In this document: piece after piece, positions 1-64,000 of the stretch
How positions within the stretch are numbered: the first letter of the stretch is position 1
Layout of the letters: each line of letters opens with the position of its first letter
Notes under the pieces: model-generated
Seen by the model: only the letters and a program-made list of their open reading frames with translations
What the model was told of the DNA's origin: nothing
Databases searched by the model: none
Program-made: the position numbers and the translations under genes
Source of the DNA: Shigella phage Z31
Reading direction: 5' to 3' (one strand)
Length of the DNA stretch: 64,000 bases
Sequence record: MN655999

Positions 1-6923: not shown

Positions 6924-7709
6924 TTAGTTCTTTGCGTCTAAGAAGGTAACTTCATGTGAAGAGAAAATTTCCTCAACATCCTCATCAGTTCTTGCATAGA
7001 TATATGTATCTGCATCACTGCCAAATGTTACTGCAATTCTGTGATTGCTCTTCGACAGGTAGGTAACTAGAGCGTTACTTAGAGACATCTTTTCAACCGG
7101 AGGGTTACTTTGATGTATCTTACCTTTTCTTCGTCTGAAGAGGGTAACTGCATCATCAGTGAACACTACTACACCTGCAAAATATTCTGGTTCACAGTAG
7201 TTCTTCCAACCTGAGCGTAACTTGTGGTACATCTCTCCTTCGTAGACATACAGGTAAACATCTACGCTCTTCATCACCTGATTAATGATAACTGTGACGG
7301 CTTGAGGGTCTAGCCCACCGATACCTGCGCCAATCATAGGTAACCCAACTTTCTTCAACTGATTGACTTCACAGTATCTGTTAAGCTGTTTCAAAGATGA
7401 CTCTAAAGCACTGTATCGGGCATCTTTACCAGTCTTAAGCTGAGTGTAAAGGTTAGCTATACGGCCTTGTTCTAAACGTGCTACAGAGAAATTACCTAGT
7501 AAATTTTCACAGGGTTTGTGGCCTATACCACCTGCATACAGATAAACCTCTGTATCAGTCTCATATGCTTTTGGGTAAAGTTTAGAAATCTTGTCAGCGA
7601 TACCTGCACCCATTAAGTTCATACAGTTGCAACCGTGACCAATGATATCAAACTTACCTTTATCAAATGCGGAGAAGATATCCCCATTGATTATTTTTAC
7701 AATACCCAT
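6924..7709 (-). CDS. macro-domain protein (ADP-ribose binding/processing) with about 110-aa C-terminal extension
   Basis: N-terminal motifs GDIFSAF, HGCNCMNLMGAGIADKI and PMIGAGIGGLDP match macrodomain signature blocks. Confidence 0.65.
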   Translation of the reverse strand: MGIVKIINGDIFSAFDKGKFDIIGHGCNCMNLMGAGIADKISKLYPKAYETDTEVYLYAGGIGHKPCENLLGNFSVARLEQGRIANLYTQLKTGKDARYSALESSLKQLNRYCEVNQLKKVGLPMIGAGIGGLDPQAVTVIINQVMKSVDVYLYVYEGEMYHKLRSGWKNYCEPEYFAGVVVFTDDAVTLFRRRKGKIHQSNPPVEKMSLSNALVTYLSKSNHRIAVTFGSDADTYIYARTDEDVEEIFSSHEVTFLDAKN

Positions 7710-7910
7710 TTAGCATCTCTCCCAAGATTCTTTATCTTCTGAAGGTTTTACACGTTGTCCTTCGTGGTCTACCCAGATACATCCACAACCTTCACAGATT
7801 ACTGGCATTGCATAGCCAGCTTTAAAGTCATCTTCAGTGATAAGACCTTTTAAGTCCCCTGTATCACGTCCGAACATTTCGATAGCACAATCTTTGCAGA
7901 AGTCAGCCAT
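7710..7910 (-). CDS. small Cys-rich protein (66 aa), possible zinc binding
   Basis: ORF track; CKDC ... CEGCGC. Confidence 0.45.
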   Translation of the reverse strand: MADFCKDCAIEMFGRDTGDLKGLITEDDFKAGYAMPVICEGCGCIWVDHEGQRVKPSEDKESWERC

Positions 7911-7921
7911 AAATATACGCC

Positions 7922-8149
7922 TTATAGTTCAGTTTCTCGTAATTCTTTACCTTCATCATAGAAACATTTATAGAATGTATCTATAGAGATTCTGGCAAAG
8001 GTGAGGTCTTCAAAGTATTCTTCTGGAGTTATCCCTGTAAAACTAAAACCATCAAGGTTGTAAAACGGTATCACTGTGTCATCGCTTATGAAAACACATG
8101 CAGATATGACTTCTCCAGTGTCTTTGTCAACTACCTCTAGAGCTTTCAT
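7922..8149 (-). CDS. hypothetical protein (75 aa)
   Basis: ORF track. Confidence 0.45.
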   Translation of the reverse strand: MKALEVVDKDTGEVISACVFISDDTVIPFYNLDGFSFTGITPEEYFEDLTFARISIDTFYKCFYDEGKELRETEL

Positions 8150-8450
8150 AGTTTACCTTCTCAGTTAGCTCATACAAATCAACATGCTCAATACTATCAA
8201 TGTTGATACCAATCTTTTTGAATCGTTCTACCACTTCGTTGTCAGTCATCCATATCAGACACCAATGATTGTGGATGGATTCTTCAAGAAGGTCAACACA
8301 ATCTTTAAAAGTTTTTGTATCACTTCTTGTCCCGACTACTGCGATTGTCCCATACAACCACTTACCATTACCATAAGATATTTGTGCTACACCAACTTCT
8401 TTATCTTTCTCGTAGTAAACGGCTACAAAGTCTCTTCCATTAATCTGCAT
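8127..8450 (-). CDS. hypothetical protein (107 aa)
   Basis: ORF track. Confidence 0.45.
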   Translation of the reverse strand: MQINGRDFVAVYYEKDKEVGVAQISYGNGKWLYGTIAVVGTRSDTKTFKDCVDLLEESIHNHWCLIWMTDNEVVERFKKIGINIDSIEHVDLYELTEKVNYESSRGS

Positions 8451-8452
8451 AG

Positions 8453-8722
8453 TTACTTCCTCGTTTTTAGAACTGCTAAGATTTCTTTAGAGTCTGGTAA
8501 GAACCATGTGTAGTGATTCTCTTTGATTTCTGGATGAGTGTCAACCTTTATTTTGCACTCTTTACCAACATGCTTAAGCTGTGCTGTGACACCTTGCATA
8601 AAGATATGACACATCACGTTGTCCATAATGGTTGGTGAGAAATCAACCCGCATATAAGTTTCTTTTGGTCGTGGTAGCAGTAAGTACCCTTCTACATAGA
8701 AAGTGTCTTCATTCTCTGTCAT
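8453..8722 (-). CDS. hypothetical protein (89 aa)
   Basis: ORF track. Confidence 0.45.
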   Translation of the reverse strand: MTENEDTFYVEGYLLLPRPKETYMRVDFSPTIMDNVMCHIFMQGVTAQLKHVGKECKIKVDTHPEIKENHYTWFLPDSKEILAVLKTRK

Positions 8723-8988
8723 TGCTGTTTGTTCCCTAACAAAATCATATCAATAAGGTTATTAGCTTTGATTGTACACTGGTAAAAACCATCACGATAA
8801 AACTCAAGGGCTGCTGCCACATCACTACCGGTATTACCTTTGACAGCGAATCTTGACTCTTCTTGAGTGTACTTGTCACTCTCACTTACTTGGGAGTTTT
8901 TGAATGTACTGTTCACTTTGTTCGTTGAACACCCTGACATAATTATCAGTAACACAAACATTATAAAACTCTGGCTTAGTTTTTTCAT
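8719..8988 (-). CDS. lipoprotein, candidate o-spanin; start inside the upstream gene in another frame
   Basis: Internal Met start of track ORF 8719..9030; signal peptide with lipobox IMSGC; overlaps 8882..9229 by 107 nt. Confidence 0.45.
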   Translation of the reverse strand: MKKLSQSFIMFVLLIIMSGCSTNKVNSTFKNSQVSESDKYTQEESRFAVKGNTGSDVAAALEFYRDGFYQCTIKANNLIDMILLGNKQQ

Positions 8989-9229
8989 ATGTGAGTACCT
9001 CTTTTGTATGCTTATTCTTAGCAAGCACATCTTTCAAATCATTTTTGTAATTGGTGCTGAGTGTGGCTAAACCTTCCTGATAAGCATCTTTGGCAACACT
9101 TATTAGTTTCTCATTATTTAGCTCAGCTTCAGCAACTTGGTAGTCTCTGTAAGAGTATCCTCCCCAGACACCTGCTCCAACTAAGAAAACAATTATGAAA
9201 GTAGCTTGACAGAACTCTTTAAATGTCAT
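8882..9229 (-). CDS. N-terminally anchored membrane protein, candidate i-spanin
   Basis: N-terminal TM FIIVFLVGAGVWGGY followed by charged helical region. Confidence 0.45.
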   Translation of the reverse strand: MTFKEFCQATFIIVFLVGAGVWGGYSYRDYQVAEAELNNEKLISVAKDAYQEGLATLSTNYKNDLKDVLAKNKHTKEVLTYEKTKPEFYNVCVTDNYVRVFNEQSEQYIQKLPSK

Positions 9230-9250
9230 TTAACAATCTCCTGAAATGAA

Positions 9251-9272
9251 AAAGGCTCCCGAAGGAGCCTGT
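9251..9272 (-). terminator. intrinsic terminator: GGCTCC / UUCG tetraloop (minus-strand RNA) / GGAGCC + U-run
   Basis: Hairpin 9254-9269; minus-strand U tract follows. Confidence 0.55.
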
Positions 9273-9281
9273 ATCTTAACC

Positions 9282-9746
9282 TTAACTGAGGACTTTAGCA
9301 AGGATATTCGCAGCCATCGAAGAAGCTTTTGCAGCAGCAGCTACCCCAGCTTTGACAGTGCTATCCTTAATAGCAGATACCGTTGCAGCATCAGTAAAGA
9401 GATAAGTAGTTGTTTTAGAACCACTTGTAAAGGAAAGCATAAGAGCAGTTTCCAGATTGAAAGAGCGATACGGAGCACCTTCTTTAACGATACCTTCAGC
9501 ACCTAACTCTGAAGCCATACCCATATCATAGATAGTCATCAGGTTTTCTTTGTGTGCAGTCGTTGAACCAGCACCTTTGACGTGTTTCTTAACATTCAGA
9601 AGAGCACGATACTCTCGGATGTTACCGTCTGCTTTTACATTGACAGCACGGAAGATTTTACCCTCAAAGTTGCTTTTGATAATGTTACGAACTACTTCAG
9701 ATTTGTTTGCCGTAACGTCCAGTGCTACCGTAATGATATTGTTCAT
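9282..9746 (-). CDS. hypothetical protein (154 aa)
   Basis: ORF track. Confidence 0.5.
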   Translation of the reverse strand: MNNIITVALDVTANKSEVVRNIIKSNFEGKIFRAVNVKADGNIREYRALLNVKKHVKGAGSTTAHKENLMTIYDMGMASELGAEGIVKEGAPYRSFNLETALMLSFTSGSKTTTYLFTDAATVSAIKDSTVKAGVAAAAKASSMAANILAKVLS

Positions 9747-9756
9747 AAGTTTTCTC

Positions 9757-10452
9757 TCAATGTTTTACTAACATAGTTTTAATGTGCGGAAGGATTCTGT
9801 TTACCTTCTGAACATTCTTCTCTGTATCTTCTATAAAACATACTATATTAAAGTAAGGAAGAATGCAAGACTGAATCATCCTCACTTTCAAACTTTCTGC
9901 ATCTATAGAGTTAGTTCCAAAACCACGCATAAAAAGCATGTAATCATGCTCTATGTTATGCCTTAAAAACATCTCAGTAGGTATTCTCTGGGATTCACCT
10001 CTAGCTGTCAAGAGTCCAATGGCAGCATGATTAGCAATTGCATCAATGATACTGAAAACATACGTTGGTTTTGCTCTTACAGAGTCAAGAAGATTAGTGT
10101 ACTGTGAGAATGACCCATCAGTCAATTCCGTTGAGCAATCTTCGTGATTAAAATTTGTAAGAACACCATCAATATCTGCTAAGATGAGGTTACCTTTTTC
10201 TACAAGGTCTTTATTGACTATGACTAAACTGTCACGTCTTACACCTATAGATTGTCCAGTCTCTTTGTCCACAACGTTCACAATTGGTTCTGATGTGTGG
10301 AACTCTTCAAGTGAACATACAACTTCTCTTGCAGTATCTTCAAAATCTCTGCACTGTTCTGGAGTCCATATATAGGAATCAAGACCTAACTCATGAGGAT
10401 GCAAGTCGTAAGCATGGCACAGTACTTCATCAGACTTTCTTAATTTTTTCAT
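9757..10452 (-). CDS. HAD-superfamily phosphatase/nucleotidase-like protein
   Basis: Motif LILADIDGVLTN resembles HAD motif I (DxDG); GLLTARGE as motif II. Confidence 0.45.
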   Translation of the reverse strand: MKKLRKSDEVLCHAYDLHPHELGLDSYIWTPEQCRDFEDTAREVVCSLEEFHTSEPIVNVVDKETGQSIGVRRDSLVIVNKDLVEKGNLILADIDGVLTNFNHEDCSTELTDGSFSQYTNLLDSVRAKPTYVFSIIDAIANHAAIGLLTARGESQRIPTEMFLRHNIEHDYMLFMRGFGTNSIDAESLKVRMIQSCILPYFNIVCFIEDTEKNVQKVNRILPHIKTMLVKH

Positions 10453-10978
10453 GATTTACCTTAGAAATGTTTGTTGCAAATTCACATTGAGCGATGACTT
10501 TCATATTGTTGTAGACATCTTGAGAGTATTTCTTAGCTTTAGGGATTTTGTACGAATACCCAGCATTATATGATGCTAAAACTTTTTGTAAAGTCTTCTT
10601 TGACTTTGGTTGACCATGTACCTTCGTCCAAAACTCAAGCTCTTTGTGAGTTTCCTTTGCAGCATAGTCAAAATCTTTTAAGAGTTTCTTTTTAGCCACA
10701 TTAGGACTGATTTTGTTACGCTTTACAACAGTCTTCAAGTGATTCTGGAAGATACCATAGTCATGGGTCTTTTTATTCTCTACCTTCAGACCTAACTCTG
10801 ACTCTTGTAAGGCTATAGCAGCTAGAGTTATACCCCAACCTTTACCCATATTATTCTCACCATACTGGTAAGCTTTTAACATGTTTACTTTTTGACTAAT
10901 TGATAGCTCTGGGCAGTCAACTGCATAAGATAAGTGTGCTGTAAACATTAAGCACAAACCTAGAATCAACTTCTCCAT
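10430..10978 (-). CDS. secreted lytic transglycosylase (SLT-like), candidate endolysin
   Basis: Sec-type signal peptide; SLT-like blocks ALQESELG, YGIFQ, YNAGYSY. Confidence 0.6.
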   Translation of the reverse strand: MEKLILGLCLMFTAHLSYAVDCPELSISQKVNMLKAYQYGENNMGKGWGITLAAIALQESELGLKVENKKTHDYGIFQNHLKTVVKRNKISPNVAKKKLLKDFDYAAKETHKELEFWTKVHGQPKSKKTLQKVLASYNAGYSYKIPKAKKYSQDVYNNMKVIAQCEFATNISKVNHEKIKKV

Positions 10979-11041
10979 TGGTTCTCCTGTTTAGTTTATC
11001 GTGACCTCAATTATACAGCACTCTGCACAAAATACAAATAA

Positions 11042-11065
11042 AAAAGGCCGCCGAAGCAGCCTTTT
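11042..11065 (-). terminator. intrinsic terminator with UUCG loop and U-run
   Basis: Hairpin about 11046-11061 flanked by A/T runs. Confidence 0.5.
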
Positions 11066-11067
11066 AG

Positions 11068-11328
11068 TTACATTACGTAGAGATTCCCAAAACCTGTAGG
11101 TTTCCCATTACGAAAGTTACGACGCTTAACAGGTAACTTAGTGATAGTCTTCGTCTTCTCTAAGTCTATAAAGGTCTGTGTAAAATCCGATGGGAGATAT
11201 TTTTTACCAAACTTTGCAGAGAGGTATTCTGCTACTTCGTATTGTGTAGCTGCCCCCAGATACTTGAGAGCAACTCTTACCATCATCTTTTTAACTTGCA
11301 TATCAGTCCTTATAAGCTCTAAATGCAA
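11068..11328 (-). CDS. hypothetical protein (86 aa)
   Basis: ORF track. Confidence 0.45.
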   Translation of the reverse strand: MHLELIRTDMQVKKMMVRVALKYLGAATQYEVAEYLSAKFGKKYLPSDFTQTFIDLEKTKTITKLPVKRRNFRNGKPTGFGNLYVM

Positions 11329-12142
11329 CGTCGGCTTGTGACATTACATAACCTTGAAACACACCACCATTCTGGTCATACTGGGTCTTCATGGCATCTA
11401 AGAAGCTGCTTACAGACTCATCATCATCACGGTAGTCCAACCAGAACTTTGTAGCCTTTTCAGGGTTTTCTTTGAAGCTCTTAAGCATTGCTGCCATAAT
11501 TGGAGCGGAGTACTTTTTACGAAGTTCGCACTTCTGCTTAACACCGTTCACAGTCTTCTCTTTATACTTATCCATCTCATCCTTATCAATACCTAGTGCA
11601 TCAATAAGTTTAAGTTCTTCTTGATAGAGTACAAATGCTTCATCAAGGCATCCACGAAGCCCTAATAATGCCCACACACCAGCACCAGTAAACTTCTTGG
11701 TGAATGCTGTCTGTGGCTTATATCCAGAGCGTAGTATTGCAGTTGTAATTTGGTCACCATTCGTAGCTCGTGAGTCCAGTGAGTTTTCTTGGTCGTAGAG
11801 GAAATCTACTTCTTCCTGTGAATTAACAGCAAACAGGGTCACATAGACAAGGCCGTTCTTGGGAGCACCTAATTTACCATTCTTCCAGTTCTCTACACGA
11901 GCATGAGAATCAATGTTGATAACTTCTCCATTGAATAGTACACCCGTAACACGGGAACGTAAATCCACCTCACGAAGGTCTTCATTAAGATATGGTTTTG
12001 TAATACGTCGCTCGATGCTACGGTTTGCTGAGTAAGGTTTTGCACAGTTAGCCCAGTCCATGTACCCCATGAAGAATGAGGCTACACCACAAACGAAATC
12101 AATCTTACAAGGTGTTTTGCTCTGGAACTCTTTGAATTTCAT
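11303..12142 (-). CDS. hypothetical protein (279 aa)
   Basis: ORF track. Confidence 0.5.
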   Translation of the reverse strand: MKFKEFQSKTPCKIDFVCGVASFFMGYMDWANCAKPYSANRSIERRITKPYLNEDLREVDLRSRVTGVLFNGEVINIDSHARVENWKNGKLGAPKNGLVYVTLFAVNSQEEVDFLYDQENSLDSRATNGDQITTAILRSGYKPQTAFTKKFTGAGVWALLGLRGCLDEAFVLYQEELKLIDALGIDKDEMDKYKEKTVNGVKQKCELRKKYSAPIMAAMLKSFKENPEKATKFWLDYRDDDESVSSFLDAMKTQYDQNGGVFQGYVMSQADVAFRAYKD

Positions 12143-12197
12143 GATTACTCTCTCATCTACTTGGTTTGTTTACAGGTATACTACACACATTCTTTTA

Positions 12198-13097
12198 TTA
12201 ATGCAAATGTTTTTCTAGGGTTTCTATGATTTCTTGTGAGTTGATAGAGCCTGCATAACTCAGTGCAAAACCATCTCTTAAATCTTCGAACCAATCCTGT
12301 TTGATTGCTGAGTAAAGCCCTTCTATGTGAGGCTCGATAAATTGTTTCACAGACACCTTATCTTTATCTGGTTCAAAGACCTTCACAGTACCAGCCTTAC
12401 GACCATGTGTAATAATCGTGAACAAATCTTTACCATCTAGTTTACCTAAAACACCAACTGGCTGCTCTTTACCGTCAATCTTGTGACATGGTGGCCTGTA
12501 TAGTGTGAATTTCTCACGCTTATAGACTCTTACACCATCAACTATCACAGGGACAATCTTACAAGTTTTATCTGTCCGCTTTTGTCTCTTCCAGATTTGG
12601 AAGTTACAGCGTAGTGACGACTCTTTTGCTGAGTAGGTAACTCCATCAATCCTTTCAAAATGAAGGTTAGGTAGTTCTACTTCGTCAATGCAGGTGTACT
12701 CTCTGCTAAGTCTGCTAAGATTCTTCTTCCCAAAGTTAATAGGAACTAAGAAGCAAATGTAGTCTGGATTCATTGTAGCAGCCTTGTTAAAGAACTTTGT
12801 AGACAGACTATTTGCCTTACCGAATGGAGGGTTGGTAACAATCGCAAAAGGTTTATCTGGAATCTCTAAGTCATCTTTCAGGAAGTCTCTTGCACTAACA
12901 TCTTCAGAGTCTGGTTCGATGTCGTATAGCACAACATCTTGACAAACCCTCTTAAAAGAATCTTTCCATCTTCCGTCACCTGCACAGGGGTCTATAATGC
13001 ACGAAATAGAGCCTTTAAAGACCTTTTGTAGCTTATCTTCACACACTCTTATTACTTCATCTGGTGTGTAATATTTATCAAGTTCTGCTTTAGCCAT
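12198..13097 (-). CDS. DNA N6-adenine/N4-cytosine methyltransferase (orphan)
   Basis: Motif I IDPCAGDGRW and catalytic motif IV VTNPPFG. Confidence 0.8.
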   Translation of the reverse strand: MAKAELDKYYTPDEVIRVCEDKLQKVFKGSISCIIDPCAGDGRWKDSFKRVCQDVVLYDIEPDSEDVSARDFLKDDLEIPDKPFAIVTNPPFGKANSLSTKFFNKAATMNPDYICFLVPINFGKKNLSRLSREYTCIDEVELPNLHFERIDGVTYSAKESSLRCNFQIWKRQKRTDKTCKIVPVIVDGVRVYKREKFTLYRPPCHKIDGKEQPVGVLGKLDGKDLFTIITHGRKAGTVKVFEPDKDKVSVKQFIEPHIEGLYSAIKQDWFEDLRDGFALSYAGSINSQEIIETLEKHLH

Positions 13098-13115
13098 TCA
13101 TCCTCCCATATCAAA

Positions 13116-13137
13116 AAAGGCTACCGAAGTAGCCTAT
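13116..13137 (-). terminator. intrinsic terminator GGCUAC-UUCG-GUAGCC + U-run
   Basis: Hairpin 13119-13134. Confidence 0.55.
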
Positions 13138-13146
13138 TGTAAACTA

Positions 13147-14253
13147 TTAAACGCGTGCTGTCTTGGAGATTAACTCACCGTGAGAACCAATCACTACACG
13201 ATGCCCACCAGAGCCAGAGTAAGTCTTGATAACTTTACGGTTGCTGTCAACAATCGCAAAAGATTCATAAGCTGATACACGCATCTTCATATCGTTGTAA
13301 TCAACCGGAACAGATACAACATCCCGTGGATGGACACGAACTTTCAGGATGGTATCACCTCCAAAACATGATACGTATTCCCATGCACCAACATGTAAAC
13401 CCTGAGAGCAAGTGCGGTTAGGGTCACTATCAACCATCCAACGAGGCATCTCAACTAGGTTACCCAAGTCATTAGGTACTTTATGAGTGTGGCTATCTAC
13501 CAGAGAACCGTCAGCTTTACTTTGTACCTTTTTCCAACCGATAATGTAACCTTCTTCATCAATTTCAACATCAAGGTGAGATACAAATCCCCACAGTTGT
13601 TCTACAGAGCCTTTAGATGGATTTTCCATCAGTTTTTCGAAGAACATTACAAGTCGTTCAAAACCTTTATCACCAGTCTTCATCATATGAAGAATACGGT
13701 CAACCAGAGTAGAACGCATCTCAACAGCACCGTAGAATAACTTGTCACCTTTGATTGTGATAGCTCCCTGAGTGAAGTTTTCGATAGACTTACGAATGTT
13801 CATCAGTTCAAATGCTTTCTTGAACTCACCTTTCACAACATGAACTACAATTTCTTGATAGTTCGGATGAGTGGACTCAACAATTTCAGATTCTGAACCA
13901 TAAGTCATAATTACAGAGTCACCAGTAATCATATACTCAATCTTGTCATCTTTCTGCATAGCTTCGTGCAGTTTATTTACTGGAGCTTTCTGTACAGCGT
14001 CTTTAACGACCTTTTCAACTGGTTTTCCAGCTTTCTTTTTAACTGACTTAGCAACTTGCTTCAAAGTCTTCTTAGCTGGTGTCGAAGCTACCTTTTTCTT
14101 ACCCTTTAAGGTTGCTTCATGACGCTCTACAGCACGACCAACTGAACGGGTTGAAGTATTGAACTTCTGTGCAATAGCTGTTTTAGTCAGCTTACCTTCT
14201 TTAACCAGTTTGTAGATTTCTGCGTCAATCTGTGCTTTAGTTTTAGTAGTCAT
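13147..14253 (-). CDS. rIIB: rIIB-like protein (N-terminal HTH)
   Basis: Immediately downstream of rIIA-like gene; N-terminal HTH-like KTAIAQKFNTSTRSVGRAV. Confidence 0.5.
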   Translation of the reverse strand: MTTKTKAQIDAEIYKLVKEGKLTKTAIAQKFNTSTRSVGRAVERHEATLKGKKKVASTPAKKTLKQVAKSVKKKAGKPVEKVVKDAVQKAPVNKLHEAMQKDDKIEYMITGDSVIMTYGSESEIVESTHPNYQEIVVHVVKGEFKKAFELMNIRKSIENFTQGAITIKGDKLFYGAVEMRSTLVDRILHMMKTGDKGFERLVMFFEKLMENPSKGSVEQLWGFVSHLDVEIDEEGYIIGWKKVQSKADGSLVDSHTHKVPNDLGNLVEMPRWMVDSDPNRTCSQGLHVGAWEYVSCFGGDTILKVRVHPRDVVSVPVDYNDMKMRVSAYESFAIVDSNRKVIKTYSGSGGHRVVIGSHGELISKTARV

Positions 14254-14297
14254 CTTATTACTCTCTCTTGTTAGTTAATAAATCATTTTGTGAGGTT

Positions 14298-14327
14298 ATT
14301 CTAAGGGGCTTTGAAGCCCCTTGTCAA
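14298..14327 (-). promoter_or_regulatory. sigma70-like promoter TTGACA-18-TAGAAT with GC hairpin GGGGCTTTGAAGCCCC as spacer
   Basis: -35 rc at 14322-14327, -10 rc at 14298-14303; between rIIA stop and rIIB start. Confidence 0.45.
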
Positions 14328-14332
14328 ACACT

Positions 14333-16699
14333 TTAATCGTAAATTGTAGTCCCTTCTGGAACACACTTCACATCAAAACCTAAGAACTTGCTCACTTCAA
14401 CAGGTGACACTTTATTCCAATCTAGATGAGAAAGCAAGAAGTTTTCTTGTTTTCTTTTTGAGAAGTAGTTTGTCACCTTAATAAACATACGGTCACCGGC
14501 TTTCTTAATTTTCTTGTAAAGTTTTGTATCATTATCAAGACACCTTTTCAAATCTTGCAACACACTAACAGTGTAAGTGTATGCAAACGGTGCAGCAACG
14601 TATTGGATTTTACCGAACATTGCCTCAACAGCATCTTCATTACCTTCTAGGAAGATAGTTTTGTTTGTATCCTGTGAATAGCAATAACCATCAGAAATCT
14701 TCCTGTTATTGAACGTAAAGTTTCTGGTAATAACCCAACAGCTTGTAAGGTTAAGGACACCACGCATACAGATGCGTGTCATATACCTGTTATGATTAAT
14801 CCAGTGAACATCAGTTAAGCTGTCGTTCAAGAGCTTCTCATCTACTTCAATCCAGTCTTCTGGTATCTTTTTCCAATTTGCTTTTCGGAAAACATAGACT
14901 GTCTTTCCAATGACATTGGCAACTGACTTAGCTACATCTTCTGGAGATGAGCAAAAACATTTGCCATCAACTGTGTCGCCTACTGCCTTAATATAAAGCT
15001 GAGGCTCTTCAATCGTATCTAAGTCTTCTGACACCTCTTTGTATGAAGCTACACCTTCTGCTGGAACAGCTTTCCAGAGTTTTACAACACCTCTTACAGC
15101 TTCTTTACGCTGATAATGGTGTTCCTTATCAGACATCCTCACAATCTTTAACAAGCTTTTATCAAGTTTGTGCAGATTGATTAGGTTGTCTAACTCTTTT
15201 TCAGTCGAGAATACAAAGACGATACCATTGTATCTGTGAAACAGACTAGACTCACTGGCATAGTCTCGACATGCACCACGCAGAATCTGATTGCGTCCTA
15301 CAGTCTTCTCAGTACCATTTTTATTGCGACGGTCGTTTATAACAAACAAAAACTGTTCAATTTGGCTTTTACGCATTGCGCCAAAGATATTGAACATACT
15401 TGCCTCTTGAGTGTAGGAAAGTGCTGTTGCACGAATCTTACTTTCTAAAGAGTTAAACTTAACATAAGCAACTGGGTCATAAAGATAATCTACTTTAGGG
15501 ATATTGTTTCCGTTCCTGTCAACCTTAATATTACCCTTACCATCACGTTCATAGATGACTGAGCCGTCTTCTGCGTAGATAATTCCACGACGAATGTTTA
15601 GCAATTCTTCTTCCAGAGAATCAAGCTTAACGCCTCCCCACTCTAGCTTTGGACACACAGCATTAAACATCTCTCGTGAGTTCAAACGTAACTCAGCATA
15701 AGCCTGTGCAGCATCCATGAGTGTAGGTTGACTGTTAACTTTCTTGATAACATCCTTTGTAATTGCTTCAGTTATCTTTTTAGTAGCCTCGATGATAACA
15801 TTTTTTGTCGTGTCATTCATCTGCAATGCTTCACGAGAAGCTGCGATAGCAACTGAACCAATAGGCATGTATATGTTTACAAGGTCTACGCTCCTACGGA
15901 AAAATTCTGGCAATACTTTGAAGAAATCATCACCAAGTAATGCTTCCATATTCACTGGATAGGCAATGTTACCCATTACCACGTTAAACTCTGTCCTGTT
16001 ACCACTAGAACGCCAGCTTTGCTTATGAATCATGGCATCATAAACACCTTCTTCACGGGCAATGACATTCATATCTGCTAATACATCATCATACTCGATA
16101 TTACTTTCTGGTTTTACAGCAAAGTATGAGTATACATGACCAGCTTCTTCAAAGAACTTTGAGATACGGTGGTCAGCAACTGCTACACGTACAGCTAAAC
16201 CATTAGGTTCTTTTGTTGGGTTAGTGGTCAGTTTAGTTACTTGAGGGATACCATTCTCAAGATAAACAGAGTACTTATTAACAACACCGTCAACATAGCT
16301 AGACACTGTGAATGACTGAGCAATTGCAAATGGTGATTTTGAGCCGATACCCATTGCACCAATGTAGTCATTAGAGTCATTCTTCGTAGAAGCCCCGTAA
16401 TTTAGGTACAAACTCATAACTTTATCATGAGTCAATCCAGTTCCAAAATCACGAACTTCAAAGTAAGGCTCAAAACGAGTAGGTAAATGCACATGGAACG
16501 GGATGTTCTCTTTTCCAGCTTCTTTCTGAGCATCTACTGCGTTACATGACAGTTCACGAATAACTGCCCTCTCTTTAAAGGTATATACACCAGAACTCAA
16601 AAGGCTGAACATTTCAGGTGTCATTGTAATCTGTGCCTGAGACGTCTCTAAAGAAGTTGAACTCTTAATCACTTCTGCGTGGTCGTTTACCATGCGCAT
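14333..16699 (-). CDS. rIIA: rIIA-like protein with N-terminal GHKL-type ATPase motifs
   Basis: N-box ELSCNAVDA, G1 box RDFGTGL, G2 box GAMGIGSKS; size 788 aa. Confidence 0.7.
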   Translation of the reverse strand: MRMVNDHAEVIKSSTSLETSQAQITMTPEMFSLLSSGVYTFKERAVIRELSCNAVDAQKEAGKENIPFHVHLPTRFEPYFEVRDFGTGLTHDKVMSLYLNYGASTKNDSNDYIGAMGIGSKSPFAIAQSFTVSSYVDGVVNKYSVYLENGIPQVTKLTTNPTKEPNGLAVRVAVADHRISKFFEEAGHVYSYFAVKPESNIEYDDVLADMNVIAREEGVYDAMIHKQSWRSSGNRTEFNVVMGNIAYPVNMEALLGDDFFKVLPEFFRRSVDLVNIYMPIGSVAIAASREALQMNDTTKNVIIEATKKITEAITKDVIKKVNSQPTLMDAAQAYAELRLNSREMFNAVCPKLEWGGVKLDSLEEELLNIRRGIIYAEDGSVIYERDGKGNIKVDRNGNNIPKVDYLYDPVAYVKFNSLESKIRATALSYTQEASMFNIFGAMRKSQIEQFLFVINDRRNKNGTEKTVGRNQILRGACRDYASESSLFHRYNGIVFVFSTEKELDNLINLHKLDKSLLKIVRMSDKEHHYQRKEAVRGVVKLWKAVPAEGVASYKEVSEDLDTIEEPQLYIKAVGDTVDGKCFCSSPEDVAKSVANVIGKTVYVFRKANWKKIPEDWIEVDEKLLNDSLTDVHWINHNRYMTRICMRGVLNLTSCWVITRNFTFNNRKISDGYCYSQDTNKTIFLEGNEDAVEAMFGKIQYVAAPFAYTYTVSVLQDLKRCLDNDTKLYKKIKKAGDRMFIKVTNYFSKRKQENFLLSHLDWNKVSPVEVSKFLGFDVKCVPEGTTIYD

Positions 16700-16727
16700 A
16701 ATACTTTCCTCTTAATTTACTGTTGAA

Positions 16728-16904
16728 TTACTTATTAAACATTTTACCAGAACCGCCACACATAGGGCAACAACCTGCTCTTGTATAACCTTCTCCATTA
16801 CAGAAGTCACATTTTTTGTGTTCTGCATAGTACTTGCAAAGAAGGTAAACAAATACTGCTACACTGCCAAGTGACAGTAGAATTTCTATCCAATATGCTT
16901 GCAT
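16728..16904 (-). CDS. small membrane-anchored DnaJ-type zinc-finger protein (58 aa), not in ORF track
   Basis: Hand-translated MQAYWIEILLSLGSVAVFVYLLCKYYAEHKKCDFCNGEGYTRAGCCPMCGGSGKMFNK; two CxxCxGxG repeats; RBS GAGGTGAG. Confidence 0.45.
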   Translation of the reverse strand: MQAYWIEILLSLGSVAVFVYLLCKYYAEHKKCDFCNGEGYTRAGCCPMCGGSGKMFNK

Positions 16905-17233
16905 GACTCACCTCTCATATTCTTGTAAAGGATAAAGCTTCTGTCATGAACGATGCTTGTAGACACTGCAAAGTTACTTTCAAGCATCTGTTTGTTTGGA
17001 TTGTAGAAGCTCTCTTTAAACTCGTCAAGTGCAAATTGGTGATTGTCTGGAAGACCTTTTACACAGACCTTTATTGTGATTGCTGCTGCAATCTTACCAG
17101 TCAGTTCTTCTTTAGCTGCTACTAAAATTTTGTTAAGGAACTTATGACCATTTTCAGGCTTCTTGATGTTCTCCCATCGTTCTTCTAAGACAATATTGAT
17201 GTTCATTTCTTTGATTTTCATAATTTTCACCAA
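16886..17233 (-). CDS. hypothetical protein (115 aa)
   Basis: ORF track. Confidence 0.45.
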   Translation of the reverse strand: MVKIMKIKEMNINIVLEERWENIKKPENGHKFLNKILVAAKEELTGKIAAAITIKVCVKGLPDNHQFALDEFKESFYNPNKQMLESNFAVSTSIVHDRSFILYKNMRGESCKHIG

Positions 17234-17571
17234 GTCCAGCTAACAAGTATTCCATCAAAACCTTTAGCTAAAGGTACACCCTCATGTTCATAAAATTCAG
17301 GATTAACTTCGAATCCACGATTTTCAATATACTCTATCATATATTTCATTACAAAGCTAATCTCTTCGTAGTCATCTGGGTCTCTGCCAAAGAACTGTTC
17401 TATGACAAACATACCTTCTTTTGTAGCAAATTGGCAGTGGTGATTGTAGATACCTTCACAAAACTTTTCAAACTTTTCTTTACCGAGAACTTCAAGGATG
17501 TCTGTATAGGTAACTTGTAAGTATTTCGGTTGCACAGGTTTCTTGTTAAACCATATGGAAAGGTTGTCCAT
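17227..17571 (-). CDS. hypothetical protein (114 aa)
   Basis: ORF track. Confidence 0.45.
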   Translation of the reverse strand: MDNLSIWFNKKPVQPKYLQVTYTDILEVLGKEKFEKFCEGIYNHHCQFATKEGMFVIEQFFGRDPDDYEEISFVMKYMIEYIENRGFEVNPEFYEHEGVPLAKGFDGILVSWTW

Positions 17572-17590
17572 AGCATTCTCCAGAAATTAA

Positions 17591-17612
17591 AAAGGCTCCC
17601 GTAGGAGCCTCT
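17591..17612 (-). terminator. intrinsic terminator GGCUCC-UACG-GGAGCC + U-run after NAMPT-like gene
   Basis: Hairpin 17594-17609. Confidence 0.55.
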
Positions 17613-17624
17613 TATCATATACTT

Positions 17625-19406
17625 TTAAAGCTGCTTGTCAATATTATTTCGAATATCACCAAGAGTTGTGTAACCGAACTGCTCAGAGTCACTAAAGACT
17701 AAACGTAAAGCACAAGCTGGATGTTCAAGCACATCTGCAAAGCTCTGGAATCCATAGCCATCTACAGCTTTCAGCTTATCGCCATCCCACATAGGTGCTA
17801 CACCACCAAAAGCAGACTTCTTAACACCGCTATCTGTTTTAGGGTCTTTTGCAAGCATAATCTCTTTACCACCAATGCTTGCAAGAGTTGCTTTGACAGC
17901 AAATGCAAAGGTGTCACGAGTCATGTACTGGTAAGTGTAAGAACCTACACCAAACACTACGTTAGAGCTTGCAAAACCCATTTCATACAAACGCTTCAGG
18001 ATTTCGTTTGCACGTTCCAACGTGATAGAGTCACCATAGATAAGGCCAATGTGCTCATCCAGTACCTTAAAGCCTTTAGAGTTGATAGTCCCTCCAAAGA
18101 TGTTATACAGGTTCTTAATAGCTCCATCAATCTCTGCTACAGGACGTGTTACAACGTTTGCAGAACCAACCATATAAGCATTTTTCAACATCACTGTATC
18201 AGCAACTTCAAAGTCTTCTCTGTCAACAACCATCTCGTAGCCTTCTGACAGTAGCCACCCAGCAATACCATAGTTGATGTTTTCAAGCTTCATGTTCAGA
18301 ACAGCATTCAACATTGTGTCGCTGGCTTCCATCTTGCTTAGGTGTTCGTAATAAGCCTTTTTAGCACACTCTAAGTGGATTGCTTTATAGCCTGTGACAA
18401 TATGTACAGGGTCTCCAGAGTCAGGACGAATTACCAGTTTTCCATCACGTTCCATAATCTCTTTACGGAGTTCTGGCAATATGACTGATACAGTTCTCCA
18501 GAAATTATAAGTATCTGAAACAACACTTGCAATACCAGTTGGGTAAGTTTCTGTTAAGAAGCGACGGAAGGTTTGTAACTCACCTTTAAAACGTCTTTCA
18601 TCTTCAATTAACTCATTACCACCTTCCCAAGCAATGTTTGCACACATTACAGAGTGTTCAGTGGCTGGCACAGAACTACCAATATCAGAGATTGGGTAGG
18701 ACTGTCCATAGATGCGTTTAGCTGTATACACAGCAGGGAAGCTGTCAGTTCCTTTAAAGCTGGTTAAGTGACCTACAGCGTTAAATGCGTCATCAGTAAA
18801 GCCAGACATACCACGCATAGCAAAGTCATGGCACTGATAAGGTAAATGCAAGTCGTTGTCACAAGTAAGGTCAGCCCACTTCTTACAGATACGTTTGTAG
18901 TGCAATGCAATAGTTGCAATGGTACAAGCCTTCCAAATCTCAGCAGAGAAAGCATCTTCTAGATACCCCGCTACCCAATGGAAACCTGAAACAGTGTTCT
19001 GGAAGACAATCATTGGTACACGCATAGGGACAACTGTGCCTTCTTCTACAGCATATACTTCAACTGGTAGATAACCTAAGTCGTGGAGTGCTTCCCAATG
19101 TTCTCGACCAATAGCATCTTTGCCCAGAACACCGTTCATGACTTCTAAGATTTCGTCAATTGCTTCTTTTTTGTCACGTTCAAAGAAGGTGGCGTTCCAG
19201 TGGTCTATCAAGTAATCTTTAACAAAACGTTGAATACCAAAAGCTACTACACCGTCAATTGCTAAAGGGCTGTTAAACCATTTATCACTACGTGGTGTTA
19301 GGTTCAGCATAAGATACTGTGTGGCATCTGGATACTGATATATATGTGATGCCTTGTAAGCATCTGCATTAAGGCCTGCTGGTACTGCGTAAAGTGACTT
19401 ACTCAT
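17625..19406 (-). CDS. nicotinamide phosphoribosyltransferase-family enzyme (NAMPT-like; candidate nicotinamide ADP-ribose transferase)
   Basis: NAMPT signature segments AYKASHIYQYP, FKGTDSF, SVPATEHS, IRPDSGDP; 593 aa, longer than typical NAMPT. Confidence 0.85.
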   Translation of the reverse strand: MSKSLYAVPAGLNADAYKASHIYQYPDATQYLMLNLTPRSDKWFNSPLAIDGVVAFGIQRFVKDYLIDHWNATFFERDKKEAIDEILEVMNGVLGKDAIGREHWEALHDLGYLPVEVYAVEEGTVVPMRVPMIVFQNTVSGFHWVAGYLEDAFSAEIWKACTIATIALHYKRICKKWADLTCDNDLHLPYQCHDFAMRGMSGFTDDAFNAVGHLTSFKGTDSFPAVYTAKRIYGQSYPISDIGSSVPATEHSVMCANIAWEGGNELIEDERRFKGELQTFRRFLTETYPTGIASVVSDTYNFWRTVSVILPELRKEIMERDGKLVIRPDSGDPVHIVTGYKAIHLECAKKAYYEHLSKMEASDTMLNAVLNMKLENINYGIAGWLLSEGYEMVVDREDFEVADTVMLKNAYMVGSANVVTRPVAEIDGAIKNLYNIFGGTINSKGFKVLDEHIGLIYGDSITLERANEILKRLYEMGFASSNVVFGVGSYTYQYMTRDTFAFAVKATLASIGGKEIMLAKDPKTDSGVKKSAFGGVAPMWDGDKLKAVDGYGFQSFADVLEHPACALRLVFSDSEQFGYTTLGDIRNNIDKQL

Positions 19407-19420
19407 ATTTTATCTCTCTC

Positions 19421-19912
19421 TTAGTTATGTCTTGCAAACTCACCATGAAGTTCTATTCGCTTTTTAATTACAGCTTCTTTTGCTTCTTCTACCGTTTTAA
19501 ATCTTCCACAAAAGTATTCTTTATGGTAAAGCATGACTCTTGCTTTGTAAAGACCTGTTTGTTTACAAAAACTTACACCCTTCACACCAGTTTTATTGTT
19601 CTTTTGTATACCCCTATTCCTCTGGTTTTGTGACTTTGTGCTAAGTCTTAAGTTCTCCAACTTATTATTAGTTTTATCAAGGTCTATGTGGTCTATCTCA
19701 TATCCACTTGGTATCTCACCCCCAGACATAATCCATGCAATATTATGTGCATAGTACCTCTTCTTATTTATCTGGACTTGGATATAACCCTTCTTAGACC
19801 TTGTGCCAGCCACATTACCAGCAATAGCGGTACTGCAAAGGGTTACTCTCCAAATTAATAAACCTGTATCTGGTTCATATATTAGGTATTTTTCAAAATA
19901 ACCCTTATTCAT
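19421..19912 (-). CDS. HNH homing endonuclease with AP2 DNA-binding domain
   Basis: HNH block YEIDHIDLDKTNNKLENLR; AP2-like KTGVKGVSF...YKARV..GRFKTVEEAKEA. Confidence 0.8.
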   Translation of the reverse strand: MNKGYFEKYLIYEPDTGLLIWRVTLCSTAIAGNVAGTRSKKGYIQVQINKKRYYAHNIAWIMSGGEIPSGYEIDHIDLDKTNNKLENLRLSTKSQNQRNRGIQKNNKTGVKGVSFCKQTGLYKARVMLYHKEYFCGRFKTVEEAKEAVIKKRIELHGEFARHN

Positions 19913-19920
19913 ACTGTTAC

Positions 19921-20820
19921 CTAGTCCAAATTTGCTACAGTAACTTGACCATAATGTGTTAAACCACGGTCTTTAGCTTCCCCTAAAGAGTTTGTAGTGT
20001 AGATGTGGTCAATACCATTGTCAAGAAGGTTTTCAACACCTTTAGAGAAGATACCATGTGTTACATAGAGTTCCACACGTTTTGCACCTGCTTCACGAAG
20101 ATGTTTAGCTGCTTCTATGAAGGTTCGACCACCATCACAGATATCATCAAGAATCATGACAGTTTTATCTGTCAAATCCACATCATCAAGGATTCGCATA
20201 CCAGTAATTTCACCAGTCTTAAGGTTACGTACTTTAGACATTGTGATGTATGGTTTATCCACCTCTTTAGCAGTCTCTTCAGTCTTCTTAGCTGCACCTG
20301 CATCTGGGGCTACTAAGTAATCAACTAGAGGGTCATTCGCATAGTGGACTGCAATCTCCTTTTGGGGGATACTCTGGAAGCAGTTAAACAGGTTATCTGG
20401 TACATAACTGTGAGAGTCAACTGCACAGACTGCATCGAAACCCATTGCATTAATCTGTTGTGCAAACACTTTCAAAGCTGCTGCATCACCTTTAAACATG
20501 TGACGGTCGTAACGCGCATTTGGCAAATAGTAAAAGATGGCAGTCTTCATAGCAAACTTATGAGGTACTAAGTTGTCTACCGCCTCTTTAGCAAGTGCCA
20601 CAGCAAACAATGTATCTTTATCATAACCTTTTACAATCATAATCACATTGTTGATAGATGATGCTGCATAAGCAGTAAAATCAACAAACTCTGGTGAAAA
20701 GTGTCCACCAATCTCACCAGAAGGGAATTGGATGATGTTAAACTCTTCTTCATGAGTCCCTTTAGTTGGTGAATGAACTGTAACACGAATAGATGTCTTC
20801 ATAGTTTTTCTCTCAATCAA
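19921..20820 (-). CDS. ribose-phosphate pyrophosphokinase (Prs)-family enzyme (candidate ADP-ribose pyrophosphokinase)
   Basis: Type I PRTase/PRPP-binding loop VMILDDICDGGRTF; 299 aa. Confidence 0.85.
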   Translation of the reverse strand: MIERKTMKTSIRVTVHSPTKGTHEEEFNIIQFPSGEIGGHFSPEFVDFTAYAASSINNVIMIVKGYDKDTLFAVALAKEAVDNLVPHKFAMKTAIFYYLPNARYDRHMFKGDAAALKVFAQQINAMGFDAVCAVDSHSYVPDNLFNCFQSIPQKEIAVHYANDPLVDYLVAPDAGAAKKTEETAKEVDKPYITMSKVRNLKTGEITGMRILDDVDLTDKTVMILDDICDGGRTFIEAAKHLREAGAKRVELYVTHGIFSKGVENLLDNGIDHIYTTNSLGEAKDRGLTHYGQVTVANLD

Positions 20821-21118
20821 AAGTTACGTTTGTTACTGCCATTGCAGATTTGCATTTTGCAGGGTCTACAACGTGATAAAGTACACTACAGTTACCTGTG
20901 CTGTCTGGTACAGGTTTGACCCATTGATGCTTTATAGTTGGCTCTCCTAAATCTTTGTAAGAGCCATCTGTAAAATTGTTTACCGTCTCAAGTGCAATTG
21001 GTTCTGGGACATGACCACGTATCATGTACATCTCACAGCCGTTACCACCTTCACTCACTAATGGTAGAATCTCCCACTTCTCTTTAGCCATTGTAAGTTG
21101 CCCTATAAACTGTCTCAA
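20813..21118 (-). CDS. hypothetical protein (101 aa)
   Basis: ORF track. Confidence 0.4.
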   Translation of the reverse strand: MRQFIGQLTMAKEKWEILPLVSEGGNGCEMYMIRGHVPEPIALETVNNFTDGSYKDLGEPTIKHQWVKPVPDSTGNCSVLYHVVDPAKCKSAMAVTNVTFD

Positions 21119-21599
21119 ACTTCAACAGGAGAGATATTGCCAAATCTGTATAGTTGTTGTCAAGTACATCTGGCATATTATTTTTGATATACCTCTCTTG
21201 CTCTTCATAGGTCATCTTAGGAGTGCTTAGAAGGCTATCTCCTTGCTTCTGGTTATCAGCTTTAGTTTGGATAAACCAGTTTGCGCAGTGATGTTCACCA
21301 CCTTTTGTAACAGGCTTGTGGTGACCTAATGTGAAGGATTGACTACCTGTGTATCTGCAAAGTTTATTGAGAACTGTAATGGTGTTCTTCACAACAAAAC
21401 ATTCATACAGGTTATCTATAGTGTAGTGTGGGTAATAGCGGAATAGTGCTCTTTCACGAGTACTCTCACGATTCCAGAGAATCATGTGATTTGAGTTAGA
21501 AGGGTCGTATTGGTGGGAGTCAATGAACTCTTGACGTTCCTCAAAGCTGAGTCTTAGAACTGACATTGCAGCCGAACGTTTCAGGTTTGACAGATACAT
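21084..21599 (-). CDS. HNH-family endonuclease-like protein
   Basis: LGHHKPVTKGGEHHCANW...TKADNQKQG resembles HNH core. Confidence 0.55.
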   Translation of the reverse strand: MYLSNLKRSAAMSVLRLSFEERQEFIDSHQYDPSNSNHMILWNRESTRERALFRYYPHYTIDNLYECFVVKNTITVLNKLCRYTGSQSFTLGHHKPVTKGGEHHCANWFIQTKADNQKQGDSLLSTPKMTYEEQERYIKNNMPDVLDNNYTDLAISLLLKFETVYRATYNG

Positions 21600-21650
21600 T
21601 TTATCTCCAAAATAAAAAGGGAACCTTTACAGTCCCCTTATAGTATCTGT

Positions 21651-21971
21651 TTACTGAGCTACTTTCAAGATGCTTGTAAATGAGATTTCACTCTCATCCA
21701 TAAACTCTTTTGCTTCTCCAGTAACTTTTACAAAGTTATCTAGGCAGATAATCTTCTTATCTTTCTTGCTGTAGGTTAGCTTAACCTTTTCAATATCTTT
21801 CTTAGAGCTTTTCTCTTCATTGAAGAGTTTTACAGCCTCTTTAAATGGTAGATATGAGCCGTCATTGTCACTAATGAACCCTGTACCACAATAGTAGTAG
21901 TTATACTCTTTAGCCATAAACTGGCACAGTACGAAAATCTGTAATTTACGAGTATTATAAACTTTGTTCAT
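21651..21971 (-). CDS. hypothetical protein (106 aa)
   Basis: ORF track. Confidence 0.45.
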   Translation of the reverse strand: MNKVYNTRKLQIFVLCQFMAKEYNYYYCGTGFISDNDGSYLPFKEAVKLFNEEKSSKKDIEKVKLTYSKKDKKIICLDNFVKVTGEAKEFMDESEISFTSILKVAQ

Positions 21972-21973
21972 GA

Positions 21974-22231
21974 TTATTTAGCCTTCTTGTTACGTTTACG
22001 GTTACGAGCTTTCTTAGCTGCACGTTTAATTGCTGCTGCACCAGTTGGTCGATGTGCTTGTTTTTTACCACCTTTGCCACGACCTACATAGATGCTTTTC
22101 ATAATCTCATTAGCTAGTTTCTCATCCATCTTGAAGTTCTGCATGAGATGAGTCACGTCAACACCAGTAAGCATACCTAGTGATGCCAGTGCTGCTTTTA
22201 CTTTTGATTTAAAACTATTCCAGATTCCCAT
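21974..22231 (-). CDS. small protein with highly basic C-terminus (85 aa)
   Basis: ORF track; C-terminal K/R-rich tail. Confidence 0.45.
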   Translation of the reverse strand: MGIWNSFKSKVKAALASLGMLTGVDVTHLMQNFKMDEKLANEIMKSIYVGRGKGGKKQAHRPTGAAAIKRAAKKARNRKRNKKAK

Positions 22232-22500
22232 TTAGTATCTCTCTCAATCTTTTCACAAAATGTTTTGAGTTCTTCTTCAGTGACACCAACAACACTGTCA
22301 CCAACGTTTAAATTTGTTTTGTAGAACATTGTAAAGTGGCCTTTACCAACAACTTCGAATGTTCCAGCCTTCTCAATCTCTGCTAAGGCTTCCATTCCAA
22401 CATTACCGAAAAGTGAGTTTGTATACTTTTTCCACTCATCAAGGAGTTCGGTCTTAACCTTATAAGTGCCTAATAAAGCACTATTAAAAGAGATAATCAT
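22198..22500 (-). CDS. hypothetical protein (about 100 aa; internal Met start chosen)
   Basis: Track ORF 22198..22656 overlaps nrdG; in-frame ATG at 22500 has RBS AAGGTGAG. Confidence 0.4.
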   Translation of the reverse strand: MIISFNSALLGTYKVKTELLDEWKKYTNSLFGNVGMEALAEIEKAGTFEVVGKGHFTMFYKTNLNVGDSVVGVTEEELKTFCEKIERDTKWESGIVLNQK

Positions 22501-22537
22501 TATCTCACCTTTCCCGTAGCCAATTTTACGACGAGAT

Positions 22538-23023
22538 TCACTCTGCTCGCCATTGGCAGTCACCTTGCCACCCATACTCTTTTCTCCAGAGGTTTTGGTT
22601 ATCAGAACCACGATATGGTTTAACTGTTGGTTTAGAAGAATCATACTTACCATCAATCACCACGTCAACATATTTCATCACCTCTAGGTGGATTTTTTCG
22701 TGTAACTGAAAACCTGTCCAGAGCCAGATAGATTTTTCTGGGTAAACAGTTTTAATACGTTTACATATGTTAGTGACCTCTTGAATGTTTCTATCATCAA
22801 GAGGCTCTCCACCAAGTATTGACAACCCACTAATGGCCTTATCATCCATTAACTTAATGATGCCGTAGAGGTTTGCATAAGTAAACTCTTTACCAGCATT
22901 AAACTTCCAAGACTCCCTGTTAAAGCAGCCTTCACAGTGATGTTTACAACCAGCTACGAAGAGGCTTACACGAACCCCTTCACCATTGGCTGTATCAAAT
23001 GGTCTAATCTCCATGTAATTCAT
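22538..23023 (-). CDS. nrdG: anaerobic ribonucleotide reductase activating protein (radical SAM)
   Basis: CKHHCEGC cluster near N-terminus; adjacent to nrdD. Confidence 0.85.
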   Translation of the reverse strand: MNYMEIRPFDTANGEGVRVSLFVAGCKHHCEGCFNRESWKFNAGKEFTYANLYGIIKLMDDKAISGLSILGGEPLDDRNIQEVTNICKRIKTVYPEKSIWLWTGFQLHEKIHLEVMKYVDVVIDGKYDSSKPTVKPYRGSDNQNLWRKEYGWQGDCQWRAE

Positions 23024-23058
23024 CTAGTTACCTCACCAATATTATTTAATTGTTTTAC

Positions 23059-23454
23059 TCATTCAAACACTACCTGACAAGGAACCTGTTTAGTAATAAA
23101 CTCTTCACAGTGCTCTTTAATGAAGTTTTGTAATGGAACACAGTCTTGTGCACAAGTCATTAGTATAATGTACTCTGGATTCATAATATTTTCAAGACTG
23201 TAGAAGACAACATCGTCAGATAATTCATGACCGTCTTCTTCAGACCAAGTTCCAGTGACTACAGCTAATTTGTCAAGCAATTCATTAGGCAACGCTACAC
23301 CATCTTCTACGGAATCACTTAGAACGTTGTCGCCAACATACAATGTGAAGGTTGTATGGAATGTTGAGTATCTTACGTGATTCTTCTCACAAGAGCCACA
23401 CTCTGAGGCATAATCTTTAATCCACTCTAACTGTTTCTGGTTGAGCTTAATCAT
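23059..23454 (-). CDS. hypothetical protein (131 aa)
   Basis: ORF track. Confidence 0.5.
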   Translation of the reverse strand: MIKLNQKQLEWIKDYASECGSCEKNHVRYSTFHTTFTLYVGDNVLSDSVEDGVALPNELLDKLAVVTGTWSEEDGHELSDDVVFYSLENIMNPEYIILMTCAQDCVPLQNFIKEHCEEFITKQVPCQVVFE

Positions 23455-23651
23455 AATTTCACCTTAGTTGGTAATGCACTGAATGCTATAGCTAACCCTA
23501 AAAATGGTTTGAAGCATGACCATAAATCCATCTGACCATGATATGAGAAACTCCATTGTGGGTCTGAAAAACCCCATACCATGACACTAACTCCAAAGAA
23601 GAAGATTAGTATGTGGAATATAGGTATCAACGTTTTTGATATTTTAAACAT
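23451..23651 (-). CDS. small membrane protein (66 aa)
   Basis: Two hydrophobic segments. Confidence 0.4.
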   Translation of the reverse strand: MFKISKTLIPIFHILIFFFGVSVMVWGFSDPQWSFSYHGQMDLWSCFKPFLGLAIAFSALPTKVKL

Positions 23652-23804
23652 TTTAACTTGCCTCTTAATTCACAATAAGAGAGTCCTAAAAAGAACCCCA
23701 GTAAGACAGAACCTATGAATAGGCCAATGATGTTCTCTGCCATATCTAACATCCAATAAAAAAGGTGATGTAAGCCTATCAAGACTCACACCACCTTGTC
23801 AAGT

Positions 23805-25949
23805 TTACATAGAAACCCTGTCACGAATCTCAGCAATTTTTGCATCATTCATTCGGGATTCACCTTTAATCTTAGTCCATCCAAGATAACCACACACCCT
23901 GTTAATCACAGAGATATCATGTGAATGGCAAACCTCACATTCTTCAACATCAGCCTTTGGTCTGTTACCACAATGTTCACAGATTGCTAAGTCAAAGTTA
24001 AGTCCCTGATAAAAACCTTTCAACATGCCTCTTGTAATACAACTTTTAAGTGCTGGTAAGTTTTCTGGGTTAGCTACCCTTACATACTGGATTCTGCCAC
24101 CTCTACAGATATGGAAGAATGGCTCTTCTAAGTCCTGCTTCTCAAATGGTGAGATGTCTGCTGCAACATTCATATGGAAACTGTTTGTAAAGTATTCCTT
24201 GTCAGAAACTCCTTTAATAACACCAAACATATCTCTGAACTGTTTTAGCTGAGTTCCACACAATGACTCTGCTGGAGTGCCATAGACTGCATACAGGAAA
24301 CCATCTTCATTCTTAAACTCTTCAGTTTTCATGTTAATGTATGCTAGAACATCGTATGCAAAACTAGAACTTCCAACTTCATGAAGTCGTTTACCTTCAG
24401 CAAGAACAGATAACTCATCAAGAGCAGTAACCCCAAAAGAAGCTGTGAAGGACTTCACGATATCCCAACCAACCTTGTCAGTAGGTTTCTTAGTTCCTTT
24501 GTACAATCCTCCTTGTGTGAATGCCAGAGGGTTAGAACTTGCTGGCATATTGGCAATCATTTCGTAACGTTTCTTATGGAAGCTGCGAATCATTTCTAGG
24601 TACTTATCAAGCTCTTTCCAGAAATCTAAACCATTCTCTTTAGAATACTGGTAAATCATTGGTAAGTTCAAAGATACAGCACCAATGTTAGCACGACCAA
24701 CGTAGAACTCTTCTCCATTCTCGTTAAGATATGGGGATAAGAAAGCTCTGCAACCCATCGGTGAAATTACCTTGCCAGAACGCTCAAAAGCCTCTGCTAC
24801 AGCACCGTGACCAGATACGCTTAAGAAATCTGGATACATCGCTTTAGAGCAACACTCAATAGCTTTACTGTACAAGTGGCCTTGACAGATATTTTCATCA
24901 TGTCTCTTCTGGTCATGAATATAAACCAGTTTAGGGAATACAACAGGCTTCTTACTCTTACCTTGTCCATTCATGCGAACATCAAGAATGGTGTTTGCAA
25001 TCATATATTGCAGTCGGTTGTCTTCATTAGACATATCTGAGTCAAGTAATCCGAATGTCAAAGTTGTAAATGCGAAATCACCACGGCTACAAGGTACAGT
25101 ATTTAGTTTCATTTCGAGTGACTGGAAACCCTGAGTTAATTCAAGCTGTAGCTGCTCCATGACATAATTGTGGTAATGTTCTTTAGGAATACCGTAAGAT
25201 GCTGCTTTCTCAGCATGATAGCGTAGAGACTTCTTAGCATACGGTACAAGCACCTTATCAATCTCTGCTAAAGTAAAACCGCCAAATTGCTGTGCAGTTG
25301 CTGAAAGAACTACATCACCGATAACTTGTAAGGCTGACAGTACAGACTTCGGTTCACAGTATTCGATGCCAGACATTTCAAAGCCACCTTTCAGTACTTT
25401 ACCAATGTCGAACAGGCAACAGTTAATCCCACCAAAAATTAGGTCTCTTAAGTCATGGATGTAGATAAACCCTTTTTCAATGGCTTCGAGTTCCTCTGGT
25501 GTTAAATGGTATTGTTTAAAGATTTCTTTAGTCAGATAGCCACGAATAATTGAACCTTTTGTAGAAATTAAACTGCTGTCAAAGTTAGCATTTTCACGGT
25601 CACCTAAGAAGAGTGTGTCTTTAGTCTTTTGGTAAAGCTCATCCCAATTTTGAGCAACCTCTTTACGGTAATTTCTATATGTTGAGTAAGACTCATAAAT
25701 CTCGTGATTGACTTCTGCCAAAGCACCTTCAACGATACTGTGGATATCATTTACCGAGATGAGTAAGTTATTCTGCTTAGTGGACTTTACCAGAATCCTC
25801 ATAAATGCTGATTCAAGTGCTTGGGTAACATCTGGTGGAAGTTCTTTATACCCAACTCTGTTAGCTGACTTAGTTACTGCTGCTAAAACTTTTTTGATAT
25901 CCGGTTCTTCAAGTGAGCCATTCTTTTTAATAATTTGTACTTTGTTCAT
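23805..25949 (-). CDS. nrdD: anaerobic ribonucleoside-triphosphate reductase
   Basis: N-terminal ATP-cone-like segment; C-terminal Cys cluster CEHCGN...CEVC and glycyl-radical motif RVCGYLG. Confidence 0.9.
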   Translation of the reverse strand: MNKVQIIKKNGSLEEPDIKKVLAAVTKSANRVGYKELPPDVTQALESAFMRILVKSTKQNNLLISVNDIHSIVEGALAEVNHEIYESYSTYRNYRKEVAQNWDELYQKTKDTLFLGDRENANFDSSLISTKGSIIRGYLTKEIFKQYHLTPEELEAIEKGFIYIHDLRDLIFGGINCCLFDIGKVLKGGFEMSGIEYCEPKSVLSALQVIGDVVLSATAQQFGGFTLAEIDKVLVPYAKKSLRYHAEKAASYGIPKEHYHNYVMEQLQLELTQGFQSLEMKLNTVPCSRGDFAFTTLTFGLLDSDMSNEDNRLQYMIANTILDVRMNGQGKSKKPVVFPKLVYIHDQKRHDENICQGHLYSKAIECCSKAMYPDFLSVSGHGAVAEAFERSGKVISPMGCRAFLSPYLNENGEEFYVGRANIGAVSLNLPMIYQYSKENGLDFWKELDKYLEMIRSFHKKRYEMIANMPASSNPLAFTQGGLYKGTKKPTDKVGWDIVKSFTASFGVTALDELSVLAEGKRLHEVGSSSFAYDVLAYINMKTEEFKNEDGFLYAVYGTPAESLCGTQLKQFRDMFGVIKGVSDKEYFTNSFHMNVAADISPFEKQDLEEPFFHICRGGRIQYVRVANPENLPALKSCITRGMLKGFYQGLNFDLAICEHCGNRPKADVEECEVCHSHDISVINRVCGYLGWTKIKGESRMNDAKIAEIRDRVSM

Positions 25950-25970
25950 TATTGCCCCTTTACATGCTAA

Positions 25971-25992
25971 AAAGGTCTCCGAAGAGACCCTT
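25971..25992 (-). terminator. intrinsic terminator GGUCUC-UUCG-GAGACC + U-run
   Basis: Hairpin 25974-25989. Confidence 0.55.
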
Positions 25993-25997
25993 TCATT

Positions 25998-26204
25998 TTA
26001 AATCTTTTTAGAAAACTTCGAAAAGAGTTCTCTTAGTTTTTCAGTGATGCCTAACTGTATCTCTAATATTTCAAAGATAACCCATAGTAACATGGCTCCA
26101 AACAATGAACCTTGTTCAAAATCAGTAAATAGGTTAACAACAAGCATACCAATCACAATAGCTGGTGCATCAACAACCAAACCTTCCCAAAGGCGTTTAA
26201 GCAT
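25998..26204 (-). CDS. small membrane protein (68 aa)
   Basis: Two hydrophobic helices. Confidence 0.4.
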   Translation of the reverse strand: MLKRLWEGLVVDAPAIVIGMLVVNLFTDFEQGSLFGAMLLWVIFEILEIQLGITEKLRELFSKFSKKI

Positions 26205-26439
26205 TATTCACCTCTGCCATAAAATTCTGTAGCGTTCCAACAGGTTTTAGATTTTGACCATCAGTTTTCATGATGAATGGCATCTGACGAACTGGCATCT
26301 GTGCAATATCAATCAGGTCTGACAGTTCATAATCCTGCCCCAACATTCTCACAACATGGTCAATACCACGAGCTTTTGCAAAATTCTTTGCGGTCTCACA
26401 TTGAGGGCATCCAGTTTTGGAGTAAATTACATAAGTCAT
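26197..26439 (-). CDS. glutaredoxin/NrdH-like redoxin
   Basis: CPQC active-site motif near N-terminus; 80 aa; between nrdB and nrdD. Confidence 0.75.
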   Translation of the reverse strand: MTYVIYSKTGCPQCETAKNFAKARGIDHVVRMLGQDYELSDLIDIAQMPVRQMPFIMKTDGQNLKPVGTLQNFMAEVNNA

Positions 26440-27512
26440 TAAGGAACCTCTAAAAATCCACTATTCAAATCATCTACAACAGTATTCAATAAATACGCAC
26501 CATTCTGTTGCTCCTGATTAGCATTCTGCTCTTTGTCAATTTCCATCTTCTTAATCATATACTTCAAAGGTGGTTCTTTAGGAGCTACAAAATCTCTGGG
26601 AATGCCAAACATATCATACAGAGGGGCAGCATTATAGTAAACCCACTCATGAAGAAGCTTTGTATTTAATCCAACTACAGCGCGTCCTTCGGAGAAGATA
26701 TAATACGACCATTTCTCTTCGCTTTCAACTACTTCATCTAAGATTACTTTAATCTCTGGTAGAATTTGTTGGAAAGCTTTTTGCCACTCATCATCTCTTA
26801 AAGTTTCTTTTAAAACTTCAATATCAATTTTAGTGTGAAGGATTTCGTCAAGCATAATTTTCTGTACAGCTTGAGCGATACCTTGAAATTTATCTTGAGC
26901 ATCAAGTGCAAAAGTACATGCAAAGGATGCCATAAAAGAAATACCTTCAAGTGCAGTCACTGCAAATAGACCTTTTAGAATCACTTTATGGAAGTGTAAA
27001 GGGTCTTTGTCCAGAAGTGAATCACGGACATAACTCAGGCGATAGTTTATACCTTCATCCAGTAATTCTTCAAGAACACGATTCACAGTTTTTAATCGGT
27101 CTTGTACAGCAACATTCTGGTTAATCTCATCTAAGATTGTTTCAGGGTTTTTAATACATTGCCTTACAATCTCTGAGTAAGTAAGGGCATGTAGGTTTTC
27201 AATCTCAGACTGCTTCATAATTGCAGTTGCATAAATGTCATCAGAGATGAATGGCGCAAAGGCGAATGCCAAGCTCTTAGCAACTTGAGTATCTGCTTCC
27301 CATTGCCACTTAAGAATCTCAAGCATTACACCTGACATTGATGCTGGCACACTCTCAAAATCAAGACGTGATTGTTCAAAAGGGAACTCATCTTCTGACC
27401 AGTCTTGTGCTTTTTGTTGTTTATATAGTTCAAAGATTTTTGGGTAGTGTTTATTAAGTGAGTCAAACGTCTTTCTCTCACCACCTAAAAAGATTGGGTG
27501 TTGGTTAATCAT
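26439..27512 (-). CDS. nrdB: ribonucleoside-diphosphate reductase beta subunit
   Basis: Track ORF 26439..27572 (TTG); preferred ATG at 27512 with RBS AGGAG; ferritin-like R2 protein by size and position next to nrdA. Confidence 0.8.
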   Translation of the reverse strand: MINQHPIFLGGERKTFDSLNKHYPKIFELYKQQKAQDWSEDEFPFEQSRLDFESVPASMSGVMLEILKWQWEADTQVAKSLAFAFAPFISDDIYATAIMKQSEIENLHALTYSEIVRQCIKNPETILDEINQNVAVQDRLKTVNRVLEELLDEGINYRLSYVRDSLLDKDPLHFHKVILKGLFAVTALEGISFMASFACTFALDAQDKFQGIAQAVQKIMLDEILHTKIDIEVLKETLRDDEWQKAFQQILPEIKVILDEVVESEEKWSYYIFSEGRAVVGLNTKLLHEWVYYNAAPLYDMFGIPRDFVAPKEPPLKYMIKKMEIDKEQNANQEQQNGAYLLNTVVDDLNSGFLEVP

Positions 27513-27766
27513 AGTGTGATTTCTCCTTTCTTTATCATCTCTAAGGCTTGTTTTCTGTCTAAAACTTCCCAATTTTCTTTGTTAAACATGTCATAAGGTC
27601 TTGCATAGATTTTACCATCTGCTGTAGAGATGTAAGAGACACCAGCGACCCATGAGTCATCATTTTGTTTTATCATCATGTCTGTGCTGCTCACATAGTA
27701 CATCGTTTTCCGAGGTTTATGGAGCAAATATATGGGCCACTCATGATTTGCTATTAAATCTTTCAT
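27509..27766 (-). CDS. small hypothetical protein (85 aa) between nrdA and nrdB
   Basis: Internal ATG of track ORF 27509..27850 with RBS GGAG; stop overlaps nrdB start (ATGA). Confidence 0.35.
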   Translation of the reverse strand: MKDLIANHEWPIYLLHKPRKTMYYVSSTDMMIKQNDDSWVAGVSYISTADGKIYARPYDMFNKENWEVLDRKQALEMIKKGEITL

Positions 27767-27821
27767 AGTTTCTCCAAAGTTAATTTTAGAGGGTCTTTTA
27801 CGACCCTCGTAGTTATTAAAA

Positions 27822-30056
27822 CTAAACACCACAACCCTCGCAATAAGCATCTTGCAGTGCAGATTTACCTACACCAATGCGACTGTTAAGATAGTACATG
27901 GTTTTCATACCTACTGAGTTGGCATAAATCATGTACTTCAAAGCTTGAGCCAATGATACCTTCTTAGACTTTGCATAGTCAACATAGAAATCTGAAGAGA
28001 TAGCTTGACCAGTGAACTTTTGAACAATTGCATAACAATCAATCAGGTCAAAGGTGTCAATATCCCAAGCAATTTCATAGACATACTTCAACTCTTCGTA
28101 ATCTGGAACAATAAACAGTACGTTACCAGTTGCAGACTTTTTAGTTAAAATAAAGTCACGAATTGGGTACAAACCATTTGTTGTATTAGTTGCCAGTGAA
28201 GAACTCTCATTAGGCATGTAAGCTTCTAATACAGAGTTACGGATTCCACCATTTTCTTTAATACGTTGTGCTAAGTCATCCCAATCATAACGAAGTTTTG
28301 CATCATGCTTCTCATCAATCTTCCTGTTAGCTGTTTTCGGAGGAACCCAACCTTCAGGATACTTAGTGAACTGCATATACTCAGGTACACCACGTTCTTT
28401 AGCAAGTCTTAAAGAAGCTTCGTGTAAGTAGTAAGAGTGCATTTCAGCAAGCTCATGAAGCTTCGTCTTACCTGCTCTTGAAGAGTAGTTCACGTAGTTT
28501 TTCGCAAGGTAATGAGCCACATTTGTAAGGCCAATCCCAACAGAACGACGCTTCTGAACATGGTTACGCATCGACGGATACGGATAATCCATAAGGTCAA
28601 TAACGGAGTCAACCATTGCAAGAGCATAATAAGCAACGTCAGCGTATTCATCTTCTGAAATTCTCCCTGCAACCAAACTAGCTAGGAAGCAAAGAGCTAC
28701 CTCACCATCCTCTTTCACAGCATCATCTCTGTAAAGGTCTGTCTCTTTCTCAAAGCCGTACACTGGCAACACAATTTCCATACAAAGATTTGACATCTTC
28801 AAAGGTTCTTTAAATGGTGTATGTGTGTTTGCATTGTTTGTGAAGAATGGATACACACGGCCTGTTGCATAACGCTGCTGGATAAACAGTTTAGCAATTT
28901 CACGAGCCTTTACTCGTCTGTGCTTAACACCTGAATGCACTGCATGACCAACTGCCATAGCAAACTCATCAGCAGATGCTGTGTAGAACATGTCATAGAG
29001 CTTTGGTGCATCCTTGTAAGAGAATAACAACCAGTCTGTATCATATTGAACACACTGCCAGAAGTAATCATTTGTACCAAATGAGTAGTCCATCTCGTTA
29101 ATACGTTTCGAAGGAACCGTTGTAGGGTGCTTCAAACGCAGTAAATCTTCAATCTGTGGGTCGAGAGCAGTGTAGAAGTTGTTAGCTGAACCACCACGGC
29201 TCTTTTGTTTGTTTGCCTCTACAGATGAACGTACAAGCTTGTAATAAGGCAGTTTACCCATGTGCTCAATAGTATTTTGACGGATACCATCGCCAATAGT
29301 GCGAGTCTCCATCAGCATCCCAATACCAGCTTGCTTTGTAGTCATATCATAAGCAACCTTTGCAGCAATACCGAGTGATTCAGCGGTATCATTCGCTTTA
29401 ATCAAACAGCATGACGCATAACCTGATTTAGTAGCTCTTAAACCATTCAGATAAGGCGTAGGAGCATTAATCTTCAGGTCAGATAGGTAAGTGTACAGCT
29501 TGATAACATCTTGCAGTCTACGGTGCTTTGGTTGCTTCTCAAAGGCTTTCATAGCCATACCCATAAACATAAATTGTGGTGACTCAAAAAGTCTTCCCGT
29601 TTTAATATCACGGATACCATACTTGTCTCTGAACTGTTTCAGGACTGCATAACCGTAAGAGATATCTTTTGAGTGCACAATGTACCCTTGCAGGTATTCA
29701 AGCTCTTCCTGAGAATAGTCCATCTTCTCCCAAAGTCCTGCTCTCTCCATATTTTTAACGAAGGTAACCAGCGTAGGAACTTTAGTAAAGCCTCCAAAGG
29801 CTTCTTTGTAGATAATCCCCAGAAGTAGCCGCCCAGCCATGTCTGAGTACTCTTGAGTTTGCTTATCAACACAAACATCAATCATGGCTTGGTGCATCTC
29901 TTTTGTAGTGCAACCTTCATAGACACGTTTCATGGCTTCCATAGTGACTTCTGACCAGATAATACCACGCTTATCTGCCCATGATGCCCACTTATTCAGT
30001 CTTTCTGGGTCAAAGTTTACTACTGTACCGTTTGATTTTTTAATTGTCTTAATCAT
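27822..30056 (-). CDS. nrdA: ribonucleoside-diphosphate reductase alpha subunit
   Basis: 744 aa; N-terminal ATP-cone-like region; C-terminal CEGCGV tail. Confidence 0.9.
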   Translation of the reverse strand: MIKTIKKSNGTVVNFDPERLNKWASWADKRGIIWSEVTMEAMKRVYEGCTTKEMHQAMIDVCVDKQTQEYSDMAGRLLLGIIYKEAFGGFTKVPTLVTFVKNMERAGLWEKMDYSQEELEYLQGYIVHSKDISYGYAVLKQFRDKYGIRDIKTGRLFESPQFMFMGMAMKAFEKQPKHRRLQDVIKLYTYLSDLKINAPTPYLNGLRATKSGYASCCLIKANDTAESLGIAAKVAYDMTTKQAGIGMLMETRTIGDGIRQNTIEHMGKLPYYKLVRSSVEANKQKSRGGSANNFYTALDPQIEDLLRLKHPTTVPSKRINEMDYSFGTNDYFWQCVQYDTDWLLFSYKDAPKLYDMFYTASADEFAMAVGHAVHSGVKHRRVKAREIAKLFIQQRYATGRVYPFFTNNANTHTPFKEPLKMSNLCMEIVLPVYGFEKETDLYRDDAVKEDGEVALCFLASLVAGRISEDEYADVAYYALAMVDSVIDLMDYPYPSMRNHVQKRRSVGIGLTNVAHYLAKNYVNYSSRAGKTKLHELAEMHSYYLHEASLRLAKERGVPEYMQFTKYPEGWVPPKTANRKIDEKHDAKLRYDWDDLAQRIKENGGIRNSVLEAYMPNESSSLATNTTNGLYPIRDFILTKKSATGNVLFIVPDYEELKYVYEIAWDIDTFDLIDCYAIVQKFTGQAISSDFYVDYAKSKKVSLAQALKYMIYANSVGMKTMYYLNSRIGVGKSALQDAYCEGCGV

Positions 30057-30076
30057 TTTTTAAATCCTACAGATGA

Positions 30077-30100
30077 AAAGAGCCTCCGAAGAGGCTCCCT
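30077..30100 (-). terminator. intrinsic terminator GAGCCUC-UUCG-GAGGCUC + U-run
   Basis: Hairpin 30080-30097. Confidence 0.55.
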
Positions 30101-30103
30101 AGT

Positions 30104-30445
30104 TTAAATCTTGAAAATTTGCTCATTCTGCCACATATCGTAAAACTTATCACTTACTTTTGTGACTGAAGAAGTGTGCATACAATTCAGGAAGAACCAT
30201 GATGATGATGTATTATCATCCATAAGTGTTTCAAGTTTTTGTGTAACGTTCACATCCATGTCTGCGACAACGTAATTACCTCGCATCTTGCAAACAATTC
30301 TTCCAAACAAGATTGCACTTCTCCCTCTTCGGTCATCACAGTACATAACTGTGTCTCCGTGCTTAACGTCTTGTCCGATACTGTCAACACCTAACTTAGC
30401 ACCTGAGATAATGTCATCATAAGATAACTTTTTTGCTTTAGACAC
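30104..30445 (-). CDS. hypothetical protein (113 aa)
   Basis: ORF track. Confidence 0.45.
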   Translation of the reverse strand: MSKAKKLSYDDIISGAKLGVDSIGQDVKHGDTVMYCDDRRGRSAILFGRIVCKMRGNYVVADMDVNVTQKLETLMDDNTSSSWFFLNCMHTSSVTKVSDKFYDMWQNEQIFKI

Positions 30446-30770
30446 GGTATTTCTCCAAGTTTCTTTTTAGATATAACCAACCATAGTCGGTTCTTTCTAC
30501 ACCCATGAAGAGTGGAGCCATCACAACTTTACCAAAAGTATTTCTGTGTTGGCAGATTTCAAAGGAATACTCTTTCTCAATATCAATCCCATATTTGTAC
30601 AGGACTGCTTTTAAAACTTGTTCATTATCCAGAAGTGTATCTGGAGTCTCACCATACTTCTCAAGTAACGGGTCATTCATAAACACCGTCATAGAAATAT
30701 TGTAGTTTGAGAAGTGGCTCTTCTGAGCCACACCTTCTTTATTAATGTTCTGTGAATCCATTATAACCAA
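30438..30770 (-). CDS. hypothetical protein (110 aa)
   Basis: ORF track. Confidence 0.45.
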   Translation of the reverse strand: MVIMDSQNINKEGVAQKSHFSNYNISMTVFMNDPLLEKYGETPDTLLDNEQVLKAVLYKYGIDIEKEYSFEICQHRNTFGKVVMAPLFMGVERTDYGWLYLKRNLEKYRV

Positions 30771-31497
30771 CCCCTTTTAACCAGCACTTCAGGTTATTAG
30801 CATCATAATTCAGTTTCGGGTATGAGGTTACATGGAACTGCTCACCATCGTAGTAGACAATATCTGCAATCCATAGTCCATTCTCTTTACAGAAATCTTT
30901 ATCTGCTTTAGAGGTAATTGGATTAACTTCTACAAAACCATCTACACCCAAATCCTTCAAGCTATCTACAATACCTTTGCAGATAACGCATGTCTCAGAT
31001 ACTATCACAAAAAGTTCTTGGCTTTCAAGCTCTACAATGTATTCACCAAGCTGTACTTTAGGAAGATTAGATTGCTTCATAATCTTCCCATCGGCTGCAC
31101 GAACAATTGCATACCACTCTTTACCATCAACCACTGACATTCTGATGATACACTCTTGACCAGTACGCTTCTCAATATCTGCAAGACGTTTTAAAGCTTC
31201 TTCATAGTCATCTGTGTACTTCAAGTCATTATTATGGCAAACAGCTTTCATAGCACCGTTATGGTCATGTTGTGACAGATAAATCAAACCATCAAGAACA
31301 TATTGCAAATCTGCCTGAGCATCCAGTGTCTCAATGGGGTCTTTCTCTTCAATTGCTTTTACAAGCTCTTTTGCTTCTTCAAGCATACACAGAGACTGGG
31401 ATTTTAAAGATTCCCAATACTCATCACTGTAAGGTTGCTTTTGAGTGTTTCCACAACGAAGATTCCAGTTTTTTACTGCTTCTCTTGAGTTAAACAT
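30742..31497 (-). CDS. two-domain protein with C-terminal thioredoxin-like CxxC (251 aa)
   Basis: ORF track; CVICKG motif in C-terminal half. Confidence 0.45.
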   Translation of the reverse strand: MFNSREAVKNWNLRCGNTQKQPYSDEYWESLKSQSLCMLEEAKELVKAIEEKDPIETLDAQADLQYVLDGLIYLSQHDHNGAMKAVCHNNDLKYTDDYEEALKRLADIEKRTGQECIIRMSVVDGKEWYAIVRAADGKIMKQSNLPKVQLGEYIVELESQELFVIVSETCVICKGIVDSLKDLGVDGFVEVNPITSKADKDFCKENGLWIADIVYYDGEQFHVTSYPKLNYDANNLKCWLKGVGYNGFTEH

Positions 31498-31735
31498 TTG
31501 GACTCCTTAAAAATCTGTTAACCTTTAGCTCTCGTGTTTCAATATATTCCAGATGCTCACGTAGCTCTTGACGTTTAAGCATTAGGTGCTGCATTTGAGA
31601 CTCAACAGCTTCAACTTCTTTAATTATTGACTCTCTGGCATTTGCAAGAATGCGCTCAAGTTCTTCAATCTTGCTGTCAACCTTTGCTACATGACTAACA
31701 GCTTTACTTTTGTTAAACATTTTATTCTCTCTCAA
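31490..31735 (-). CDS. small coiled-coil protein (81 aa)
   Basis: ORF track. Confidence 0.4.
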   Translation of the reverse strand: MRENKMFNKSKAVSHVAKVDSKIEELERILANARESIIKEVEAVESQMQHLMLKRQELREHLEYIETRELKVNRFLRSPNV

Positions 31736-31741
31736 TAGTTA

Positions 31742-32239
31742 TCAAGCACAGTTTGCTTTCATTACCTTATGGATTCTTTTTTCAGCATCTTCATAAGTTT
31801 CTTTAGTGATAAACTTAATTGCTGCAATATTGGCATTGTAGAAGAGTCTGAGCTTAGAGTCAATCCTTTTTGTCATTACATCGAATTTATGTTGGAGGTT
31901 TGCTTCACCATAAACTAGACCACCTTTCGTGTAGTAGGTTTGTATAATGTAAAAGTCAAAAAATTCTTTTCCAAAGCTCTCAATATCTTTTTTAATATAC
32001 TCAGAAGAAGTCTCATAAGTCATCCAATCACTCTCCTTAGTGACTACCTTCTTCCGAGTCTTGCCAGCAACTTTTCTTTTGGTCACGCTATTAAGCTGTT
32101 TCTTTCCAATATAATATTGTCCGGTTTTCTTACAGTGTACTAAGTAGACAAAACCAAAATGTTTAGTGGGGTCAACTTCCCCACATAAAGATACCCAATG
32201 ACCATAGGTAGGACAATTGCCAAATCCTTTAATCTTCAT
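31742..32239 (-). CDS. GIY-YIG-like nuclease domain protein (possible homing endonuclease)
   Basis: FGFVYLVHCKKTGQYYIGKK resembles the GIY..YIG module. Confidence 0.5.
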   Translation of the reverse strand: MKIKGFGNCPTYGHWVSLCGEVDPTKHFGFVYLVHCKKTGQYYIGKKQLNSVTKRKVAGKTRKKVVTKESDWMTYETSSEYIKKDIESFGKEFFDFYIIQTYYTKGGLVYGEANLQHKFDVMTKRIDSKLRLFYNANIAAIKFITKETYEDAEKRIHKVMKANCA

Positions 32240-33269
32240 TCATACACGGCTCCCAATTATATTTCTTAAAAGAGAAATTATCTTTTGGATTTCTCTCTTG
32301 ATATGCTATCCAGAAATGCTGTTCCATTAACTCTAATGGCGTTTTGGTAACAGTCTGCCCATCCCATGATACATAGGTGTATGACTCTTTTTTAGCATAG
32401 AGTTCATAGATAGCATCGAGGCACTCTTTGTAGGTCTCTTTACCATCTAAAGCATTCATCACAGCTACTTTGCCAGCACCTTTAAGGCCAAAGTAGTTGT
32501 CTGCATTATCTCCAGCAACAGCCTGATAACACAAAAATTTAAAACCTACACCAACTGTTTTTGCAGCTTTTGGTTTTGATTTGATAGGGCAATCCCAGAT
32601 ATCACCGACATTATTGTCAGCAATGAAAATTAGTGGTGACTTTTCATAAGTCATATCAATACAATAAGTCCCTTCAGCTTGTCGAAGGTCTTTGTCAATA
32701 CTCATAAGAGCAGCTTTCTTACCCATCTTTTCAGCTTTAGCAATTACGATTGAGTCAGCTTCGAAGCCACCTTTTAAGAGCTTGAACTCTGGTCTGGATA
32801 AAAGATATTCACGACAAGCGACTAAATGTGTTGGTGTAACAGCATCTTTACGGTTACCTTGATATTGGTGCTCAAGACCTTTAACGTCTTTATGTTTATG
32901 TACACCTTTCTCTGTTAAGTAACCTACCCAAGTTCTTTCTTTACCAACAACCTTAAGCCATTCCTGAAGAACCTGCTGAGTAGCCATGATAGCTTCTTTT
33001 TCACTCTTAGCTTCTTTCCAAGTCTGTCTTTCCCATTCATCTTCATCAAATGCTAGGCCAAGCTCTTCTACAAGGATTCTCTGGTCTGCTAACCATCTTG
33101 CAGCATCTTTTGCATTATCAAATGATTCAGATTCTTCTGCTGTGAGTTTATTGACATATTTATATTTTGCTTTCTCAACTACACAAGCACCTTTATAGGC
33201 AATACTGTCAGAGTCAATAAAGACATGTGTAACTGAATCGGGAAGTTTTTTTAATGTGTACTTCTCCAT
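32229..33269 (-). CDS. 5'-3' exonuclease / RNase H (FEN-family flap endonuclease)
   Basis: N-terminal acidic cluster VFIDSDSIAYKGA; H3TH-like AVAGDNADNYFGLKGAGKVA. Confidence 0.7.
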   Translation of the reverse strand: MEKYTLKKLPDSVTHVFIDSDSIAYKGACVVEKAKYKYVNKLTAEESESFDNAKDAARWLADQRILVEELGLAFDEDEWERQTWKEAKSEKEAIMATQQVLQEWLKVVGKERTWVGYLTEKGVHKHKDVKGLEHQYQGNRKDAVTPTHLVACREYLLSRPEFKLLKGGFEADSIVIAKAEKMGKKAALMSIDKDLRQAEGTYCIDMTYEKSPLIFIADNNVGDIWDCPIKSKPKAAKTVGVGFKFLCYQAVAGDNADNYFGLKGAGKVAVMNALDGKETYKECLDAIYELYAKKESYTYVSWDGQTVTKTPLELMEQHFWIAYQERNPKDNFSFKKYNWEPCMNED

Positions 33270-33287
33270 TGTGACTCTCCATATGAA

Positions 33288-33314
33288 AAAGCCCCATACT
33301 AAGTACAGGGCTTT
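33288..33314 (-). terminator. possible intrinsic terminator (7-bp stem, 13-nt loop, U-run)
   Basis: AAAGCCC ... GGGCTTT with minus-strand U tract. Confidence 0.4.
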
Positions 33315-33331
33315 AAAGTAACTTTTATAGA

Positions 33332-34189
33332 TTAGTCTTCTGTATCAAAGTCTTCATCTTCTTCGTCATCTGGGTCTGGTAAGTCTTCATCGTCACCATC
33401 ATCAGAATCATTCGAAGGTTTGTGGTCTTTTGCGTCTTCTTCAGTGATTTCACCGTTATCTTCAACACCGTCAAGACCAAGCATAGCCAGTTCGTCTTCA
33501 TCCAGTTCAGGTTCACCGTTAGCACCGTTACCACCAGTGTAAGGTACAAGAGTATCAATGATAAACTGTTCCTGAATAGGTTTTGTCAGAACATTGTTCT
33601 CAAAAGTGTAGAAGTGAGTAGAAAGAATCACACTACCAAAAGAACCGTTACCGACTGCAATATCTGGATGAATTACATCATAGTTCTTGTCATCTTCATG
33701 TTTATCAGATGCTTGAGCTTTGATTTTCTTCATCGGCTGTTTAACAGCTACACGCTTACCATTTACTTCTTCAATCAGCATCACAGGGAATGACTGTTTA
33801 GCTGTCCACACAGCACCATCTTTATAAGCTGCTGCACGACTTACTTTCAAGATGTAGTAAGTGTCTGCTTCAAATGGTGGTTTGCAACCAAACTTCTCTT
33901 CGAAGTCATCTGCATCAACCGCTTCAGTAGTAACTTTATCCCAACCTTCTGGGTTTTTCTTAGACTTAGTGAACTCTTTAAACAGTTTGTTACCATCTTC
34001 TGCCAGAATTGAAACACTGTAGTTGCAGTCTTTGCCTGGGAATTTCTTATCAATGGATTTACCTTTTCCCGGACGTGGTGAAGTGTTCAGGTAATAAAAC
34101 CAGACATCTTTCAGAAGGTAACGCAGAGTTTGACGTTCAGTACCATTGTACTTCTCTACCGGAGCTTTCATTTTAACAACTTTAGACAT
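33332..34189 (-). CDS. putative ssDNA-binding protein with acidic C-terminal tail
   Basis: C-terminal 60 aa almost entirely D/E ending EDFDTED; adjacent to primase-helicase and exonuclease. Confidence 0.4.
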   Translation of the reverse strand: MSKVVKMKAPVEKYNGTERQTLRYLLKDVWFYYLNTSPRPGKGKSIDKKFPGKDCNYSVSILAEDGNKLFKEFTKSKKNPEGWDKVTTEAVDADDFEEKFGCKPPFEADTYYILKVSRAAAYKDGAVWTAKQSFPVMLIEEVNGKRVAVKQPMKKIKAQASDKHEDDKNYDVIHPDIAVGNGSFGSVILSTHFYTFENNVLTKPIQEQFIIDTLVPYTGGNGANGEPELDEDELAMLGLDGVEDNGEITEEDAKDHKPSNDSDDGDDEDLPDPDDEEDEDFDTED

Positions 34190-34407
34190 TATTTAAACCT
34201 CTATCTCAATTTATGAAGAGTACCAATTCTAATTTGTTGATACTCTATTGTCAAACATTAATTACTGGAAGTTGTGCTTATCTTTAGAAGCTGCTTTACG
34301 TGCAGTTTTTCCAGTTCTTACACGCTTCTCTTCATAGTATTTTGCTGGTTTTCCAGCAGTGGCTTTTAAGGAATCCCCAAAAACTTTTTCAAATGCTTTA
34401 GAGTGTT

Positions 34408-34701
34408 TCATGATATTCTCCGATATACTTGATATTCAAACACATTTTCTTTAATTATAAACAGCCAACCAATATTATGTCGAGGTATAGTAATAGTGAC
34501 TGTTACCATACTGTGATGGAACTTTTCTTCTACCTCAACACCTCCATCACATTTCATGTAGAGCATTCTATAGAACCTATCAACCTTTGTCAAACACTCT
34601 TCCTGAAATTCATTTAAACTTTTTTCTTCAAAGAAGGGTATGAACCCCTCTCTTTTATAACTATCACTCAGTTTCAAACGGGCAGTCATCTGCATCCTCA
34701 C
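34408..34701 (-). CDS. hypothetical protein (97 aa)
   Basis: ORF track. Confidence 0.35.
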   Translation of the reverse strand: MRMQMTARLKLSDSYKREGFIPFFEEKSLNEFQEECLTKVDRFYRMLYMKCDGGVEVEEKFHHSMVTVTITIPRHNIGWLFIIKENVFEYQVYRRIS

Positions 34702-36655
34702 TTAATACAGGTGGAATTGTTGAGCTTTGACGTTGTTCTTCAGTATAGACTTCACCAGTCTCACGGTCAAACACTTCATCCTCATAATGAGGTAAAGAGT
34801 CATCGTAATGGTCTTCAGCTTCACCAATACCAAACTGTTGACGAATATTTTCTGCTGCACCATCAATATCAACACCACATCCAGAAGCTTTGATAAGACG
34901 TCCTGTATCTGGATTGTACCAAGTATGACCAGCAATACCTGTTGACTTACCATGACGACGACATTTAGTTAACTTGATTTTTGTCAAGTTTTTCTTAACA
35001 GGGTCTGGGTCAACCTTGTTACGCATTAACAAAATATTATTCATGGAAATCTGGAAATACGCACCAGAACCCTTGATATCCTCTTCAGAGATATCCCCAC
35101 CTTCAGAGTTAGCTTTCTGACCACCTGCACTCTTACGAACGTGACATACGTTTACCTGTGCGTACTGGTAGCGTTTGCAACGACGCAATAGTTCAGACAA
35201 GACTTCCTCTTCATCTGTATCAGAACGTGACAGAGCCAACGTAATAGGGTCAAGAATAATAATCTTACAGTCTAAACTGTTAACAAGATAGTCAACAAAC
35301 TCTAGCAGGTTATCTTGGTCAATTGCCCCTTGATGGTCAACGATATGGATACGACGACCTTTAGATAGTTCTGCGTGTGCTACCTTTAATTCATCCCAAT
35401 CTCGTTCATCATAAGGAATCTCAGAAATCTGCTTGCTTAGGTGGATTGCACAGAGCATCTCCATCAACTCTTCATAGGTATCTTCTACAGGAATTACACC
35501 GATATTATAATCAGTTTCTTTCCAAGCTGAATAAATCATCTCACGAGTGTAAGCTGACTTACCTACTGAAGATGGTGCTGCGATAGTCGTAATCTCGCCT
35601 AAACCGTAACCACCGTAAGTTAGCCTGTTCAAGTCCCCGAAAGATTCTGGGAAAGGAATTAATGGAATCTGACCACGATTCTTCATTGCCTCAAAACCGT
35701 CTGCAAAGTTCTTGATACCAGCAGGGCAGTAACGAGGTGCATTATAGATACGCTGCTTGAATCCTTCCAGAACTGTATCTTTCTCTTTATAAAACTTTGT
35801 CCACCATTCATTAAGGTCTTTTACACCTTCTGGATACTGGAATAAACGAACCTTCTCAATCGGAAGGATACCAGCAGCCTCTTTGGTAGCTTTAGCACCT
35901 GCTTCATCGTTATCAAAGCACAAGTAAATCTCATCAAATGATGTGATGTACTGATAGTTGTCTTTGATAGACTTAATGTTTGCACCTGATGGAACAGATA
36001 CGTGACAGTAATTCTTACGACGAGACTTATCTTTAATCGCCAAAGAAGTCATGTAGATAGCTGTCGCACATTCCATCTCACCTTCCCAGATGAACAGTCG
36101 GTTCCCACCTTCTGGAGCAATCCATGAACCGAACATTGCCAGTTCACCTTTAATATCTCCAACGCCACCTGAAAAGTCTTTTAGCTTACCACGTAGGTGT
36201 TCTTTTGGATGGTCTTCTGGGTAACGGTGACGAACACGGTAGCCAACATGTTCTAGCTTGCCATCTTCATTACGTTTGTAAGTTGGATAGAAATGTGCAT
36301 CAATTTCACCGTCACTATCAATGTCAACCTTGATACCTAAACGTTCAAGGACTTTTGCAGGAATCTTCCTATCTTTCAAGTCCATTGCTTCTAGGTTTTC
36401 TTTTACATCATCTAAATCCATTCCACGGAAAGTACGGTTTTTATTATCTGAACCAGTAGAATAAGTGCTCACGATTTGTCCTTTATCAAAATCCCACTCT
36501 GGGAAACCTTTGTTACAGCTAAAGCAAGTCATCGAATAAGAATCATCGTCATGATGGTAGATTGAACCAGCATCTGATGAACCACAACGTGGACATGCAC
36601 AATGACCAATAAACTGACCAGCCTCTTTCAATTTACGACCTTTAGACATTAGCAC
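34664..36655 (-). CDS. DNA primase-helicase (zinc-binding domain, TOPRIM, DnaB-like helicase)
   Basis: N-terminal CPRCGSSD...CFSC zinc ribbon; TOPRIM-like CFDNDEAG; Walker A APSSVGKSAYT. Confidence 0.85.
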   Translation of the reverse strand: MLMSKGRKLKEAGQFIGHCACPRCGSSDAGSIYHHDDDSYSMTCFSCNKGFPEWDFDKGQIVSTYSTGSDNKNRTFRGMDLDDVKENLEAMDLKDRKIPAKVLERLGIKVDIDSDGEIDAHFYPTYKRNEDGKLEHVGYRVRHRYPEDHPKEHLRGKLKDFSGGVGDIKGELAMFGSWIAPEGGNRLFIWEGEMECATAIYMTSLAIKDKSRRKNYCHVSVPSGANIKSIKDNYQYITSFDEIYLCFDNDEAGAKATKEAAGILPIEKVRLFQYPEGVKDLNEWWTKFYKEKDTVLEGFKQRIYNAPRYCPAGIKNFADGFEAMKNRGQIPLIPFPESFGDLNRLTYGGYGLGEITTIAAPSSVGKSAYTREMIYSAWKETDYNIGVIPVEDTYEELMEMLCAIHLSKQISEIPYDERDWDELKVAHAELSKGRRIHIVDHQGAIDQDNLLEFVDYLVNSLDCKIIILDPITLALSRSDTDEEEVLSELLRRCKRYQYAQVNVCHVRKSAGGQKANSEGGDISEEDIKGSGAYFQISMNNILLMRNKVDPDPVKKNLTKIKLTKCRRHGKSTGIAGHTWYNPDTGRLIKASGCGVDIDGAAENIRQQFGIGEAEDHYDDSLPHYEDEVFDRETGEVYTEEQRQSSTIPPVLSEDADDCPFETE

Positions 36656-36842
36656 CTCTTCGTTGTAGTTCTGCCTTCAATCCATTTTCAATCTTGTCCA
36701 GTTCATGAATTTCATCTGCAATCTCTTTCCTTCGTGATTCAACTCTCTTAAGACGTTCAATCATTACCTCATTGGAAAGAGATGAGAGTTCCACTAAACG
36801 ATGGTCAATAACCTTAAAATTATCTTTTACTCTCATCTTCAT
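36642..36842 (-). CDS. small coiled-coil protein (66 aa)
   Basis: ORF track. Confidence 0.4.
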   Translation of the reverse strand: MKMRVKDNFKVIDHRLVELSSLSNEVMIERLKRVESRRKEIADEIHELDKIENGLKAELQRRGANV

Positions 36843-36850
36843 TCTCTCTT

Positions 36851-37594
36851 TTAAATTTTCAGGATAGCTCTTAGCTTACTTTCAAGGTCTGCAAGAGTAC
36901 CATTATTATGGATAATGTCACGCGCATATTTGGTAGAAATTCCATTTTCTGAAACATGTGATGAAACCTTGTCCACATTGTCTCTTTTTACTTCAATAAT
37001 CTGGTGTGCAAATCTACTCAGCCACTCAGCTTCAGAGTCAAACCTTAAGTCACTGATTAAAACAACACCCTCTTGATTCATAAGTGAACAAGATTCAAAG
37101 AAGCGAGCCATTCGTTTTTCAAGGTCTTTAGCCCAGAATTTGTCACCCATAACTTTACGGATTACTTCAGTGCCCCAAATCTGTTGAATTTGTCTTGATG
37201 AGAATTTATACTTCTTGCTAAATCCCAGACGTGTCAATAGAGTTGGCTTAGCAACCTTCTTAAGTTCCATGATTAATCGTCCGGTTAACTCCGACATAAG
37301 CTTAAAGTCCATATGGTAACGTTCATCTCTGAAGGTGAACTCCATAGCTTCCGTAACTTTACCCATAAGTTCAGAGTATGATAAATCAAAAACCTGTGGA
37401 GTCTCTTTAGTTTCGCCGTACAGGTCATTCCATGTCAAGTCAAATATCTTTGATGCAGATAGCTTAAGATTGTCTGCATAGGCCATTACTGCAACATTGT
37501 AGCCATACTCATCTTCTAGGATATTCTTAACAATAGAGCATGAGGTATCTTTTCCAGAACGTGCCTTTCCAGTAAATGCGATAATATTACTCAT
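36851..37594 (-). CDS. deoxynucleoside monophosphate kinase
   Basis: P-loop FTGKARSGKDT and overall block order resemble T4 gp1 dNMP kinase. Confidence 0.7.
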   Translation of the reverse strand: MSNIIAFTGKARSGKDTSCSIVKNILEDEYGYNVAVMAYADNLKLSASKIFDLTWNDLYGETKETPQVFDLSYSELMGKVTEAMEFTFRDERYHMDFKLMSELTGRLIMELKKVAKPTLLTRLGFSKKYKFSSRQIQQIWGTEVIRKVMGDKFWAKDLEKRMARFFESCSLMNQEGVVLISDLRFDSEAEWLSRFAHQIIEVKRDNVDKVSSHVSENGISTKYARDIIHNNGTLADLESKLRAILKI

Positions 37595-37655
37595 TTTGTC
37601 TCCCTTAATTACTAAAAAGCCCCCAACTAAGGAGGCTTGTAAGATTTATAAAGAC

Positions 37656-38468
37656 TTAGTGCAGTTGGTCACTGGTAATCTGTGAATGCTCTTTTTCAGC
37701 CATAGCTGAGATTTGCTTCACAAAATCATCACCGAAGTTAATACGCAGCTTCTCTTCAATGATTGAAGCACCAATGTTTACCAAAACATCATTGATTGCT
37801 TGCATACTGACACCACCAGTCATCTCCTCAACAAACTCAATGGTTACACCCAACATCTGAGAAAGTTGGATTAGTGCAACGATATTCATCATTGTAGAGA
37901 TAGCGGGAATCATCAGAGCAACCTTCACCTGTAGTGGTTCTACATCAGCTACAGAGTCATCTTTCACAGCTTCTGCTAAAGAGTCTTTAGTTTGCTGGAT
38001 AATCTCTTTGATTCGTGGGTTTAACTCTTCTACACCCCAATCAAGTTTTTCATATCGTGACAGCTTCTCTTCCATTCGCTTCTCAAGAGCAGCCATAACA
38101 GCACTCGTTGACGAAATTAACAGGTCAACTAGCTCATTATTATCTAAGAGTAGTAGTGAGTCTTTTTCTTCAGGTGTCATGGCAATATAGTCATTTTTCT
38201 GCATCTCATAAAAAATGAACTCTGCAAGAGCATCAACACCTACAACAATAGATGCTAAGGCAAGCTTTTTGTCACACAGCATCATATTAACCTGTTCTGC
38301 AAAAGCACCGTTATCAGACTTGTCTTTAGGCAAGTTATAGCTTGCAGGCATAAACTGTTCTGTGTAGTTGTTTCCACGAAGAATCATAGCCATGCTTTCT
38401 ACGGCATTGATTAAGAATGCTTCGTCAATACCTTTTTCTTCAAGCATCTGGTCTACAGTAGTATTCAT
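37656..38468 (-). CDS. hypothetical protein (270 aa)
   Basis: ORF track. Confidence 0.5.
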   Translation of the reverse strand: MNTTVDQMLEEKGIDEAFLINAVESMAMILRGNNYTEQFMPASYNLPKDKSDNGAFAEQVNMMLCDKKLALASIVVGVDALAEFIFYEMQKNDYIAMTPEEKDSLLLLDNNELVDLLISSTSAVMAALEKRMEEKLSRYEKLDWGVEELNPRIKEIIQQTKDSLAEAVKDDSVADVEPLQVKVALMIPAISTMMNIVALIQLSQMLGVTIEFVEEMTGGVSMQAINDVLVNIGASIIEEKLRINFGDDFVKQISAMAEKEHSQITSDQLH

Positions 38469-38469
38469 A

Positions 38470-38892
38470 TTATTTCTCTCTCAGTTGGTTAAGTTTCTTT
38501 CTAGAACATTTTAAGTTTTCAGATGAAGAAAAGTCAAGTGTCTTTTCAGAACGTGGATAGTAATGCCTATCCCAAGAAGTTTCAACATCGTTAATCAGTG
38601 ACGCTAGATTACACAGGTCTGTACCACTTTGCAACCTCTTTTTAAGAGAATCTAGTAAAGCAACTGTGTCTTTAGCTTTACGCCTCGCTGTAGCAACATC
38701 TTTCATATGCTCAAATACAGAGCATTTTAAGTCATCTTCATAGTTTTCAGACAACTCTATTTCATGTTGTATATCAACCATTCTCCTGTGATGGTGAGCA
38801 TATTCCCGTTGAGCAGCAATGTCAAGTTCTTCCAACTTCTGCAAAGCTCTAACAAAGTCAGCTATGTCTGGGTGAACAAACATTTTCTGCAT
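38470..38892 (-). CDS. hypothetical protein (140 aa); first gene of minus-strand block
   Basis: ORF track. Confidence 0.5.
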   Translation of the reverse strand: MQKMFVHPDIADFVRALQKLEELDIAAQREYAHHHRRMVDIQHEIELSENYEDDLKCSVFEHMKDVATARRKAKDTVALLDSLKKRLQSGTDLCNLASLINDVETSWDRHYYPRSEKTLDFSSSENLKCSRKKLNQLREK

Positions 38893-39149
38893 GTAAGCCT
38901 CTTTTAAGTAACTATTAAGTTTTAATCTTTTATCTTAACGTATTCTATACGTTATACTTTAAAGCTTTTTAAAAGCTATTAAATAATCTTTTAAGAGTTT
39001 TAAAGTATCTGTATAGTTAAACTGTTAAGTAACCTTTTAAGTAAAAACCCACTTCGCAAAGATTAACACCTTGTCAAGTACATTGTCAACTTGCTTTTTA
39101 TAATTTTTTGCAGTAATGTATGTGGTTAATGATTTTAGAGGGAGTAAAA
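38893..39149. promoter_or_regulatory. AT-rich divergent intergenic region between minus- and plus-strand blocks
   Basis: TTGTCA and TATAAT hexamers present but spacing not canonical. Confidence 0.3.
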
Positions 39150-41849
39150 ATGGAAAACGTAGATTTTAAAAACTTACATTTAGTTGGCGATACAGAAACT
39201 GATGGTTTACTCCTTGAGTTCACTAAAGTGCACGTAATGGCTTTCGCAGACTATAAATCTGACGATGAAGAGCCACCTGTATGGGTCTTTACAGATGAGC
39301 CTATCCTCGGTCACAAGTATACCAAGTACATTAAGGGTGGTTTGCGTGAAGGTGTTGAGTTTGCGTTAAAGGCAAAACGACTTTGCATCCACAATGGTCT
39401 GGGGTATGACTGGTGGGTTTTCAATCACATTGCACCCGATTTGTGGAACTTTGATAATCCAAAGTGTAAGCCGTGGAGTAATTTCTTTCAGGATTCTCTT
39501 ATCCAGTCTCGTGTTCAGTGGATGGATAGACCAACTCCAAAGGGCTATAAAGGTGCTCATGGTTTGGCTGCATGGGGTGCTCGTGTTGGTGTCCGTAAAC
39601 CAGAGATTGAACATTGGGGTGTGTGGAATGCAGAAATCTTCACTCGTGTTGTGGAAGATATCCGTATTAACGCCAAAACTAAACGTGCACTGGATAATGA
39701 ATATCTCAAGCTGAAGAAGTGTGGCGTAGATACTTATGAAACCTACATGCGAGCTAAAGAAACATCTTTCTGGATGAGTCAACAGGCTATCAATGGTTGG
39801 AAAGCTGATAAAGAACTTATGGAGTTCCATGTAAAGGAACTTGACAAGTTGACTAATGAGCTTGCTTCAGAAGTTGAACCACATCTTCCTCCAACTATTA
39901 AGACCAAAGGTAAAGTCACTGGAGAAGAGTTTGCAAAAGCTTGGAATGAGTATGTTGAAGCATTTGGTCATGCAGATGGACTGAAGAGAATTACCAAGTA
40001 CCCTAAGACAAAGTATCGTCAACAGGTACGTAACGGTGAGATGCAGACATATGAAATCAAGCCGTTTGGTAAGCCAACTACAAAGATTTTTAACATTGAA
40101 AAGCGGAATTGCTATACACCAACCAACACTGTAACTGGCGAAGAGTACAAGGAAGGTTTTGTAGCAATGAAGGATGCTCGTGCAATTTGCAACGAGTTGA
40201 ATGCAAAGATTGGTAAGAAATGCAAAGACTGGAAGCCAGTAAAAACAGTTAAAACTGTGAAGTACTATAACAGTCATGTTGTTAACCACTTTGAACTTGA
40301 GTCAAGTCGCTACACAGGTTTGATTGATGCACCATATACACCAATTGAGTTCGAAGTTTCTCGTATGACTCAGGTAGCAGTTGTTAAAGACTACTTGAAA
40401 TCAGTTGGTTGGATTCCAGATGACTGGAACTACAAGAAAGACTCAGATGGTCGTCCTGTTAAGGTTTGTCGTTTCAAAGACAACAAAAAGATGATTACAA
40501 AACATCCTAAGTGGGATGAGATGGTGGAACGGTGTGGTTTGAGTTATGTTGAACATGAAGGTGTCCAGTACATTGAACATAACTGGTCTGTGAAGAAGTA
40601 CACAGATTTGCTTGAGCCTTGTTTAATCCGTACTTCACCAAAACTTACTGAATCATCTTATGATACGATTGAAGGTGAGCTTGGACAGAAGATTGCGAAA
40701 TACTATACTTTGATGCACCGACGTAGAACTATTGAGAACTCAAAAGATGATGAAAAAGGTTGGTTGAACCAGATTCGTCCAGATGGTCGCCTTAGTGCTG
40801 GTGCAATGGTGTTTGGTACTTCAACTGGACGTATGACACAATATGGTATTGTAAACGTACCGTCTGGTGCTGCTGTCTATGGAGCGCCTATGAGGGCAGT
40901 GTGGATTTGTGAAGAGGGGACTAACATTGTTTCTGTTGACCAGAACTCAGCCCAGCTAGTCCTTCTTTGTAACTTTATGGGTGATGAAGACTTCACTAAA
41001 GCAGTAACTGAGGGTAAAGAGTCAGTAGAGTTCACTAAGCAAGATGATGGTAGATACTACTGTAAGCATCTTGATAAGTACCTTAACCCAGAAACTGACA
41101 AGTATCTGCGTTATGATGCTGAAAATGACCTCTATGAAGTCTACACAGGGACTGATGCGCATACACTGAACAGTATTTACTTTGGTCTTAACAAAGAAGA
41201 GGATATTGTTCGTTGCAGGGAGACACAGGATGAGGAACTTCTTCACGAGATTACAAAAGGTCGTAAGAAGAGCAAAAATGGCATCTACGCCCTGTTATTT
41301 GGAGCCGGAGACGAGAAGTTTGCAAAAACTATCAAGGCATCATCTACGGAAGAAGGTGCATTGACTAAACAAACTTACTATATGCGTCTGCCAAAGATTA
41401 AGAAGTTACTTGATAGCTTAGAAGCCGATTTTAAGGCGTCTAAAAAGGCTCTGGAAGAGGTTTTTGGGAAGAACTCTTCAATTGCTAAAGGTGGTTATAT
41501 CAGGGTCGCTGGAGCATGGATATGGTGCAAATCTCCACATAAACTACTGAACTACCTCCTGATGAGTTCGGAAGCACAGATTCAGAATGAAGCCATCAAC
41601 CTAGCAGCAAGAAAAGCCTGTGAAGATGGCCTGACAAAACTGAATGCTCGAAAACCAGCTATCGGAGCAAGGTTACTTCTGGCATATCACGACGAAAATA
41701 GTTGGGAATGCCCAGAGGGTATGACACATGATATGAAAGCAATTGCTGACTGGATGTATGGGCAAGCTTCAAAAAACTTAGGTTTGAGGAAAGAAACACT
41801 TGTAACTGGTACAGCAAAGGTTGGTAAGAGCTGGTATGAGGTACATTGA
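39150..41849 (+). CDS. DNA polymerase, family A, with 3'-5' exonuclease domain
   Basis: Exo I LVGDTETDGL; motif B-like RKKSKNGIYALLFGAG; motif C AYHDENSWE; RBS GAGGGAG; track start 39120 judged too early. Confidence 0.85.
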   Translation: MENVDFKNLHLVGDTETDGLLLEFTKVHVMAFADYKSDDEEPPVWVFTDEPILGHKYTKYIKGGLREGVEFALKAKRLCIHNGLGYDWWVFNHIAPDLWNFDNPKCKPWSNFFQDSLIQSRVQWMDRPTPKGYKGAHGLAAWGARVGVRKPEIEHWGVWNAEIFTRVVEDIRINAKTKRALDNEYLKLKKCGVDTYETYMRAKETSFWMSQQAINGWKADKELMEFHVKELDKLTNELASEVEPHLPPTIKTKGKVTGEEFAKAWNEYVEAFGHADGLKRITKYPKTKYRQQVRNGEMQTYEIKPFGKPTTKIFNIEKRNCYTPTNTVTGEEYKEGFVAMKDARAICNELNAKIGKKCKDWKPVKTVKTVKYYNSHVVNHFELESSRYTGLIDAPYTPIEFEVSRMTQVAVVKDYLKSVGWIPDDWNYKKDSDGRPVKVCRFKDNKKMITKHPKWDEMVERCGLSYVEHEGVQYIEHNWSVKKYTDLLEPCLIRTSPKLTESSYDTIEGELGQKIAKYYTLMHRRRTIENSKDDEKGWLNQIRPDGRLSAGAMVFGTSTGRMTQYGIVNVPSGAAVYGAPMRAVWICEEGTNIVSVDQNSAQLVLLCNFMGDEDFTKAVTEGKESVEFTKQDDGRYYCKHLDKYLNPETDKYLRYDAENDLYEVYTGTDAHTLNSIYFGLNKEEDIVRCRETQDEELLHEITKGRKKSKNGIYALLFGAGDEKFAKTIKASSTEEGALTKQTYYMRLPKIKKLLDSLEADFKASKKALEEVFGKNSSIAKGGYIRVAGAWIWCKSPHKLLNYLLMSSEAQIQNEAINLAARKACEDGLTKLNARKPAIGARLLLAYHDENSWECPEGMTHDMKAIADWMYGQASKNLGLRKETLVTGTAKVGKSWYEVH

Positions 41850-41852
41850 TTA

Positions 41853-42386
41853 ATGGATTTTATTTTACAAAAACGTTTAAAGGAGCTGCTACACTATGAC
41901 CCCGAAACAGGGGTCTTTACTTGGCTTCGTAGAGAAGGTAAATCAAGAGCTGTTAGTGTTTTTAACAGTAATTATGCAGGAAAGGTGGCAGGTAATATCC
42001 AGACTGATTCAAGTGGTCATAAACAGATTAGTATCTATTTTGACAAGAAAGCACATAAAGCACACAGACTCGCATGGCTTTACGTGTATGGCAAGATGCC
42101 AAAAGGCATCATTGACCATATCAACGGAGACTCACTTGACAACAGGATTGTAAACTTAAGGGAAGCAGATGACTTTCAAAGTGCTTGGAATAAAGGTAAG
42201 CCAGTCACCAATAAATCTGGGTACAAGGGTGTAAGTCTTAAGAAGAAGTCTGGTAAGTGGGTCGCACAGATAAGTTATAGAGGTAAGAAGATGTTTTTAG
42301 GTTATCATGACACACCTGAAGAAGCCCATAAAGCTTACTGTGAAGCTGCTGTGAAACTCCACGGAGAGTTTGCAAAACTAAGTTGA
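41853..42386 (+). CDS. HNH homing endonuclease with AP2 domain (paralogue of 19421-19912)
   Basis: IIDHINGDSLDNRIVNLR; AP2-like YKGVSLKKKSGKWVAQISYRGKKMFLGYHDTPEEAHKAY; shared C-terminus LHGEFA. Confidence 0.8.
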   Translation: MDFILQKRLKELLHYDPETGVFTWLRREGKSRAVSVFNSNYAGKVAGNIQTDSSGHKQISIYFDKKAHKAHRLAWLYVYGKMPKGIIDHINGDSLDNRIVNLREADDFQSAWNKGKPVTNKSGYKGVSLKKKSGKWVAQISYRGKKMFLGYHDTPEEAHKAYCEAAVKLHGEFAKLS

Positions 42387-42437
42387 CAAGGTGCTCATGG
42401 AAGAGTACCTTATACAATATCTTATATAGGAGGTTAT

Positions 42438-42650
42438 ATGACACTTTCAGACGTTATTCAGCAACTTCACGACAACTGCTATACTCCAGAGTTGATTCAA
42501 GAGATGCTTATTGTGGTGATGCCTAGTAAGTTCGTAAAAGGTTTTAATAGTGAATCTTTAAAATCTGCGCATATCCTTATTGTTGACGGTAAGATTGCAA
42601 GAGACCGTACAGGAGTCCTTAAGGGTGAACGTATTAGTATTGACATCTGA
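42438..42650 (+). CDS. hypothetical protein (70 aa)
   Basis: ORF track; strong RBS TAGGAGG. Confidence 0.5.
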   Translation: MTLSDVIQQLHDNCYTPELIQEMLIVVMPSKFVKGFNSESLKSAHILIVDGKIARDRTGVLKGERISIDI

Positions 42651-42667
42651 GTATTAGGGACACCAAA

Positions 42668-42823
42668 ATGAAACGCAAAGTAAAATTATTTAGCTTATAT
42701 GGAAGAGTCGGTAAAGGTTTTGATTGGCAACTGCTACGTTCAGATGTTAAAAGCAACGAGTTAGCACAGCTCATCATAGACTACCGGCGTACATATAGAG
42801 AAGTAGAACATCGTGAACAATAA
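42668..42823 (+). CDS. small hypothetical protein (51 aa), not in ORF track
   Basis: Hand-translated MKRKVKLFSLYGRVGKGFDWQLLRSDVKSNELAQLIIDYRRTYREVEHREQ. Confidence 0.3.
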   Translation: MKRKVKLFSLYGRVGKGFDWQLLRSDVKSNELAQLIIDYRRTYREVEHREQ

Positions 42824-42838
42824 AACAGGAGATGTGTT

Positions 42839-43075
42839 ATGTGGAAAGCAGTAATTGCACTTGGTGTTATTTTTCTAGCTGGGTGCAACCCTTCTTATGA
42901 AGATAAAAACGCTTCTTACAGTCTCCCACCAGAAATGCAAGATTGTAAAGTCTATAAGCTAAATGGGGATGCAATAAGCACAGATATTGTTGTTGTAAGA
43001 TGTCCAAACTCTCAAACGACAACATCTTATCGTTATGGTAAAAATAGTCAATCACACACTACGGTTATTGAGTGA
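42839..43075 (+). CDS. small lipoprotein (78 aa)
   Basis: Signal peptide with lipobox LAGC; RBS AGGAG. Confidence 0.55.
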   Translation: MWKAVIALGVIFLAGCNPSYEDKNASYSLPPEMQDCKVYKLNGDAISTDIVVVRCPNSQTTTSYRYGKNSQSHTTVIE

Positions 43076-43085
43076 GGTTTTTACG

Positions 43086-43292
43086 ATGCAAGTCTTAGTA
43101 AACTATATCTACTGTTATGATACTGTTCACTCCACTACAACCTTAGCTCAACGTAACCCAATCGTCCCACGAGAAGGTGAGTTTGTTCGAATCGAGGGTT
43201 GGACTTACACTGTGGAAAGCATCATTCATAAGTTTGATGTTGCTGGTGATGTTCAAGTTATTGACGTAGAAATTGGTGGTAAGAGAAAATGA
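43086..43292 (+). CDS. hypothetical protein (68 aa; internal Met of track ORF)
   Basis: RBS GAGG upstream; stop overlaps ligase start. Confidence 0.4.
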   Translation: MQVLVNYIYCYDTVHSTTTLAQRNPIVPREGEFVRIEGWTYTVESIIHKFDVAGDVQVIDVEIGGKRK

Positions 43293-44392
43293 CAATACTG
43301 TACAAACAAAATAAAGATGGCTCTTTCAACGTCTGGTCATGCGTTGCTGTAGGTGACAAAGTTATTACAACCTACGGTAAAGAAAATGGCAAGATGATGT
43401 TTGAAGAGTATACAGCAGAACCTAAAAACATCGGTAAAAAGAATGAGCGTAACGCTGAACAGCAAGCTCTCTTTGAAGTTGCTGCTAAGTATAAAAAGCA
43501 GGTTGACCGCAAAGGTTATGCTTACACAAAAGAGTCTGCACAGAATACTGAGAAGGTAGGTGTACAGCTTGCTCATGATGCTGCAAAGGTTAGCCATGCA
43601 AAGTATCTGAAGTTCCCTGCTGATGCTCAACCGAAACTTGATGGTGTCCGTTGTAGGATTTCAAGGCACTTGAGTATTGGCAGTGTATTTACAGCATATT
43701 CTCGTGAGAATACTGTTTACAAAATCCCTACTGAACTAATACCTGACATTATGGCAATGTTAAGGCTCCACAAAGATGTTGATGAATTTGATGGAGAGAT
43801 TTATGCTCATGGGTGGGACTTAGAAGATATCGTCTCCATGATTAAAAATGAAGATAATCCTGACAGACACTTGCTCAAGTTTTACTGGTACGATATCTGT
43901 GACAGCACTAAGACGTGGCCTGAGCGTAGAGATATTATTGAGACTTCACCATTGAATGACTTTAGAGATGGCTGTAAAGTTGTCCCTGTTAAGTCTCGTC
44001 GTGTAAATTCTTGGGAAGAATTCGATGAAGCTCATGATAAGTGGGTTGAAGCTAAGTTTGAAGGTGCAATGTACCGTTCAATTTCTGAAGACTCTTTCTA
44101 TGAGTGTTGTCACCGTTCATACTTCTTGATTAAGCACAAGAAGATGCACACTGAAGAGTTTAAAGTGACTGGTGTAAAGACCGATAAACGTGGTCATGGC
44201 AAGTTCGTTGTAGAGACTCTTCCTAACGTCTTTGTAGATGTCTCATGGAAGACTACTCATGAGAAGAAACAGTATCTTGCTGAGCATCCTGAAGAGTTTA
44301 TCGGGAAGCCTTTAACGGTTCAGTTCCAGAAGATGACTCGTAAGGGGTCTTTACAGTTCCCTGTCGGGCTAGTTATTAGGGATTATGAATAA
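43289..44392 (+). CDS. lig: ATP-dependent DNA ligase
   Basis: Adenylation motif I PKLDGVRC; 367 aa. Confidence 0.8.
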   Translation: MTILYKQNKDGSFNVWSCVAVGDKVITTYGKENGKMMFEEYTAEPKNIGKKNERNAEQQALFEVAAKYKKQVDRKGYAYTKESAQNTEKVGVQLAHDAAKVSHAKYLKFPADAQPKLDGVRCRISRHLSIGSVFTAYSRENTVYKIPTELIPDIMAMLRLHKDVDEFDGEIYAHGWDLEDIVSMIKNEDNPDRHLLKFYWYDICDSTKTWPERRDIIETSPLNDFRDGCKVVPVKSRRVNSWEEFDEAHDKWVEAKFEGAMYRSISEDSFYECCHRSYFLIKHKKMHTEEFKVTGVKTDKRGHGKFVVETLPNVFVDVSWKTTHEKKQYLAEHPEEFIGKPLTVQFQKMTRKGSLQFPVGLVIRDYE

Positions 44393-44398
44393 AAGTTG

Positions 44399-44426
44399 TT
44401 GACATAGAAAATTTGGTGAGTATACT
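44399..44426 (+). promoter_or_regulatory. sigma70-like promoter TTGACA-16-TATACT
   Basis: -35 at 44399-44404, -10 at 44421-44426; directly downstream of ligase stop. Confidence 0.5.
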
Positions 44427-44456
44427 GAGCAGCATAAACCAACGGGTACTCACCAG

Positions 44457-44495
44457 CATCACTTAAGAGTCTTCTAAGAGGGTTTTTAAGTGATG
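44457..44495 (+). repeat. 39-nt element with perfect 10-bp inverted repeat CATCACTTAA / TTAAGTGATG (copy 1)
   Basis: Same element recurs at 45879-45917 and 46138-46176. Confidence 0.6.
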
Positions 44496-44575
44496 TTCGG
44501 TATGGTGCGGTAGTGTTTGGTTGGGTATGGCTTTGTATGGTCTGGTAATGTAGGGTCGGGCGCGGTATGGGTGGA
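44496..44575 (+). repeat. GT-rich tract of GGT-based 8-9 nt units
   Basis: ORF-free; strongly strand-asymmetric composition. Confidence 0.5.
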
Positions 44576-44660
44576 TGGTAGTAGCCACGTTAAAAATCTA
44601 CCAAGTTTCTAAAGAGTCTTCTGTTGAGGGTTCTTTACAAACAACTTAACAATAAACTAA

Positions 44661-45266
<606 letters not shown>

Positions 45267-45268
45267 TT

Positions 45269-45709
45269 ATGAATACAAAAGCATTAGCAGCAAAGTTTAG
45301 TTACGGTGACACTGTATCACATTCTGAGATGGATACCTTCTTAGGTATTGTGAAGCCAACTTATCAAGGTGACATTGTTAAGTACGAAGATGAAATGAAG
45401 GCTTATGCACTTACACGTCTAAACCGACTTGAGAAGTTTATTGAGAAGCTTCTTAAAGAAGAGAAGATTTATCTGGTTGCTTCAATGGGTGTTGGCTATC
45501 GTGTGGTTGAACCTAAGCATCAAGCAACTATTGCAAAACGTAAAATGTCTGGTAAGATTGGTCGTGCTTTAAAGCAAGCCACTCAAGCGATTGAGAATGT
45601 GAACACTATGGCACTTAGTCATCAAGAACGTTCACGACTGATTGAACAGCAAAACCATTTAGCTGCTATGAAAGCTAACATTAACAAGCAACGTAGAAAA
45701 CCTTTCTAA
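45269..45709 (+). CDS. hypothetical protein (146 aa)
   Basis: ORF track. Confidence 0.5.
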   Translation: MNTKALAAKFSYGDTVSHSEMDTFLGIVKPTYQGDIVKYEDEMKAYALTRLNRLEKFIEKLLKEEKIYLVASMGVGYRVVEPKHQATIAKRKMSGKIGRALKQATQAIENVNTMALSHQERSRLIEQQNHLAAMKANINKQRRKPF

Positions 45710-45720
45710 GTTGACTAGGT

Positions 45721-45743
45721 AGCCTCTTCGGAGGCTCCTTTTT
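45721..45743 (+). terminator. intrinsic terminator AGCCUC-UUCG-GAGGCU + UUUUU
   Basis: Perfect 6-bp stem, UUCG loop, T5 run. Confidence 0.6.
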
Positions 45744-45878
45744 AAAAGGTCTTTAAACATGGTCTTTTAATAAGGTTGGGTCTGGTGTGGTAAGGTTGGG
45801 TAAGGTGCGGTTTGGCGTGGTTTTGTCTGGTGCGGTCTGGTATGGGTAGTTAATCGGAGCTACATTAAAATTCGATTA

Positions 45879-45917
45879 CATCACTTAAGAGTCTTCTAAG
45901 AGGATTTTTAAGTGATG
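45879..45917 (+). repeat. 39-nt inverted-repeat element, copy 2
   Basis: CATCACTTAAGAGTCTTCTAAGAGGATTTTTAAGTGATG. Confidence 0.6.
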
Positions 45918-46137
45918 TATTGTGATGTATTGTTCGGTATGGTAAGGCAAGGCTAGGTCTGGTGTGGGTAGTTAGTCTCATCTACATTAAAATGAGACTC
46001 ATCTTTTTAAAAGGTCTTTAAACAGGGTTTTTAATAAGGTGATGAGAAGTGGTGTTAGGTTTGGTGTGGTTCTGTGCGGTACGGTTAAGTAAGGTGAGGT
46101 ATGGGTAGTTAATCGGAGCTACATTAAAATTCGATTA

Positions 46138-46176
46138 CATCACTTAAGGGTCTTCTAAGAGGATTTTTAAGCGATG
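46138..46176 (+). repeat. 39-nt inverted-repeat element, copy 3 (one arm substitution)
   Basis: CATCACTTAAGGGTCTTCTAAGAGGATTTTTAAGCGATG. Confidence 0.55.
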
Positions 46177-46287
46177 CTCGGTCGGGTTTGGTCGGGTTTG
46201 GTATGGTATGGTGTGGTAAGGTAGGGTTTGGTATGGAAGGATGGCAGTAGCCTTATAAAAAATCTGCCAAATAAGCTATAAAATCTG

Positions 46288-46316
46288 TTGACAAGTCAGG
46301 TGTTATAGCCTATTTT
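46288..46316 (+). promoter_or_regulatory. sigma70-like promoter TTGACA-17-TATTTT
   Basis: -35 at 46288-46293, -10 at 46311-46316. Confidence 0.4.
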
Positions 46317-46360
46317 TATACTCAACGTAATACAAAATTTAATATAACTTTGAGGTCATT

Positions 46361-46744
46361 ATGAAAAAGATTTTATTAGCTGCTGCAATGGTTATGGCAA
46401 TGAATTTACCAGTCAATGCAACAGAACTTCCCAATGTGGACTTATCAGGTGTTCCAGAAGACACTTGCCAGATTGTAAAAGGTGTTGCGCTATCTAATGG
46501 TGAGTTGCTTAAACCAATCTCTGAAGAGTCTTTGACAGAGATGACTGACAAGGTAACTGACTATCAGTACCGTGTTCTTGCAGAGTATTTCCTGCAATCT
46601 GCAAACATTAAAGAGAAGCACCATGACGATATTGATGCACAGGCTATGCTCAATCATCGTATTCAGTTTAAAGAAGATTTGATGCAAAAAGCTATGTATG
46701 GTGTTGAGTATTTCTTAGAAAACAGAAGCTGCACAGGTATTTGA
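46361..46744 (+). CDS. secreted protein (127 aa) with Sec signal peptide
   Basis: N-terminus MKKILLAAAMVMAMNLPVNA. Confidence 0.5.
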   Translation: MKKILLAAAMVMAMNLPVNATELPNVDLSGVPEDTCQIVKGVALSNGELLKPISEESLTEMTDKVTDYQYRVLAEYFLQSANIKEKHHDDIDAQAMLNHRIQFKEDLMQKAMYGVEYFLENRSCTGI

Positions 46745-46745
46745 T

Positions 46746-46958
46746 ATGGCTCTTAAAAAGTTACATCCCAGAAGCGGTTATGGTAAGATAATTGATGATA
46801 CAGACGGCTTTACAGTCTTTACAGTTATCTGTCAAGATGATTCACAGATTGAAAAGGCTCTTGATGATTATCTTAACGATGAACGTGAAAAGGTTAGGGC
46901 TACAAACATAGATTCACTGATTGACACCCCACGCAAACGGAAGAAGAAAGATGAATGA
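46746..46958 (+). CDS. hypothetical protein (70 aa)
   Basis: ORF track. Confidence 0.45.
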   Translation: MALKKLHPRSGYGKIIDDTDGFTVFTVICQDDSQIEKALDDYLNDEREKVRATNIDSLIDTPRKRKKKDE

Positions 46959-47250
46959 GGTTTTTGACCCTTATGCTCCACAAGATGATTGGGAGGCTGA
47001 CAGAGAGGCTGAAATGGAGAGTTATATTTGTCCAATGGATGTAGATGAAATGAGAGACTTCGTTGCACATCGTTTTAAGAGAGAGATTAAATCCAGAGGT
47101 CTTTCTCAAGAGCAAGTTGCTAAGATTTGTGGTATCTCTCAGGCTCGTGTATCCAACATAATCAATCTCACTGGTAATGTCTCTCTTGAGTTTATGTTGG
47201 AAGTATGTGAAAAATTTGGTGTTAATTTTAATTTAAGGTTGGCAGATTAA
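46951..47250 (+). CDS. small HTH DNA-binding protein (about 99 aa; internal ATG)
   Basis: QEQVAKICGISQARVSNIINLTG resembles helix-turn-helix. Confidence 0.45.
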   Translation: MNEVFDPYAPQDDWEADREAEMESYICPMDVDEMRDFVAHRFKREIKSRGLSQEQVAKICGISQARVSNIINLTGNVSLEFMLEVCEKFGVNFNLRLAD

Positions 47251-47251
47251 T

Positions 47252-47611
47252 ATGAAACGTGAAAACATTATCCACTCTGAAAACTTCGCATTAGGCTTTT
47301 ATGGTGTACCTACTCACCTTGAAAAGTATTATGGTGTGAAGATTCTTTCCAATCTTATTATGGCTTACAAAGATGGTAAGATTAAGCATACTGAGAAGAA
47401 ACGTGTCATGGGTTATATGGCTGTAGGTTCAGCAGTTTCTAACATTAAGCTGGAAACAACTAGCAGCCAGATTGTGAAAGACCACTTCATCAAAGAGCTT
47501 TACCACAATCTTGATGGTGTAGATGTTCAGGCTGTTTGGCTGGATGTTGATGGTCACAACTACACGAGCTTTGTTTTCAAAAACGATGACATTAAGTGTC
47601 TGTTCCCATAA
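47252..47611 (+). CDS. hypothetical protein (119 aa)
   Basis: ORF track. Confidence 0.5.
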   Translation: MKRENIIHSENFALGFYGVPTHLEKYYGVKILSNLIMAYKDGKIKHTEKKRVMGYMAVGSAVSNIKLETTSSQIVKDHFIKELYHNLDGVDVQAVWLDVDGHNYTSFVFKNDDIKCLFP

Positions 47612-47624
47612 TAGGTGATTAACT

Positions 47625-48140
47625 ATGATTGATATCTACTTACAAGATGCTCATGCAGACTTCCTTAAAGTGATGCTTAAAAAGTTTATGGCTTCACAGT
47701 ATGAGAATGAAGCATCTTTTAAAATAGTTACATGTGGCGACGAAGCTGGTTTTGTTGAGATTGAACATGAAGGTACTGGAAAGACTGTTTGCAAGTTACC
47801 TGATAGTATGTTCTCTAATACGTTCTTAACAAAGACTAGTATAAATGTTAAGCTTGTTCCTCAGATTGAAACATACTCTGGTACAGATTACCCTAAAGGC
47901 TTTAAATCACTGATGAAGCACTTCTTAGATGACTTTGTAAGCAATCTTATTAGTGAGGTAACAGAAAGCCGTACAATATTAACTGTAGAGAATATCGGAG
48001 GGGCTATCAGGATTACTTCTGACCGCTACTCTATGAGCCTCTTCGACTTCGTTCCTAAGAACTTTGATGGTATTCTGGATGAAGAAGATGACTGTGTAGA
48101 CTTTATATTGGCTCTTGAGCCAGTTTTTGAGGTTAAATAA
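47625..48140 (+). CDS. hypothetical protein (171 aa)
   Basis: ORF track. Confidence 0.5.
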   Translation: MIDIYLQDAHADFLKVMLKKFMASQYENEASFKIVTCGDEAGFVEIEHEGTGKTVCKLPDSMFSNTFLTKTSINVKLVPQIETYSGTDYPKGFKSLMKHFLDDFVSNLISEVTESRTILTVENIGGAIRITSDRYSMSLFDFVPKNFDGILDEEDDCVDFILALEPVFEVK

Positions 48141-48401
48141 ATGAAAATTGAACACTGCTATGAGTCTGATGGAACACCTATCCGTTGTCCACATTGTGGG
48201 TGTACAGACTTACAAGGCGAGGTAAGTGAAATAGTCAACGGTCATATTGCTGAAGAGAGTACAAGGTGCACAGGATGTAATGAAATCATTGCTTTCTGGG
48301 CTTATGGTTCATACCAGCCTACACCACACTTAATCTACCATAGCAATAAAGCTGTGAAGAATGTTATCAACTGGTTCATTAAGAAAGGATTTATAAAATG
48401 A
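48141..48401 (+). CDS. zinc-ribbon protein (86 aa)
   Basis: CPHCGC ... CTGCNE. Confidence 0.45.
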   Translation: MKIEHCYESDGTPIRCPHCGCTDLQGEVSEIVNGHIAEESTRCTGCNEIIAFWAYGSYQPTPHLIYHSNKAVKNVINWFIKKGFIK

Positions 48402-48943
48402 TTAAATTAATCTTTGCAAGTGGTGAAAATGGTGAGTTTGGTACTCCAACTGGTATGCCGTGGCCTCGACATAAACAGGACATGCAAGAGTTTAAGAGAC
48501 TCACTAAAAATAACTTAGTAGTGATGGGTAATGAGACTTTTAAGACTCTGGGTAGTAAACCTTTACCAGAACGTGCAAACCTCATCTTAACAAACTCTGT
48601 ACCATACTTAGGCATAGACTTTGGCAAAGACGATGTAATGTATGCTAAAGCCAGTAAAGAGTCATTTGGAGCATTTTTGAAGTATCTTGATAGTTCTATT
48701 GATGAAGATGTATTTGTAATTGGTGGTGCAGGTGTCCTTGTCAATGCTTTACCGTATGCGGATGTAGTATTCCATACAGTCTTTCATAAAGTTACTGAAG
48801 AGGTCACTGCGTATTTACCTTTTGAAAACTTCTTCGATAAACTGTATGATAATCGTGTATTTGCAAAGGTGCAGTCAAGACCCTCAGATGATGGTAAAGC
48901 AACCTTTGAGATTTATGTTCCACAAGTAAAAGGGCACTTTTGA
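48398..48943 (+). CDS. frd: dihydrofolate reductase
   Basis: N-terminus MIKLIFA...GxPWP...MGNETFKTL resembles DHFR; adjacent to thymidylate synthase. Confidence 0.8.
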   Translation: MIKLIFASGENGEFGTPTGMPWPRHKQDMQEFKRLTKNNLVVMGNETFKTLGSKPLPERANLILTNSVPYLGIDFGKDDVMYAKASKESFGAFLKYLDSSIDEDVFVIGGAGVLVNALPYADVVFHTVFHKVTEEVTAYLPFENFFDKLYDNRVFAKVQSRPSDDGKATFEIYVPQVKGHF

Positions 48944-48944
48944 T

Positions 48945-49844
48945 ATGTCACAAGCTGATTTGAGTTACAAAAATATCCTGAACCATGTTTTATCTGTTGG
49001 TGAACTGCGTACTACACGAACTGGAGATGTTATCTCTGCATTTGCTCCACCTCAGTTTCGTTTTGATATGCGAACTGGTTTCCCGCTCTTAACATCTAAA
49101 CAGGTGTTCACACGGCAAGTTATTGGGGAAGCTTTATGGTTCCTGAACGGTGAGAATAAGCTGGGTGAACTCCGTTACCGTACTTGGGGTGAAAATGACG
49201 GAGAACGCTGGACTATCTGGTCAGATGATTTTAAACGCTGGTTAAGCTCTAACTACTCTTCTGAACAAGATTGGTTAGAGGATGCAGGTGGAAGAATCTA
49301 CGGAGTTCAGTGGAGAAACTTTGAGGGCCATAATGGTTGTGTTGTAGACCAGTTAGAGACCTTAGTAACGAAGATGAAGGGTGATATCACAGACCGTTAC
49401 ATGCTTGTTAATGCTTGGAATGCAGCAGATATTGCAGCAAACTCAATGGCTTTAGCACCTTGTCATGTTCTGTTTCAGATTTACATCACTAACGAGGGTG
49501 AAGTAGACTTGCAATGGTATCAGCGTTCAGTAGACACCTTTTTAGGACTTCCCTTTAACATTGCGTCTTATGGTTTTATTCTGGAAGTTCTTTGTAAGAT
49601 GACTGGATACACTCCACGGTACTTGATAGGTGTCTTTGGAGATACTCAGATTTATCAGAACCATATGAAGCAGGTTTATGAACTGATGAACAATGAAGAG
49701 TTCCATGCACCGACTTTTGAGATTGGTTTACAACTTAATACTTTAAGCGACCTAAAACATCTCACTGCAAGTGACTTTATCGGTGGCATTAACAACTACC
49801 AACATGCAGGAAAGATTGAAGCACCTTTGTCAGTAGGTAAATAA
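48945..49844 (+). CDS. thyA: thymidylate synthase
   Basis: Catalytic Cys context LAPCHVLFQ; 299 aa. Confidence 0.9.
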   Translation: MSQADLSYKNILNHVLSVGELRTTRTGDVISAFAPPQFRFDMRTGFPLLTSKQVFTRQVIGEALWFLNGENKLGELRYRTWGENDGERWTIWSDDFKRWLSSNYSSEQDWLEDAGGRIYGVQWRNFEGHNGCVVDQLETLVTKMKGDITDRYMLVNAWNAADIAANSMALAPCHVLFQIYITNEGEVDLQWYQRSVDTFLGLPFNIASYGFILEVLCKMTGYTPRYLIGVFGDTQIYQNHMKQVYELMNNEEFHAPTFEIGLQLNTLSDLKHLTASDFIGGINNYQHAGKIEAPLSVGK

Positions 49845-49849
49845 AACAA

Positions 49850-49877
49850 AAAAGGCTCCCGTAAAAAGGAGCCTTAA
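49850..49877. terminator. bidirectional terminator at convergent junction
   Basis: 8-bp stem AAGGCTCC/GGAGCCTT at 49852-49875 flanked by A-run and T-rich sequence. Confidence 0.55.
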
Positions 49878-49880
49878 ACT

Positions 49881-50252
49881 TTACTTTTCAGTATTCTTTG
49901 TGTTCTTTTCAGTAATAGCTTGGAGGGCTGATACTGATTGAGCCAGATTGTTCACACTATCAGAGAATTTATCAAGAGTCTTAGTAAGTTTTGCATTCTC
50001 ACCCTTAACATTCTCTAGCTGGACTTTCTGGTTCTCCATCCCTAGCTGGAGCAGTCTCATGTCAGACTGTAAATCACGAATAGCTGAGTAATTACTTTTT
50101 GAATAACTGTCTAGCTGCTGTAATTTTGTTGTGACAGACACTTCTTGTTTACCACTTGAAACCTGCATCGTGGTAAATGTCCCAATAACACTAAAAATAC
50201 CAACTACAATTGCACCAATATTATTTTTAAAAGCTTCCTCCAGCCACTTCAT
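49881..50252 (-). CDS. membrane-anchored coiled-coil protein (123 aa)
   Basis: N-terminal TM IGAIVVGIFSVIGTF. Confidence 0.45.
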   Translation of the reverse strand: MKWLEEAFKNNIGAIVVGIFSVIGTFTTMQVSSGKQEVSVTTKLQQLDSYSKSNYSAIRDLQSDMRLLQLGMENQKVQLENVKGENAKLTKTLDKFSDSVNNLAQSVSALQAITEKNTKNTEK

Positions 50253-50446
50253 TTATTCTCCCCCTTAAAAGCTTTTTCTAAGTTATCTACGAACTCATCA
50301 TCAATAGGTGTGTCTGTTTTACTCGCAAGGTATCTTGCAAGCCTAAAGAACACTTTCTCAATCATGTATTCACTTAGAAGGGATAAAATGAGTTTCCAGA
50401 AGAAGCTACCTAGATTTTTTAGAAGAATTGCTAGGATTGTAGGCAT
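50249..50446 (-). CDS. hypothetical protein (65 aa)
   Basis: ORF track. Confidence 0.4.
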   Translation of the reverse strand: MPTILAILLKNLGSFFWKLILSLLSEYMIEKVFFRLARYLASKTDTPIDDEFVDNLEKAFKGENK

Positions 50447-50524
50447 TTAATCACCTCATCAGCCAAGATGGTGAGAATACCCTAAAGAATATTAACACCA
50501 TCTTAACAATCAGTCAATAAGGGA

Positions 50525-52912
50525 TTAAGCAGTTCTTACCCAAGCCATTAACTTATAGAACTGGTTAGTAACACTAAATGCTGAACCAGAACCTGTACTA
50601 CCAGTGTTACCACTAACTGTGTGGCTGTGAGCACCAATGCCTACAGAGTGGGAATGGTCACCAGCACCGCTTGTAGTACCAGACCATGTGTGTGTATGGT
50701 TACCAGTTGTGTTAGTGTTAGGGAACTTGTTATCTCTTCTATCAAGCCAGTCAAGCGTTCTAGGGAGGCTGTTACCAACTGTTGTATATCCGTACAAAGC
50801 ATCACCACCATTAACCAATAGCAGACCTAAGTGGTGAGCGTGGTTACCAGCAGCACTTGTTGTACCACTTACAGAGTGAGTATGACCACCAGTACTATTA
50901 GTGCCCTTCGTACCATAATCAAAAGATGAAGTGGTAGCAGAGAAACTGTGAGTGTGTGATGGTAAGTTACCAACAGCTAAAGTTACAGAGTCTGAACCAC
51001 CAGTTGTAGCAACATCTGAACCGTTTGCTGCTGCGATTCTGATAGTTCTACCAACACCATTGTTCAGGTACGTCCAAGTTAACCCAGGCAACGCTGTGTT
51101 AGGGTTAACATTACTGTTAAACCACGTTACAATACCAACTGGGTAGATTTTATTAAGGTCTGTAGAGTCACTTACTGCCTGTGCAATCTTCTGGTCAGTC
51201 TCAGCTTTAGTATATGCACCAATATCTGAAGGGGTTGGTTTAAATGCCGTTGAATACAACTGCGCCTCTCCAACATATGCTCCATCTGGCCCATAAGCAT
51301 ATGTGAAGACATCAAGACTTCTAGACCCATAGGTAAAAGCAATACCTCTGGCATGAGCAATACCAGCAGAATGTGCGACATGGATGGCTAAATCTTTCAG
51401 ACCCTGCTCAATACCATTGTTTCTTACAAACCCTGAATAATCTTTATTGAATGATGATGGGTCATCCAATCTATTAGTTGTCCTTGTCATTAAAGGTTGG
51501 TTTAACAGTTTTGTTTTTAAGAAATATCTAGCATCTAAGTTAGACCAATCAGAAGGTTGTACTTGACCAGTAATGGTTAGATTCTTATTAGCCTTAATCG
51601 CTGAGGGCATCAGAGTAATTTGAGTCCCAGAGTAGCTGTTGTTTAATGCCACATCAGTAGAATTTGTGCCACCCACACCTACCCACCACCTAGATACATT
51701 CTGGGTATCAACACCACGGATATATTGTGGCTGTCCCTGTGTTAAGTTCCTCAATACTAGACCTTCATTGTTAGATACAATAGTCTGCACATTTGTAAAA
51801 GTGTTTGCCACATTAATCTTAGCAAGACTACTCAAAGTAGCTGCTGGAATATATCTAGAGTCAATGTTAGTCCAATCAGAAGGTTGAACTTGACCAACAA
51901 CCCTAAGCTGCTTGTTAACTTCAACATAACCATCATCAAGTCTAAGATTAGAGCCATACTTATAGTTGTGGATTAATACAGCAGGTGTATTATCACCATT
52001 ACCTACATACCACTTACCAGAGCCATCACTACTTTCACCTTTAATGTACAGTGCGCCATTTGCTACAGTATTTTTTAACCTTAAGGCTCCGCTATTCGTC
52101 AAAATTGATAAAGTCTGGTTAAATGTGTTCACGCCACTAAAAGTATTATCACCAGCTAACTGTGCAAATCTCTGATTAGCAACTGTCTGAGTAAAGTATC
52201 TAGCATCTAAGTTAGCAAAACTTGAAGGCTGAACTTGACCAGCAATTTGAAGAGTTCTGTTGACTGACACCAAATTTTCTAAAATAGCAATTGAAACATC
52301 AGTTTTTACATTCTTCAATACAAGGTTGTTTGTACCCTTATTATCATTACCTAGATACCACCTATTAGTACCGTCTGTATCTTGACCACGAATATATAGC
52401 GGCATCCCTTGTGTAGTATTCTTAATAACAAAGGCTTCATTATCAGAGAGGATAGTTTGAGTACCTCTAAATGTGTTATTTACAGCTAGTCTTGAGTATC
52501 TTGCATCATTCTCTTCATTAGTCCTCATTCCAAGTTCATTAGGACTTGGTTTATTCAGAGTATGGTAAACAGTTGCTGACCTTGAAGCATCTGCAATAGT
52601 TAATCTAAGACCATTTGCGTTAATTTTAAAAGTCTTTAAAACATCTCCAATAGTAATCTCAGCAGAACCTGTTGGGTCAAATACTGGTTTACCACCATAA
52701 AGTAACTTAACAATCCCTAATTCTCCCGTCATAGTACTACCAACAATCTGGACAAATCTTTCTAGTTTAAAAGATGCTAAGAAATCTTGATAGGTCATTC
52801 GACGGTCTTCATCACCTAGCATTTCAGGTCTCTTTTTAACTCTGACATGAAGAAGGTCATCTGAACGGATTGTGTCGATTGAGTTTAATTCACTCAACTT
52901 GTAATCTGCCAT
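50525..52912 (-). CDS. long tail fibre with three tandem ~113-aa repeats and His-x-His C-terminal tip
   Basis: Repeats ending QVQPS(S/D)(F/W)xN(L/I)D(A/S)RY; C-terminal [22 protein letters not shown]; ends WVRTA. Confidence 0.75.
51518..52525 (-). repeat. three tandem ~340-bp (about 113-aa) repeats inside the long tail-fibre gene
   Basis: Protein-level repeats at about aa 130-240, 241-355, 356-465. Confidence 0.5.
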
Positions 52913-52929
52913 TATAAATTTTCCTCTTA

Positions 52930-52950
52930 AAAGGGGCTATAAAGCCCCTG
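52930..52950 (-). terminator. hairpin GGGGCTATAAAGCCCC between fibre genes (terminator and/or B-type promoter element)
   Basis: Perfect 6-bp GC stem at 52933-52948; minus-strand TTTACA precedes and UUUU follows. Confidence 0.4.
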
Positions 52951-52958
52951 TAAAGAAA

Positions 52959-54146
52959 TTAAGCTGTTCTCTGCCATACATACAGTACGAAGGATGGCTG
53001 CTCAATGTTGAAAGCTTGTCCACCACCAACACTATTCGTGTTTCCACTATGCGTATGCTCAGAAGAAGAAACTGTCACAGTACCATTGTGTGTATGTGAG
53101 CCAATACCAACTGTGTGGCTGTGAGCACCAATACCCACCGTATGGTTGTGGTTACCAGTTGTGTTAGTGGTAACACTGAAAGAGTGGGTGTGCGCACCAG
53201 CGACTTCACAGACAGCATCTGCTGAGTACCATGATTGGTCATTCCTTGTAGACCAAACCATTGCAGGTCTTTCCGATAGACCACCACCTGCTTCATAGGT
53301 CAATCTGTGGTTGTGAGCACCAGCAGCACTTGTTGACCCACTGCCAACGTGATTATGGTTACCAGTTGTGTTAGTGGTCTTTGTTCCATAGTCAAAAGAG
53401 TTGGTAGTCTTAGTTCCATAATCAAAAGCTGAAATTGAAACAGTTGCATTATGAGTGTGACCGCCACCACTAAGAGACACAGAATGTGAGTGTTGAGGCA
53501 TGTTATTAACTGACAAAGTGACAGTTGAAGCACCAAATACAGAACCTGCTGGCCTTGTATCAGAGTCATAGCCAACCAATGCCCTACCTTTTGAAACTAA
53601 CTCCCAAGTACCTCCACAAATTAAGTATGTAGAAGGGTTTGCAGAGTTCATAGAAAGATGGATAGTACCTACTGGATAAGAAGCCTGAACAGCCTTGTAC
53701 AAGTTATTTACTGCTCTTGCTGTAGCATACTTATCTGCATCTTCGTTATACAGATTAGATGTTGTCCAGTTCTGGACATTACTTAAACCAACCTGTGCCT
53801 TAGTTGTATTGTGTGGGTTACTCTTGTCCTTAATATGTTGCTGAACAAGGTTATTAACCTCTTCTGAAGACATAATCTGTAGATTTGCTCTTGCCTCAGC
53901 TACATTAACAATATCTGATAAGTTATTTGCAGCAACTAACTGAAGAGCATTAATAACATTATCTAAACCAATTTGTGTTTTAGTAACACCATGAGGGTTA
54001 TTTTTTAGGCTTGAGTGTGGAGCAAGTAATTGCTCAAGAGTACATCTCTTATCCTCAATACCCTGCTTAAGATGGAAGATATCACTAAGGTCAATTGGTA
54101 AGGCTGCTTGAGGCAAGGCACTAATTTGAATTTCACCTACTGCCAT
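52959..54146 (-). CDS. tail fibre with His-x-His repeats; C-terminal tip shared with the long fibre
   Basis: [25 protein letters not shown]; ends VWQRTA. Confidence 0.75.
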   Translation of the reverse strand: MAVGEIQISALPQAALPIDLSDIFHLKQGIEDKRCTLEQLLAPHSSLKNNPHGVTKTQIGLDNVINALQLVAANNLSDIVNVAEARANLQIMSSEEVNNLVQQHIKDKSNPHNTTKAQVGLSNVQNWTTSNLYNEDADKYATARAVNNLYKAVQASYPVGTIHLSMNSANPSTYLICGGTWELVSKGRALVGYDSDTRPAGSVFGASTVTLSVNNMPQHSHSVSLSGGGHTHNATVSISAFDYGTKTTNSFDYGTKTTNTTGNHNHVGSGSTSAAGAHNHRLTYEAGGGLSERPAMVWSTRNDQSWYSADAVCEVAGAHTHSFSVTTNTTGNHNHTVGIGAHSHTVGIGSHTHNGTVTVSSSEHTHSGNTNSVGGGQAFNIEQPSFVLYVWQRTA

Positions 54147-54148
54147 TA

Positions 54149-62164
<8,016 letters not shown>

Positions 62165-62165
<1 letters not shown>

Positions 62166-62404
62166 TACATTTTTCCTGCTCTTCTAAGTTCGTTGTAAGC
62201 AATTTCCTCTTTATACGACCTCTGAATTTCAAGAAATTGTCTCAATGATAATAAATCAGAGAATGTCATAGCAAAGAGTTGGTCAAGTGTTTCTTTACAC
62301 CCTTCCATACCATAAATAGCAAGCACAAATTTCATCTCGTCTGCTTCTTCATAGGTTGCCTCTACAGCAGCATCAGTTAGTGGTGTCTGTAGAGTGTTAC
62401 CCAT
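62165..62404 (-). CDS. tail assembly chaperone -1 frame extension (fusion partner of 62407-62805)
   Basis: Frame open upstream of its ATG and overlaps 3' end of upstream ORF in -1 frame. Confidence 0.5.
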
Positions 62405-62406
62405 GT

Positions 62407-62805
62407 TTACTGAGAAGTTAGGCTTTTGAAAATGCTTGCTTCGAAAAAACTTCCGAAATTTGCCTCCAGCGCAAATGCTAAGTAATCAATAAATTCACCA
62501 TAGTTTGCTTGGAAGTATGTATCAATATTAAGTGGGAAGTCATCAACAGTTGCCCCTTGAAATAATAGGGTAGCCATTTCTTCAAGGTTAATTTCTTCAA
62601 TTCTGTCAAAACAAGCTTCAACAAGTTCTTTAAATGGAACCATTGGAGCTTCTTTCTTATCTTTATCAGTTAGACTTGATAGCATCTGTGCAAAAGTTGG
62701 AACAACAATTTTACCCAACTTCATAGACATCTTAATACCATCTCTTGCCCCAAGCAGAACGATATTTACTTTCTTACCATTAATTACTCTAGATTCTGTT
62801 TTCAT
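62407..62805 (-). CDS. tail assembly chaperone (G-like)
   Basis: Position between tube and tape measure; slippery heptamer near 3' end. Confidence 0.55.
   Translation of the reverse strand: MKTESRVINGKKVNIVLLGARDGIKMSMKLGKIVVPTFAQMLSSLTDKDKKEAPMVPFKELVEACFDRIEEINLEEMATLLFQGATVDDFPLNIDTYFQANYGEFIDYLAFALEANFGSFFEASIFKSLTSQ
62443..62449 (-). other. candidate -1 programmed ribosomal frameshift site U_UUU_UUC
   Basis: Heptamer in zero frame of 62407-62805, 12 codons before its stop; -1 frame continues into 62165-62404. Confidence 0.5.
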
Positions 62806-62837
62806 TGTGATTCCTTAATACTTTTAAAAGAAACAAA

Positions 62838-62868
62838 AAAGGGGAAGACCTTTTAAAGTCTCCCCCTT
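62838..62868 (-). terminator. intrinsic terminator after tail tube gene
   Basis: GC-rich imperfect hairpin 62841-62866 followed by minus-strand UUUUUGUUUCUUUU. Confidence 0.5.
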
Positions 62869-62878
62869 ATAGGATTTA

Positions 62879-63325
62879 TTAAACACTTGACGCTGGAATT
62901 GTTGAAGTGTAGTCTAGCTTCTCACAACCAAAAATCCAAGTTTTAGAGTTCTGGTCACGACCAAGTTCAATCTGTGGTAATTCCTGCAACCAAGCATTAA
63001 TACCAGTTGCCAGAACAGAGCCTGATGGGTCGTAGATTACGAAGTTAGAAGAGATATCTTCTTCAAGTTCCATATTGTCTTGTTTAGCTTGAATTGCAGA
63101 AAGCATCTGATTAGAGAGAGAAGTCTGCATTAGCTCAATCTCAATAGTACCTGTCTTGTCTGCATTTCTTGTCAGAGCAACCTGACCACCTGCACCTACA
63201 ACTGGTGTAATAAGTGGTGATGTTCTCTGTAGACGTAAGAATGAATCTGGAGCAAAGCCTTCAATAGCAATGCCGTTCCAGCTACACACAACGTCTTTAG
63301 GGGAATATTGCTGATACATAGCCAT
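62879..63325 (-). CDS. tail tube protein (by position)
   Basis: 148 aa; between sheath-like gene and chaperones. Confidence 0.5.
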   Translation of the reverse strand: MAMYQQYSPKDVVCSWNGIAIEGFAPDSFLRLQRTSPLITPVVGAGGQVALTRNADKTGTIEIELMQTSLSNQMLSAIQAKQDNMELEEDISSNFVIYDPSGSVLATGINAWLQELPQIELGRDQNSKTWIFGCEKLDYTSTIPASSV

Positions 63326-63340
63326 TCCAATTTACCTCTA

Positions 63341-64000
63341 TTATTCGTAAGCCACTGTACCTTTCAAGTCAACATCCAAGATAGCCCCTGCTAAGATACC
63401 TGCGAAGGTAACATCTTTCAGGATACGAGCTTTCTTGTCTGCCAAAGCAACTTGAGAGGCTTTAGGAACATTAACTGTGTAAGATGACAGGAAGTTTCTG
63501 TTGACTGCTCTTTGTAGAGAGGTTTCAATGACTTGACGAATACGGGTAATACCAGTATCATCATAAGTAATCTTACCACCCTTCTGGTTAATTAGCAAGT
63601 CTCTCAGAGAAGTTTTCAGGTCTGATTCCAACCAGTCAACGCCACGGATGATATCAATCCATTCCCCACCAGAAGTAATCCCTCTACGAACCACTGGAAC
63701 ACCACCATCAAGGTCAATAAAGTTACAGTGACGTGCATCTAAAGCTGACTTCTGAATACTTGTCAGAGGTCTCTTATTAGCTGGCTGTAGAGAAGCAGCT
63801 ACACCAGTCAACTGAGCATTACCCCAAGCAATTGACCCTGCATCGTATGGAGCACCATAAGCAATGTATGCCATCTCTGGATAGTCTTCTGCTGCTGTGT
63901 GATGCCACAAGCAAACTGTGCGAGTATACATACTCTTAGCAAGCTGTGCTGGAACATCATTTGCACTGTTTAATTCTGTACCTTGTAGTGCTGATACATC
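63341..64000 (-). CDS. tail sheath protein, C-terminal part (5' end beyond window)
   Basis: Minus-strand frame open from 63931 to window edge; position upstream of tube gene. Confidence 0.45.
   Translation of the reverse strand, partial: DVSALQGTELNSANDVPAQLAKSMYTRTVCLWHHTAAEDYPEMAYIAYGAPYDAGSIAWGNAQLTGVAASLQPANKRPLTSIQKSALDARHCNFIDLDGGVPVVRRGITSGGEWIDIIRGVDWLESDLKTSLRDLLINQKGGKITYDDTGITRIRQVIETSLQRAVNRNFLSSYTVNVPKASQVALADKKARILKDVTFAGILAGAILDVDLKGTVAYE

Follow-up and report, generated by a model that had tools for sequence, protein, structure and literature searches.

A predicted NARP1 NAD+ reconstitution module with a homing endonuclease gene in its intergenic spacer in a Felixounavirus

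Gene content and layout of the locus

The DNA analysed here (the window) is a 64-kb stretch of a phage genome of ~88 kb. It matched 260 phage records, the top match at 95%, and derives from a Felixounavirus whose DNA is ~95% identical to that of Escherichia phage vB_EcoM_D4 (D4). The ORF list places three intact minus-strand ORFs at 17625-20820, as an earlier note made from the letters alone had described: a NAMPT-like gene, an HNH gene, and a Prs-like gene spanning 19921-20820 (299 aa) when read from a TTG codon. All the motifs quoted in that note were located, namely VMILDDICDGGRTF at window 20119-20160 and, in the 593-aa protein, AYKASHIYQYP (aa 16-26), FKGTDSF (aa 217-223), SVPATEHS (aa 245-252), and IRPDSGDP (aa 326-333). 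The family of the Prs-like gene stood, but its 299-aa length is probably slightly too great: the gene likely begins at the ATG at 20802, because a GAGAG ribosome-binding site lies upstream of this codon, the TTG at 20820 falls within the end of the preceding ORF, and the annotated genes of relatives are 882 nt long. We refer to the Prs-like and NAMPT-like genes as adps and namat henceforth (Table 1).

Table 1. Features of the module and its flanks, in window coordinates
Feature	Position	Strand	Basis
namat: nicotinamide ADP-ribose transferase, predicted, 593 aa	17625..19406	-	NAMPT-family, orthologue of Bas63 gp80
Recoded 5' tract of namat, linked to HNH gene	19307..19406	-	allele comparison, dS
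Free-standing HNH_3 + AP2 homing endonuclease gene, predicted, 163 aa	19421..19912	-	HNH_3/AP2 Pfam, phrog_99
adps: ADP-ribose pyrophosphokinase (ADPR-PP synthetase), predicted, 293 aa	19921..20802	-	Prs-family, orthologue of Bas63 gp79
Two upstream ORFs of no known function	20813..21599	-	positions homologous to Bas63 genes 77-78
Terminator-like hairpin just past namat stop codon	17590..17613	-	10-bp stem, 5 GC pairs, T-rich tail; consensus match only
Terminator-like hairpin upstream of module	21617..21639	-	9-bp stem, T tail

The two enzyme genes share one strand and are separated by 514 nt holding the HNH gene alone, which starts 8 nt past the adps stop and ends 14 nt ahead of the namat start. 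Around the module, the flanks are the same as in Escherichia phage JohannRWettstein (Bas63, MZ501086), also a Felixounavirus, running from NrdD/NrdG through rIIA/rIIB. The hairpin upstream of the module probably closes the preceding transcription unit, and a promoter-like site lies beside it at 21668-21640. The two upstream ORFs, adps, the HNH gene, and namat could thus form one transcription unit. These upstream ORFs encode proteins of 171 aa (21084-21599, phrog_3500) and 92 aa (20813-21091, phrog_4726), for which no informative Pfam family was found. They were considered as conserved NARP1 partners, a role that found no support: the 92-aa family is restricted to Felix O1-like phages, and in phage muut, which carries the 171-aa family, no annotated Adps or Namat gene lies within 5 kb.

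Family membership and active-site residues of the two enzymes

Pfam searches assigned the 593-aa protein to NAPRTase (E 1.5e-34) and NAMPT_N (E 9e-6), the Prs-like protein to Pribosyltran (E 1.2e-11) and Pribosyl_synth (E 2.3e-9), and the middle gene to HNH_3 (E 2.8e-19). These three family assignments far exceed chance. The earlier note had proposed profile and structure comparison for telling Adps from Prs and Namat from Nampt; in this comparison, the NAMPT-family protein sided with Namat rather than Nampt, and the Prs-family protein fell apart from Prs.

The window Namat is 97% identical to Bas63 gp80. Its top solved structures in the PDB are those of the Namat of Bacillus phage SPbetaL1 (9W5W/9W5X, E 7e-129), whereas Nampt structures scored worse (bacterial 7YQO, 1e-50; human NAMPT, ~1e-41), so that the SPbetaL1 structures beat any Nampt by ~80 orders of magnitude. 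The catalytic core, taken from F189, D215, the catalytic His, R306, and D308 of SPbetaL1 Namat, is kept as F195, D221, H251, R327, and D329, and the residues contacting NAD+ in the SPbetaL1 crystal structure are all conserved or conservatively replaced. The SCH signature, published as a marker of ADPR-PP selectivity through its adenine-clamp residues, was found as GSYTYQYMTRD at aa 488-498, which fits the Namat-specific pattern GSx-x-x-TRD; in the alignment, its Y490 and Y494 take the places of F392 and Y396. In the SCL, where the published pattern is an Arg, or a Lys or Tyr followed by a stacking residue, the window Namat carries Lys42-Trp43, identical to Bas63 Namat, in which the residue following the Lys has been modelled as stacking on adenine. 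One PHROG profile, phrog_12872, covers Adps-like and Namat-like halves, which implies that fused forms exist.

The window Adps shows 81% identity to Bas63 gp79 and 35% identity (E 3e-28) to the biochemically characterised SPbetaL1 Adps. Its K190, in the motif SKVRN, aligns with the catalytic K162 of the SPbetaL1 enzyme, which corresponds to K197 of B. subtilis Prs, and this Lys column is invariant across a five-sequence Adps alignment. Only the broad ribP_PPkin subfamily model was cleared (125 vs 113 bits), and the protein scored below every NCBIfam Prs equivalog cut-off, the best being 104.7 bits against 296. By these identities and profile scores, the window Adps belongs with the phage Adps proteins and apart from the Prs of cells.

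The endonuclease gene and allelic variation in the spacer

The HNH gene matched phrog_99 (HNH endonuclease) at 1e-68, and its AP2 match was weak (E 5e-4; 20.8 bits vs the Pfam cut-off of 33.3 bits). It has no obvious ribosome-binding site, and a paralogue with 36% identity adjoins the DNA polymerase at 41853-42386. As a NARP1 accessory of the Adpp or RyDEP kind, the gene was rejected, as only HNH_3 and AP2 domains and HNH-endonuclease PHROGs were matched. From its domain content and its patchy presence among relatives, it is predicted to be a selfish free-standing homing endonuclease outside the NAD+ pathway. The earlier note had described it as splitting the module and as unusual in this position. 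Both statements call for correction: the insertion lies in the intergenic spacer and interrupts neither enzyme gene, and 61 of the 217 related phage records carry the HNH gene at exactly the same site. It is absent from Bas63, wV8, KhF2, warpig, and EC6, where the spacer measures 45/46 nt, and where present it stands in place of a conserved hairpin (GGGGCT...AGCCCC) in the 45-nt adps-namat spacer.

The insertion is linked to a recoded tract at the 5' end of namat, in which dS reaches 1.69 vs 0.25 in the remaining gene. The three HNH-carrying genomes compared are 95-100% identical to one another over this allele, whereas four genomes lacking the HNH gene have another, to which it is only ~75% identical. 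It occurs in 94 records vs 61 for the HNH gene itself, and EC6 is an HNH-less carrier. The recoded tract is probably a co-conversion or target-immunity tract, to judge from this pattern. A second difference from Bas63 lies in the first ~500 nt of adps, where the window and Bas63 share 62-73% nucleotide identity. We considered the HNH insertion as the cause of the low Adps identity to Bas63 and rejected it, because the divergence falls in the distal 5' half of adps and Bas63 is the outlier, the window allele being common to the seven non-Bas63 genomes compared. Among HNH-carrying genomes, namat had a dN/dS of 0.03 and adps one of 0.06-0.09; both enzyme genes are under strong purifying selection. 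The natural contrast between HNH-plus and HNH-minus alleles could be used to ask whether losing the hairpin between the two genes shifts the Adps:Namat ratio.

NAD+ reconstitution, its alternatives, and related systems

The orthology and gene order shared with Bas63 genes 79-80 bear out the reading proposed in the earlier note, and the region very probably encodes NAD+ reconstitution pathway 1 (NARP1) with a selfish HNH gene in its spacer. In this pathway, a host NADase effector of the SIR2, TIR, or SEFIR type would cut NAD+ into ADP-ribose and nicotinamide, Adps would pyrophosphorylate ADP-ribose with ATP to give ADPR-PP, and Namat would join nicotinamide to ADPR-PP, yielding NAD+ directly. 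NAD+ would be regrown in this way without an NMN adenylyltransferase and without host NadR or PncC. The HNH gene would have invaded the 45-nt spacer; the two enzyme ORFs are intact, and each keeps its ribosome-binding site.

From the literature come the reaction chemistry and the anti-defence phenotype of Bas63 and SPbetaL1; the present analysis adds orthology, catalytic and selectivity residues, operon anatomy, HNH polymorphism, and purifying selection. NARP1 was first found in the Bas63 operon of genes 79-80; without them, Bas63 forms ~20-fold fewer plaques on cells with SIR2-HerA, metabolomics showed ADPR-PP only with wild-type Bas63 plus the defence system, and protection was kept in a host deleted for both pncC and nadR (Osterman et al., bioRxiv 10.1101/2024.02.11.579819). 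The in vitro chemistry is from the SPbetaL1 enzymes, Bas63 Adps never having been purified. By analogy, we infer that the enzymes of the source phage behave in the same way. The finding is a recognition of a published system: the pathway was already known and was first found in the same genus.

A classical salvage route was weighed against this reading and appears highly improbable. In it, the Prs-like enzyme would supply PRPP, which the NAMPT-like enzyme would combine with nicotinamide to form NMN, leaving host NadR or PncC to complete NAD+. Database names speak for it: nearly all deposited relatives are labelled 'ribose-phosphate pyrophosphokinase' and 'nicotinamide phosphoribosyltransferase', and the window Namat scores 469 bits with an NCBIfam equivalog model named 'nicotinate phosphoribosyltransferase', above its cut-off of 405. 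In vitro, SPbetaL1 Namat can also turn PRPP into NMN if no ADPR-PP is supplied; offered both donors, however, it makes NAD+ only, and the window protein has the adenine-clamp residues that confer the preference for ADPR-PP. SPbetaL1 Adps gave no product in a PRPP-synthetase assay and formed ADPR-PP from ADP-ribose and ATP, and its window counterpart fails all Prs equivalog cut-offs. Moreover, Bas63 still overcomes SIR2-HerA when the host lacks both pncC and nadR, the very genes on which salvage would draw.

Even less credible is a crippled module, in which the HNH insertion has uncoupled or silenced namat, through a polar effect or the loss of a spacer element, and the genes are decaying. The replaced spacer hairpin and the lack of an obvious ribosome-binding site for the HNH gene count in its favour, but adps and namat are both full-length ORFs in which every key residue is kept, namat retains its ribosome-binding site GAGAGAGA, the same arrangement is kept in 61 genomes, and the low dN/dS of both genes in HNH-carrying genomes is at odds with decay.

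As a NARP1 module, the locus resembles that of Bas63 in genus, genomic position, adps-then-namat order, gene lengths (882 and 1782 nt), and SCL and SCH clamp residues, which are identical. It differs from the Bas63 locus in its spacer, which in Bas63 is 45 nt long, holds a GC hairpin, and lacks the HNH gene, and in carrying other alleles over the 5' part of adps described above and over the opening ~100 nt of namat (75%). The same two-enzyme chemistry would be expected as in SPbetaL1 NARP1 (PMC12774641); the Adps catalytic Lys and the Namat SCH are kept. In SPbetaL1, adps and namat abut, unlike in the window. Compared with SPbetaL1 Namat, the window protein has ~100 additional residues, with insertions near aa 258-278 and 353-427, and its SCL loop is four residues longer and has Lys-Trp in place of Arg. 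A third gene between or beside adps and namat is also found in NARP1-AP, which comprises Adps, the Macro-domain phosphatase Adpp, and Namat (e.g. Vibrio phage Gary; bioRxiv 10.64898/2026.01.28.702374), and in the RyDEP-containing NARP1 of phage DyoEdafos (bioRxiv 10.64898/2026.05.28.727677); Vibrio phages Dax and K412 have the order adps-Macro-namat. Unlike in those systems, the gene inserted in the window encodes an HNH homing endonuclease and not a Macro or RyR-domain enzyme. NARP2 and the NadV-NatV pair of KVP40 likewise use a NAMPT-family enzyme for phage NAD+ restoration, but NARP2 (Nampt plus a bifunctional Nmnat) needs Nmnat and uses PRPP, whereas no Nmnat was found in the window and its NAMPT-family protein groups with Namat structures.

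The earlier claim that the window lacks an NMNAT-like gene agrees with a Pfam scan, which detected no cytidylyltransferase/NMNAT family in 32 scanned window proteins; nor is an NMNAT annotated in D4, the closest genome, or in Bas63. A 165-aa 'NAD synthetase' (phrog_447) annotated in the closest genome was considered as a hidden NMNAT and rejected: its window counterpart (31742-32239) is a SegE-type GIY-YIG domain protein (Pfam E 9.4e-28). This label and those on adps and namat need correcting; a reader of the sequence alone can spot the NARP1 module despite the misleading 'Prs/NAMPT' database names. For Felix O1-like therapeutic phages, resistance to SIR2-, TIR-, and SEFIR-based NAD+ depletion is to be expected. 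A tRNA scan of the window found none.

The sole Macro-domain protein of the window (261 aa, 6924-7709) lies ~10 kb from the module, and no Macro domain was found among the neighbours within two genes of adps and namat. It is doubtful that this protein acts as a distal ADPR-1''-phosphate phosphatase (Adpp), making NARP1-AP in trans. If true, this would let Felixounavirus NARP1 defeat aRES-type NAD+ phosphorolysis, and published surveys would have overlooked the protein because they covered just two genes around NARP1. It could also, or instead, be an AdfM-like anti-DarTG2 DNA ADP-ribosylglycohydrolase; the Macro protein, Adpp, and AdfM are about equidistant in sequence (28-34% identity).

Identity of the adps–namat pair

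Three closely spaced minus-strand ORFs were found in the ORF list at 17625–20820 of the window. The motifs cited in the earlier note for the NAMPT-like and Prs-like proteins were all present where it had placed them. The Prs-like gene was likewise confirmed, but not its length of 299 aa: translation most likely starts at the ATG at 20802, for a product of 293 aa. This ATG is preceded by GAGAG, orthologues in relatives are annotated as 882 nt, and the TTG at 20820 falls inside the 3' end of the preceding ORF. The surrounding order (NrdD, NrdG, small ORFs, adps, namat, three small ORFs, rIIA, rIIB) is the usual Felixounavirus layout. The 4.6-kb region is matched by 260 phage records, nearly all Felix O1-like (Escherichia, Salmonella, Shigella, Citrobacter), with vB_EcoM_D4 (D4) as the top match (95%).

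Features of the module and related loci (window positions unless stated otherwise)
Feature	Position	Strand	Match or remark
Terminator-like hairpin	21639–21617		Upstream of 171-aa ORF
Prs-like protein (Adps)	End 19921	-	Pfam Pribosyltran, E 1.2e-11; Pribosyl_synth, E 2.3e-9
163-aa protein	19421–19912	-	Pfam HNH_3, E 2.8e-19; AP2, E 5e-4 (weak, under Pfam's cut-off)
593-aa protein (Namat)	17625–19406	-	Pfam NAPRTase, E 1.5e-34; NAMPT_N, E 9e-6
Terminator-like hairpin	17613–17590		Directly after namat
Macro-domain protein, 261 aa	6924–7709	-	Pfam E 1.3e-7, Macro N-terminal
SegE-type GIY-YIG endonuclease domain, 165 aa	31742–32239	-	Pfam E 9.4e-28
Second HNH_3+AP2 gene	41853–42386	+	36% identical to NARP1-site gene; adjoins DNA polymerase gene
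Empty-site spacer with hairpin	Bas63 28629–28673		Also in HNH-less relatives compared

NAD+ reconstitution pathway 1 (NARP1) was first described in the BASEL phage Bas63 (JohannRWettstein), genes 79–80 (Osterman et al., bioRxiv 10.1101/2024.02.11.579819). Bas63 lacking both genes plated ~20-fold lower on SIR2-HerA cells, ADPR-pyrophosphate (ADPR-PP) was seen only when wild-type Bas63 infected defence-carrying cells, and protection was independent of host PncC/NadR (bioRxiv 10.1101/2024.02.11.579819). Bas63 (MZ501086) is a Felixounavirus in which gene 79 (882 nt) and gene 80 (1782 nt) lie in the same context as adps and namat of the window; gp80 is 97% identical to the 593-aa protein and gp79 81% identical to the 293-aa protein. 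Judged from this shared context and identity, the pair is therefore an orthologue of the type-example NARP1, which supports the NAD+-reconstitution reading of the earlier note. NARP1 is already known, and Felixounavirus is the genus of its discovery.

The observation that the window holds no NMN adenylyltransferase-like gene was upheld: a Pfam scan of 32 window proteins returned no NMNAT-type family. No phage carrying NARP1 together with NARP2, the Nampt–Nmnat route, has been reported in the literature. An annotated 'NAD synthetase' of D4 was considered as an NAD enzyme and rejected, its window homologue being the SegE-type GIY-YIG protein. The label in relatives derives from the name of phrog_447, and its spread could mislead surveys of NAD pathways.

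Adps and Namat compared with Prs and Nampt

Profile comparison with bona fide Prs placed Adps far under every NCBIfam Prs equivalog cut-off (e.g. 105 vs 296); the one model whose threshold it reached was that of the broad ribP_PPkin subfamily (125 vs 113 bits). The protein shares 35% identity (E 3e-28) with Adps of the Bacillus phage SPbetaL1, which forms ADPR-PP from ADP-ribose and ATP and gave no product in a PRPP-synthetase assay (bioRxiv 10.1101/2024.02.11.579819). K190 aligns with the mutated SPbetaL1 K162, the equivalent of B. subtilis Prs K197, in a column invariant in all five Adps sequences. Among 50,697 phage records, 1,341 have an Adps homologue. Since the single profile phrog_12872 (547 positions) spans both enzymes, matching Adps at 38–224 and Namat at 236–534, it implies that natural Adps–Namat fusions occur in some phages, independent support for functional coupling of the two enzymes.

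In the comparison of Namat with Nampt, the closest solved structures are the SPbetaL1 Namat crystals 9W5W/9W5X (E 7e-129), compared with E 1e-50 for a bacterial Nampt structure and about 1e-41 for human NAMPT. Through this alignment, the published NAD+-contact residues of SPbetaL1 were transferred to the window protein: D13 and Y15 correspond to D15 and Y17, F189 to F195, R192 to R198, D215 to D221, R306 to R327, D308 to D329, G360-D361 to G458-D459, G390-S391 to G488-S489, Y396 to Y494 and T398-R399-D400 to T496-R497-D498, with F392 replaced by Y490; the catalytic His corresponds to H251. The protein contains GSYTYQYMTRD, matching the published Namat-specific signature GS-x-Phi-x-Phi-x-Phi-TRD. 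The clamp variable loop K42-W43 of Bas63 Namat is identical in the window, and the residue after the clamp-loop Lys was modelled by the structure authors as the adenine-stacking one.

SPbetaL1 Namat is ~100 aa shorter, the window protein having two insertions at about aa 258–278 and 353–427. Compared with the crystallised protein they add ~15–20 and ~75 aa, and Bas63 shares both. Neither matched a Pfam family, and the word 'insertion' is absent from the main text of the SPbetaL1 Namat structure paper.

The HNH gene and allelic variation

In Bas63, wV8, KhF2, warpig and EC6, adps and namat are separated by a spacer of 45/46 nt, in place of which the window, D4 and skuden carry a 492-nt HNH gene. 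The gene occupies this site in 61 of 217 matching records of the phage collection, and proteins sharing 60% identity or more with its product occur in exactly 61 records; the other 3,823 matching records fall below 60%, the closest at 42% among the matches listed. The empty spacer holds a hairpin (GGGGCT-loop-AGCCCC, then ATTTT; -11.5 kcal/mol, z -1.9) whose stem is invariant among the HNH-less genomes compared, the loop alone being variable. This hairpin resembles a weak intrinsic terminator or an RNA-stability element within the operon; the HNH insertion took its place, and the hairpin is lost in HNH carriers, including the window.

The first ~100 nt of namat form a distinct allele common to the three HNH-carrying genomes compared (mutually 95–100% identical) and ~75% identical to that of four HNH-less genomes; dS is 1.69 here vs 0.25 over the remainder of namat. 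This allele occurs in 94 records, compared with 61 for the HNH gene, and EC6 carries it without the gene. The polymorphic site and the linked namat allele are marks of a free-standing homing endonuclease, and we infer that the HNH gene is one, with a co-conversion or target-immunity tract. Genomes with the HNH gene show a dN/dS of 0.03 in namat and 0.06–0.09 in adps, and namat of the window retains its ribosome-binding site GAGAGAGA; by these measures, the NARP1 module is not degraded by the insertion.

A separate allelic difference lies in the first ~500 nt of adps (20300–20802, minus strand), where the window and Bas63 share 62–73% nucleotide identity, compared with 100% directly upstream of the start codon; the breakpoint falls exactly at that codon. 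Bas63 is the outlier, with 69% identity to all seven other genomes compared; these share the window's allele, the window being 90–92% identical to them in this segment. Bands of tblastn identity suggest at least three adps allele classes in the genus. The segment is under purifying selection (dN/dS 0.11).

Extended NARP1 variants and neighbouring genes

Published extended operons include within NARP1 either Adpp, a Macro-domain phosphatase (bioRxiv 10.64898/2026.01.28.702374), or RyDEP, a RyR-domain glycosidase (bioRxiv 10.64898/2026.05.28.727677). In Vibrio phages Dax and K412, the order is adps–Macro–namat, whereas the intervening gene of the window is a putative selfish endonuclease; by gene content, the system is thus a plain NARP1 and not an extended variant. 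The window's distal Macro-domain protein carries the label 'phosphatase' in relatives and has a ~100-aa C-terminal extension with no assigned function. It is 34% identical (E 6e-24) to T4 Tk.4, lately named AdfM, which protects T4 from DarTG2, and 28% identical to the operon-embedded proteins of Dax (E 3e-15) and K412 (E 1e-12); Tk.4 and the Dax protein are themselves 34% identical (E 4e-22). As the three Macro proteins are roughly equidistant, sequence does not separate the two roles, and the window protein could be either an AdfM-like anti-DarTG2 factor or an ADPR-1''-phosphate phosphatase.

Given terminator-like hairpins at both ends, the 171-aa and 92-aa ORFs, adps, the HNH gene and namat may form a single transcription unit. 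The two upstream ORFs yielded no informative family by Pfam/PHROG and showed no linkage to NARP1 beyond the Felix O1-like phages. The 171-aa ORF (21084–21599, minus strand) has a weak HNH-endonuclease PHROG match (1e-4), and a DUF7390 ORF (21651–21971, minus strand) is annotated in relatives as 'putative HNH homing endonuclease'. NrdD is uninterrupted in the window (23805–25949) and split, endonuclease-containing in Bas63. A cassette of two genes (11303–13097, minus strand) separates rIIB from the neighbouring conserved gene; only 9 of 214 related records contain it, and both D4 and Bas63 lack it. One gene encodes a methyltransferase-like protein of 299 aa, with a weak N6_Mtase match and a match to phrog_799 DNA methyltransferase (2.5e-19); the product of the other has 279 aa and no assigned function.

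What the first reader, a model, noticed from the sequence alone, without database searches (positions are those of the whole stretch)
45744..46270. Two tandem ~265-bp structured GT-rich repeat units in an ORF-free gap
Seen: between the terminator at 45721-45743 and the promoter-like site at 46288-46316 there are two consecutive ~265-bp units. Each has an AAAAGGTCTTTAAACA box, GGT-based 8-9 nt tracts, a hairpin with a CTACATTAAAA loop, an identical 41-nt segment, and a 39-nt element with a perfect 10-bp inverted repeat (CATCACTTAA...TTAAGTGATG). There is no coding capacity on either strand. Inference: a structured non-coding RNA, a protein-binding array (origin-like iterons), or a nucleic-acid decoy.
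Basis: seen in the sequence. Interest (0 to 1): 0.7.

Follow-up and report, generated by a model that had tools for sequence, protein, structure and literature searches.

The report
Phage VIPR guide-RNA (vrRNA) array
The GT-rich repeats are genes for four small guide RNAs of a phage-encoded VIPR system, a CRISPR-like RNA-guided DNA-silencing machine first described in 2026 preprints, and at least three of this phage's five guides appear aimed at a satellite element found in E. coli chromosomes.

Summary
The window is a Felix O1-like phage (Felixounavirus). The ORF-free gap 45744-46270 holds four tandem vrRNA genes. Each is a tract of 10-14 GGYNN pentamers followed by a conserved pseudoknotted 3' tail. 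A fifth vrRNA lies at 44499-44602. The two ORFs between them are vipr (44679-45266, 96% identical to the solved SUSP1 Vipr protein, PDB 36pp, Cas7-like fold) and its accessory gene vap1 (45269-45709). Together they form a type II VIPR (Viral Interference Programmable Repeat) locus, as described in bioRxiv 10.64898/2026.04.26.720920 and .720927. In that system one Vipr protomer binds each repeat and hides GGY. The NN dinucleotides read double-stranded DNA, skipping every third base, and this silences transcription.

I found the gene-array link independently. A plain (GGTNN)x7 scan of viral contigs returned 65 loci, and 34 encode a homologue of the window's ORF. I also reproduced the targeting rule. 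Guides vrA, vr1 and vr2 match a satellite element at 93%, 86% and 95% of NN positions, with the skipped base at codon position 3. Guides vr3 and vr4 have no target found.

The system is already known. The residual open point is the undescribed 5' hairpins between guides.

The parts
44399..44426 (+). Sigma-70-type promoter (TTGACA-16-TATACT) upstream of vrRNA A and vipr
   Evidence: 11 of 12 consensus matches. The same promoter is conserved in Felix O1.
44457..44495 (+). IR39 hairpin, the 5' element preceding vrRNA A
   Evidence: exact pattern match, 0 expected by chance; the + strand RNA folds at -20.2 kcal/mol against -9.7 for the - strand.
44499..44568 (+). vrRNA A guide tract, 14 GGYNN units (NN = AT GC AG TT TG AT TT AT CT AA AG CG GC AT)
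   Evidence: The predicted target matches 26/28 NN positions in satellite locus L145 at 3964-4005.
44569..44602 (+). vrRNA A 3' tail with pseudoknot (GTGG:CCAC, stem GGTAG/CTACC)
   Evidence: covariation table. A tail pseudoknot is reported for the SUSP1 clade in both preprints.
44679..45266 (+). vipr gene (195 aa, Cas7-like RAMP). The ORF lister starts it at GTG 44664, but homologues start at the ATG at 44679.
   Evidence: E 5e-127 and about 96% identity over 195 aa to PDB 36pp 'SUSP1 Vipr protein'. AF2 model with pLDDT 93, best Foldseek hits Csm3/Cas7; start position in the alignment.
45269..45709 (+). vap1, the Vipr accessory gene (146 aa)
   Evidence: The gene sits in the same position as SUSP1 agp038. 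It is 99% identical in the SUSP1 locus L015. It occurs in 117 phage records, the same number that carry a Vipr at 90% identity or more. It has no Pfam hit.
45721..45743 (+). Intrinsic terminator after vap1
45744..45773 (+). BOX element 1 (two GGTCTTTAA-like half-sites, weak + strand hairpin), the 5' element of vrRNA 1
   Evidence: -5.0 kcal/mol, z -2.0, so only weak support for a hairpin.
45774..45843 (+). vrRNA 1 guide tract, 14 GGYNN units
   Evidence: The target matches 24/28 NN positions in the satellite tape-measure gene (L144 12892-12933, L145 7171-7212).
45844..45876 (+). vrRNA 1 tail (pseudoknot GTAG:CTAC, stem ATCGGA/TTCGAT)
45879..45917 (+). IR39 hairpin between vrRNA 1 and vrRNA 2
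   Evidence: a continuous 20-bp + strand RNA hairpin, -24.1 kcal/mol, z -8.2, against -12.9 on the - strand.
45916..45965 (+). vrRNA 2 guide tract, 10 units. The first four are degenerate (TGT in place of GGT) and overlap the 3' arm of IR39.
   Evidence: The target matches 19/20 NN positions at L146 5181-5210.
45966..46008 (+). vrRNA 2 tail (pseudoknot GTAG:CTAC, stem AGTCTCA/TGAGACT) followed by a U-run, which makes it terminator-like
46009..46037 (+). BOX element 2, the 5' element of vrRNA 3
46038..46102 (+). vrRNA 3 guide tract, 13 units. The first four are degenerate, and the 9-unit core starts at 46058.
   Evidence: No target was found.
46103..46135 (+). vrRNA 3 tail, identical to the vrRNA 1 tail
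   Evidence: 51-nt identical segment.
46138..46176 (+). IR39 hairpin between vrRNA 3 and vrRNA 4 (one arm mismatch)
46180..46234 (+). vrRNA 4 guide tract, 11 GGYNN units
   Evidence: No target was found.
46235..46268 (+). vrRNA 4 tail (pseudoknot AAGG:CCTT, stem GGCAG/CTGCC)
46288..46316 (+). Sigma-70-type promoter of the downstream 127-aa gene, which marks the end of the VIPR locus

Best explanation
Region 45744-46270 is the downstream vrRNA array of a type II VIPR (Viral Interference Programmable Repeat) locus of the SUSP1 clade. The whole locus runs from about 44399 to 46270 and is ordered: promoter, vrRNA A, vipr, vap1, terminator, vrRNA 1-4.

Shown in the literature for the 96%-identical SUSP1 system:
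- Each roughly 100-nt vrRNA is a tract of GGYNN repeats capped by a 3' pseudoknot.
- One Vipr (Cas7-like RAMP) protomer binds each repeat. It sequesters GGY and presents the NN dinucleotides.
- The filament reads double-stranded DNA with a one-nucleotide skip (target nNNnNN...) and forms an R-loop triplex.
- Binding represses transcription without a PAM, and vap1 enhances the effect.

Shown here for this window:
- All sequence-level hallmarks of the system are present.
- Three of the five guides match a chromosomal E. coli satellite element under the 1-nt-skip rule.

Inferred:
- During infection the phage uses these guides to silence the satellite that would parasitise it.
- The IR39 hairpins and the terminator-like tails delimit the individual guides.
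For: 1. The protein partner is present. Window 44679-45266 matches PDB 36pp 'SUSP1 Vipr protein' at E 5e-127 and about 96% identity over its full length. The residues the paper names as contacts are unchanged: H17, K33, R39, E71, M72, K82, K88, R138, C173, D177, W178 and R179. The AF2 model (pLDDT 93) matches Csm3/Cas7 RAMPs.

2. The repeat tracts fit the published definition. They hold 10-14 units, within the published range of 9-16 YNNGG. Across 19 related phages the flanking genes are 99-100% identical. The NN positions are unalignable, yet the GGY register is kept.

3. The gene-array link was found independently of the literature. A (GGTNN)x7 scan of IMG/VR gave 65 loci with degenerate arrays. 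Their consensus is G98% G97% Y(T88/C10) NN, with a mode of 10-13 units. In 34 of the 65 loci a homologue of the window ORF abuts the arrays.

4. The tail pseudoknot covaries at 3 of 4 positions (AAGG:CCTT, GTGG:CCAC, GTAG:CTAC). The enclosed stems have four different sequences.

5. The architecture matches SUSP1. My parse of the SUSP1 locus (L015) gives 1 upstream and 3 downstream modules, equal to the paper's sRNA-seq peaks.

6. Targeting works under the published rule.
- With skip 1, vrA scores 0.93, vr1 0.86 and vr2 0.95 on satellite loci. Unit-order shuffles reach at most 0.79, 0.79 and 0.85. Skips of 0, 2 or 3 give 0.75 or less.
- The skipped base falls on codon position 3 at all three sites.
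- Of 59 unique guides from 23 related loci, 34 reach 0.85 or more with skip 1. None does with other skips or with shuffled unit order.
- No self-target in the window exceeds 0.75.

7. The published mechanism is described.
Against: - No expression or binding data exist for this particular phage.
- vr3 and vr4 have no detectable target in 11 satellite loci, and no exact match in IMG/VR.
- vr2 and vr3 begin with degenerate units (TGT, TGA or AGT in place of GGY), so their effective length is uncertain and they could be partly decayed.
- The best target matches are 86-95%, not 100%, and only 11 of 474 satellite-bearing genomes were sampled.
- The intrinsic terminator at 45721-45743 lies upstream of the array and no clear sigma-70 promoter follows it. 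How the four downstream guides are transcribed is therefore not explained by sequence alone.
Confidence: 0.95

Rival explanations
1. A replication origin. Either G-rich transcripts from the upstream promoter form R-loops that prime DNA synthesis, or the repeats are iterons for an initiator protein.
For: - GC skew is strong, 0.5-0.67 on the non-template strand.
- The region sits among replication genes: DNA polymerase at 39120-41849 and ligase at 43289-44392.
- An AT-rich stretch follows the array.
Against: - The cumulative GC-skew minimum is at 39.09 kb, where transcription diverges, not here.
- A 5-bp period puts successive sites on opposite faces of duplex DNA.
- The NN positions are hypervariable between near-identical phages.
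- The same arrays in unrelated phages always abut a Cas7-like gene.
- The SUSP1 homologue is experimentally an RNA-guide system.
Confidence: 0.01
2. An RNA sponge, decoy or cis-regulatory leader. On this reading the GGU triplets, spaced 5 nt apart, titrate a ring-shaped RNA-binding protein, as the TRAP-binding site of the trp leader does, or a host factor.
For: - A triplet plus a 2-nt spacer is exactly the geometry of a TRAP site.
- Tract length is quantised at 10-13 units.
- The arrays lie on the sense strand downstream of a co-oriented gene in 97 of 102 cases.
Against: - The protein that binds the repeats is identified: Vipr, a helical filament with one protomer per repeat.
- The NN positions carry target information, which a sponge would not need. 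34 of 59 guides match satellites only under the skip-1 rule.
- No TRAP-like gene was found.
Confidence: 0.02
3. Recombination hot spots or mobile regulatory cassettes, like the T4 PeSL elements. On this reading their function is to shuffle gene modules, or they act as Chi-like GT-rich tracts that modulate RecBCD/RecA.
For: - Module content and gap length vary greatly among near-identical phages: gap B 246-648 bp, gap A 269-693 bp.
- The vipr-vap1 cassette is absent from Felix O1 but 95-100% identical across genera.
- The tracts contain CTGGTG-type near-Chi words.
Against: - Shuffling is a plausible side effect of repeated tails and hairpins, but it does not explain the strict GGY register, the pseudoknot covariation or the satellite matches.
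- No exact Chi site is required by the data.
Confidence: 0.05
4. The locus is VIPR, but part of this array is decaying. On this reading vr2, vr3 and/or vr4 are non-functional relics rather than active guides.
For: - vr2 and vr3 begin with four degenerate units each.
- vr3 and vr4 have no target at or above the shuffle null.
- Felix O1 keeps a degenerate orphan tract at a locus without vipr, which shows that such relics persist.
Against: - All four tails and pseudoknots are intact.
- vr4 has 11 perfect GGT units.
- Only about half of SUSP1-clade guides had identifiable targets in the paper as well, 20 of 41.
- vr2 has a 19/20 target match that includes its degenerate units.
Confidence: 0.2

Closest known systems
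Type II VIPR system of Escherichia phage SUSP1 (Vipr + vap1 + vrRNAs; bioRxiv 10.64898/2026.04.26.720920 and 10.64898/2026.04.26.720927; PDB 36pp)
   Same: - Vipr is about 96% identical, and vap1 is 99% identical.
- The genomic position is the same, between the DNA ligase gene and the 127-aa gene.
- The order is the same: one upstream vrRNA, then vipr, vap1 and a downstream array.
- The GGYNN tracts and the tail classes with pseudoknot are the same.
- The target class is the same, an E. coli satellite carrying tape-measure and baseplate-hub genes.
   Different: - The host phage is a Felixounavirus (closest record HK3), not a Suspvirus.
- There are four downstream guides instead of three.
- All five guide sequences are unique among the 23 related loci compared.
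- Two guides start with degenerate units.
Class 1 CRISPR-Cas crRNA arrays and Cas7 backbone filaments (types I, III and VII)
   Same: - A RAMP/Cas7 fold oligomerises along a guide RNA and flips bases periodically with a thumb domain.
- Variable guide segments are capped by a conserved structured handle, and the guides are arranged in arrays.
   Different: - There are no CRISPR repeats, no Cas1/Cas2 and no spacer acquisition.
- The guide is non-contiguous: 2 of every 5 nt pair, and the target skips 1 of every 3.
- The outcome is silencing, and this type has no nuclease.
- The system is phage-encoded.
TRAP binding sites in Bacillus trp leader RNAs ((G/U)AG triplets with 2-3 nt spacers, one per protein subunit)
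   Same: Conserved triplets are spaced about 5 nt apart in single-stranded RNA. There are roughly 9-11 units, and each is bound by one subunit of an oligomer.
   Different: - The protein fold is different, and it forms a ring rather than a helical filament.
- In TRAP sites the spacers carry no information. Here the spacers are the information.
- This comparison rests on my own knowledge of TRAP and was not tested here.
Hammerhead-interspersed or staggered vrRNA arrays of other VIPR types
   Same: Several guides sit in tandem and need some way to be separated.
   Different: Here the separators are a 20-bp G·U-rich hairpin (IR39), a BOX element and terminator-like tails. No ribozyme was detected (Rfam scan).

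Membership tests
VIPR system (type II, SUSP1 clade) | A Vipr protein (minimal RAMP: RRM core, G-loop, thumb) is encoded next to the repeats. | tested here: met
   (E 5e-127 to PDB 36pp SUSP1 Vipr). (profile E 4e-80). (Cas7/Csm3 fold, Foldseek E about 1e-5). G-loop [12 protein letters not shown].
VIPR system (type II, SUSP1 clade) | The residues that contact GGY and DNA are conserved. | tested here: met
   In the alignment H17, K33, R39, E71, M72, K82, K88, R138, C173, D177, W178 and R179 are identical to SUSP1.
VIPR system (type II, SUSP1 clade) | A vap accessory gene lies immediately downstream of vipr. | tested here: met
   The 146-aa ORF at 45269-45709 is 99% identical to the ORF in the SUSP1 locus L015 and syntenic with agp038. 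It occurs in 117 phage records, the same number as carry Vipr at 90% identity or more.
VIPR system (type II, SUSP1 clade) | vrRNA tracts have 9-16 YNNGG repeats with conserved GGY and hypervariable NN. | tested here: met
   The five tracts have 10-14 units. NN is hypervariable and the register is conserved among 19 distinct related gaps.
VIPR system (type II, SUSP1 clade) | An invariant 3' tail folds into a hairpin with a pseudoknot. | tested here: met
   All 13 tail variants keep the 4-bp pseudoknot helix, with covariation at 3 of 4 positions. The stems take four different sequences and 12 of 13 are fully paired; the satellite L154 variant has one terminal mismatch.
VIPR system (type II, SUSP1 clade) | Targets obey the 1-nt-skip rule. 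Natural targets are competing mobile elements, and the skipped base falls on the codon wobble position. | tested here: met
   Met for 3 of 5 guides and for 34 of 59 related guides, only with skip 1. vr3 and vr4 are unresolved.
VIPR system (type II, SUSP1 clade) | No self-targeting at 80% NN match or more. | tested here: met
   The best match within the 64-kb window is 0.64-0.75. The roughly 22 kb of the genome outside the window was not scanned.
VIPR system (type II, SUSP1 clade) | vrRNAs are expressed as roughly 100-nt RNAs that co-purify with Vipr and repress transcription of targets. | not testable with these tools
   Shown for SUSP1 by sRNA-seq, pull-down, GFP and plaque assays. Predicted sizes here (tract plus tail) are 84-104 nt.
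CRISPR array | Identical direct repeats of 25-40 nt separate unique spacers of similar length, with cas genes nearby. | tested here: not met
   The repeat finders give 5-nt units and 259-265-nt super-repeats only. No cas gene other than the Cas7-like vipr was found.
Curated Rfam RNA families | A covariance-model match at the gathering score. | tested here: not met
   There were four matches over 44000-48000, all far below the gathering score; the one inside the finding's region was DUF2815 RNA (E 6, 18.7 bits against a gathering score of 41.2).
Iteron-type replication origin | Directly repeated duplex binding sites of about 17-22 bp, phased with the helix, next to an initiator gene and an AT-rich unwinding element. 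| tested here: not met
   The period is 5 nt. No initiator gene is adjacent. The skew minimum lies elsewhere.

The most novel reading that the evidence does not exclude
The 39-nt IR39 element may be an undescribed maturation signal for type II vrRNA arrays. As + strand RNA it forms a continuous 20-bp hairpin rich in G·U pairs, and it sits exactly between one guide's tail and the next guide's tract. The weaker BOX element may play a related part. A double-strand-specific RNase such as host RNase III could cut the hairpin and so set the 5' end of each guide. This would matter because the 3' arm of IR39 already runs into the first, degenerate repeat units of vr2. Neither preprint mentions hairpins, handles or maturation for these arrays.
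Probability: 0.35. Interest if true: 0.4.

Novelty: already known. Interest (0 to 1): 0.3.

Why it matters
VIPR is a recently described RNA-guided DNA-recognition system with a non-contiguous code. It has been proposed as an ancestor of the CRISPR RAMP proteins. This window is a natural, complete example in a Felix O1-like phage, a group used for phage typing and biocontrol. Identifying it explains a long-unannotated 'DR_4 / repeat_region' in many Felixounavirus records. It assigns functions to two 'hypothetical' genes. It also predicts a concrete phage-satellite conflict: three guides match a satellite whose baseplate-hub gene is detectable in 474 of 5426 complete E. coli genomes. That conflict could affect host range and the efficacy of therapeutic phages. 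No new kind of system is added. The analysis does independently reproduce the published gene-array association and the 1-nt-skip rule from sequence data alone.

Tried and rejected
- **Rfam scan of 44-48 kb:** nothing near the gathering score.
- **Whole-region RNA folding on both strands:** similar z-scores, so uninformative.
- **Felix O1 and wV8 genome papers:** only unrelated direct repeats are discussed. The wV8 record merely labels the region 'DR_4'. There is no RNA-seq or origin literature for this genus.
- **Origin hypothesis via GC skew:** skew simply follows transcription direction, with its minimum at 39.09 kb.
- **RNA polymerase pause-array idea (G-10 Y-1 G+1):** rejected because N5 is a pyrimidine in only 44% of units.
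- **C-free 'anti-Rho, unstructured spacer' idea:** rejected because C is present at 15-17% in the NN positions.
- **G-quadruplex, tRNA-CCA-binding, Shine-Dalgarno-track and primase-site ideas:** these were considered from general knowledge. They were dropped once the arrays proved to be linked to one protein family with a solved structure.
- **Exact 1-nt-skip pattern scans of IMG/VR for vr4 (22 specified bases) and the vr3 core (20 bases):** 0 hits.
- **Four additional satellite loci:** no target for vr3 or vr4.
- **BOX as an RNA hairpin:** only weak support, -5 kcal/mol and z about -2.

Full report
**What is in the sequence**

The window is a Felix O1-like myophage. The 2-kb region around the finding is 98% identical to Escherichia phage HK3, and about 90% identical to wV8 and many other Felixounavirus records.

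The gap 45710-46360 lies between a 146-aa ORF and a 127-aa ORF, and contains no ORF longer than 38 aa.

- the terminator at 45721-45743 and the promoter at 46288-46316;
- two AAAAGGTCTTTAAACA boxes;
- three CTACATTAAAA loops;
- the 39-nt inverted repeat, with 0 matches expected in shuffles.

The essential feature is different from what was described. The 'GGT tracts' are strict pentamer repeats, GGYNN. GGT density reaches 11 per 60 nt against 0.8 expected.

Each ~265-bp unit holds two tracts, so the gap has four modules. Each module is a 5' element (BOX or IR39), then 10-14 GGYNN units, then a conserved hairpin tail. A fifth module sits at 44457-44602, behind a strong sigma-70 promoter in the preceding gap.

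**Comparative behaviour**

In 20 related loci the flanking 146-aa protein is 99-100% identical. Both gaps, however, vary widely in length: 246-648 bp and 269-693 bp. Module content is shuffled. Within the tracts the NN positions are unalignable between phages, while the GGY register is preserved. That pattern indicates selection on a periodic scaffold carrying fast-evolving information.

**An unbiased route to the partner protein**

Before consulting any literature on the element, I scanned IMG/VR for (GGTNN)x7. Setting aside microsatellites and coding repeats, 65 loci from unrelated viral contigs carry degenerate arrays.

- The unit consensus is G 98%, G 97%, Y (T 88%, C 10%), then two near-random positions.
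- The modal length is 10-13 units.
- The arrays are intergenic.
- The upstream ORF is co-oriented with the array in 97 of 102 cases.

An all-against-all comparison of the ORFs in these loci found one family of about 190 aa in 34 of 65 loci, directly abutting the arrays. The window's ORF at 44664-45266 belongs to that family, with blastp E-values down to 6.5e-43. The family has no Pfam domain and 525 homologues, nearly all unnamed or labelled 'hypothetical'.

**Identity**

- A profile of the family hits one solved structure, PDB 36pp 'SUSP1 Vipr protein'.
- The window protein, read from the ATG at 44679, aligns end to end with it at E 5e-127 and about 96% identity.
- An AlphaFold model (pLDDT 93) resembles Csm3/Cas7 RAMPs of type III and type VII CRISPR systems.

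Two 2026 preprints describe the system as VIPR.

- vrRNAs consist of 9-16 YNNGG repeats plus an invariant pseudoknotted tail.
- One Vipr protomer binds each repeat and buries GGY.
- The NN dinucleotides pair with DNA, skipping every third target base, and form an R-loop triplex.
- The result is PAM-free transcriptional silencing, enhanced by the accessory gene vap1.
- SUSP1 has one vrRNA upstream and three downstream of vipr-vap1.

SUSP1's record shows the same gene order and a 532-bp downstream gap. My parse of that locus (L015) gives exactly 1 + 3 modules. This validates reading the window as 1 + 4.

**Membership tests run here**

- All contact residues named in the structure paper are unchanged.
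- The tail pseudoknot is supported by covariation. The 4-bp helix is AAGG:CCTT, GTGG:CCAC or GTAG:CTAC in different tail classes. The enclosed stems have four unrelated sequences.
- No self-target in the window exceeds 75% NN match.

**Targets**

The paper reports that SUSP1-clade guides converge on an E. coli satellite that carries tape-measure and baseplate-hub genes. I located that satellite using the window's own hub gene (59140-59937). It matches 474 of 5426 complete E. coli genomes at up to 93% identity. I fetched 11 variants of the satellite locus.

Under the 1-nt-skip rule:

| Guide | NN match | Site |
|---|---|---|
| vrA | 26/28 | 3' end of a 92-aa satellite gene |
| vr1 | 24/28 | 5' part of the tape-measure gene, in two variants |
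| vr2 | 19/20 | 3' end of an unannotated small ORF |

Unit-order shuffles reach at most 0.79, 0.79 and 0.85 for these three guides. Skips of 0, 2 or 3 reach 0.75 or less. At all three sites the skipped base falls on codon position 3, as published.

The result generalises. Of 59 unique guides from 23 related loci, 34 reach 0.85 or more with skip 1. None does with other skips or with shuffled unit order.

Guides vr3 and vr4 have no target in this small sample and no exact match in IMG/VR. This is in line with the paper, where about half of the guides (20 of 41) had identifiable targets.

**What remains open**

The preprints do not mention hairpins, handles or maturation for these arrays.

IR39 folds as + strand RNA into a continuous 20-bp hairpin with several G·U pairs, at -24.1 kcal/mol and z -8.2. 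The - strand gives only -12.9 kcal/mol. A compensatory C-G to U-A change is seen in a related phage (sequence inspection). IR39 sits exactly between one guide's tail and the next tract, so it may be a processing signal. BOX is only weakly structured.

How the downstream guides are transcribed past the terminator at 45721-45743 is also unclear.

**Verdict**

The element is a member of an already described system. Its guide sequences are unique to this phage. Its predicted targets fit the published picture of phage-satellite conflict.

Noticed in passing
L022 (Felix O1, NC_005282) about 3740-3900, minus strand as stored: At the syntenic site Felix O1 lacks vipr and vap1. It still keeps one 'orphan' module between ligase and ORF87: promoter, IR39, about 11 partly degenerate pentamers, an intact GGCAG/CTGCC tail, then a second promoter. 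This could be a relic of cassette loss or a guide usable in trans. I did not check whether Felix O1 encodes Vipr elsewhere in its genome.
   Followed up: partly
window 59140-59937 (-); loci L144-L154: The phage baseplate-hub gene matches chromosomal 'phage baseplate protein' genes in 474 of 5426 complete E. coli genomes, at up to 93% DNA identity over 68% of the gene. These genes lie in islands of about 10 kb (about 14 kb where IS elements have inserted) that carry recombinases, an HNH gene, a tape-measure gene and the hub gene. The islands are inserted at several sites (yciI/tonB, DUF72/yecD, dinB, wrbA). This is the satellite that the guides target.
   Followed up: yes
L153 3276-3350 and L154 3762-3831 (minus strand): Two of the satellites carry their own 14-15-unit GGYNN tract with a phage-type tail (GGGTGGATGGTAGTAGCCAC...). 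No vipr was noticed nearby. This fits the paper's remark that satellites encode vrRNAs. In L154 the tail stem has a compensatory change (GTCG/CGAC).
   Followed up: partly
window 44415-44422 and 44447-44454: An 8-bp inverted repeat, GGTGAGTA ... TACTCACC, brackets the -10 box and the start region of the promoter that drives vrRNA A and vipr. It is conserved in Felix O1. It may be an operator, for example for the HTH regulator at 46921-47250 or for vap1.
   Followed up: no
window 44664-45709 compared with 117 phage records: The vipr-vap1 cassette is 95-100% identical at protein level across Felixounavirus, Mooglevirus and Suspvirus, although the surrounding DNA is only about 90% identical. It is absent from about half of the 258 related records. 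This suggests recent horizontal spread or frequent loss.
   Followed up: partly
L122, L132, L133, L141, L053; L025, L142; L129, L116, L126: Other viral contigs show different array punctuation. Some have a 4-nt GGCA unit that shifts the register every 10-13 pentamers. Some have a GGCTAATGG linker. Others have longer repeated hairpins between tracts. These probably correspond to the 'staggered' and other array architectures of other VIPR types.
   Followed up: no
L139 about 3170-3230, L140 near position 44: In two related contigs a GGYNN tract is followed directly by a sequence with a tRNA T-arm signature (GGTTCGATTCC). A tRNA-like element may therefore serve as the vrRNA 3' end or as a processing site.
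   Followed up: no
wV8 record NC_012749 (L001 2438-2495, 3831-3888); momo and nataliec records: Public annotations mark parts of these vrRNA genes only as 'DR_4' or 'repeat_region', and vipr and vap1 as hypothetical proteins. Many Felixounavirus records could be re-annotated.
   Followed up: yes
window 46361-46744: The first gene after the VIPR locus encodes a 127-aa protein with an N-terminal signal-peptide-like sequence (MKKILLAAAMVMAMNLPVNA). It has no known family (phrog_4332).
   Followed up: no

Follow-up and report, generated by a model that had tools for sequence, protein, structure and literature searches.

Three PF20744 rod domains in the long tail fibre of Shigella phage Z31 and the replacement of their cores among related phages

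The long tail fibre gene and its repeat units

The long tail fibre (LTF) gene of Shigella phage Z31 (MN655999) occupies positions 50525-52912, on the minus strand, of the 64-kb stretch of DNA analysed here (the window), and its product is 795 aa long. The protein matches the profile phrog_4277 ('tail fiber protein') from end to end, with aa 1-795 aligned to positions 1-780 of the 780 in the profile (E=0). At the DNA level, the gene shows 82-92% nucleotide identity with the tail fibre genes of Felixounavirus phages, and at least 80% of the protein is covered in 176 phage records. It follows the genes for a Baseplate_J-like wedge protein (489 aa), a second wedge protein (287 aa), a 100-aa protein and a 395-aa fibre, and precedes a 65-aa ORF and a holin, after which a thymidylate synthase is encoded on the opposite strand. 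The order of this neighbourhood matches that found in Felix O1, JN01, Moogle and KPS64. By sequence and gene order, this is the Felixounavirus long tail fibre gene, orthologous to Felix O1 ORF184.

The LTFs of other Ounavirinae (Bas63 gp27, Sf14 gp53 and Felix O1 ORF184) hold the same position, in the order wedge 2 (489 aa), wedge 1, LTF platform (100 aa), short tail fibre (STF, 395 aa), LTF, small ORF, holin and thymidylate synthase. The lengths of the window proteins (489, 287, 100 and 395 aa) are close to those reported for Bas63 and Sf14, where the wedge proteins of Bas63 have 489 and 285 residues (PMC12609058) and Sf14 gp52 has 391 aa (PMC11821841). From gene order and protein lengths, we infer that the Z31 LTF is an orthologue of Bas63 gp27 and Sf14 gp53. 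Cryo-EM has described the LTF as a homotrimeric 630 Å fibre standing on the LTF platform (PMC12609058, PMC11821841): Bas63 gp27 is a trimer of 630 Å (PMC12609058), and Sf14 gp53, with 792 aa, also measures 630 Å and contains T7 gp17-like domains (PMC11821841). In Bas63, beta-domain repeats set the LTF apart from the STF (PMC12609058). The STF gene of the window (52959-54146, minus strand) encodes a 395-aa protein with a tip like that of the LTF and without the PF20744 units described below. An 82-aa ORF inside the fibre gene (51639-51887, plus strand) had no support and was disregarded.

All segments of the LTF given from here on are encoded on the minus strand. The N-terminal part (aa 1-139, 52496-52912) comprises the baseplate-binding region, a role taken from the Bas63 paper (PMC12609058), and the first rod domain; it is 88-100% identical across Felixounavirus and ends in a connector-like NEENDARY. 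Three repeat units follow in the rod, between this baseplate-binding part and a gp37-like collar, needle and tip. These are unit 1 (aa 140-239, 52196-52495), unit 2 (aa 240-354, 51851-52195), which contains a long linker of 19 aa, and unit 3 (aa 355-463, 51524-51850), with an 18-aa linker; a unit HMM places them at aa 138-239, 240-354 and 355-463, respectively. Next comes the fifth rod domain (aa 464-575, 51188-51523), which gives a weak match to PF12604 (gp37_C) and ends in a 19-aa connector. Its variability is cassette-like, with 26-96% identity to orthologues, independent of the neighbouring segments. The remainder of the protein (aa 576-795 plus the stop codon, 50525-51187) holds the collar, the HxH needle and the receptor-binding tip and is T4 gp37 tip-like: aa 651-775 match 2XGF (T4 gp37) with an E-value of 6e-22 (phmmer), and the LTF has six HxH motifs, at residues 653, 677, 691, 739, 753 and 762.

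The first-pass annotation had described three tandem repeats of about 113 aa in the shaft of a long tail fibre (51518-52525, corresponding to aa 130-465 of the LTF), at about aa 130-240, 241-355 and 356-465, each ending in QVQPS(S/D)(F/W)xN(L/I)D(A/S)RY. The repeats, their closing motif and their location, in the rod of a Felixounavirus long tail fibre, are all borne out by our analysis. The uniform length is not, since cutting after each ...RY, the rule by which we set the unit boundaries, gives units of 100, 115 and 109 aa. The units are 35-43% identical, with pairwise BLASTP alignments of 37-43% identity over 94-100 residues (E-values of 1e-23 to 3e-32), and profiles built with the orthologues included align to each other with probabilities of 99.9-100% and E-values of 1e-36 to 1e-44 (hhalign). 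The internal periodicity is thus significant, far beyond chance with both methods. When the units are aligned, 24 columns are invariant, among them N-T-F close to the start and the whole of GQVQPS towards the end.

The closing motif occurs exactly three times in the protein, in 14-aa connector boxes at aa 226-239 (box 1, 52196-52237), aa 341-354 (box 2, 51851-51892) and aa 450-463 (box 3, 51524-51565), and a six-frame scan did not find it elsewhere in the 64-kb window. Boxes 2 and 3, delimited by the motif scan, are conserved across orthologues. So is box 1, a junction between variable cores for which an AlphaFold2 model predicts short helical turns; it is 80-100% identical across Felixounavirus, compared with 33-87% for the adjacent core. 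Regarding the DNA, the repeat is visible at the protein level only. Codon-aligned nucleotide identity between units is 52-56%, the longest exact word common to two units measures 12-19 nt, and an array with a period of around 330 nt was absent from the output of Tandem Repeats Finder (TRF). The DNA of the units is most alike in the 46-50 nt encoding the box, with 75-87% identity.

Domain family and fold of the units

Each unit alone scores above the gathering cut-off (21.7 bits) of the Pfam family PF20744, gp37_trimer ('Tail fibre protein gp37 trimerization region'), with 68.8, 70.3 and 92.2 bits for units 1, 2 and 3 over model positions 2-81 of 95. The whole LTF protein reaches 226.5 bits in three stretches. 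Among solved structures, a profile of the three units matches T7 gp17 at residues 373-438 (hmmsearch; 4A0T, E=3.9e-6; 7BOZ, E=2.2e-5), and the whole LTF protein matches T7 gp17 with an E-value of 0.0023 (phmmer). By these matches, the units are homologous to the pyramid domain of T7 gp17 (residues ~371-447).

An AlphaFold2 monomer model of aa 125-475, of medium confidence (pLDDT 69.5, pTM 0.39), gives every unit five to seven beta-strands and places short helices at the boxes. Using this monomer (pLDDT 69.5) as a query against the PDB, the top Foldseek matches were 4A0U and 4A0T, both of T7 gp17, with a probability of 1.0, E-values of 1e-3 and TM-scores of 0.22-0.38, followed by the T4 gp34 structures 5NXF, 5NXH and 4UXE with probabilities of 0.66-0.89. 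TM-scores ranged from 0.2 to 0.4 overall, low values of the kind expected when the query is a flexible monomer of three domains and the targets are chains of one domain. T7 gp17 has one pyramid copy placed directly before its globular tip, whereas the Z31 LTF has three in mid-rod, followed by a further domain and the gp37-type needle. In the known gp17 sequence, the pyramid domain likewise precedes a ...LDAY... segment.

Published cryo-EM on LTF orthologues shows beta-domain repeats with "triple alpha-helix and turn" connectors between them, and the Bas63 authors note repeated beta-domains with the same connectors in T4 gp34 (PMC12609058). The likeness of the LTF to the T4 gp34 rod is at the level of architecture only. 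Neither the unit HMM nor hhalign found significant sequence similarity between the units and the rod regions of T4 gp34, gp36 and gp37; T4 gp34 matches PF21446 and PF21560 instead of PF20744, and a Pfam scan of the LTF gave no match to PF21446 or PF21560. The proposed interdigitated trimer and helical connector rest on two sources, our medium-confidence monomer model and published low-resolution fibre density that was fitted with AlphaFold models (PMC12609058).

Counted by structure, the LTF has five beta-domains (PMC12609058). The three units are the middle three of these five rod domains, and the QVQPS..RY box corresponds to the connector. Between the units and either flanking rod segment (aa 55-139 and 464-575), hhalign detected no sequence similarity, and therefore the repeats that can be detected by sequence number three, even though structure counts five. 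We considered both flanks as diverged unit copies and rejected this on the same hhalign result. The two flanks do have a KP(S/T)PxxxG connector motif in common, located in the region of aa 113-138 and in the fifth domain (hhalign).

Copy number and core variation among relatives

Tandem repeats in a fibre shaft had suggested, in the first-pass annotation, length variation by repeat gain or loss, to be looked for in the repeat number of related phages. A tblastn search with a single unit (unit 3) gave 755 places in 260 phage records, from which 60 rows were sampled evenly down the ranking. Exactly three places were present in 57 of the 60 sampled records and more than three in none. Of the other three, one is an Aeromonas T4-like fibre that has just one copy, another is a short fragment listed under a Campylobacter phage, and the third is a Shigella phage in which the fibre gene is split over several CDSs. 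According to this 60-row sample, on which the count rests, about 250 sequenced Ounavirinae carry three copies.

All thirteen orthologues examined in detail, from Felixounavirus and Mooglevirus, have three units at practically identical residues (unit HMM). Their lengths vary from 782 to 849 aa, and the differences lie C-terminal of the repeats. An extra unit in the longer orthologues of JN01 (849 aa) and Moogle (843 aa) was considered and rejected, as their surplus length is likewise C-terminal. Ounavirinae LTFs of 782-849 aa resemble that of Z31 in their three PF20744 units at matching residues and in their collar, HxH needle and tip, and differ from it only in the combination of cassette versions. 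The Bas63 paper also states that the variability of the LTF repeats does not come from variable repeat numbers in the genus (PMC12609058). Nor does the array look like a VNTR: nucleotide identity between units is low (52-56%, common words of 12-19 nt, no TRF array), and copy number does not differ among close relatives, being three throughout.

A word-indexed homologue search with the repeat region returned nearly only partial proteins of less than 600 aa, of little use for unit counts. For the deeper count, 1.84 billion representative proteins were searched exhaustively with a profile, and the best matches were recounted with the unit HMM. Among 142 representatives, 112 proteins have one copy, 24 have two, four have three, one has four (P0033) and one has five (P0032). 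The five-unit protein is 1015 aa long; the four-unit protein was originally called at 901 aa, and its reading frame begins 30 codons upstream, giving 931 aa. Both genes were assembled from metagenomes, each being represented by one or two independent contigs, and P0032 and P0033 lie on contigs of 77 kb and 87 kb in the gene order of the window: tape measure, baseplate genes, STF, LTF, an ORF of 63-65 aa, holin, thymidylate synthase and DHFR. Their identity to any sequenced phage fibre is below 50%, which indicates deep divergence. The linker in the extra units is of the unit 3 type (I/L-x-A-x-x-x-x-N-L-A-K...), which is what reiteration of unit 3 would produce.

Since these two orthologues have five and four units, unit gain has occurred, and it is rare and falls between deeply diverged lineages. 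Hence, the length variation proposed initially does not hold among the sequenced relatives, with their three units, and is seen at deep divergence in two uncultured genomes. We also considered that fibre length might co-vary with tail length. The tape-measure protein has 742 aa in the window, 743 aa in the five-unit genome and 728 aa in the four-unit genome; this idea was rejected, and the length of the fibre is thus not coupled to that of the tail.

In a tree of the units, those at position 2 form one clade and the Felixounavirus units at position 3 another, while the units at position 1 are split and those of Moogle and KPS64 are scattered. Mean unit identity is 50% within the same position and 38% between positions. 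This broad grouping by position across genera shows that the triplication predates the radiation of the subfamily. The triplication is ancient, older than the split between Felixounavirus and Mooglevirus, and the array is not actively length-variable.

What does vary is the version of each core. We compared the window protein segment by segment with 12 orthologues, and found that the identities of the unit 1, 2 and 3 cores, the fifth domain and the tip are either about 26-52% or about 73-99%, each independently of the others. ECML-1, the nearest whole-gene relative with 85% protein identity, has a unit 1 core 87% identical to that of the window, yet its unit 2 core is just 29% identical, with 99% for the unit 3 core, 69% for the fifth domain and 99% for the tip. 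For the same five segments, identities are 44%, 82%, 33%, 88% and 99% in CRP22, 33%, 35%, 99%, 96% and 50% in NBEco004, and 87%, 29%, 74%, 26% and 92% in ASO1B. The connector boxes are 80-100% identical within the genus, and it is at or beside them that nucleotide identity drops sharply, from 90-100% to 30-60%.

When the cores of 11 Felixounavirus genomes are clustered at 70% identity, those of units 1, 2 and 3 fall into at least four, five and three classes, respectively, and almost no pairs of unit 1 cores have between 50% and 70% identity. Two unit 1 classes and two unit 2 classes occur in all four combinations (in CRP22, Tf, VpaE1 and NBEco004), a distribution that only recombination or repeated replacement can produce. 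One class of unit 1 core crosses genera, as unit 1 of Citrobacter phage Moogle groups with those of CRP22, LF82P2 and Tf. Furthermore, the unit 1 core of the window has its nearest counterparts in P0032, at units 3 and 5, with amino-acid identities of 58-63% and nucleotide identities of 69-71%, so that a cassette class is not bound to a position. As a pattern, these comparisons show that present variation arises by the replacement of single beta-cores with deeply divergent versions. The mosaic patterns in the 11 genomes point to homologous recombination within the connector and linker boxes as the probable mechanism.

A comparable arrangement is found in T-even phages, whose distal fibre genes are reportedly mosaic, with recombination at conserved motifs swapping adhesin segments (Tetart et al., J Mol Biol, 1996 and 1998). 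As in the Z31 rod, short conserved boxes flank divergent segments that assort independently among related phages. The exchanged parts differ: in T-even phages they are receptor-binding tip segments of gp37, while in the Z31 LTF they are rod domains far from the tip. In the searchable literature we found no explicit description of the independent assortment of rod cassettes, an absence that is not proof. The Bas63 paper remarks that repeats 2-5 vary more than expected, without deciding on a cause (PMC12609058).

Explanations for the array and their meaning

We consider it highly probable that the units are three copies of the trimeric fibre-rod module PF20744 in the LTF rod of a Felix O1-like myophage, serving as spacers, varying by cassette replacement and only rarely gaining a copy. 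Each unit consists of a beta-strand core of about 80 residues and a conserved box, QVQPSDWxNLDARY, which in the homotrimer would join it to the following module as a short 'triple alpha-helix and turn' connector. The modules would act as rigid spacers that set the length of the fibre and hold the gp37-like receptor-binding tip away from the baseplate. Each beta-domain may contribute about 40 Å, from (630-430)/5, taking an LTF of 630 Å with five beta-domains and an STF of 430 Å with none. Cores may be replaced by homologous recombination in the connector and linker boxes between co-infecting relatives, and misaligned recombination between boxes at different positions may occasionally have added units, leading to the four- and five-unit fibres.

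One could argue that the repeats are a chance or compositional likeness of Gly/Asn/Thr-rich fibre sequence, given that compositional bias is usual in fibre proteins and that the three units are not significantly similar to the segments on either side (aa 55-139 and 464-575). Against BLASTP E-values of 1e-23 to 3e-32 over some 100 residues, hhalign probabilities of 99.9-100%, three separate matches above a curated Pfam threshold and 24 invariant columns that include the GQVQPS box, the probability of this explanation is negligible. An actively length-variable array, with frequent gain and loss by unequal recombination and a fibre length differing among related phages, is very unlikely too. Two uncultured relatives whose gene order is identical do have fibres of four and five units, and the boxes, with 75-87% identity over 46-50 nt, could mediate rare unequal exchange. 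However, three is the number of units in about 250 sequenced Ounavirinae, none of the sampled records exceeds it, and 13 genes belonging to two genera have the same unit boundaries. The DNA identity between units (52-56%, words of at most 19 nt, no TRF array) is too low for frequent unequal crossing-over, repeat number does not vary within the genus according to the Bas63 paper (PMC12609058), and the four- and five-unit proteins, less than 50% identical to sequenced fibres, reflect deep divergence. For the sequenced relatives, the length-variable reading is largely refuted.

The function of the cores admits another explanation, namely that the variable beta-cores form a second layer of specificity, through lateral binding of host glycans or recognition by defences, with diversifying selection keeping the versions. 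In the view of the Bas63 authors, a pure spacer would not be expected to vary as strongly as the cores do, and they list host recognition and defence escape among its possible causes (PMC12609058). In this direction point the discrete and deeply divergent core classes (~30% versus >70% identity), which assort independently in genomes otherwise ~90% identical, and the core class common to two genera (Moogle unit 1 with CRP22, LF82P2 and Tf). The same pattern could result from neutral exchange of interchangeable modules hitch-hiking with a selected tip, and in fibres of this kind the receptor determinants known so far map to the C-terminal tip. We regard a second specificity layer as unlikely.

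As for the rod modules themselves, the repeat feature is already known and ordinary for tail fibres, as it belongs to a curated Pfam family and its orthologues have been described structurally. The gain in annotation is routine: the gene is a Felixounavirus long tail fibre, and its repeats are three PF20744 rod domains. The shuffling of cassettes and the variants with four and five copies are a modest addition to the known picture. They bring a correction as well, in that sequenced relatives vary by the exchange of whole rod-domain versions at the boxes and not in repeat number, and they bear on the question raised by the Bas63 authors about the cause of the high variability of the rod domains. 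For phage engineering, the boxes would offer natural splice points for fibre chimeras. The four- and five-unit fibres of uncultured relatives show that the length of the fibre is free to change while that of the tape measure stays the same.

The pattern of exchange of the rod cassettes is well supported. A broader and more doubtful proposal would see the rod as a combinatorial cassette array, in which ancient core versions are exchanged across phages, genera and positions through the boxes, which also add units. If this is true and selection maintains the diversity of the cores, the rod domains may be a second, so far unrecognised determinant of host interaction or defence escape, and not inert spacers.

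Mosaic rod and fibres with additional units

In its rod (window 51188-52495, minus strand), the long tail fibre (LTF) shows cassette-like mosaicism when compared with the orthologous genes of the relatives' loci L002-L005 and L008-L015. The beta-core of each PF20744 unit is either around 30-50% or around 75-99% identical to its counterpart in a given relative; the same applies to the fifth rod domain and to the tip, and all these segments vary independently of one another. The breakpoints of the mosaic lie at the conserved QVQPS..RY and linker boxes. Besides, the beta-cores fall into discrete classes, one of which also occurs in the genus Mooglevirus.

Two metagenomic Ounavirinae-like genomes, of 77 and 87 kb, encode LTF proteins with five PF20744 units (P0032, L016:8001-11048) and four units (P0033, L017:7911-10706), respectively. 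Gene order around both orthologues is that of the window, and the linker of the extra units is of the unit-3 type. The length of the tape measure is unchanged in both genomes. Regarding P0033, its gene call begins 30 codons too late and misses L017:7911-8000: the frame is open upstream of the called start, and this part opens with MAEYNLSQLNTTTEV..., in agreement with the conserved N-terminus of the family.

Neighbouring genes

The short tail fibre (STF) gene, at 52959-54146, carries a 30-nt tandem duplication at window 53370-53428 (minus strand; 2.0 copies, 86% match), by which (A/S)FDYGTKTTN is encoded twice ahead of the HxH needle. The FDYGTK motif is present in two copies in the STF, while the LTF and T4 gp37 have one. 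Small duplications have been reported in T4 gp37, and the one in the STF recalls them.

On the other side, between the LTF and holin genes, lies a hydrophobic 65-aa ORF (window 50249-50446, minus strand) that overlaps the start of the holin gene by 4 nt. PF26925 (Phage_PM2_Gpl) was found in the equivalent 63-65-aa genes of the two metagenomic genomes. The ORF is probably a member of the lysis cassette.

Doubtful database records

The record of Shigella phage vB_SflM_004 (L006, MK295205.1) divides the LTF region into five short 'tail fiber protein' CDSs, a split that looks like the product of frameshift errors in the assembly and not a genuine difference. Felixounavirus-type LTF sequence is also filed under Staphylococcus phage SA1 (GU169904.1; full-length match, 58% identity) and, as a short fragment, under Campylobacter phage A126 (MG065668.1). 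Since the hosts of both are unrelated, this suggests that the two records are contaminated or mislabelled. Finally, the record of Enterobacteria phage KhF1 (KT184313.1) places a 10-bp 'cos' misc_feature (L014:1697-1706) midway through the LTF gene, as do the related records of KhF2, KhF3 and XTG1; a packaging site at this position is implausible.

The repeat domain outside Ounavirinae

The T4-like Aeromonas phage 31.2 has a 1419-aa tail fibre (L007:857-5116) that contains a single copy of the LTF repeat domain, at approximately aa 1034-1137 (hhalign probability 97.6%). Hence, the module also occurs singly in distal fibres of Straboviridae.

What the first reader, a model, noticed from the sequence alone, without database searches (positions are those of the whole stretch)
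62165..62805. Candidate -1 programmed frameshift joining the two tail assembly chaperone ORFs
Seen: the ORF ending at 62407 contains U_UUU_UUC (plus-strand 62443-62449, read on the minus strand) 12 codons before its stop. The -1 frame is open from there through 62165-62404, which would give a fusion of about 210 aa directly upstream of the tape measure gene. Established: tailed phages conserve a chaperone pair of this kind made by -1 frameshifting (lambda G/GT, P2 E/E+E').
Basis: partly seen in the sequence, partly recalled or inferred. Interest (0 to 1): 0.5.

Follow-up and report, generated by a model that had tools for sequence, protein, structure and literature searches.

The report
Known tail-chaperone frameshift in Felix O1-like phage

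Summary
The in-frame heptamer T_TTT_TTC lies at 62449-62443 on the minus strand, 11 sense codons before the stop of the 132-aa chaperone ORF. The -1 frame is open from 62485 to the stop at 62165, which overlaps the tape measure ATG. The fusion is 213 aa.

In 95 related loci (25 clusters at under 60% protein identity, GC 35-65%), the Phe-Phe is always encoded T_TTT_TTY. The -1 frame always runs 76-124 codons further, to about the tape measure start (some starts unlocated). That extension is alignable across all clusters with shared motifs, and usually has no start codon of its own. There is no 3' stimulatory structure in this phage. An SD-like GGAGG lies 13 nt upstream (62467-62463) and is kept by synonymous codon choice in 20 of 25 clusters.

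It is not new. The window is a Felixounavirus. Salmonella phage Meda (about 98% identical) carries a joined CDS that equals the fusion I built at this heptamer, and Moogle and Michonne do the same. The frameshift is mentioned in three genome announcements. A 2025 paper reports the conserved GTTTTT motif across Andersonviridae. No experimental proof was found. Interest is low.

The parts
62879..63325 (-). Tail tube-like virion structural protein gene (148 aa), upstream neighbour of the chaperone pair
   Evidence: ORF list; phrog_280 virion structural protein and PF11681. It follows the sheath gene as annotated in relatives.
62839..62868 (-). Terminator-like GC hairpin with a T-run, between the tube gene and the chaperone gene (context only)
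   Evidence: The consensus scan finds a 13-pair stem followed by TTTTGTTTCT. The same element is annotated as 'terminator' in phage Meda.
62812..62816 (-). Shine-Dalgarno AAGGA, 6 nt before the ATG of ORF1
   Evidence: Read directly from the sequence. A ribosome binding site is annotated at the equivalent place in Moogle and Maleficent.
62407..62805 (-). ORF1: short tail assembly chaperone (G-like, TAC-N), 132 aa, the zero-frame product
   Evidence: PF21822 Phage_TAC_15 at E 1.2e-19; phrog_1613 tail assembly chaperone at E 8e-49.
62463..62467 (-). SD-like GGAGG, 13 nt 5' of the heptamer; candidate 5' stimulator (inferred)
   Evidence: GAGG lies at exactly -13 in 20 of 25 clusters. GAG before a G-initial codon is used in only 20% of cases in the window's genes and 33% pooled over the loci, giving P of about 1e-6.
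62443..62449 (-). Slippery heptamer U_UUU_UUC in the X_XXY_YYZ register
   Evidence: It is invariant as T_TTT_TTY in 95 loci and 25 clusters.
62407..62485 (-). Overlap window in which both the zero frame and the -1 frame are open
   Evidence: Frame translations. Nucleotide identity to 7 relatives peaks at 0.87-0.89 over 62460-62416, against 0.44-0.74 over the rest of ORF1 upstream of about 62490.
62165..62443 (-). -1 frame extension (T-like domain, 92 codons plus stop), read after the slip. Together with ORF1 residues 1-121 it gives the 213-aa fusion (TAC-NC).
   Evidence: The extension aligns across the 25 clusters; phrog_4963 tail assembly chaperone.
62165..62404 (-). ORF2 as usually annotated (79 aa from an ATG). 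Its ATG has no SD and lies 2 nt after the ORF1 stop.
   Evidence: It is annotated as a separate CDS in most records.
59937..62165 (-). Tape measure protein gene (742 aa). Its ATG overlaps the stop of the -1 frame (TAATG).
   Evidence: phrog_4036 at E 0; PF20155 TMP_3; coordinates.

Best explanation
This is the tail assembly chaperone pair of a Felix O1-like myophage, expressed by programmed -1 ribosomal frameshifting.

Most ribosomes translate ORF1 (62805-62407) to its stop and make the 132-aa short chaperone. A minority slip back one base at AG-U_UUU_UUC, when tRNA-Phe occupies the P site on UUU and the A site on UUC. Both tRNAs re-pair with UUU. The ribosome then reads CGA AGC AAG... in the -1 frame, through the ORF1 stop and the nominal ORF2 ATG, to the TAA at 62165. 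The result is a 213-aa long chaperone that shares its first 121 residues with the short form.

The signal appears to be the heptamer plus an SD-like GGAGG 13 nt upstream, which could pair with the 16S rRNA tail of the elongating ribosome. There is no 3' hairpin.

By analogy with lambda gpG/gpGT, the shared N-domain coats the tape measure protein. The rare C-terminal domain recruits the tube protein, so that tube and then sheath polymerise to the measured length. Neither chaperone form ends up in the virion.

Shown here: the sequence anatomy, family membership, conservation of the site, of the frame and of the extension, and identity with deposited frameshift annotations. Inferred: that slippage actually occurs, its efficiency, the role of the SD-like element, and the protein functions.
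For: - **Anatomy:**
- **ORF1 family:** PF21822 tail assembly chaperone, 71.5 bits against a cut-off of 22; PHROG tail assembly chaperone hits for both ORFs.
- **Phage identity:** the window is a Felixounavirus, 99.5% identical to ECP2307.
- **Heptamer conservation:** it is in frame in every relative examined. These include Mooglevirus, Suspvirus, Yersinia P778, Pectobacterium Wc4, Erwinia phiEa21-4 and the Vequintavirinae CR8 and Av-05, which share 26-30% protein identity. It is also in frame in all 80 IMG/VR loci.
- **Codon choice:** there are 25 clusters at under 60% identity spanning GC 0.35-0.65. The chance that the first Phe is TTT in all of them is about 10^-8.8, judged from local codon use.
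- **-1 frame:** it stays open for 76-124 codons after the site. It ends within a few to about 50 nt of the tape measure start wherever that start could be located.
- **Extension:** it aligns across all 25 clusters with shared motifs. Only the window's cluster has an ATG near its start, and that ATG has no SD. Three clusters have no ATG or GTG at all.
- **Nucleotide conservation:** it peaks over the heptamer and the 30 nt after it.
- **SD-like GAGG at -13:** kept in 20 of 25 clusters against codon bias, P about 1e-6. Sharma et al. 2014 search for stimulatory SD-like elements 6-17 nt upstream, and find UUN codons and all-pyrimidine heptamers among the more shift-prone (PMC4066793).
- **Prior annotation:** joined CDS in Meda ('Tape measure chaperone frameshift product'), Moogle and Maleficent. 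Fusions I built at this heptamer are identical to AXY86324.1, AIW03804.1/YP_009145710.1 and YP_009177317.1.
- **Publications:** PMC4319497, PMC4591319, PMC5543628, PMC12846349.
Against: - No experimental detection of the fusion in any Felix O1-like phage was found in the searchable literature. The Felix O1 genome and proteome paper does not mention a frameshift.
- There is no stimulatory structure 5-9 nt downstream in this phage. The 60-nt MFE is -3.4 kcal/mol with z +1.2.
- The ORF2 ATG lies 2 nt after the ORF1 stop. Some free 79-aa protein could therefore also be made by termination-reinitiation.
- A T6 run could in principle give the same protein through RNA polymerase slippage.
- The IMG/VR loci were retrieved with a peptide pattern that required Phe-Phe, although not its codons. 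The clusters are also not strictly independent phylogenetically, so the P values are rough.
Confidence: 0.86

Rival explanations
1. The same 213-aa fusion is made, but by transcriptional slippage. RNA polymerase adds one extra U on the T6 run. Ribosomes then translate that minority mRNA normally and enter what is the -1 frame of the DNA.
For: A one-base insertion in the run gives exactly the same protein (...FFR...), so conservation of the fusion cannot separate the two mechanisms. This follows from the sequence. The run is longer (T7-T8) in 8 of the 25 clusters. Transcriptional slippage is a recognised recoding route (review PMC5009743).
Against: From my own knowledge, efficient slippage by bacterial RNA polymerase needs runs of about 8-9 or more; this was not tested here. 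Here the run is 6 in most lineages and has not been lengthened. The run is always in the exact X_XXY_YYZ register. An SD-like element at a spacing suited to ribosomal -1 shifting is conserved, and it would have no role in transcription.
Confidence: 0.06
2. There is no recoding. ORF1 and ORF2 are two separate genes. ORF2 is started at its own ATG (62404) by termination-reinitiation after the ORF1 stop, and the heptamer is a by-product of a conserved Phe-Phe.
For: Most GenBank records annotate two separate CDSs. In this genus the ATG lies 2 nt after the ORF1 stop, an arrangement that allows coupling.
Against: There is no SD before the ATG. That ATG is absent in 24 of 25 clusters, and three clusters have no ATG or GTG anywhere in the extension. 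In phiEa21-4 and Wc4 no ORF2 could be annotated at all. Amino-acid conservation in the -1 frame starts right after the heptamer (R-S-K-H-F-Q-K-P and R-x-x-R-Y-W), upstream of the ATG. The codons of the Phe-Phe and the base before it are fixed against local codon bias.
Confidence: 0.04
3. In this particular isolate the slip occurs mainly at the second in-frame heptamer, A_AAU_UUC (62461-62455), four codons upstream. This would give ...EANF-RKFFRSK... instead of ...EANFGSFFRSK...
For: The heptamer is in register and lies inside the window where the -1 frame is open. It arises from a synonymous AAC-to-AAT change, which is also seen in IMG/VR locus L017.
Against: It is not conserved. Nearly all close relatives have AAC TTC, and other genera have other sequences. 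From my own knowledge, re-pairing of tRNA-Asn from AAU to AAA is poor. The SD-like element would lie only 1 nt away, outside the stimulatory range.
Confidence: 0.03

Closest known systems
Frameshifted tape measure chaperone annotated in Felix O1-like phages: Salmonella phage Meda AXY86324.1, Citrobacter phages Moogle AIW03804.1, Michonne YP_009177317.1, Maleficent and Mijalis
   Same: Same genes, same position, same heptamer and same -1 join. Fusions I built at T_TTT_TTC reproduce the deposited proteins exactly. The Meda locus spans 641 nt, like 62805-62165. Published in PMC4319497, PMC4591319 and PMC5543628.
   Different: The window's fusion differs from Meda's by 3 residues, and that exact sequence is not in the protein collection. 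Most Felixounavirus records, including Felix O1 itself, still annotate two separate genes. All of these annotations are predictions.
TAC-N/TAC-NC -1 frameshift of Pakpunavirus Adele and Vandenendeviridae, with the same motif reported in 231 Andersonviridae genomes (PMC12846349, 2025)
   Same: [quoted passage not shown] Felixounavirus belongs to Andersonviridae.
   Different: That paper does not give the heptamer register and does not discuss stimulators.
Phage lambda gpG/gpGT (Levin, Hendrix & Casjens 1993; Xu, Hendrix & Duda 2004, 2013, 2014)
   Same: Two overlapping ORFs between the major tail gene and the tape measure gene. A -1 slip near the end of the first ORF gives a minor long form. 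From my own knowledge, no 3' structure is needed. The functional model is described in PMC5009743.
   Different: The slippery sequence differs (G_GGA_AAG in lambda, from my own knowledge). Lambda has a siphovirus rather than a contractile tail. ORF1 matches no Pfam family other than PF21822 at E up to 0.1. The efficiency here is unknown.
Phage P2 gpE/gpE+E' (Christie et al. 2002, own knowledge)
   Same: A myovirus with a contractile tail, a chaperone pair upstream of the tape measure gene, and a -1 frameshift.
   Different: A different protein family by sequence (no hit). The P2 slip-site sequence was not compared here.
E. coli dnaX -1 frameshift signal
   Same: A slippery heptamer with an SD-like element upstream at a defined spacing. 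SD-like stimulators 6-17 nt upstream are described in PMC4066793.
   Different: From my own knowledge, dnaX also has a strong 3' hairpin and uses A_AAA_AAG. No 3' hairpin is found here. The role of the SD-like element here is inferred only from synonymous-site conservation.

Membership tests
Tail assembly chaperone pair made by programmed frameshift (class of Xu, Hendrix & Duda 2004) | The gene pair lies between the major tail/tube gene and the tape measure gene | tested here: met
   Order on the minus strand is tube 63325-62879, ORF1, ORF2, tape measure 62165-59937.
Tail assembly chaperone pair made by programmed frameshift (class of Xu, Hendrix & Duda 2004) | The second ORF overlaps the end of the first in another frame and lacks its own translation start signals | tested here: met
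   The -1 frame is open from 62485, 25 codons before the ORF1 stop. There is no SD before the ATG at 62404, and that ATG is absent in 24 of 25 related clusters. Caveat: the ATG lies 2 nt after the ORF1 stop, so reinitiation cannot be excluded.
Tail assembly chaperone pair made by programmed frameshift (class of Xu, Hendrix & Duda 2004) | A slippery sequence in the correct register inside the overlap | tested here: met
   U_UUU_UUC at 62449-62443 in the X_XXY_YYZ register.
Tail assembly chaperone pair made by programmed frameshift (class of Xu, Hendrix & Duda 2004) | The frameshift arrangement is conserved among relatives even where sequence has diverged | tested here: met
   All 25 clusters (95 loci) keep T_TTT_TTY and an open -1 frame running to about the tape measure gene.
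Tail assembly chaperone pair made by programmed frameshift (class of Xu, Hendrix & Duda 2004) | Both the short and the long product are made, at a fixed low ratio of long to short | not testable with these tools
   This needs proteomics or a reporter assay. No such data for Felix O1-like phages were found.
Tail assembly chaperone pair made by programmed frameshift (class of Xu, Hendrix & Duda 2004) | Both products are required for tail assembly and are absent from virions | not testable with these tools
   This needs genetics and virion proteomics. The structural proteins that the Felix O1 paper lists in its conclusions were not mapped onto these ORFs here.
Pfam PF21822 Phage_TAC_15 | Score above the curated gathering threshold over most of the model | tested here: met
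   71.5 bits against a cut-off of 22; residues 9-124 match model positions 1-124 of 127.
Sequence families of lambda gpG and P2 gpE | A significant profile match to those families | tested here: not met
   The Pfam scan at E up to 0.1 returned only PF21822 and one chance hit. A sequence search of solved structures returned nothing at E below 0.6. The resemblance is therefore in organisation and presumed function, not in detectable sequence family.
dnaX-type three-part -1 frameshift signal | An SD-like element 6-17 nt 5' of the heptamer | tested here: met
   GGAGG at 62467-62463 with a 13-nt spacer, conserved in 20 of 25 clusters against codon bias. Its function is inferred, not shown.
dnaX-type three-part -1 frameshift signal | A stable hairpin or pseudoknot 5-9 nt 3' of the heptamer | tested here: not met
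   MFE is -3.4 kcal/mol for the 60 nt downstream, z +1.2, and 178 of 200 shuffles fold at least as well. The 50-nt fold gives z +0.7. Rfam has no match. Some distant relatives do have a hairpin (L077 z -3.7, L063 z -2.5).

The most novel reading that the evidence does not exclude
The frameshift signal of this chaperone family may be a purely 5'-assisted one. It would consist of an invariant U_UUU_UUY heptamer plus an SD-like GAGG/GGAGG fixed 13 nt upstream. That element is maintained by synonymous choice of GAG over GAA in 20 of 25 divergent lineages, in genomes that otherwise avoid GAG before G. No 3' structure is needed in the Felix O1 group. I found no description of this in the annotations or papers I could read. 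If true, the ratio of long to short chaperone would be set by an rRNA-mRNA contact, which a single synonymous change could test.
Probability: 0.45. Interest if true: 0.3.

Novelty: already known. Interest (0 to 1): 0.15.

Why it matters
It matters mostly for annotation. Most of the roughly 250 Felixounavirus records, including Felix O1 itself, list two separate small genes, often as 'hypothetical protein'. They should carry one joined CDS plus the short form. Felix O1-like phages are used for Salmonella and E. coli typing, biocontrol and therapy, so a correct tail-assembly gene model is useful for engineering them.

Biologically it adds one more well-conserved example to the G/GT rule. The slip site is invariant across Andersonviridae, Vequintavirinae and many uncultured lineages. 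The conserved SD-like element upstream is a small, testable addition. Nothing here changes current understanding.

Tried and rejected
- **3' stimulatory structure 5-9 nt downstream.** Folding of 50-100 nt shows nothing better than shuffled sequence near the site. The only notable hairpin (62405-62350) starts 37 nt downstream, which is too far. It is only partly kept in Moogle and SUSP2.
- **Rfam scan of 62000-63000 at E up to 10.** Only chance-level hits far below the gathering scores.
- **Sequence search of solved structures with the fusion.** Nothing at E below 0.6.
- **Phage tRNA-Phe that might affect slippage.** There are no tRNA genes in this window.
- **Second heptamer A_AAU_UUC (62461-62455).** Not conserved, so rejected as the functional site.
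- **Two other in-frame heptamers with long -1 extensions.** A_AAG_GGG at 59155-59149 is simply the ribosome binding site of the next gene and is not kept in Moogle. A_AAU_UUG near 19930 reads into a homing-endonuclease-like ORF and looks accidental.
- **Literature.** The Felix O1 genome paper does not mention a frameshift. The paper by Vladimirov et al. 2022 on T4-like chaperones could not be read.
- **Searches not used.** Structure prediction and the large protein searches were not run, because family membership and conservation were already settled by cheaper means.

Full report
**What is there.** On the minus strand the window carries a contractile-tail module. It begins with the end of a sheath gene, followed by a tube-like structural gene (63325-62879). 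A terminator-like hairpin follows (62868-62839). Next come a 132-aa ORF (62805-62407), a 79-aa ORF (62404-62165) and a 742-aa tape measure gene (62165-59937).

ORF1 matches Pfam PF21822 (Phage_TAC_15, 71.5 bits against a cut-off of 22) and PHROG tail assembly chaperone families. ORF2 matches phrog_4963, also named tail assembly chaperone. The large gene matches tape measure families. The DNA is 99.5% identical to Enterobacteria phage ECP2307 and 95-99% identical to about 200 Felixounavirus records. The genus belongs to Ounavirinae, family Andersonviridae.

**Check of the observation.** The sequence reads ...GCG CTG GAG GCA AAT TTC GGA AGT TTT TTC GAA GCA AGC ATT TTC AAA AGC CTA ACT TCT CAG TAA AC ATG GGT... 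The heptamer T_TTT_TTC is at 62449-62443 in the X_XXY_YYZ register. Eleven sense codons follow it before the stop.

The -1 frame is open from 62485 to the TAA at 62167-62165 and includes ORF2. The fusion is 213 aa. The last base of its stop is the first base of the tape measure ATG.

In the window's long ORFs there are 69 in-frame X_XXY_YYZ heptamers in about 18,400 codons. About 0.09 would therefore be expected in a 25-codon overlap. T_TTT_TTC in frame occurs only here. Of 23 Phe-Phe dipeptides, 18 start with TTC and only this one is T_TTT_TTC.

**Comparative evidence.** In GenBank relatives the same in-frame heptamer is present with an open -1 frame running to about the tape measure start. 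It ends exactly at the start in the Felix O1 group and 4 to 66 nt before it in the more distant relatives. This holds for:
- Mooglevirus, Suspvirus, Yersinia phage P778, Pectobacterium phage Wc4 and Erwinia phage phiEa21-4;
- the Vequintavirinae CR8 and Av-05, which share only 26-30% identity with ORF1.

A scan of IMG/VR with the peptide pattern E[AVK]N[FY][GKS][SC]FF returned 80 confirmed loci. The pattern fixes the amino acids but not the codons. Together with the GenBank loci, these form 25 clusters at under 60% protein identity, with GC from 0.35 to 0.65.

Every one encodes the Phe-Phe as T_TTT_TTC or T_TTT_TTT. This includes GC-rich genomes where TTT is only 17-27% of Phe codons. From local codon use, the chance of TTT at the first Phe in all 25 is about 10^-8.8.

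After the site the -1 frame stays open for 76-124 codons. Wherever a long ORF could be found it ends within about 50 nt of that ORF's start. The -1 extension aligns across all clusters. Amino-acid conservation begins directly after the slip site, as R-S-K-H-F-Q-K-P in the Felix group and R-x-x-R-Y-W elsewhere.

Only the window's cluster has an ATG near the beginning of the extension, and that ATG has no Shine-Dalgarno sequence. Three clusters have no ATG or GTG at all. In phiEa21-4 and Wc4 the annotators could not call an ORF2. The extension can therefore only be expressed as a continuation of ORF1.

In some lineages the -1 frame opens only 2-5 codons before the heptamer, and the zero-frame stop can lie as little as 9 codons after it. 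Together these pin the shift to the heptamer. Nucleotide identity to seven relatives peaks at 0.87-0.89 over 62460-62416. It is 0.44-0.74 over the rest of ORF1 upstream of about 62490, and 0.50-0.70 over the extension downstream of 62416, as expected for a recoding site followed by a dual-coding stretch.

**Stimulators.** The 60 nt downstream fold no better than shuffled sequence: -3.4 kcal/mol, z +1.2. A 50-nt fold gives z +0.7. Rfam has nothing.

Upstream, GGAGG lies at 62467-62463, 13 nt before the heptamer. It comes from the codons CTG GAG GCA. GAGG is at exactly this position in 20 of 25 clusters. GAG before a G-initial codon makes up only 20% of such Glu codons in the window's genes and 33% pooled over the loci, giving a binomial or Poisson-binomial P of about 1e-6.

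Sharma et al. 2014 treat SD-like elements 6-17 nt upstream as -1 stimulators in E. coli. They also find UUN codons and homogeneous all-pyrimidine heptamers among the more shift-prone (PMC4066793). I therefore propose a heptamer plus a 5' SD-like signal. The role of the SD-like element is an inference from synonymous-site conservation only.

**Mechanism and function.** The most likely mechanism is tandem slippage of two tRNA-Phe from UUU UUC to U UUU UU, followed by reading of CGA AGC AAG... in the -1 frame. The functional model is taken from lambda gpG/gpGT as summarised in PMC5009743. The shared N-domain binds the tape measure protein. The rare C-domain binds the tube protein and starts its polymerisation. 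Both chaperone forms leave the finished tail. None of this was tested here.

**Rivals.**
- *Transcriptional slippage on the T6 run.* It would give an identical protein, so proteomics cannot exclude it. The short run, the fixed register and the conserved SD-like element argue for the ribosome.
- *Independent translation of ORF2.* This is contradicted by the family-wide lack of start signals and by -1 frame conservation upstream of the ATG. In this genus, however, the stop-ATG spacing of 2 nt leaves room for some extra free C-domain.
- *The second heptamer A_AAU_UUC (62461-62455).* It is peculiar to this isolate and a few others and is not conserved.

**Prior knowledge.** Salmonella phage Meda, a Felixounavirus, carries a joined CDS annotated 'Tape measure chaperone frameshift product' over the equivalent 641 nt. 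Moogle and Maleficent carry joined CDSs too.

Fusions that I built at the heptamer are identical, residue for residue, to AXY86324.1 (Meda), AIW03804.1/YP_009145710.1 (Moogle) and YP_009177317.1/AYR00813.1 (Michonne/Maleficent). The window's own fusion differs from Meda's by three residues and is not in the collection.

The frameshift is mentioned in the Moogle, Michonne and Mijalis genome announcements (PMC4319497, PMC4591319, PMC5543628). A December 2025 paper on Pseudomonas phage Adele reports an invariant GTTTTT motif and an uninterrupted -1 frame in Vandenendeviridae, and the same motif in 231 Andersonviridae genomes (PMC12846349). That paper does not discuss stimulators.

The Felix O1 genome paper does not mention the frameshift. 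Most records still annotate two genes. I found no experimental demonstration for this phage group.

**Verdict.** The feature is already known as a prediction, so interest is low.

Noticed in passing
window 62839-62868 (minus strand): A strong terminator-like hairpin (13 pairs plus a T-run) sits between the tube gene and the chaperone gene. Chaperone and tape measure transcription may therefore depend on read-through, or be attenuated relative to sheath and tube. The element is annotated as a terminator in Meda and several other records.
   Followed up: partly
window 62455-62461 (minus strand): A second in-frame heptamer, A_AAU_UUC, lies four codons before the main one, inside the window where the -1 frame is open. 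It was created by a synonymous AAC-to-AAT change. It is seen in this isolate and in IMG/VR locus L017, but not in most relatives.
   Followed up: partly
window 62350-62405 (minus strand): A hairpin pairs CAUGGGU with ACCUAUG and CUCUACAG with CUGUAGAG. It buries the nominal ORF2 ATG. The 100-nt fold is -24.5 kcal/mol, z -2.2, with 3 of 200 shuffles as good. It could suppress independent initiation at ORF2. By eye, the inner 8-bp stem appears to keep 7 of its 8 pairs in Moogle and SUSP2; no covariation test was done.
   Followed up: partly
window 59149-59155 (minus strand): An in-frame A_AAG_GGG lies five codons before the stop of the 265-aa gene after the tape measure gene, and its -1 frame reads into the next gene (113 aa). 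It is the ribosome binding site of that next gene. In Moogle it is replaced by AAGAAAGGAG, so it is most likely accidental.
   Followed up: yes
window about 19380-19990 (minus strand): The gene 20820-19921 ends ...GCA AAT TTG GAC TAG with an in-frame A_AAU_UUG. Its -1 frame runs 168 codons into the downstream ORF, which looks like an HNH/AP2-type homing endonuclease (motifs IDHIDLDKTNN and GVKGV). This is probably a chance juxtaposition after endonuclease insertion.
   Followed up: no
whole window, long ORFs: Phe-Phe dipeptides avoid T-runs: 18 of 23 start with TTC, although TTT is 61% of Phe codons overall. GAG before a G-initial codon is only 20% of such Glu codons. Both fit general avoidance of slippery runs and of internal SD-like sequences in this phage.
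   Followed up: partly
L002 (PV390658.1, Escherichia phage vB_EcoM_P54): This record is 99.3% identical to the window, so it is a Felixounavirus. Its taxonomy line nevertheless says Straboviridae; Tevenvirinae; Tequatrovirus, which is an apparent misclassification in the deposited record.
   Followed up: no
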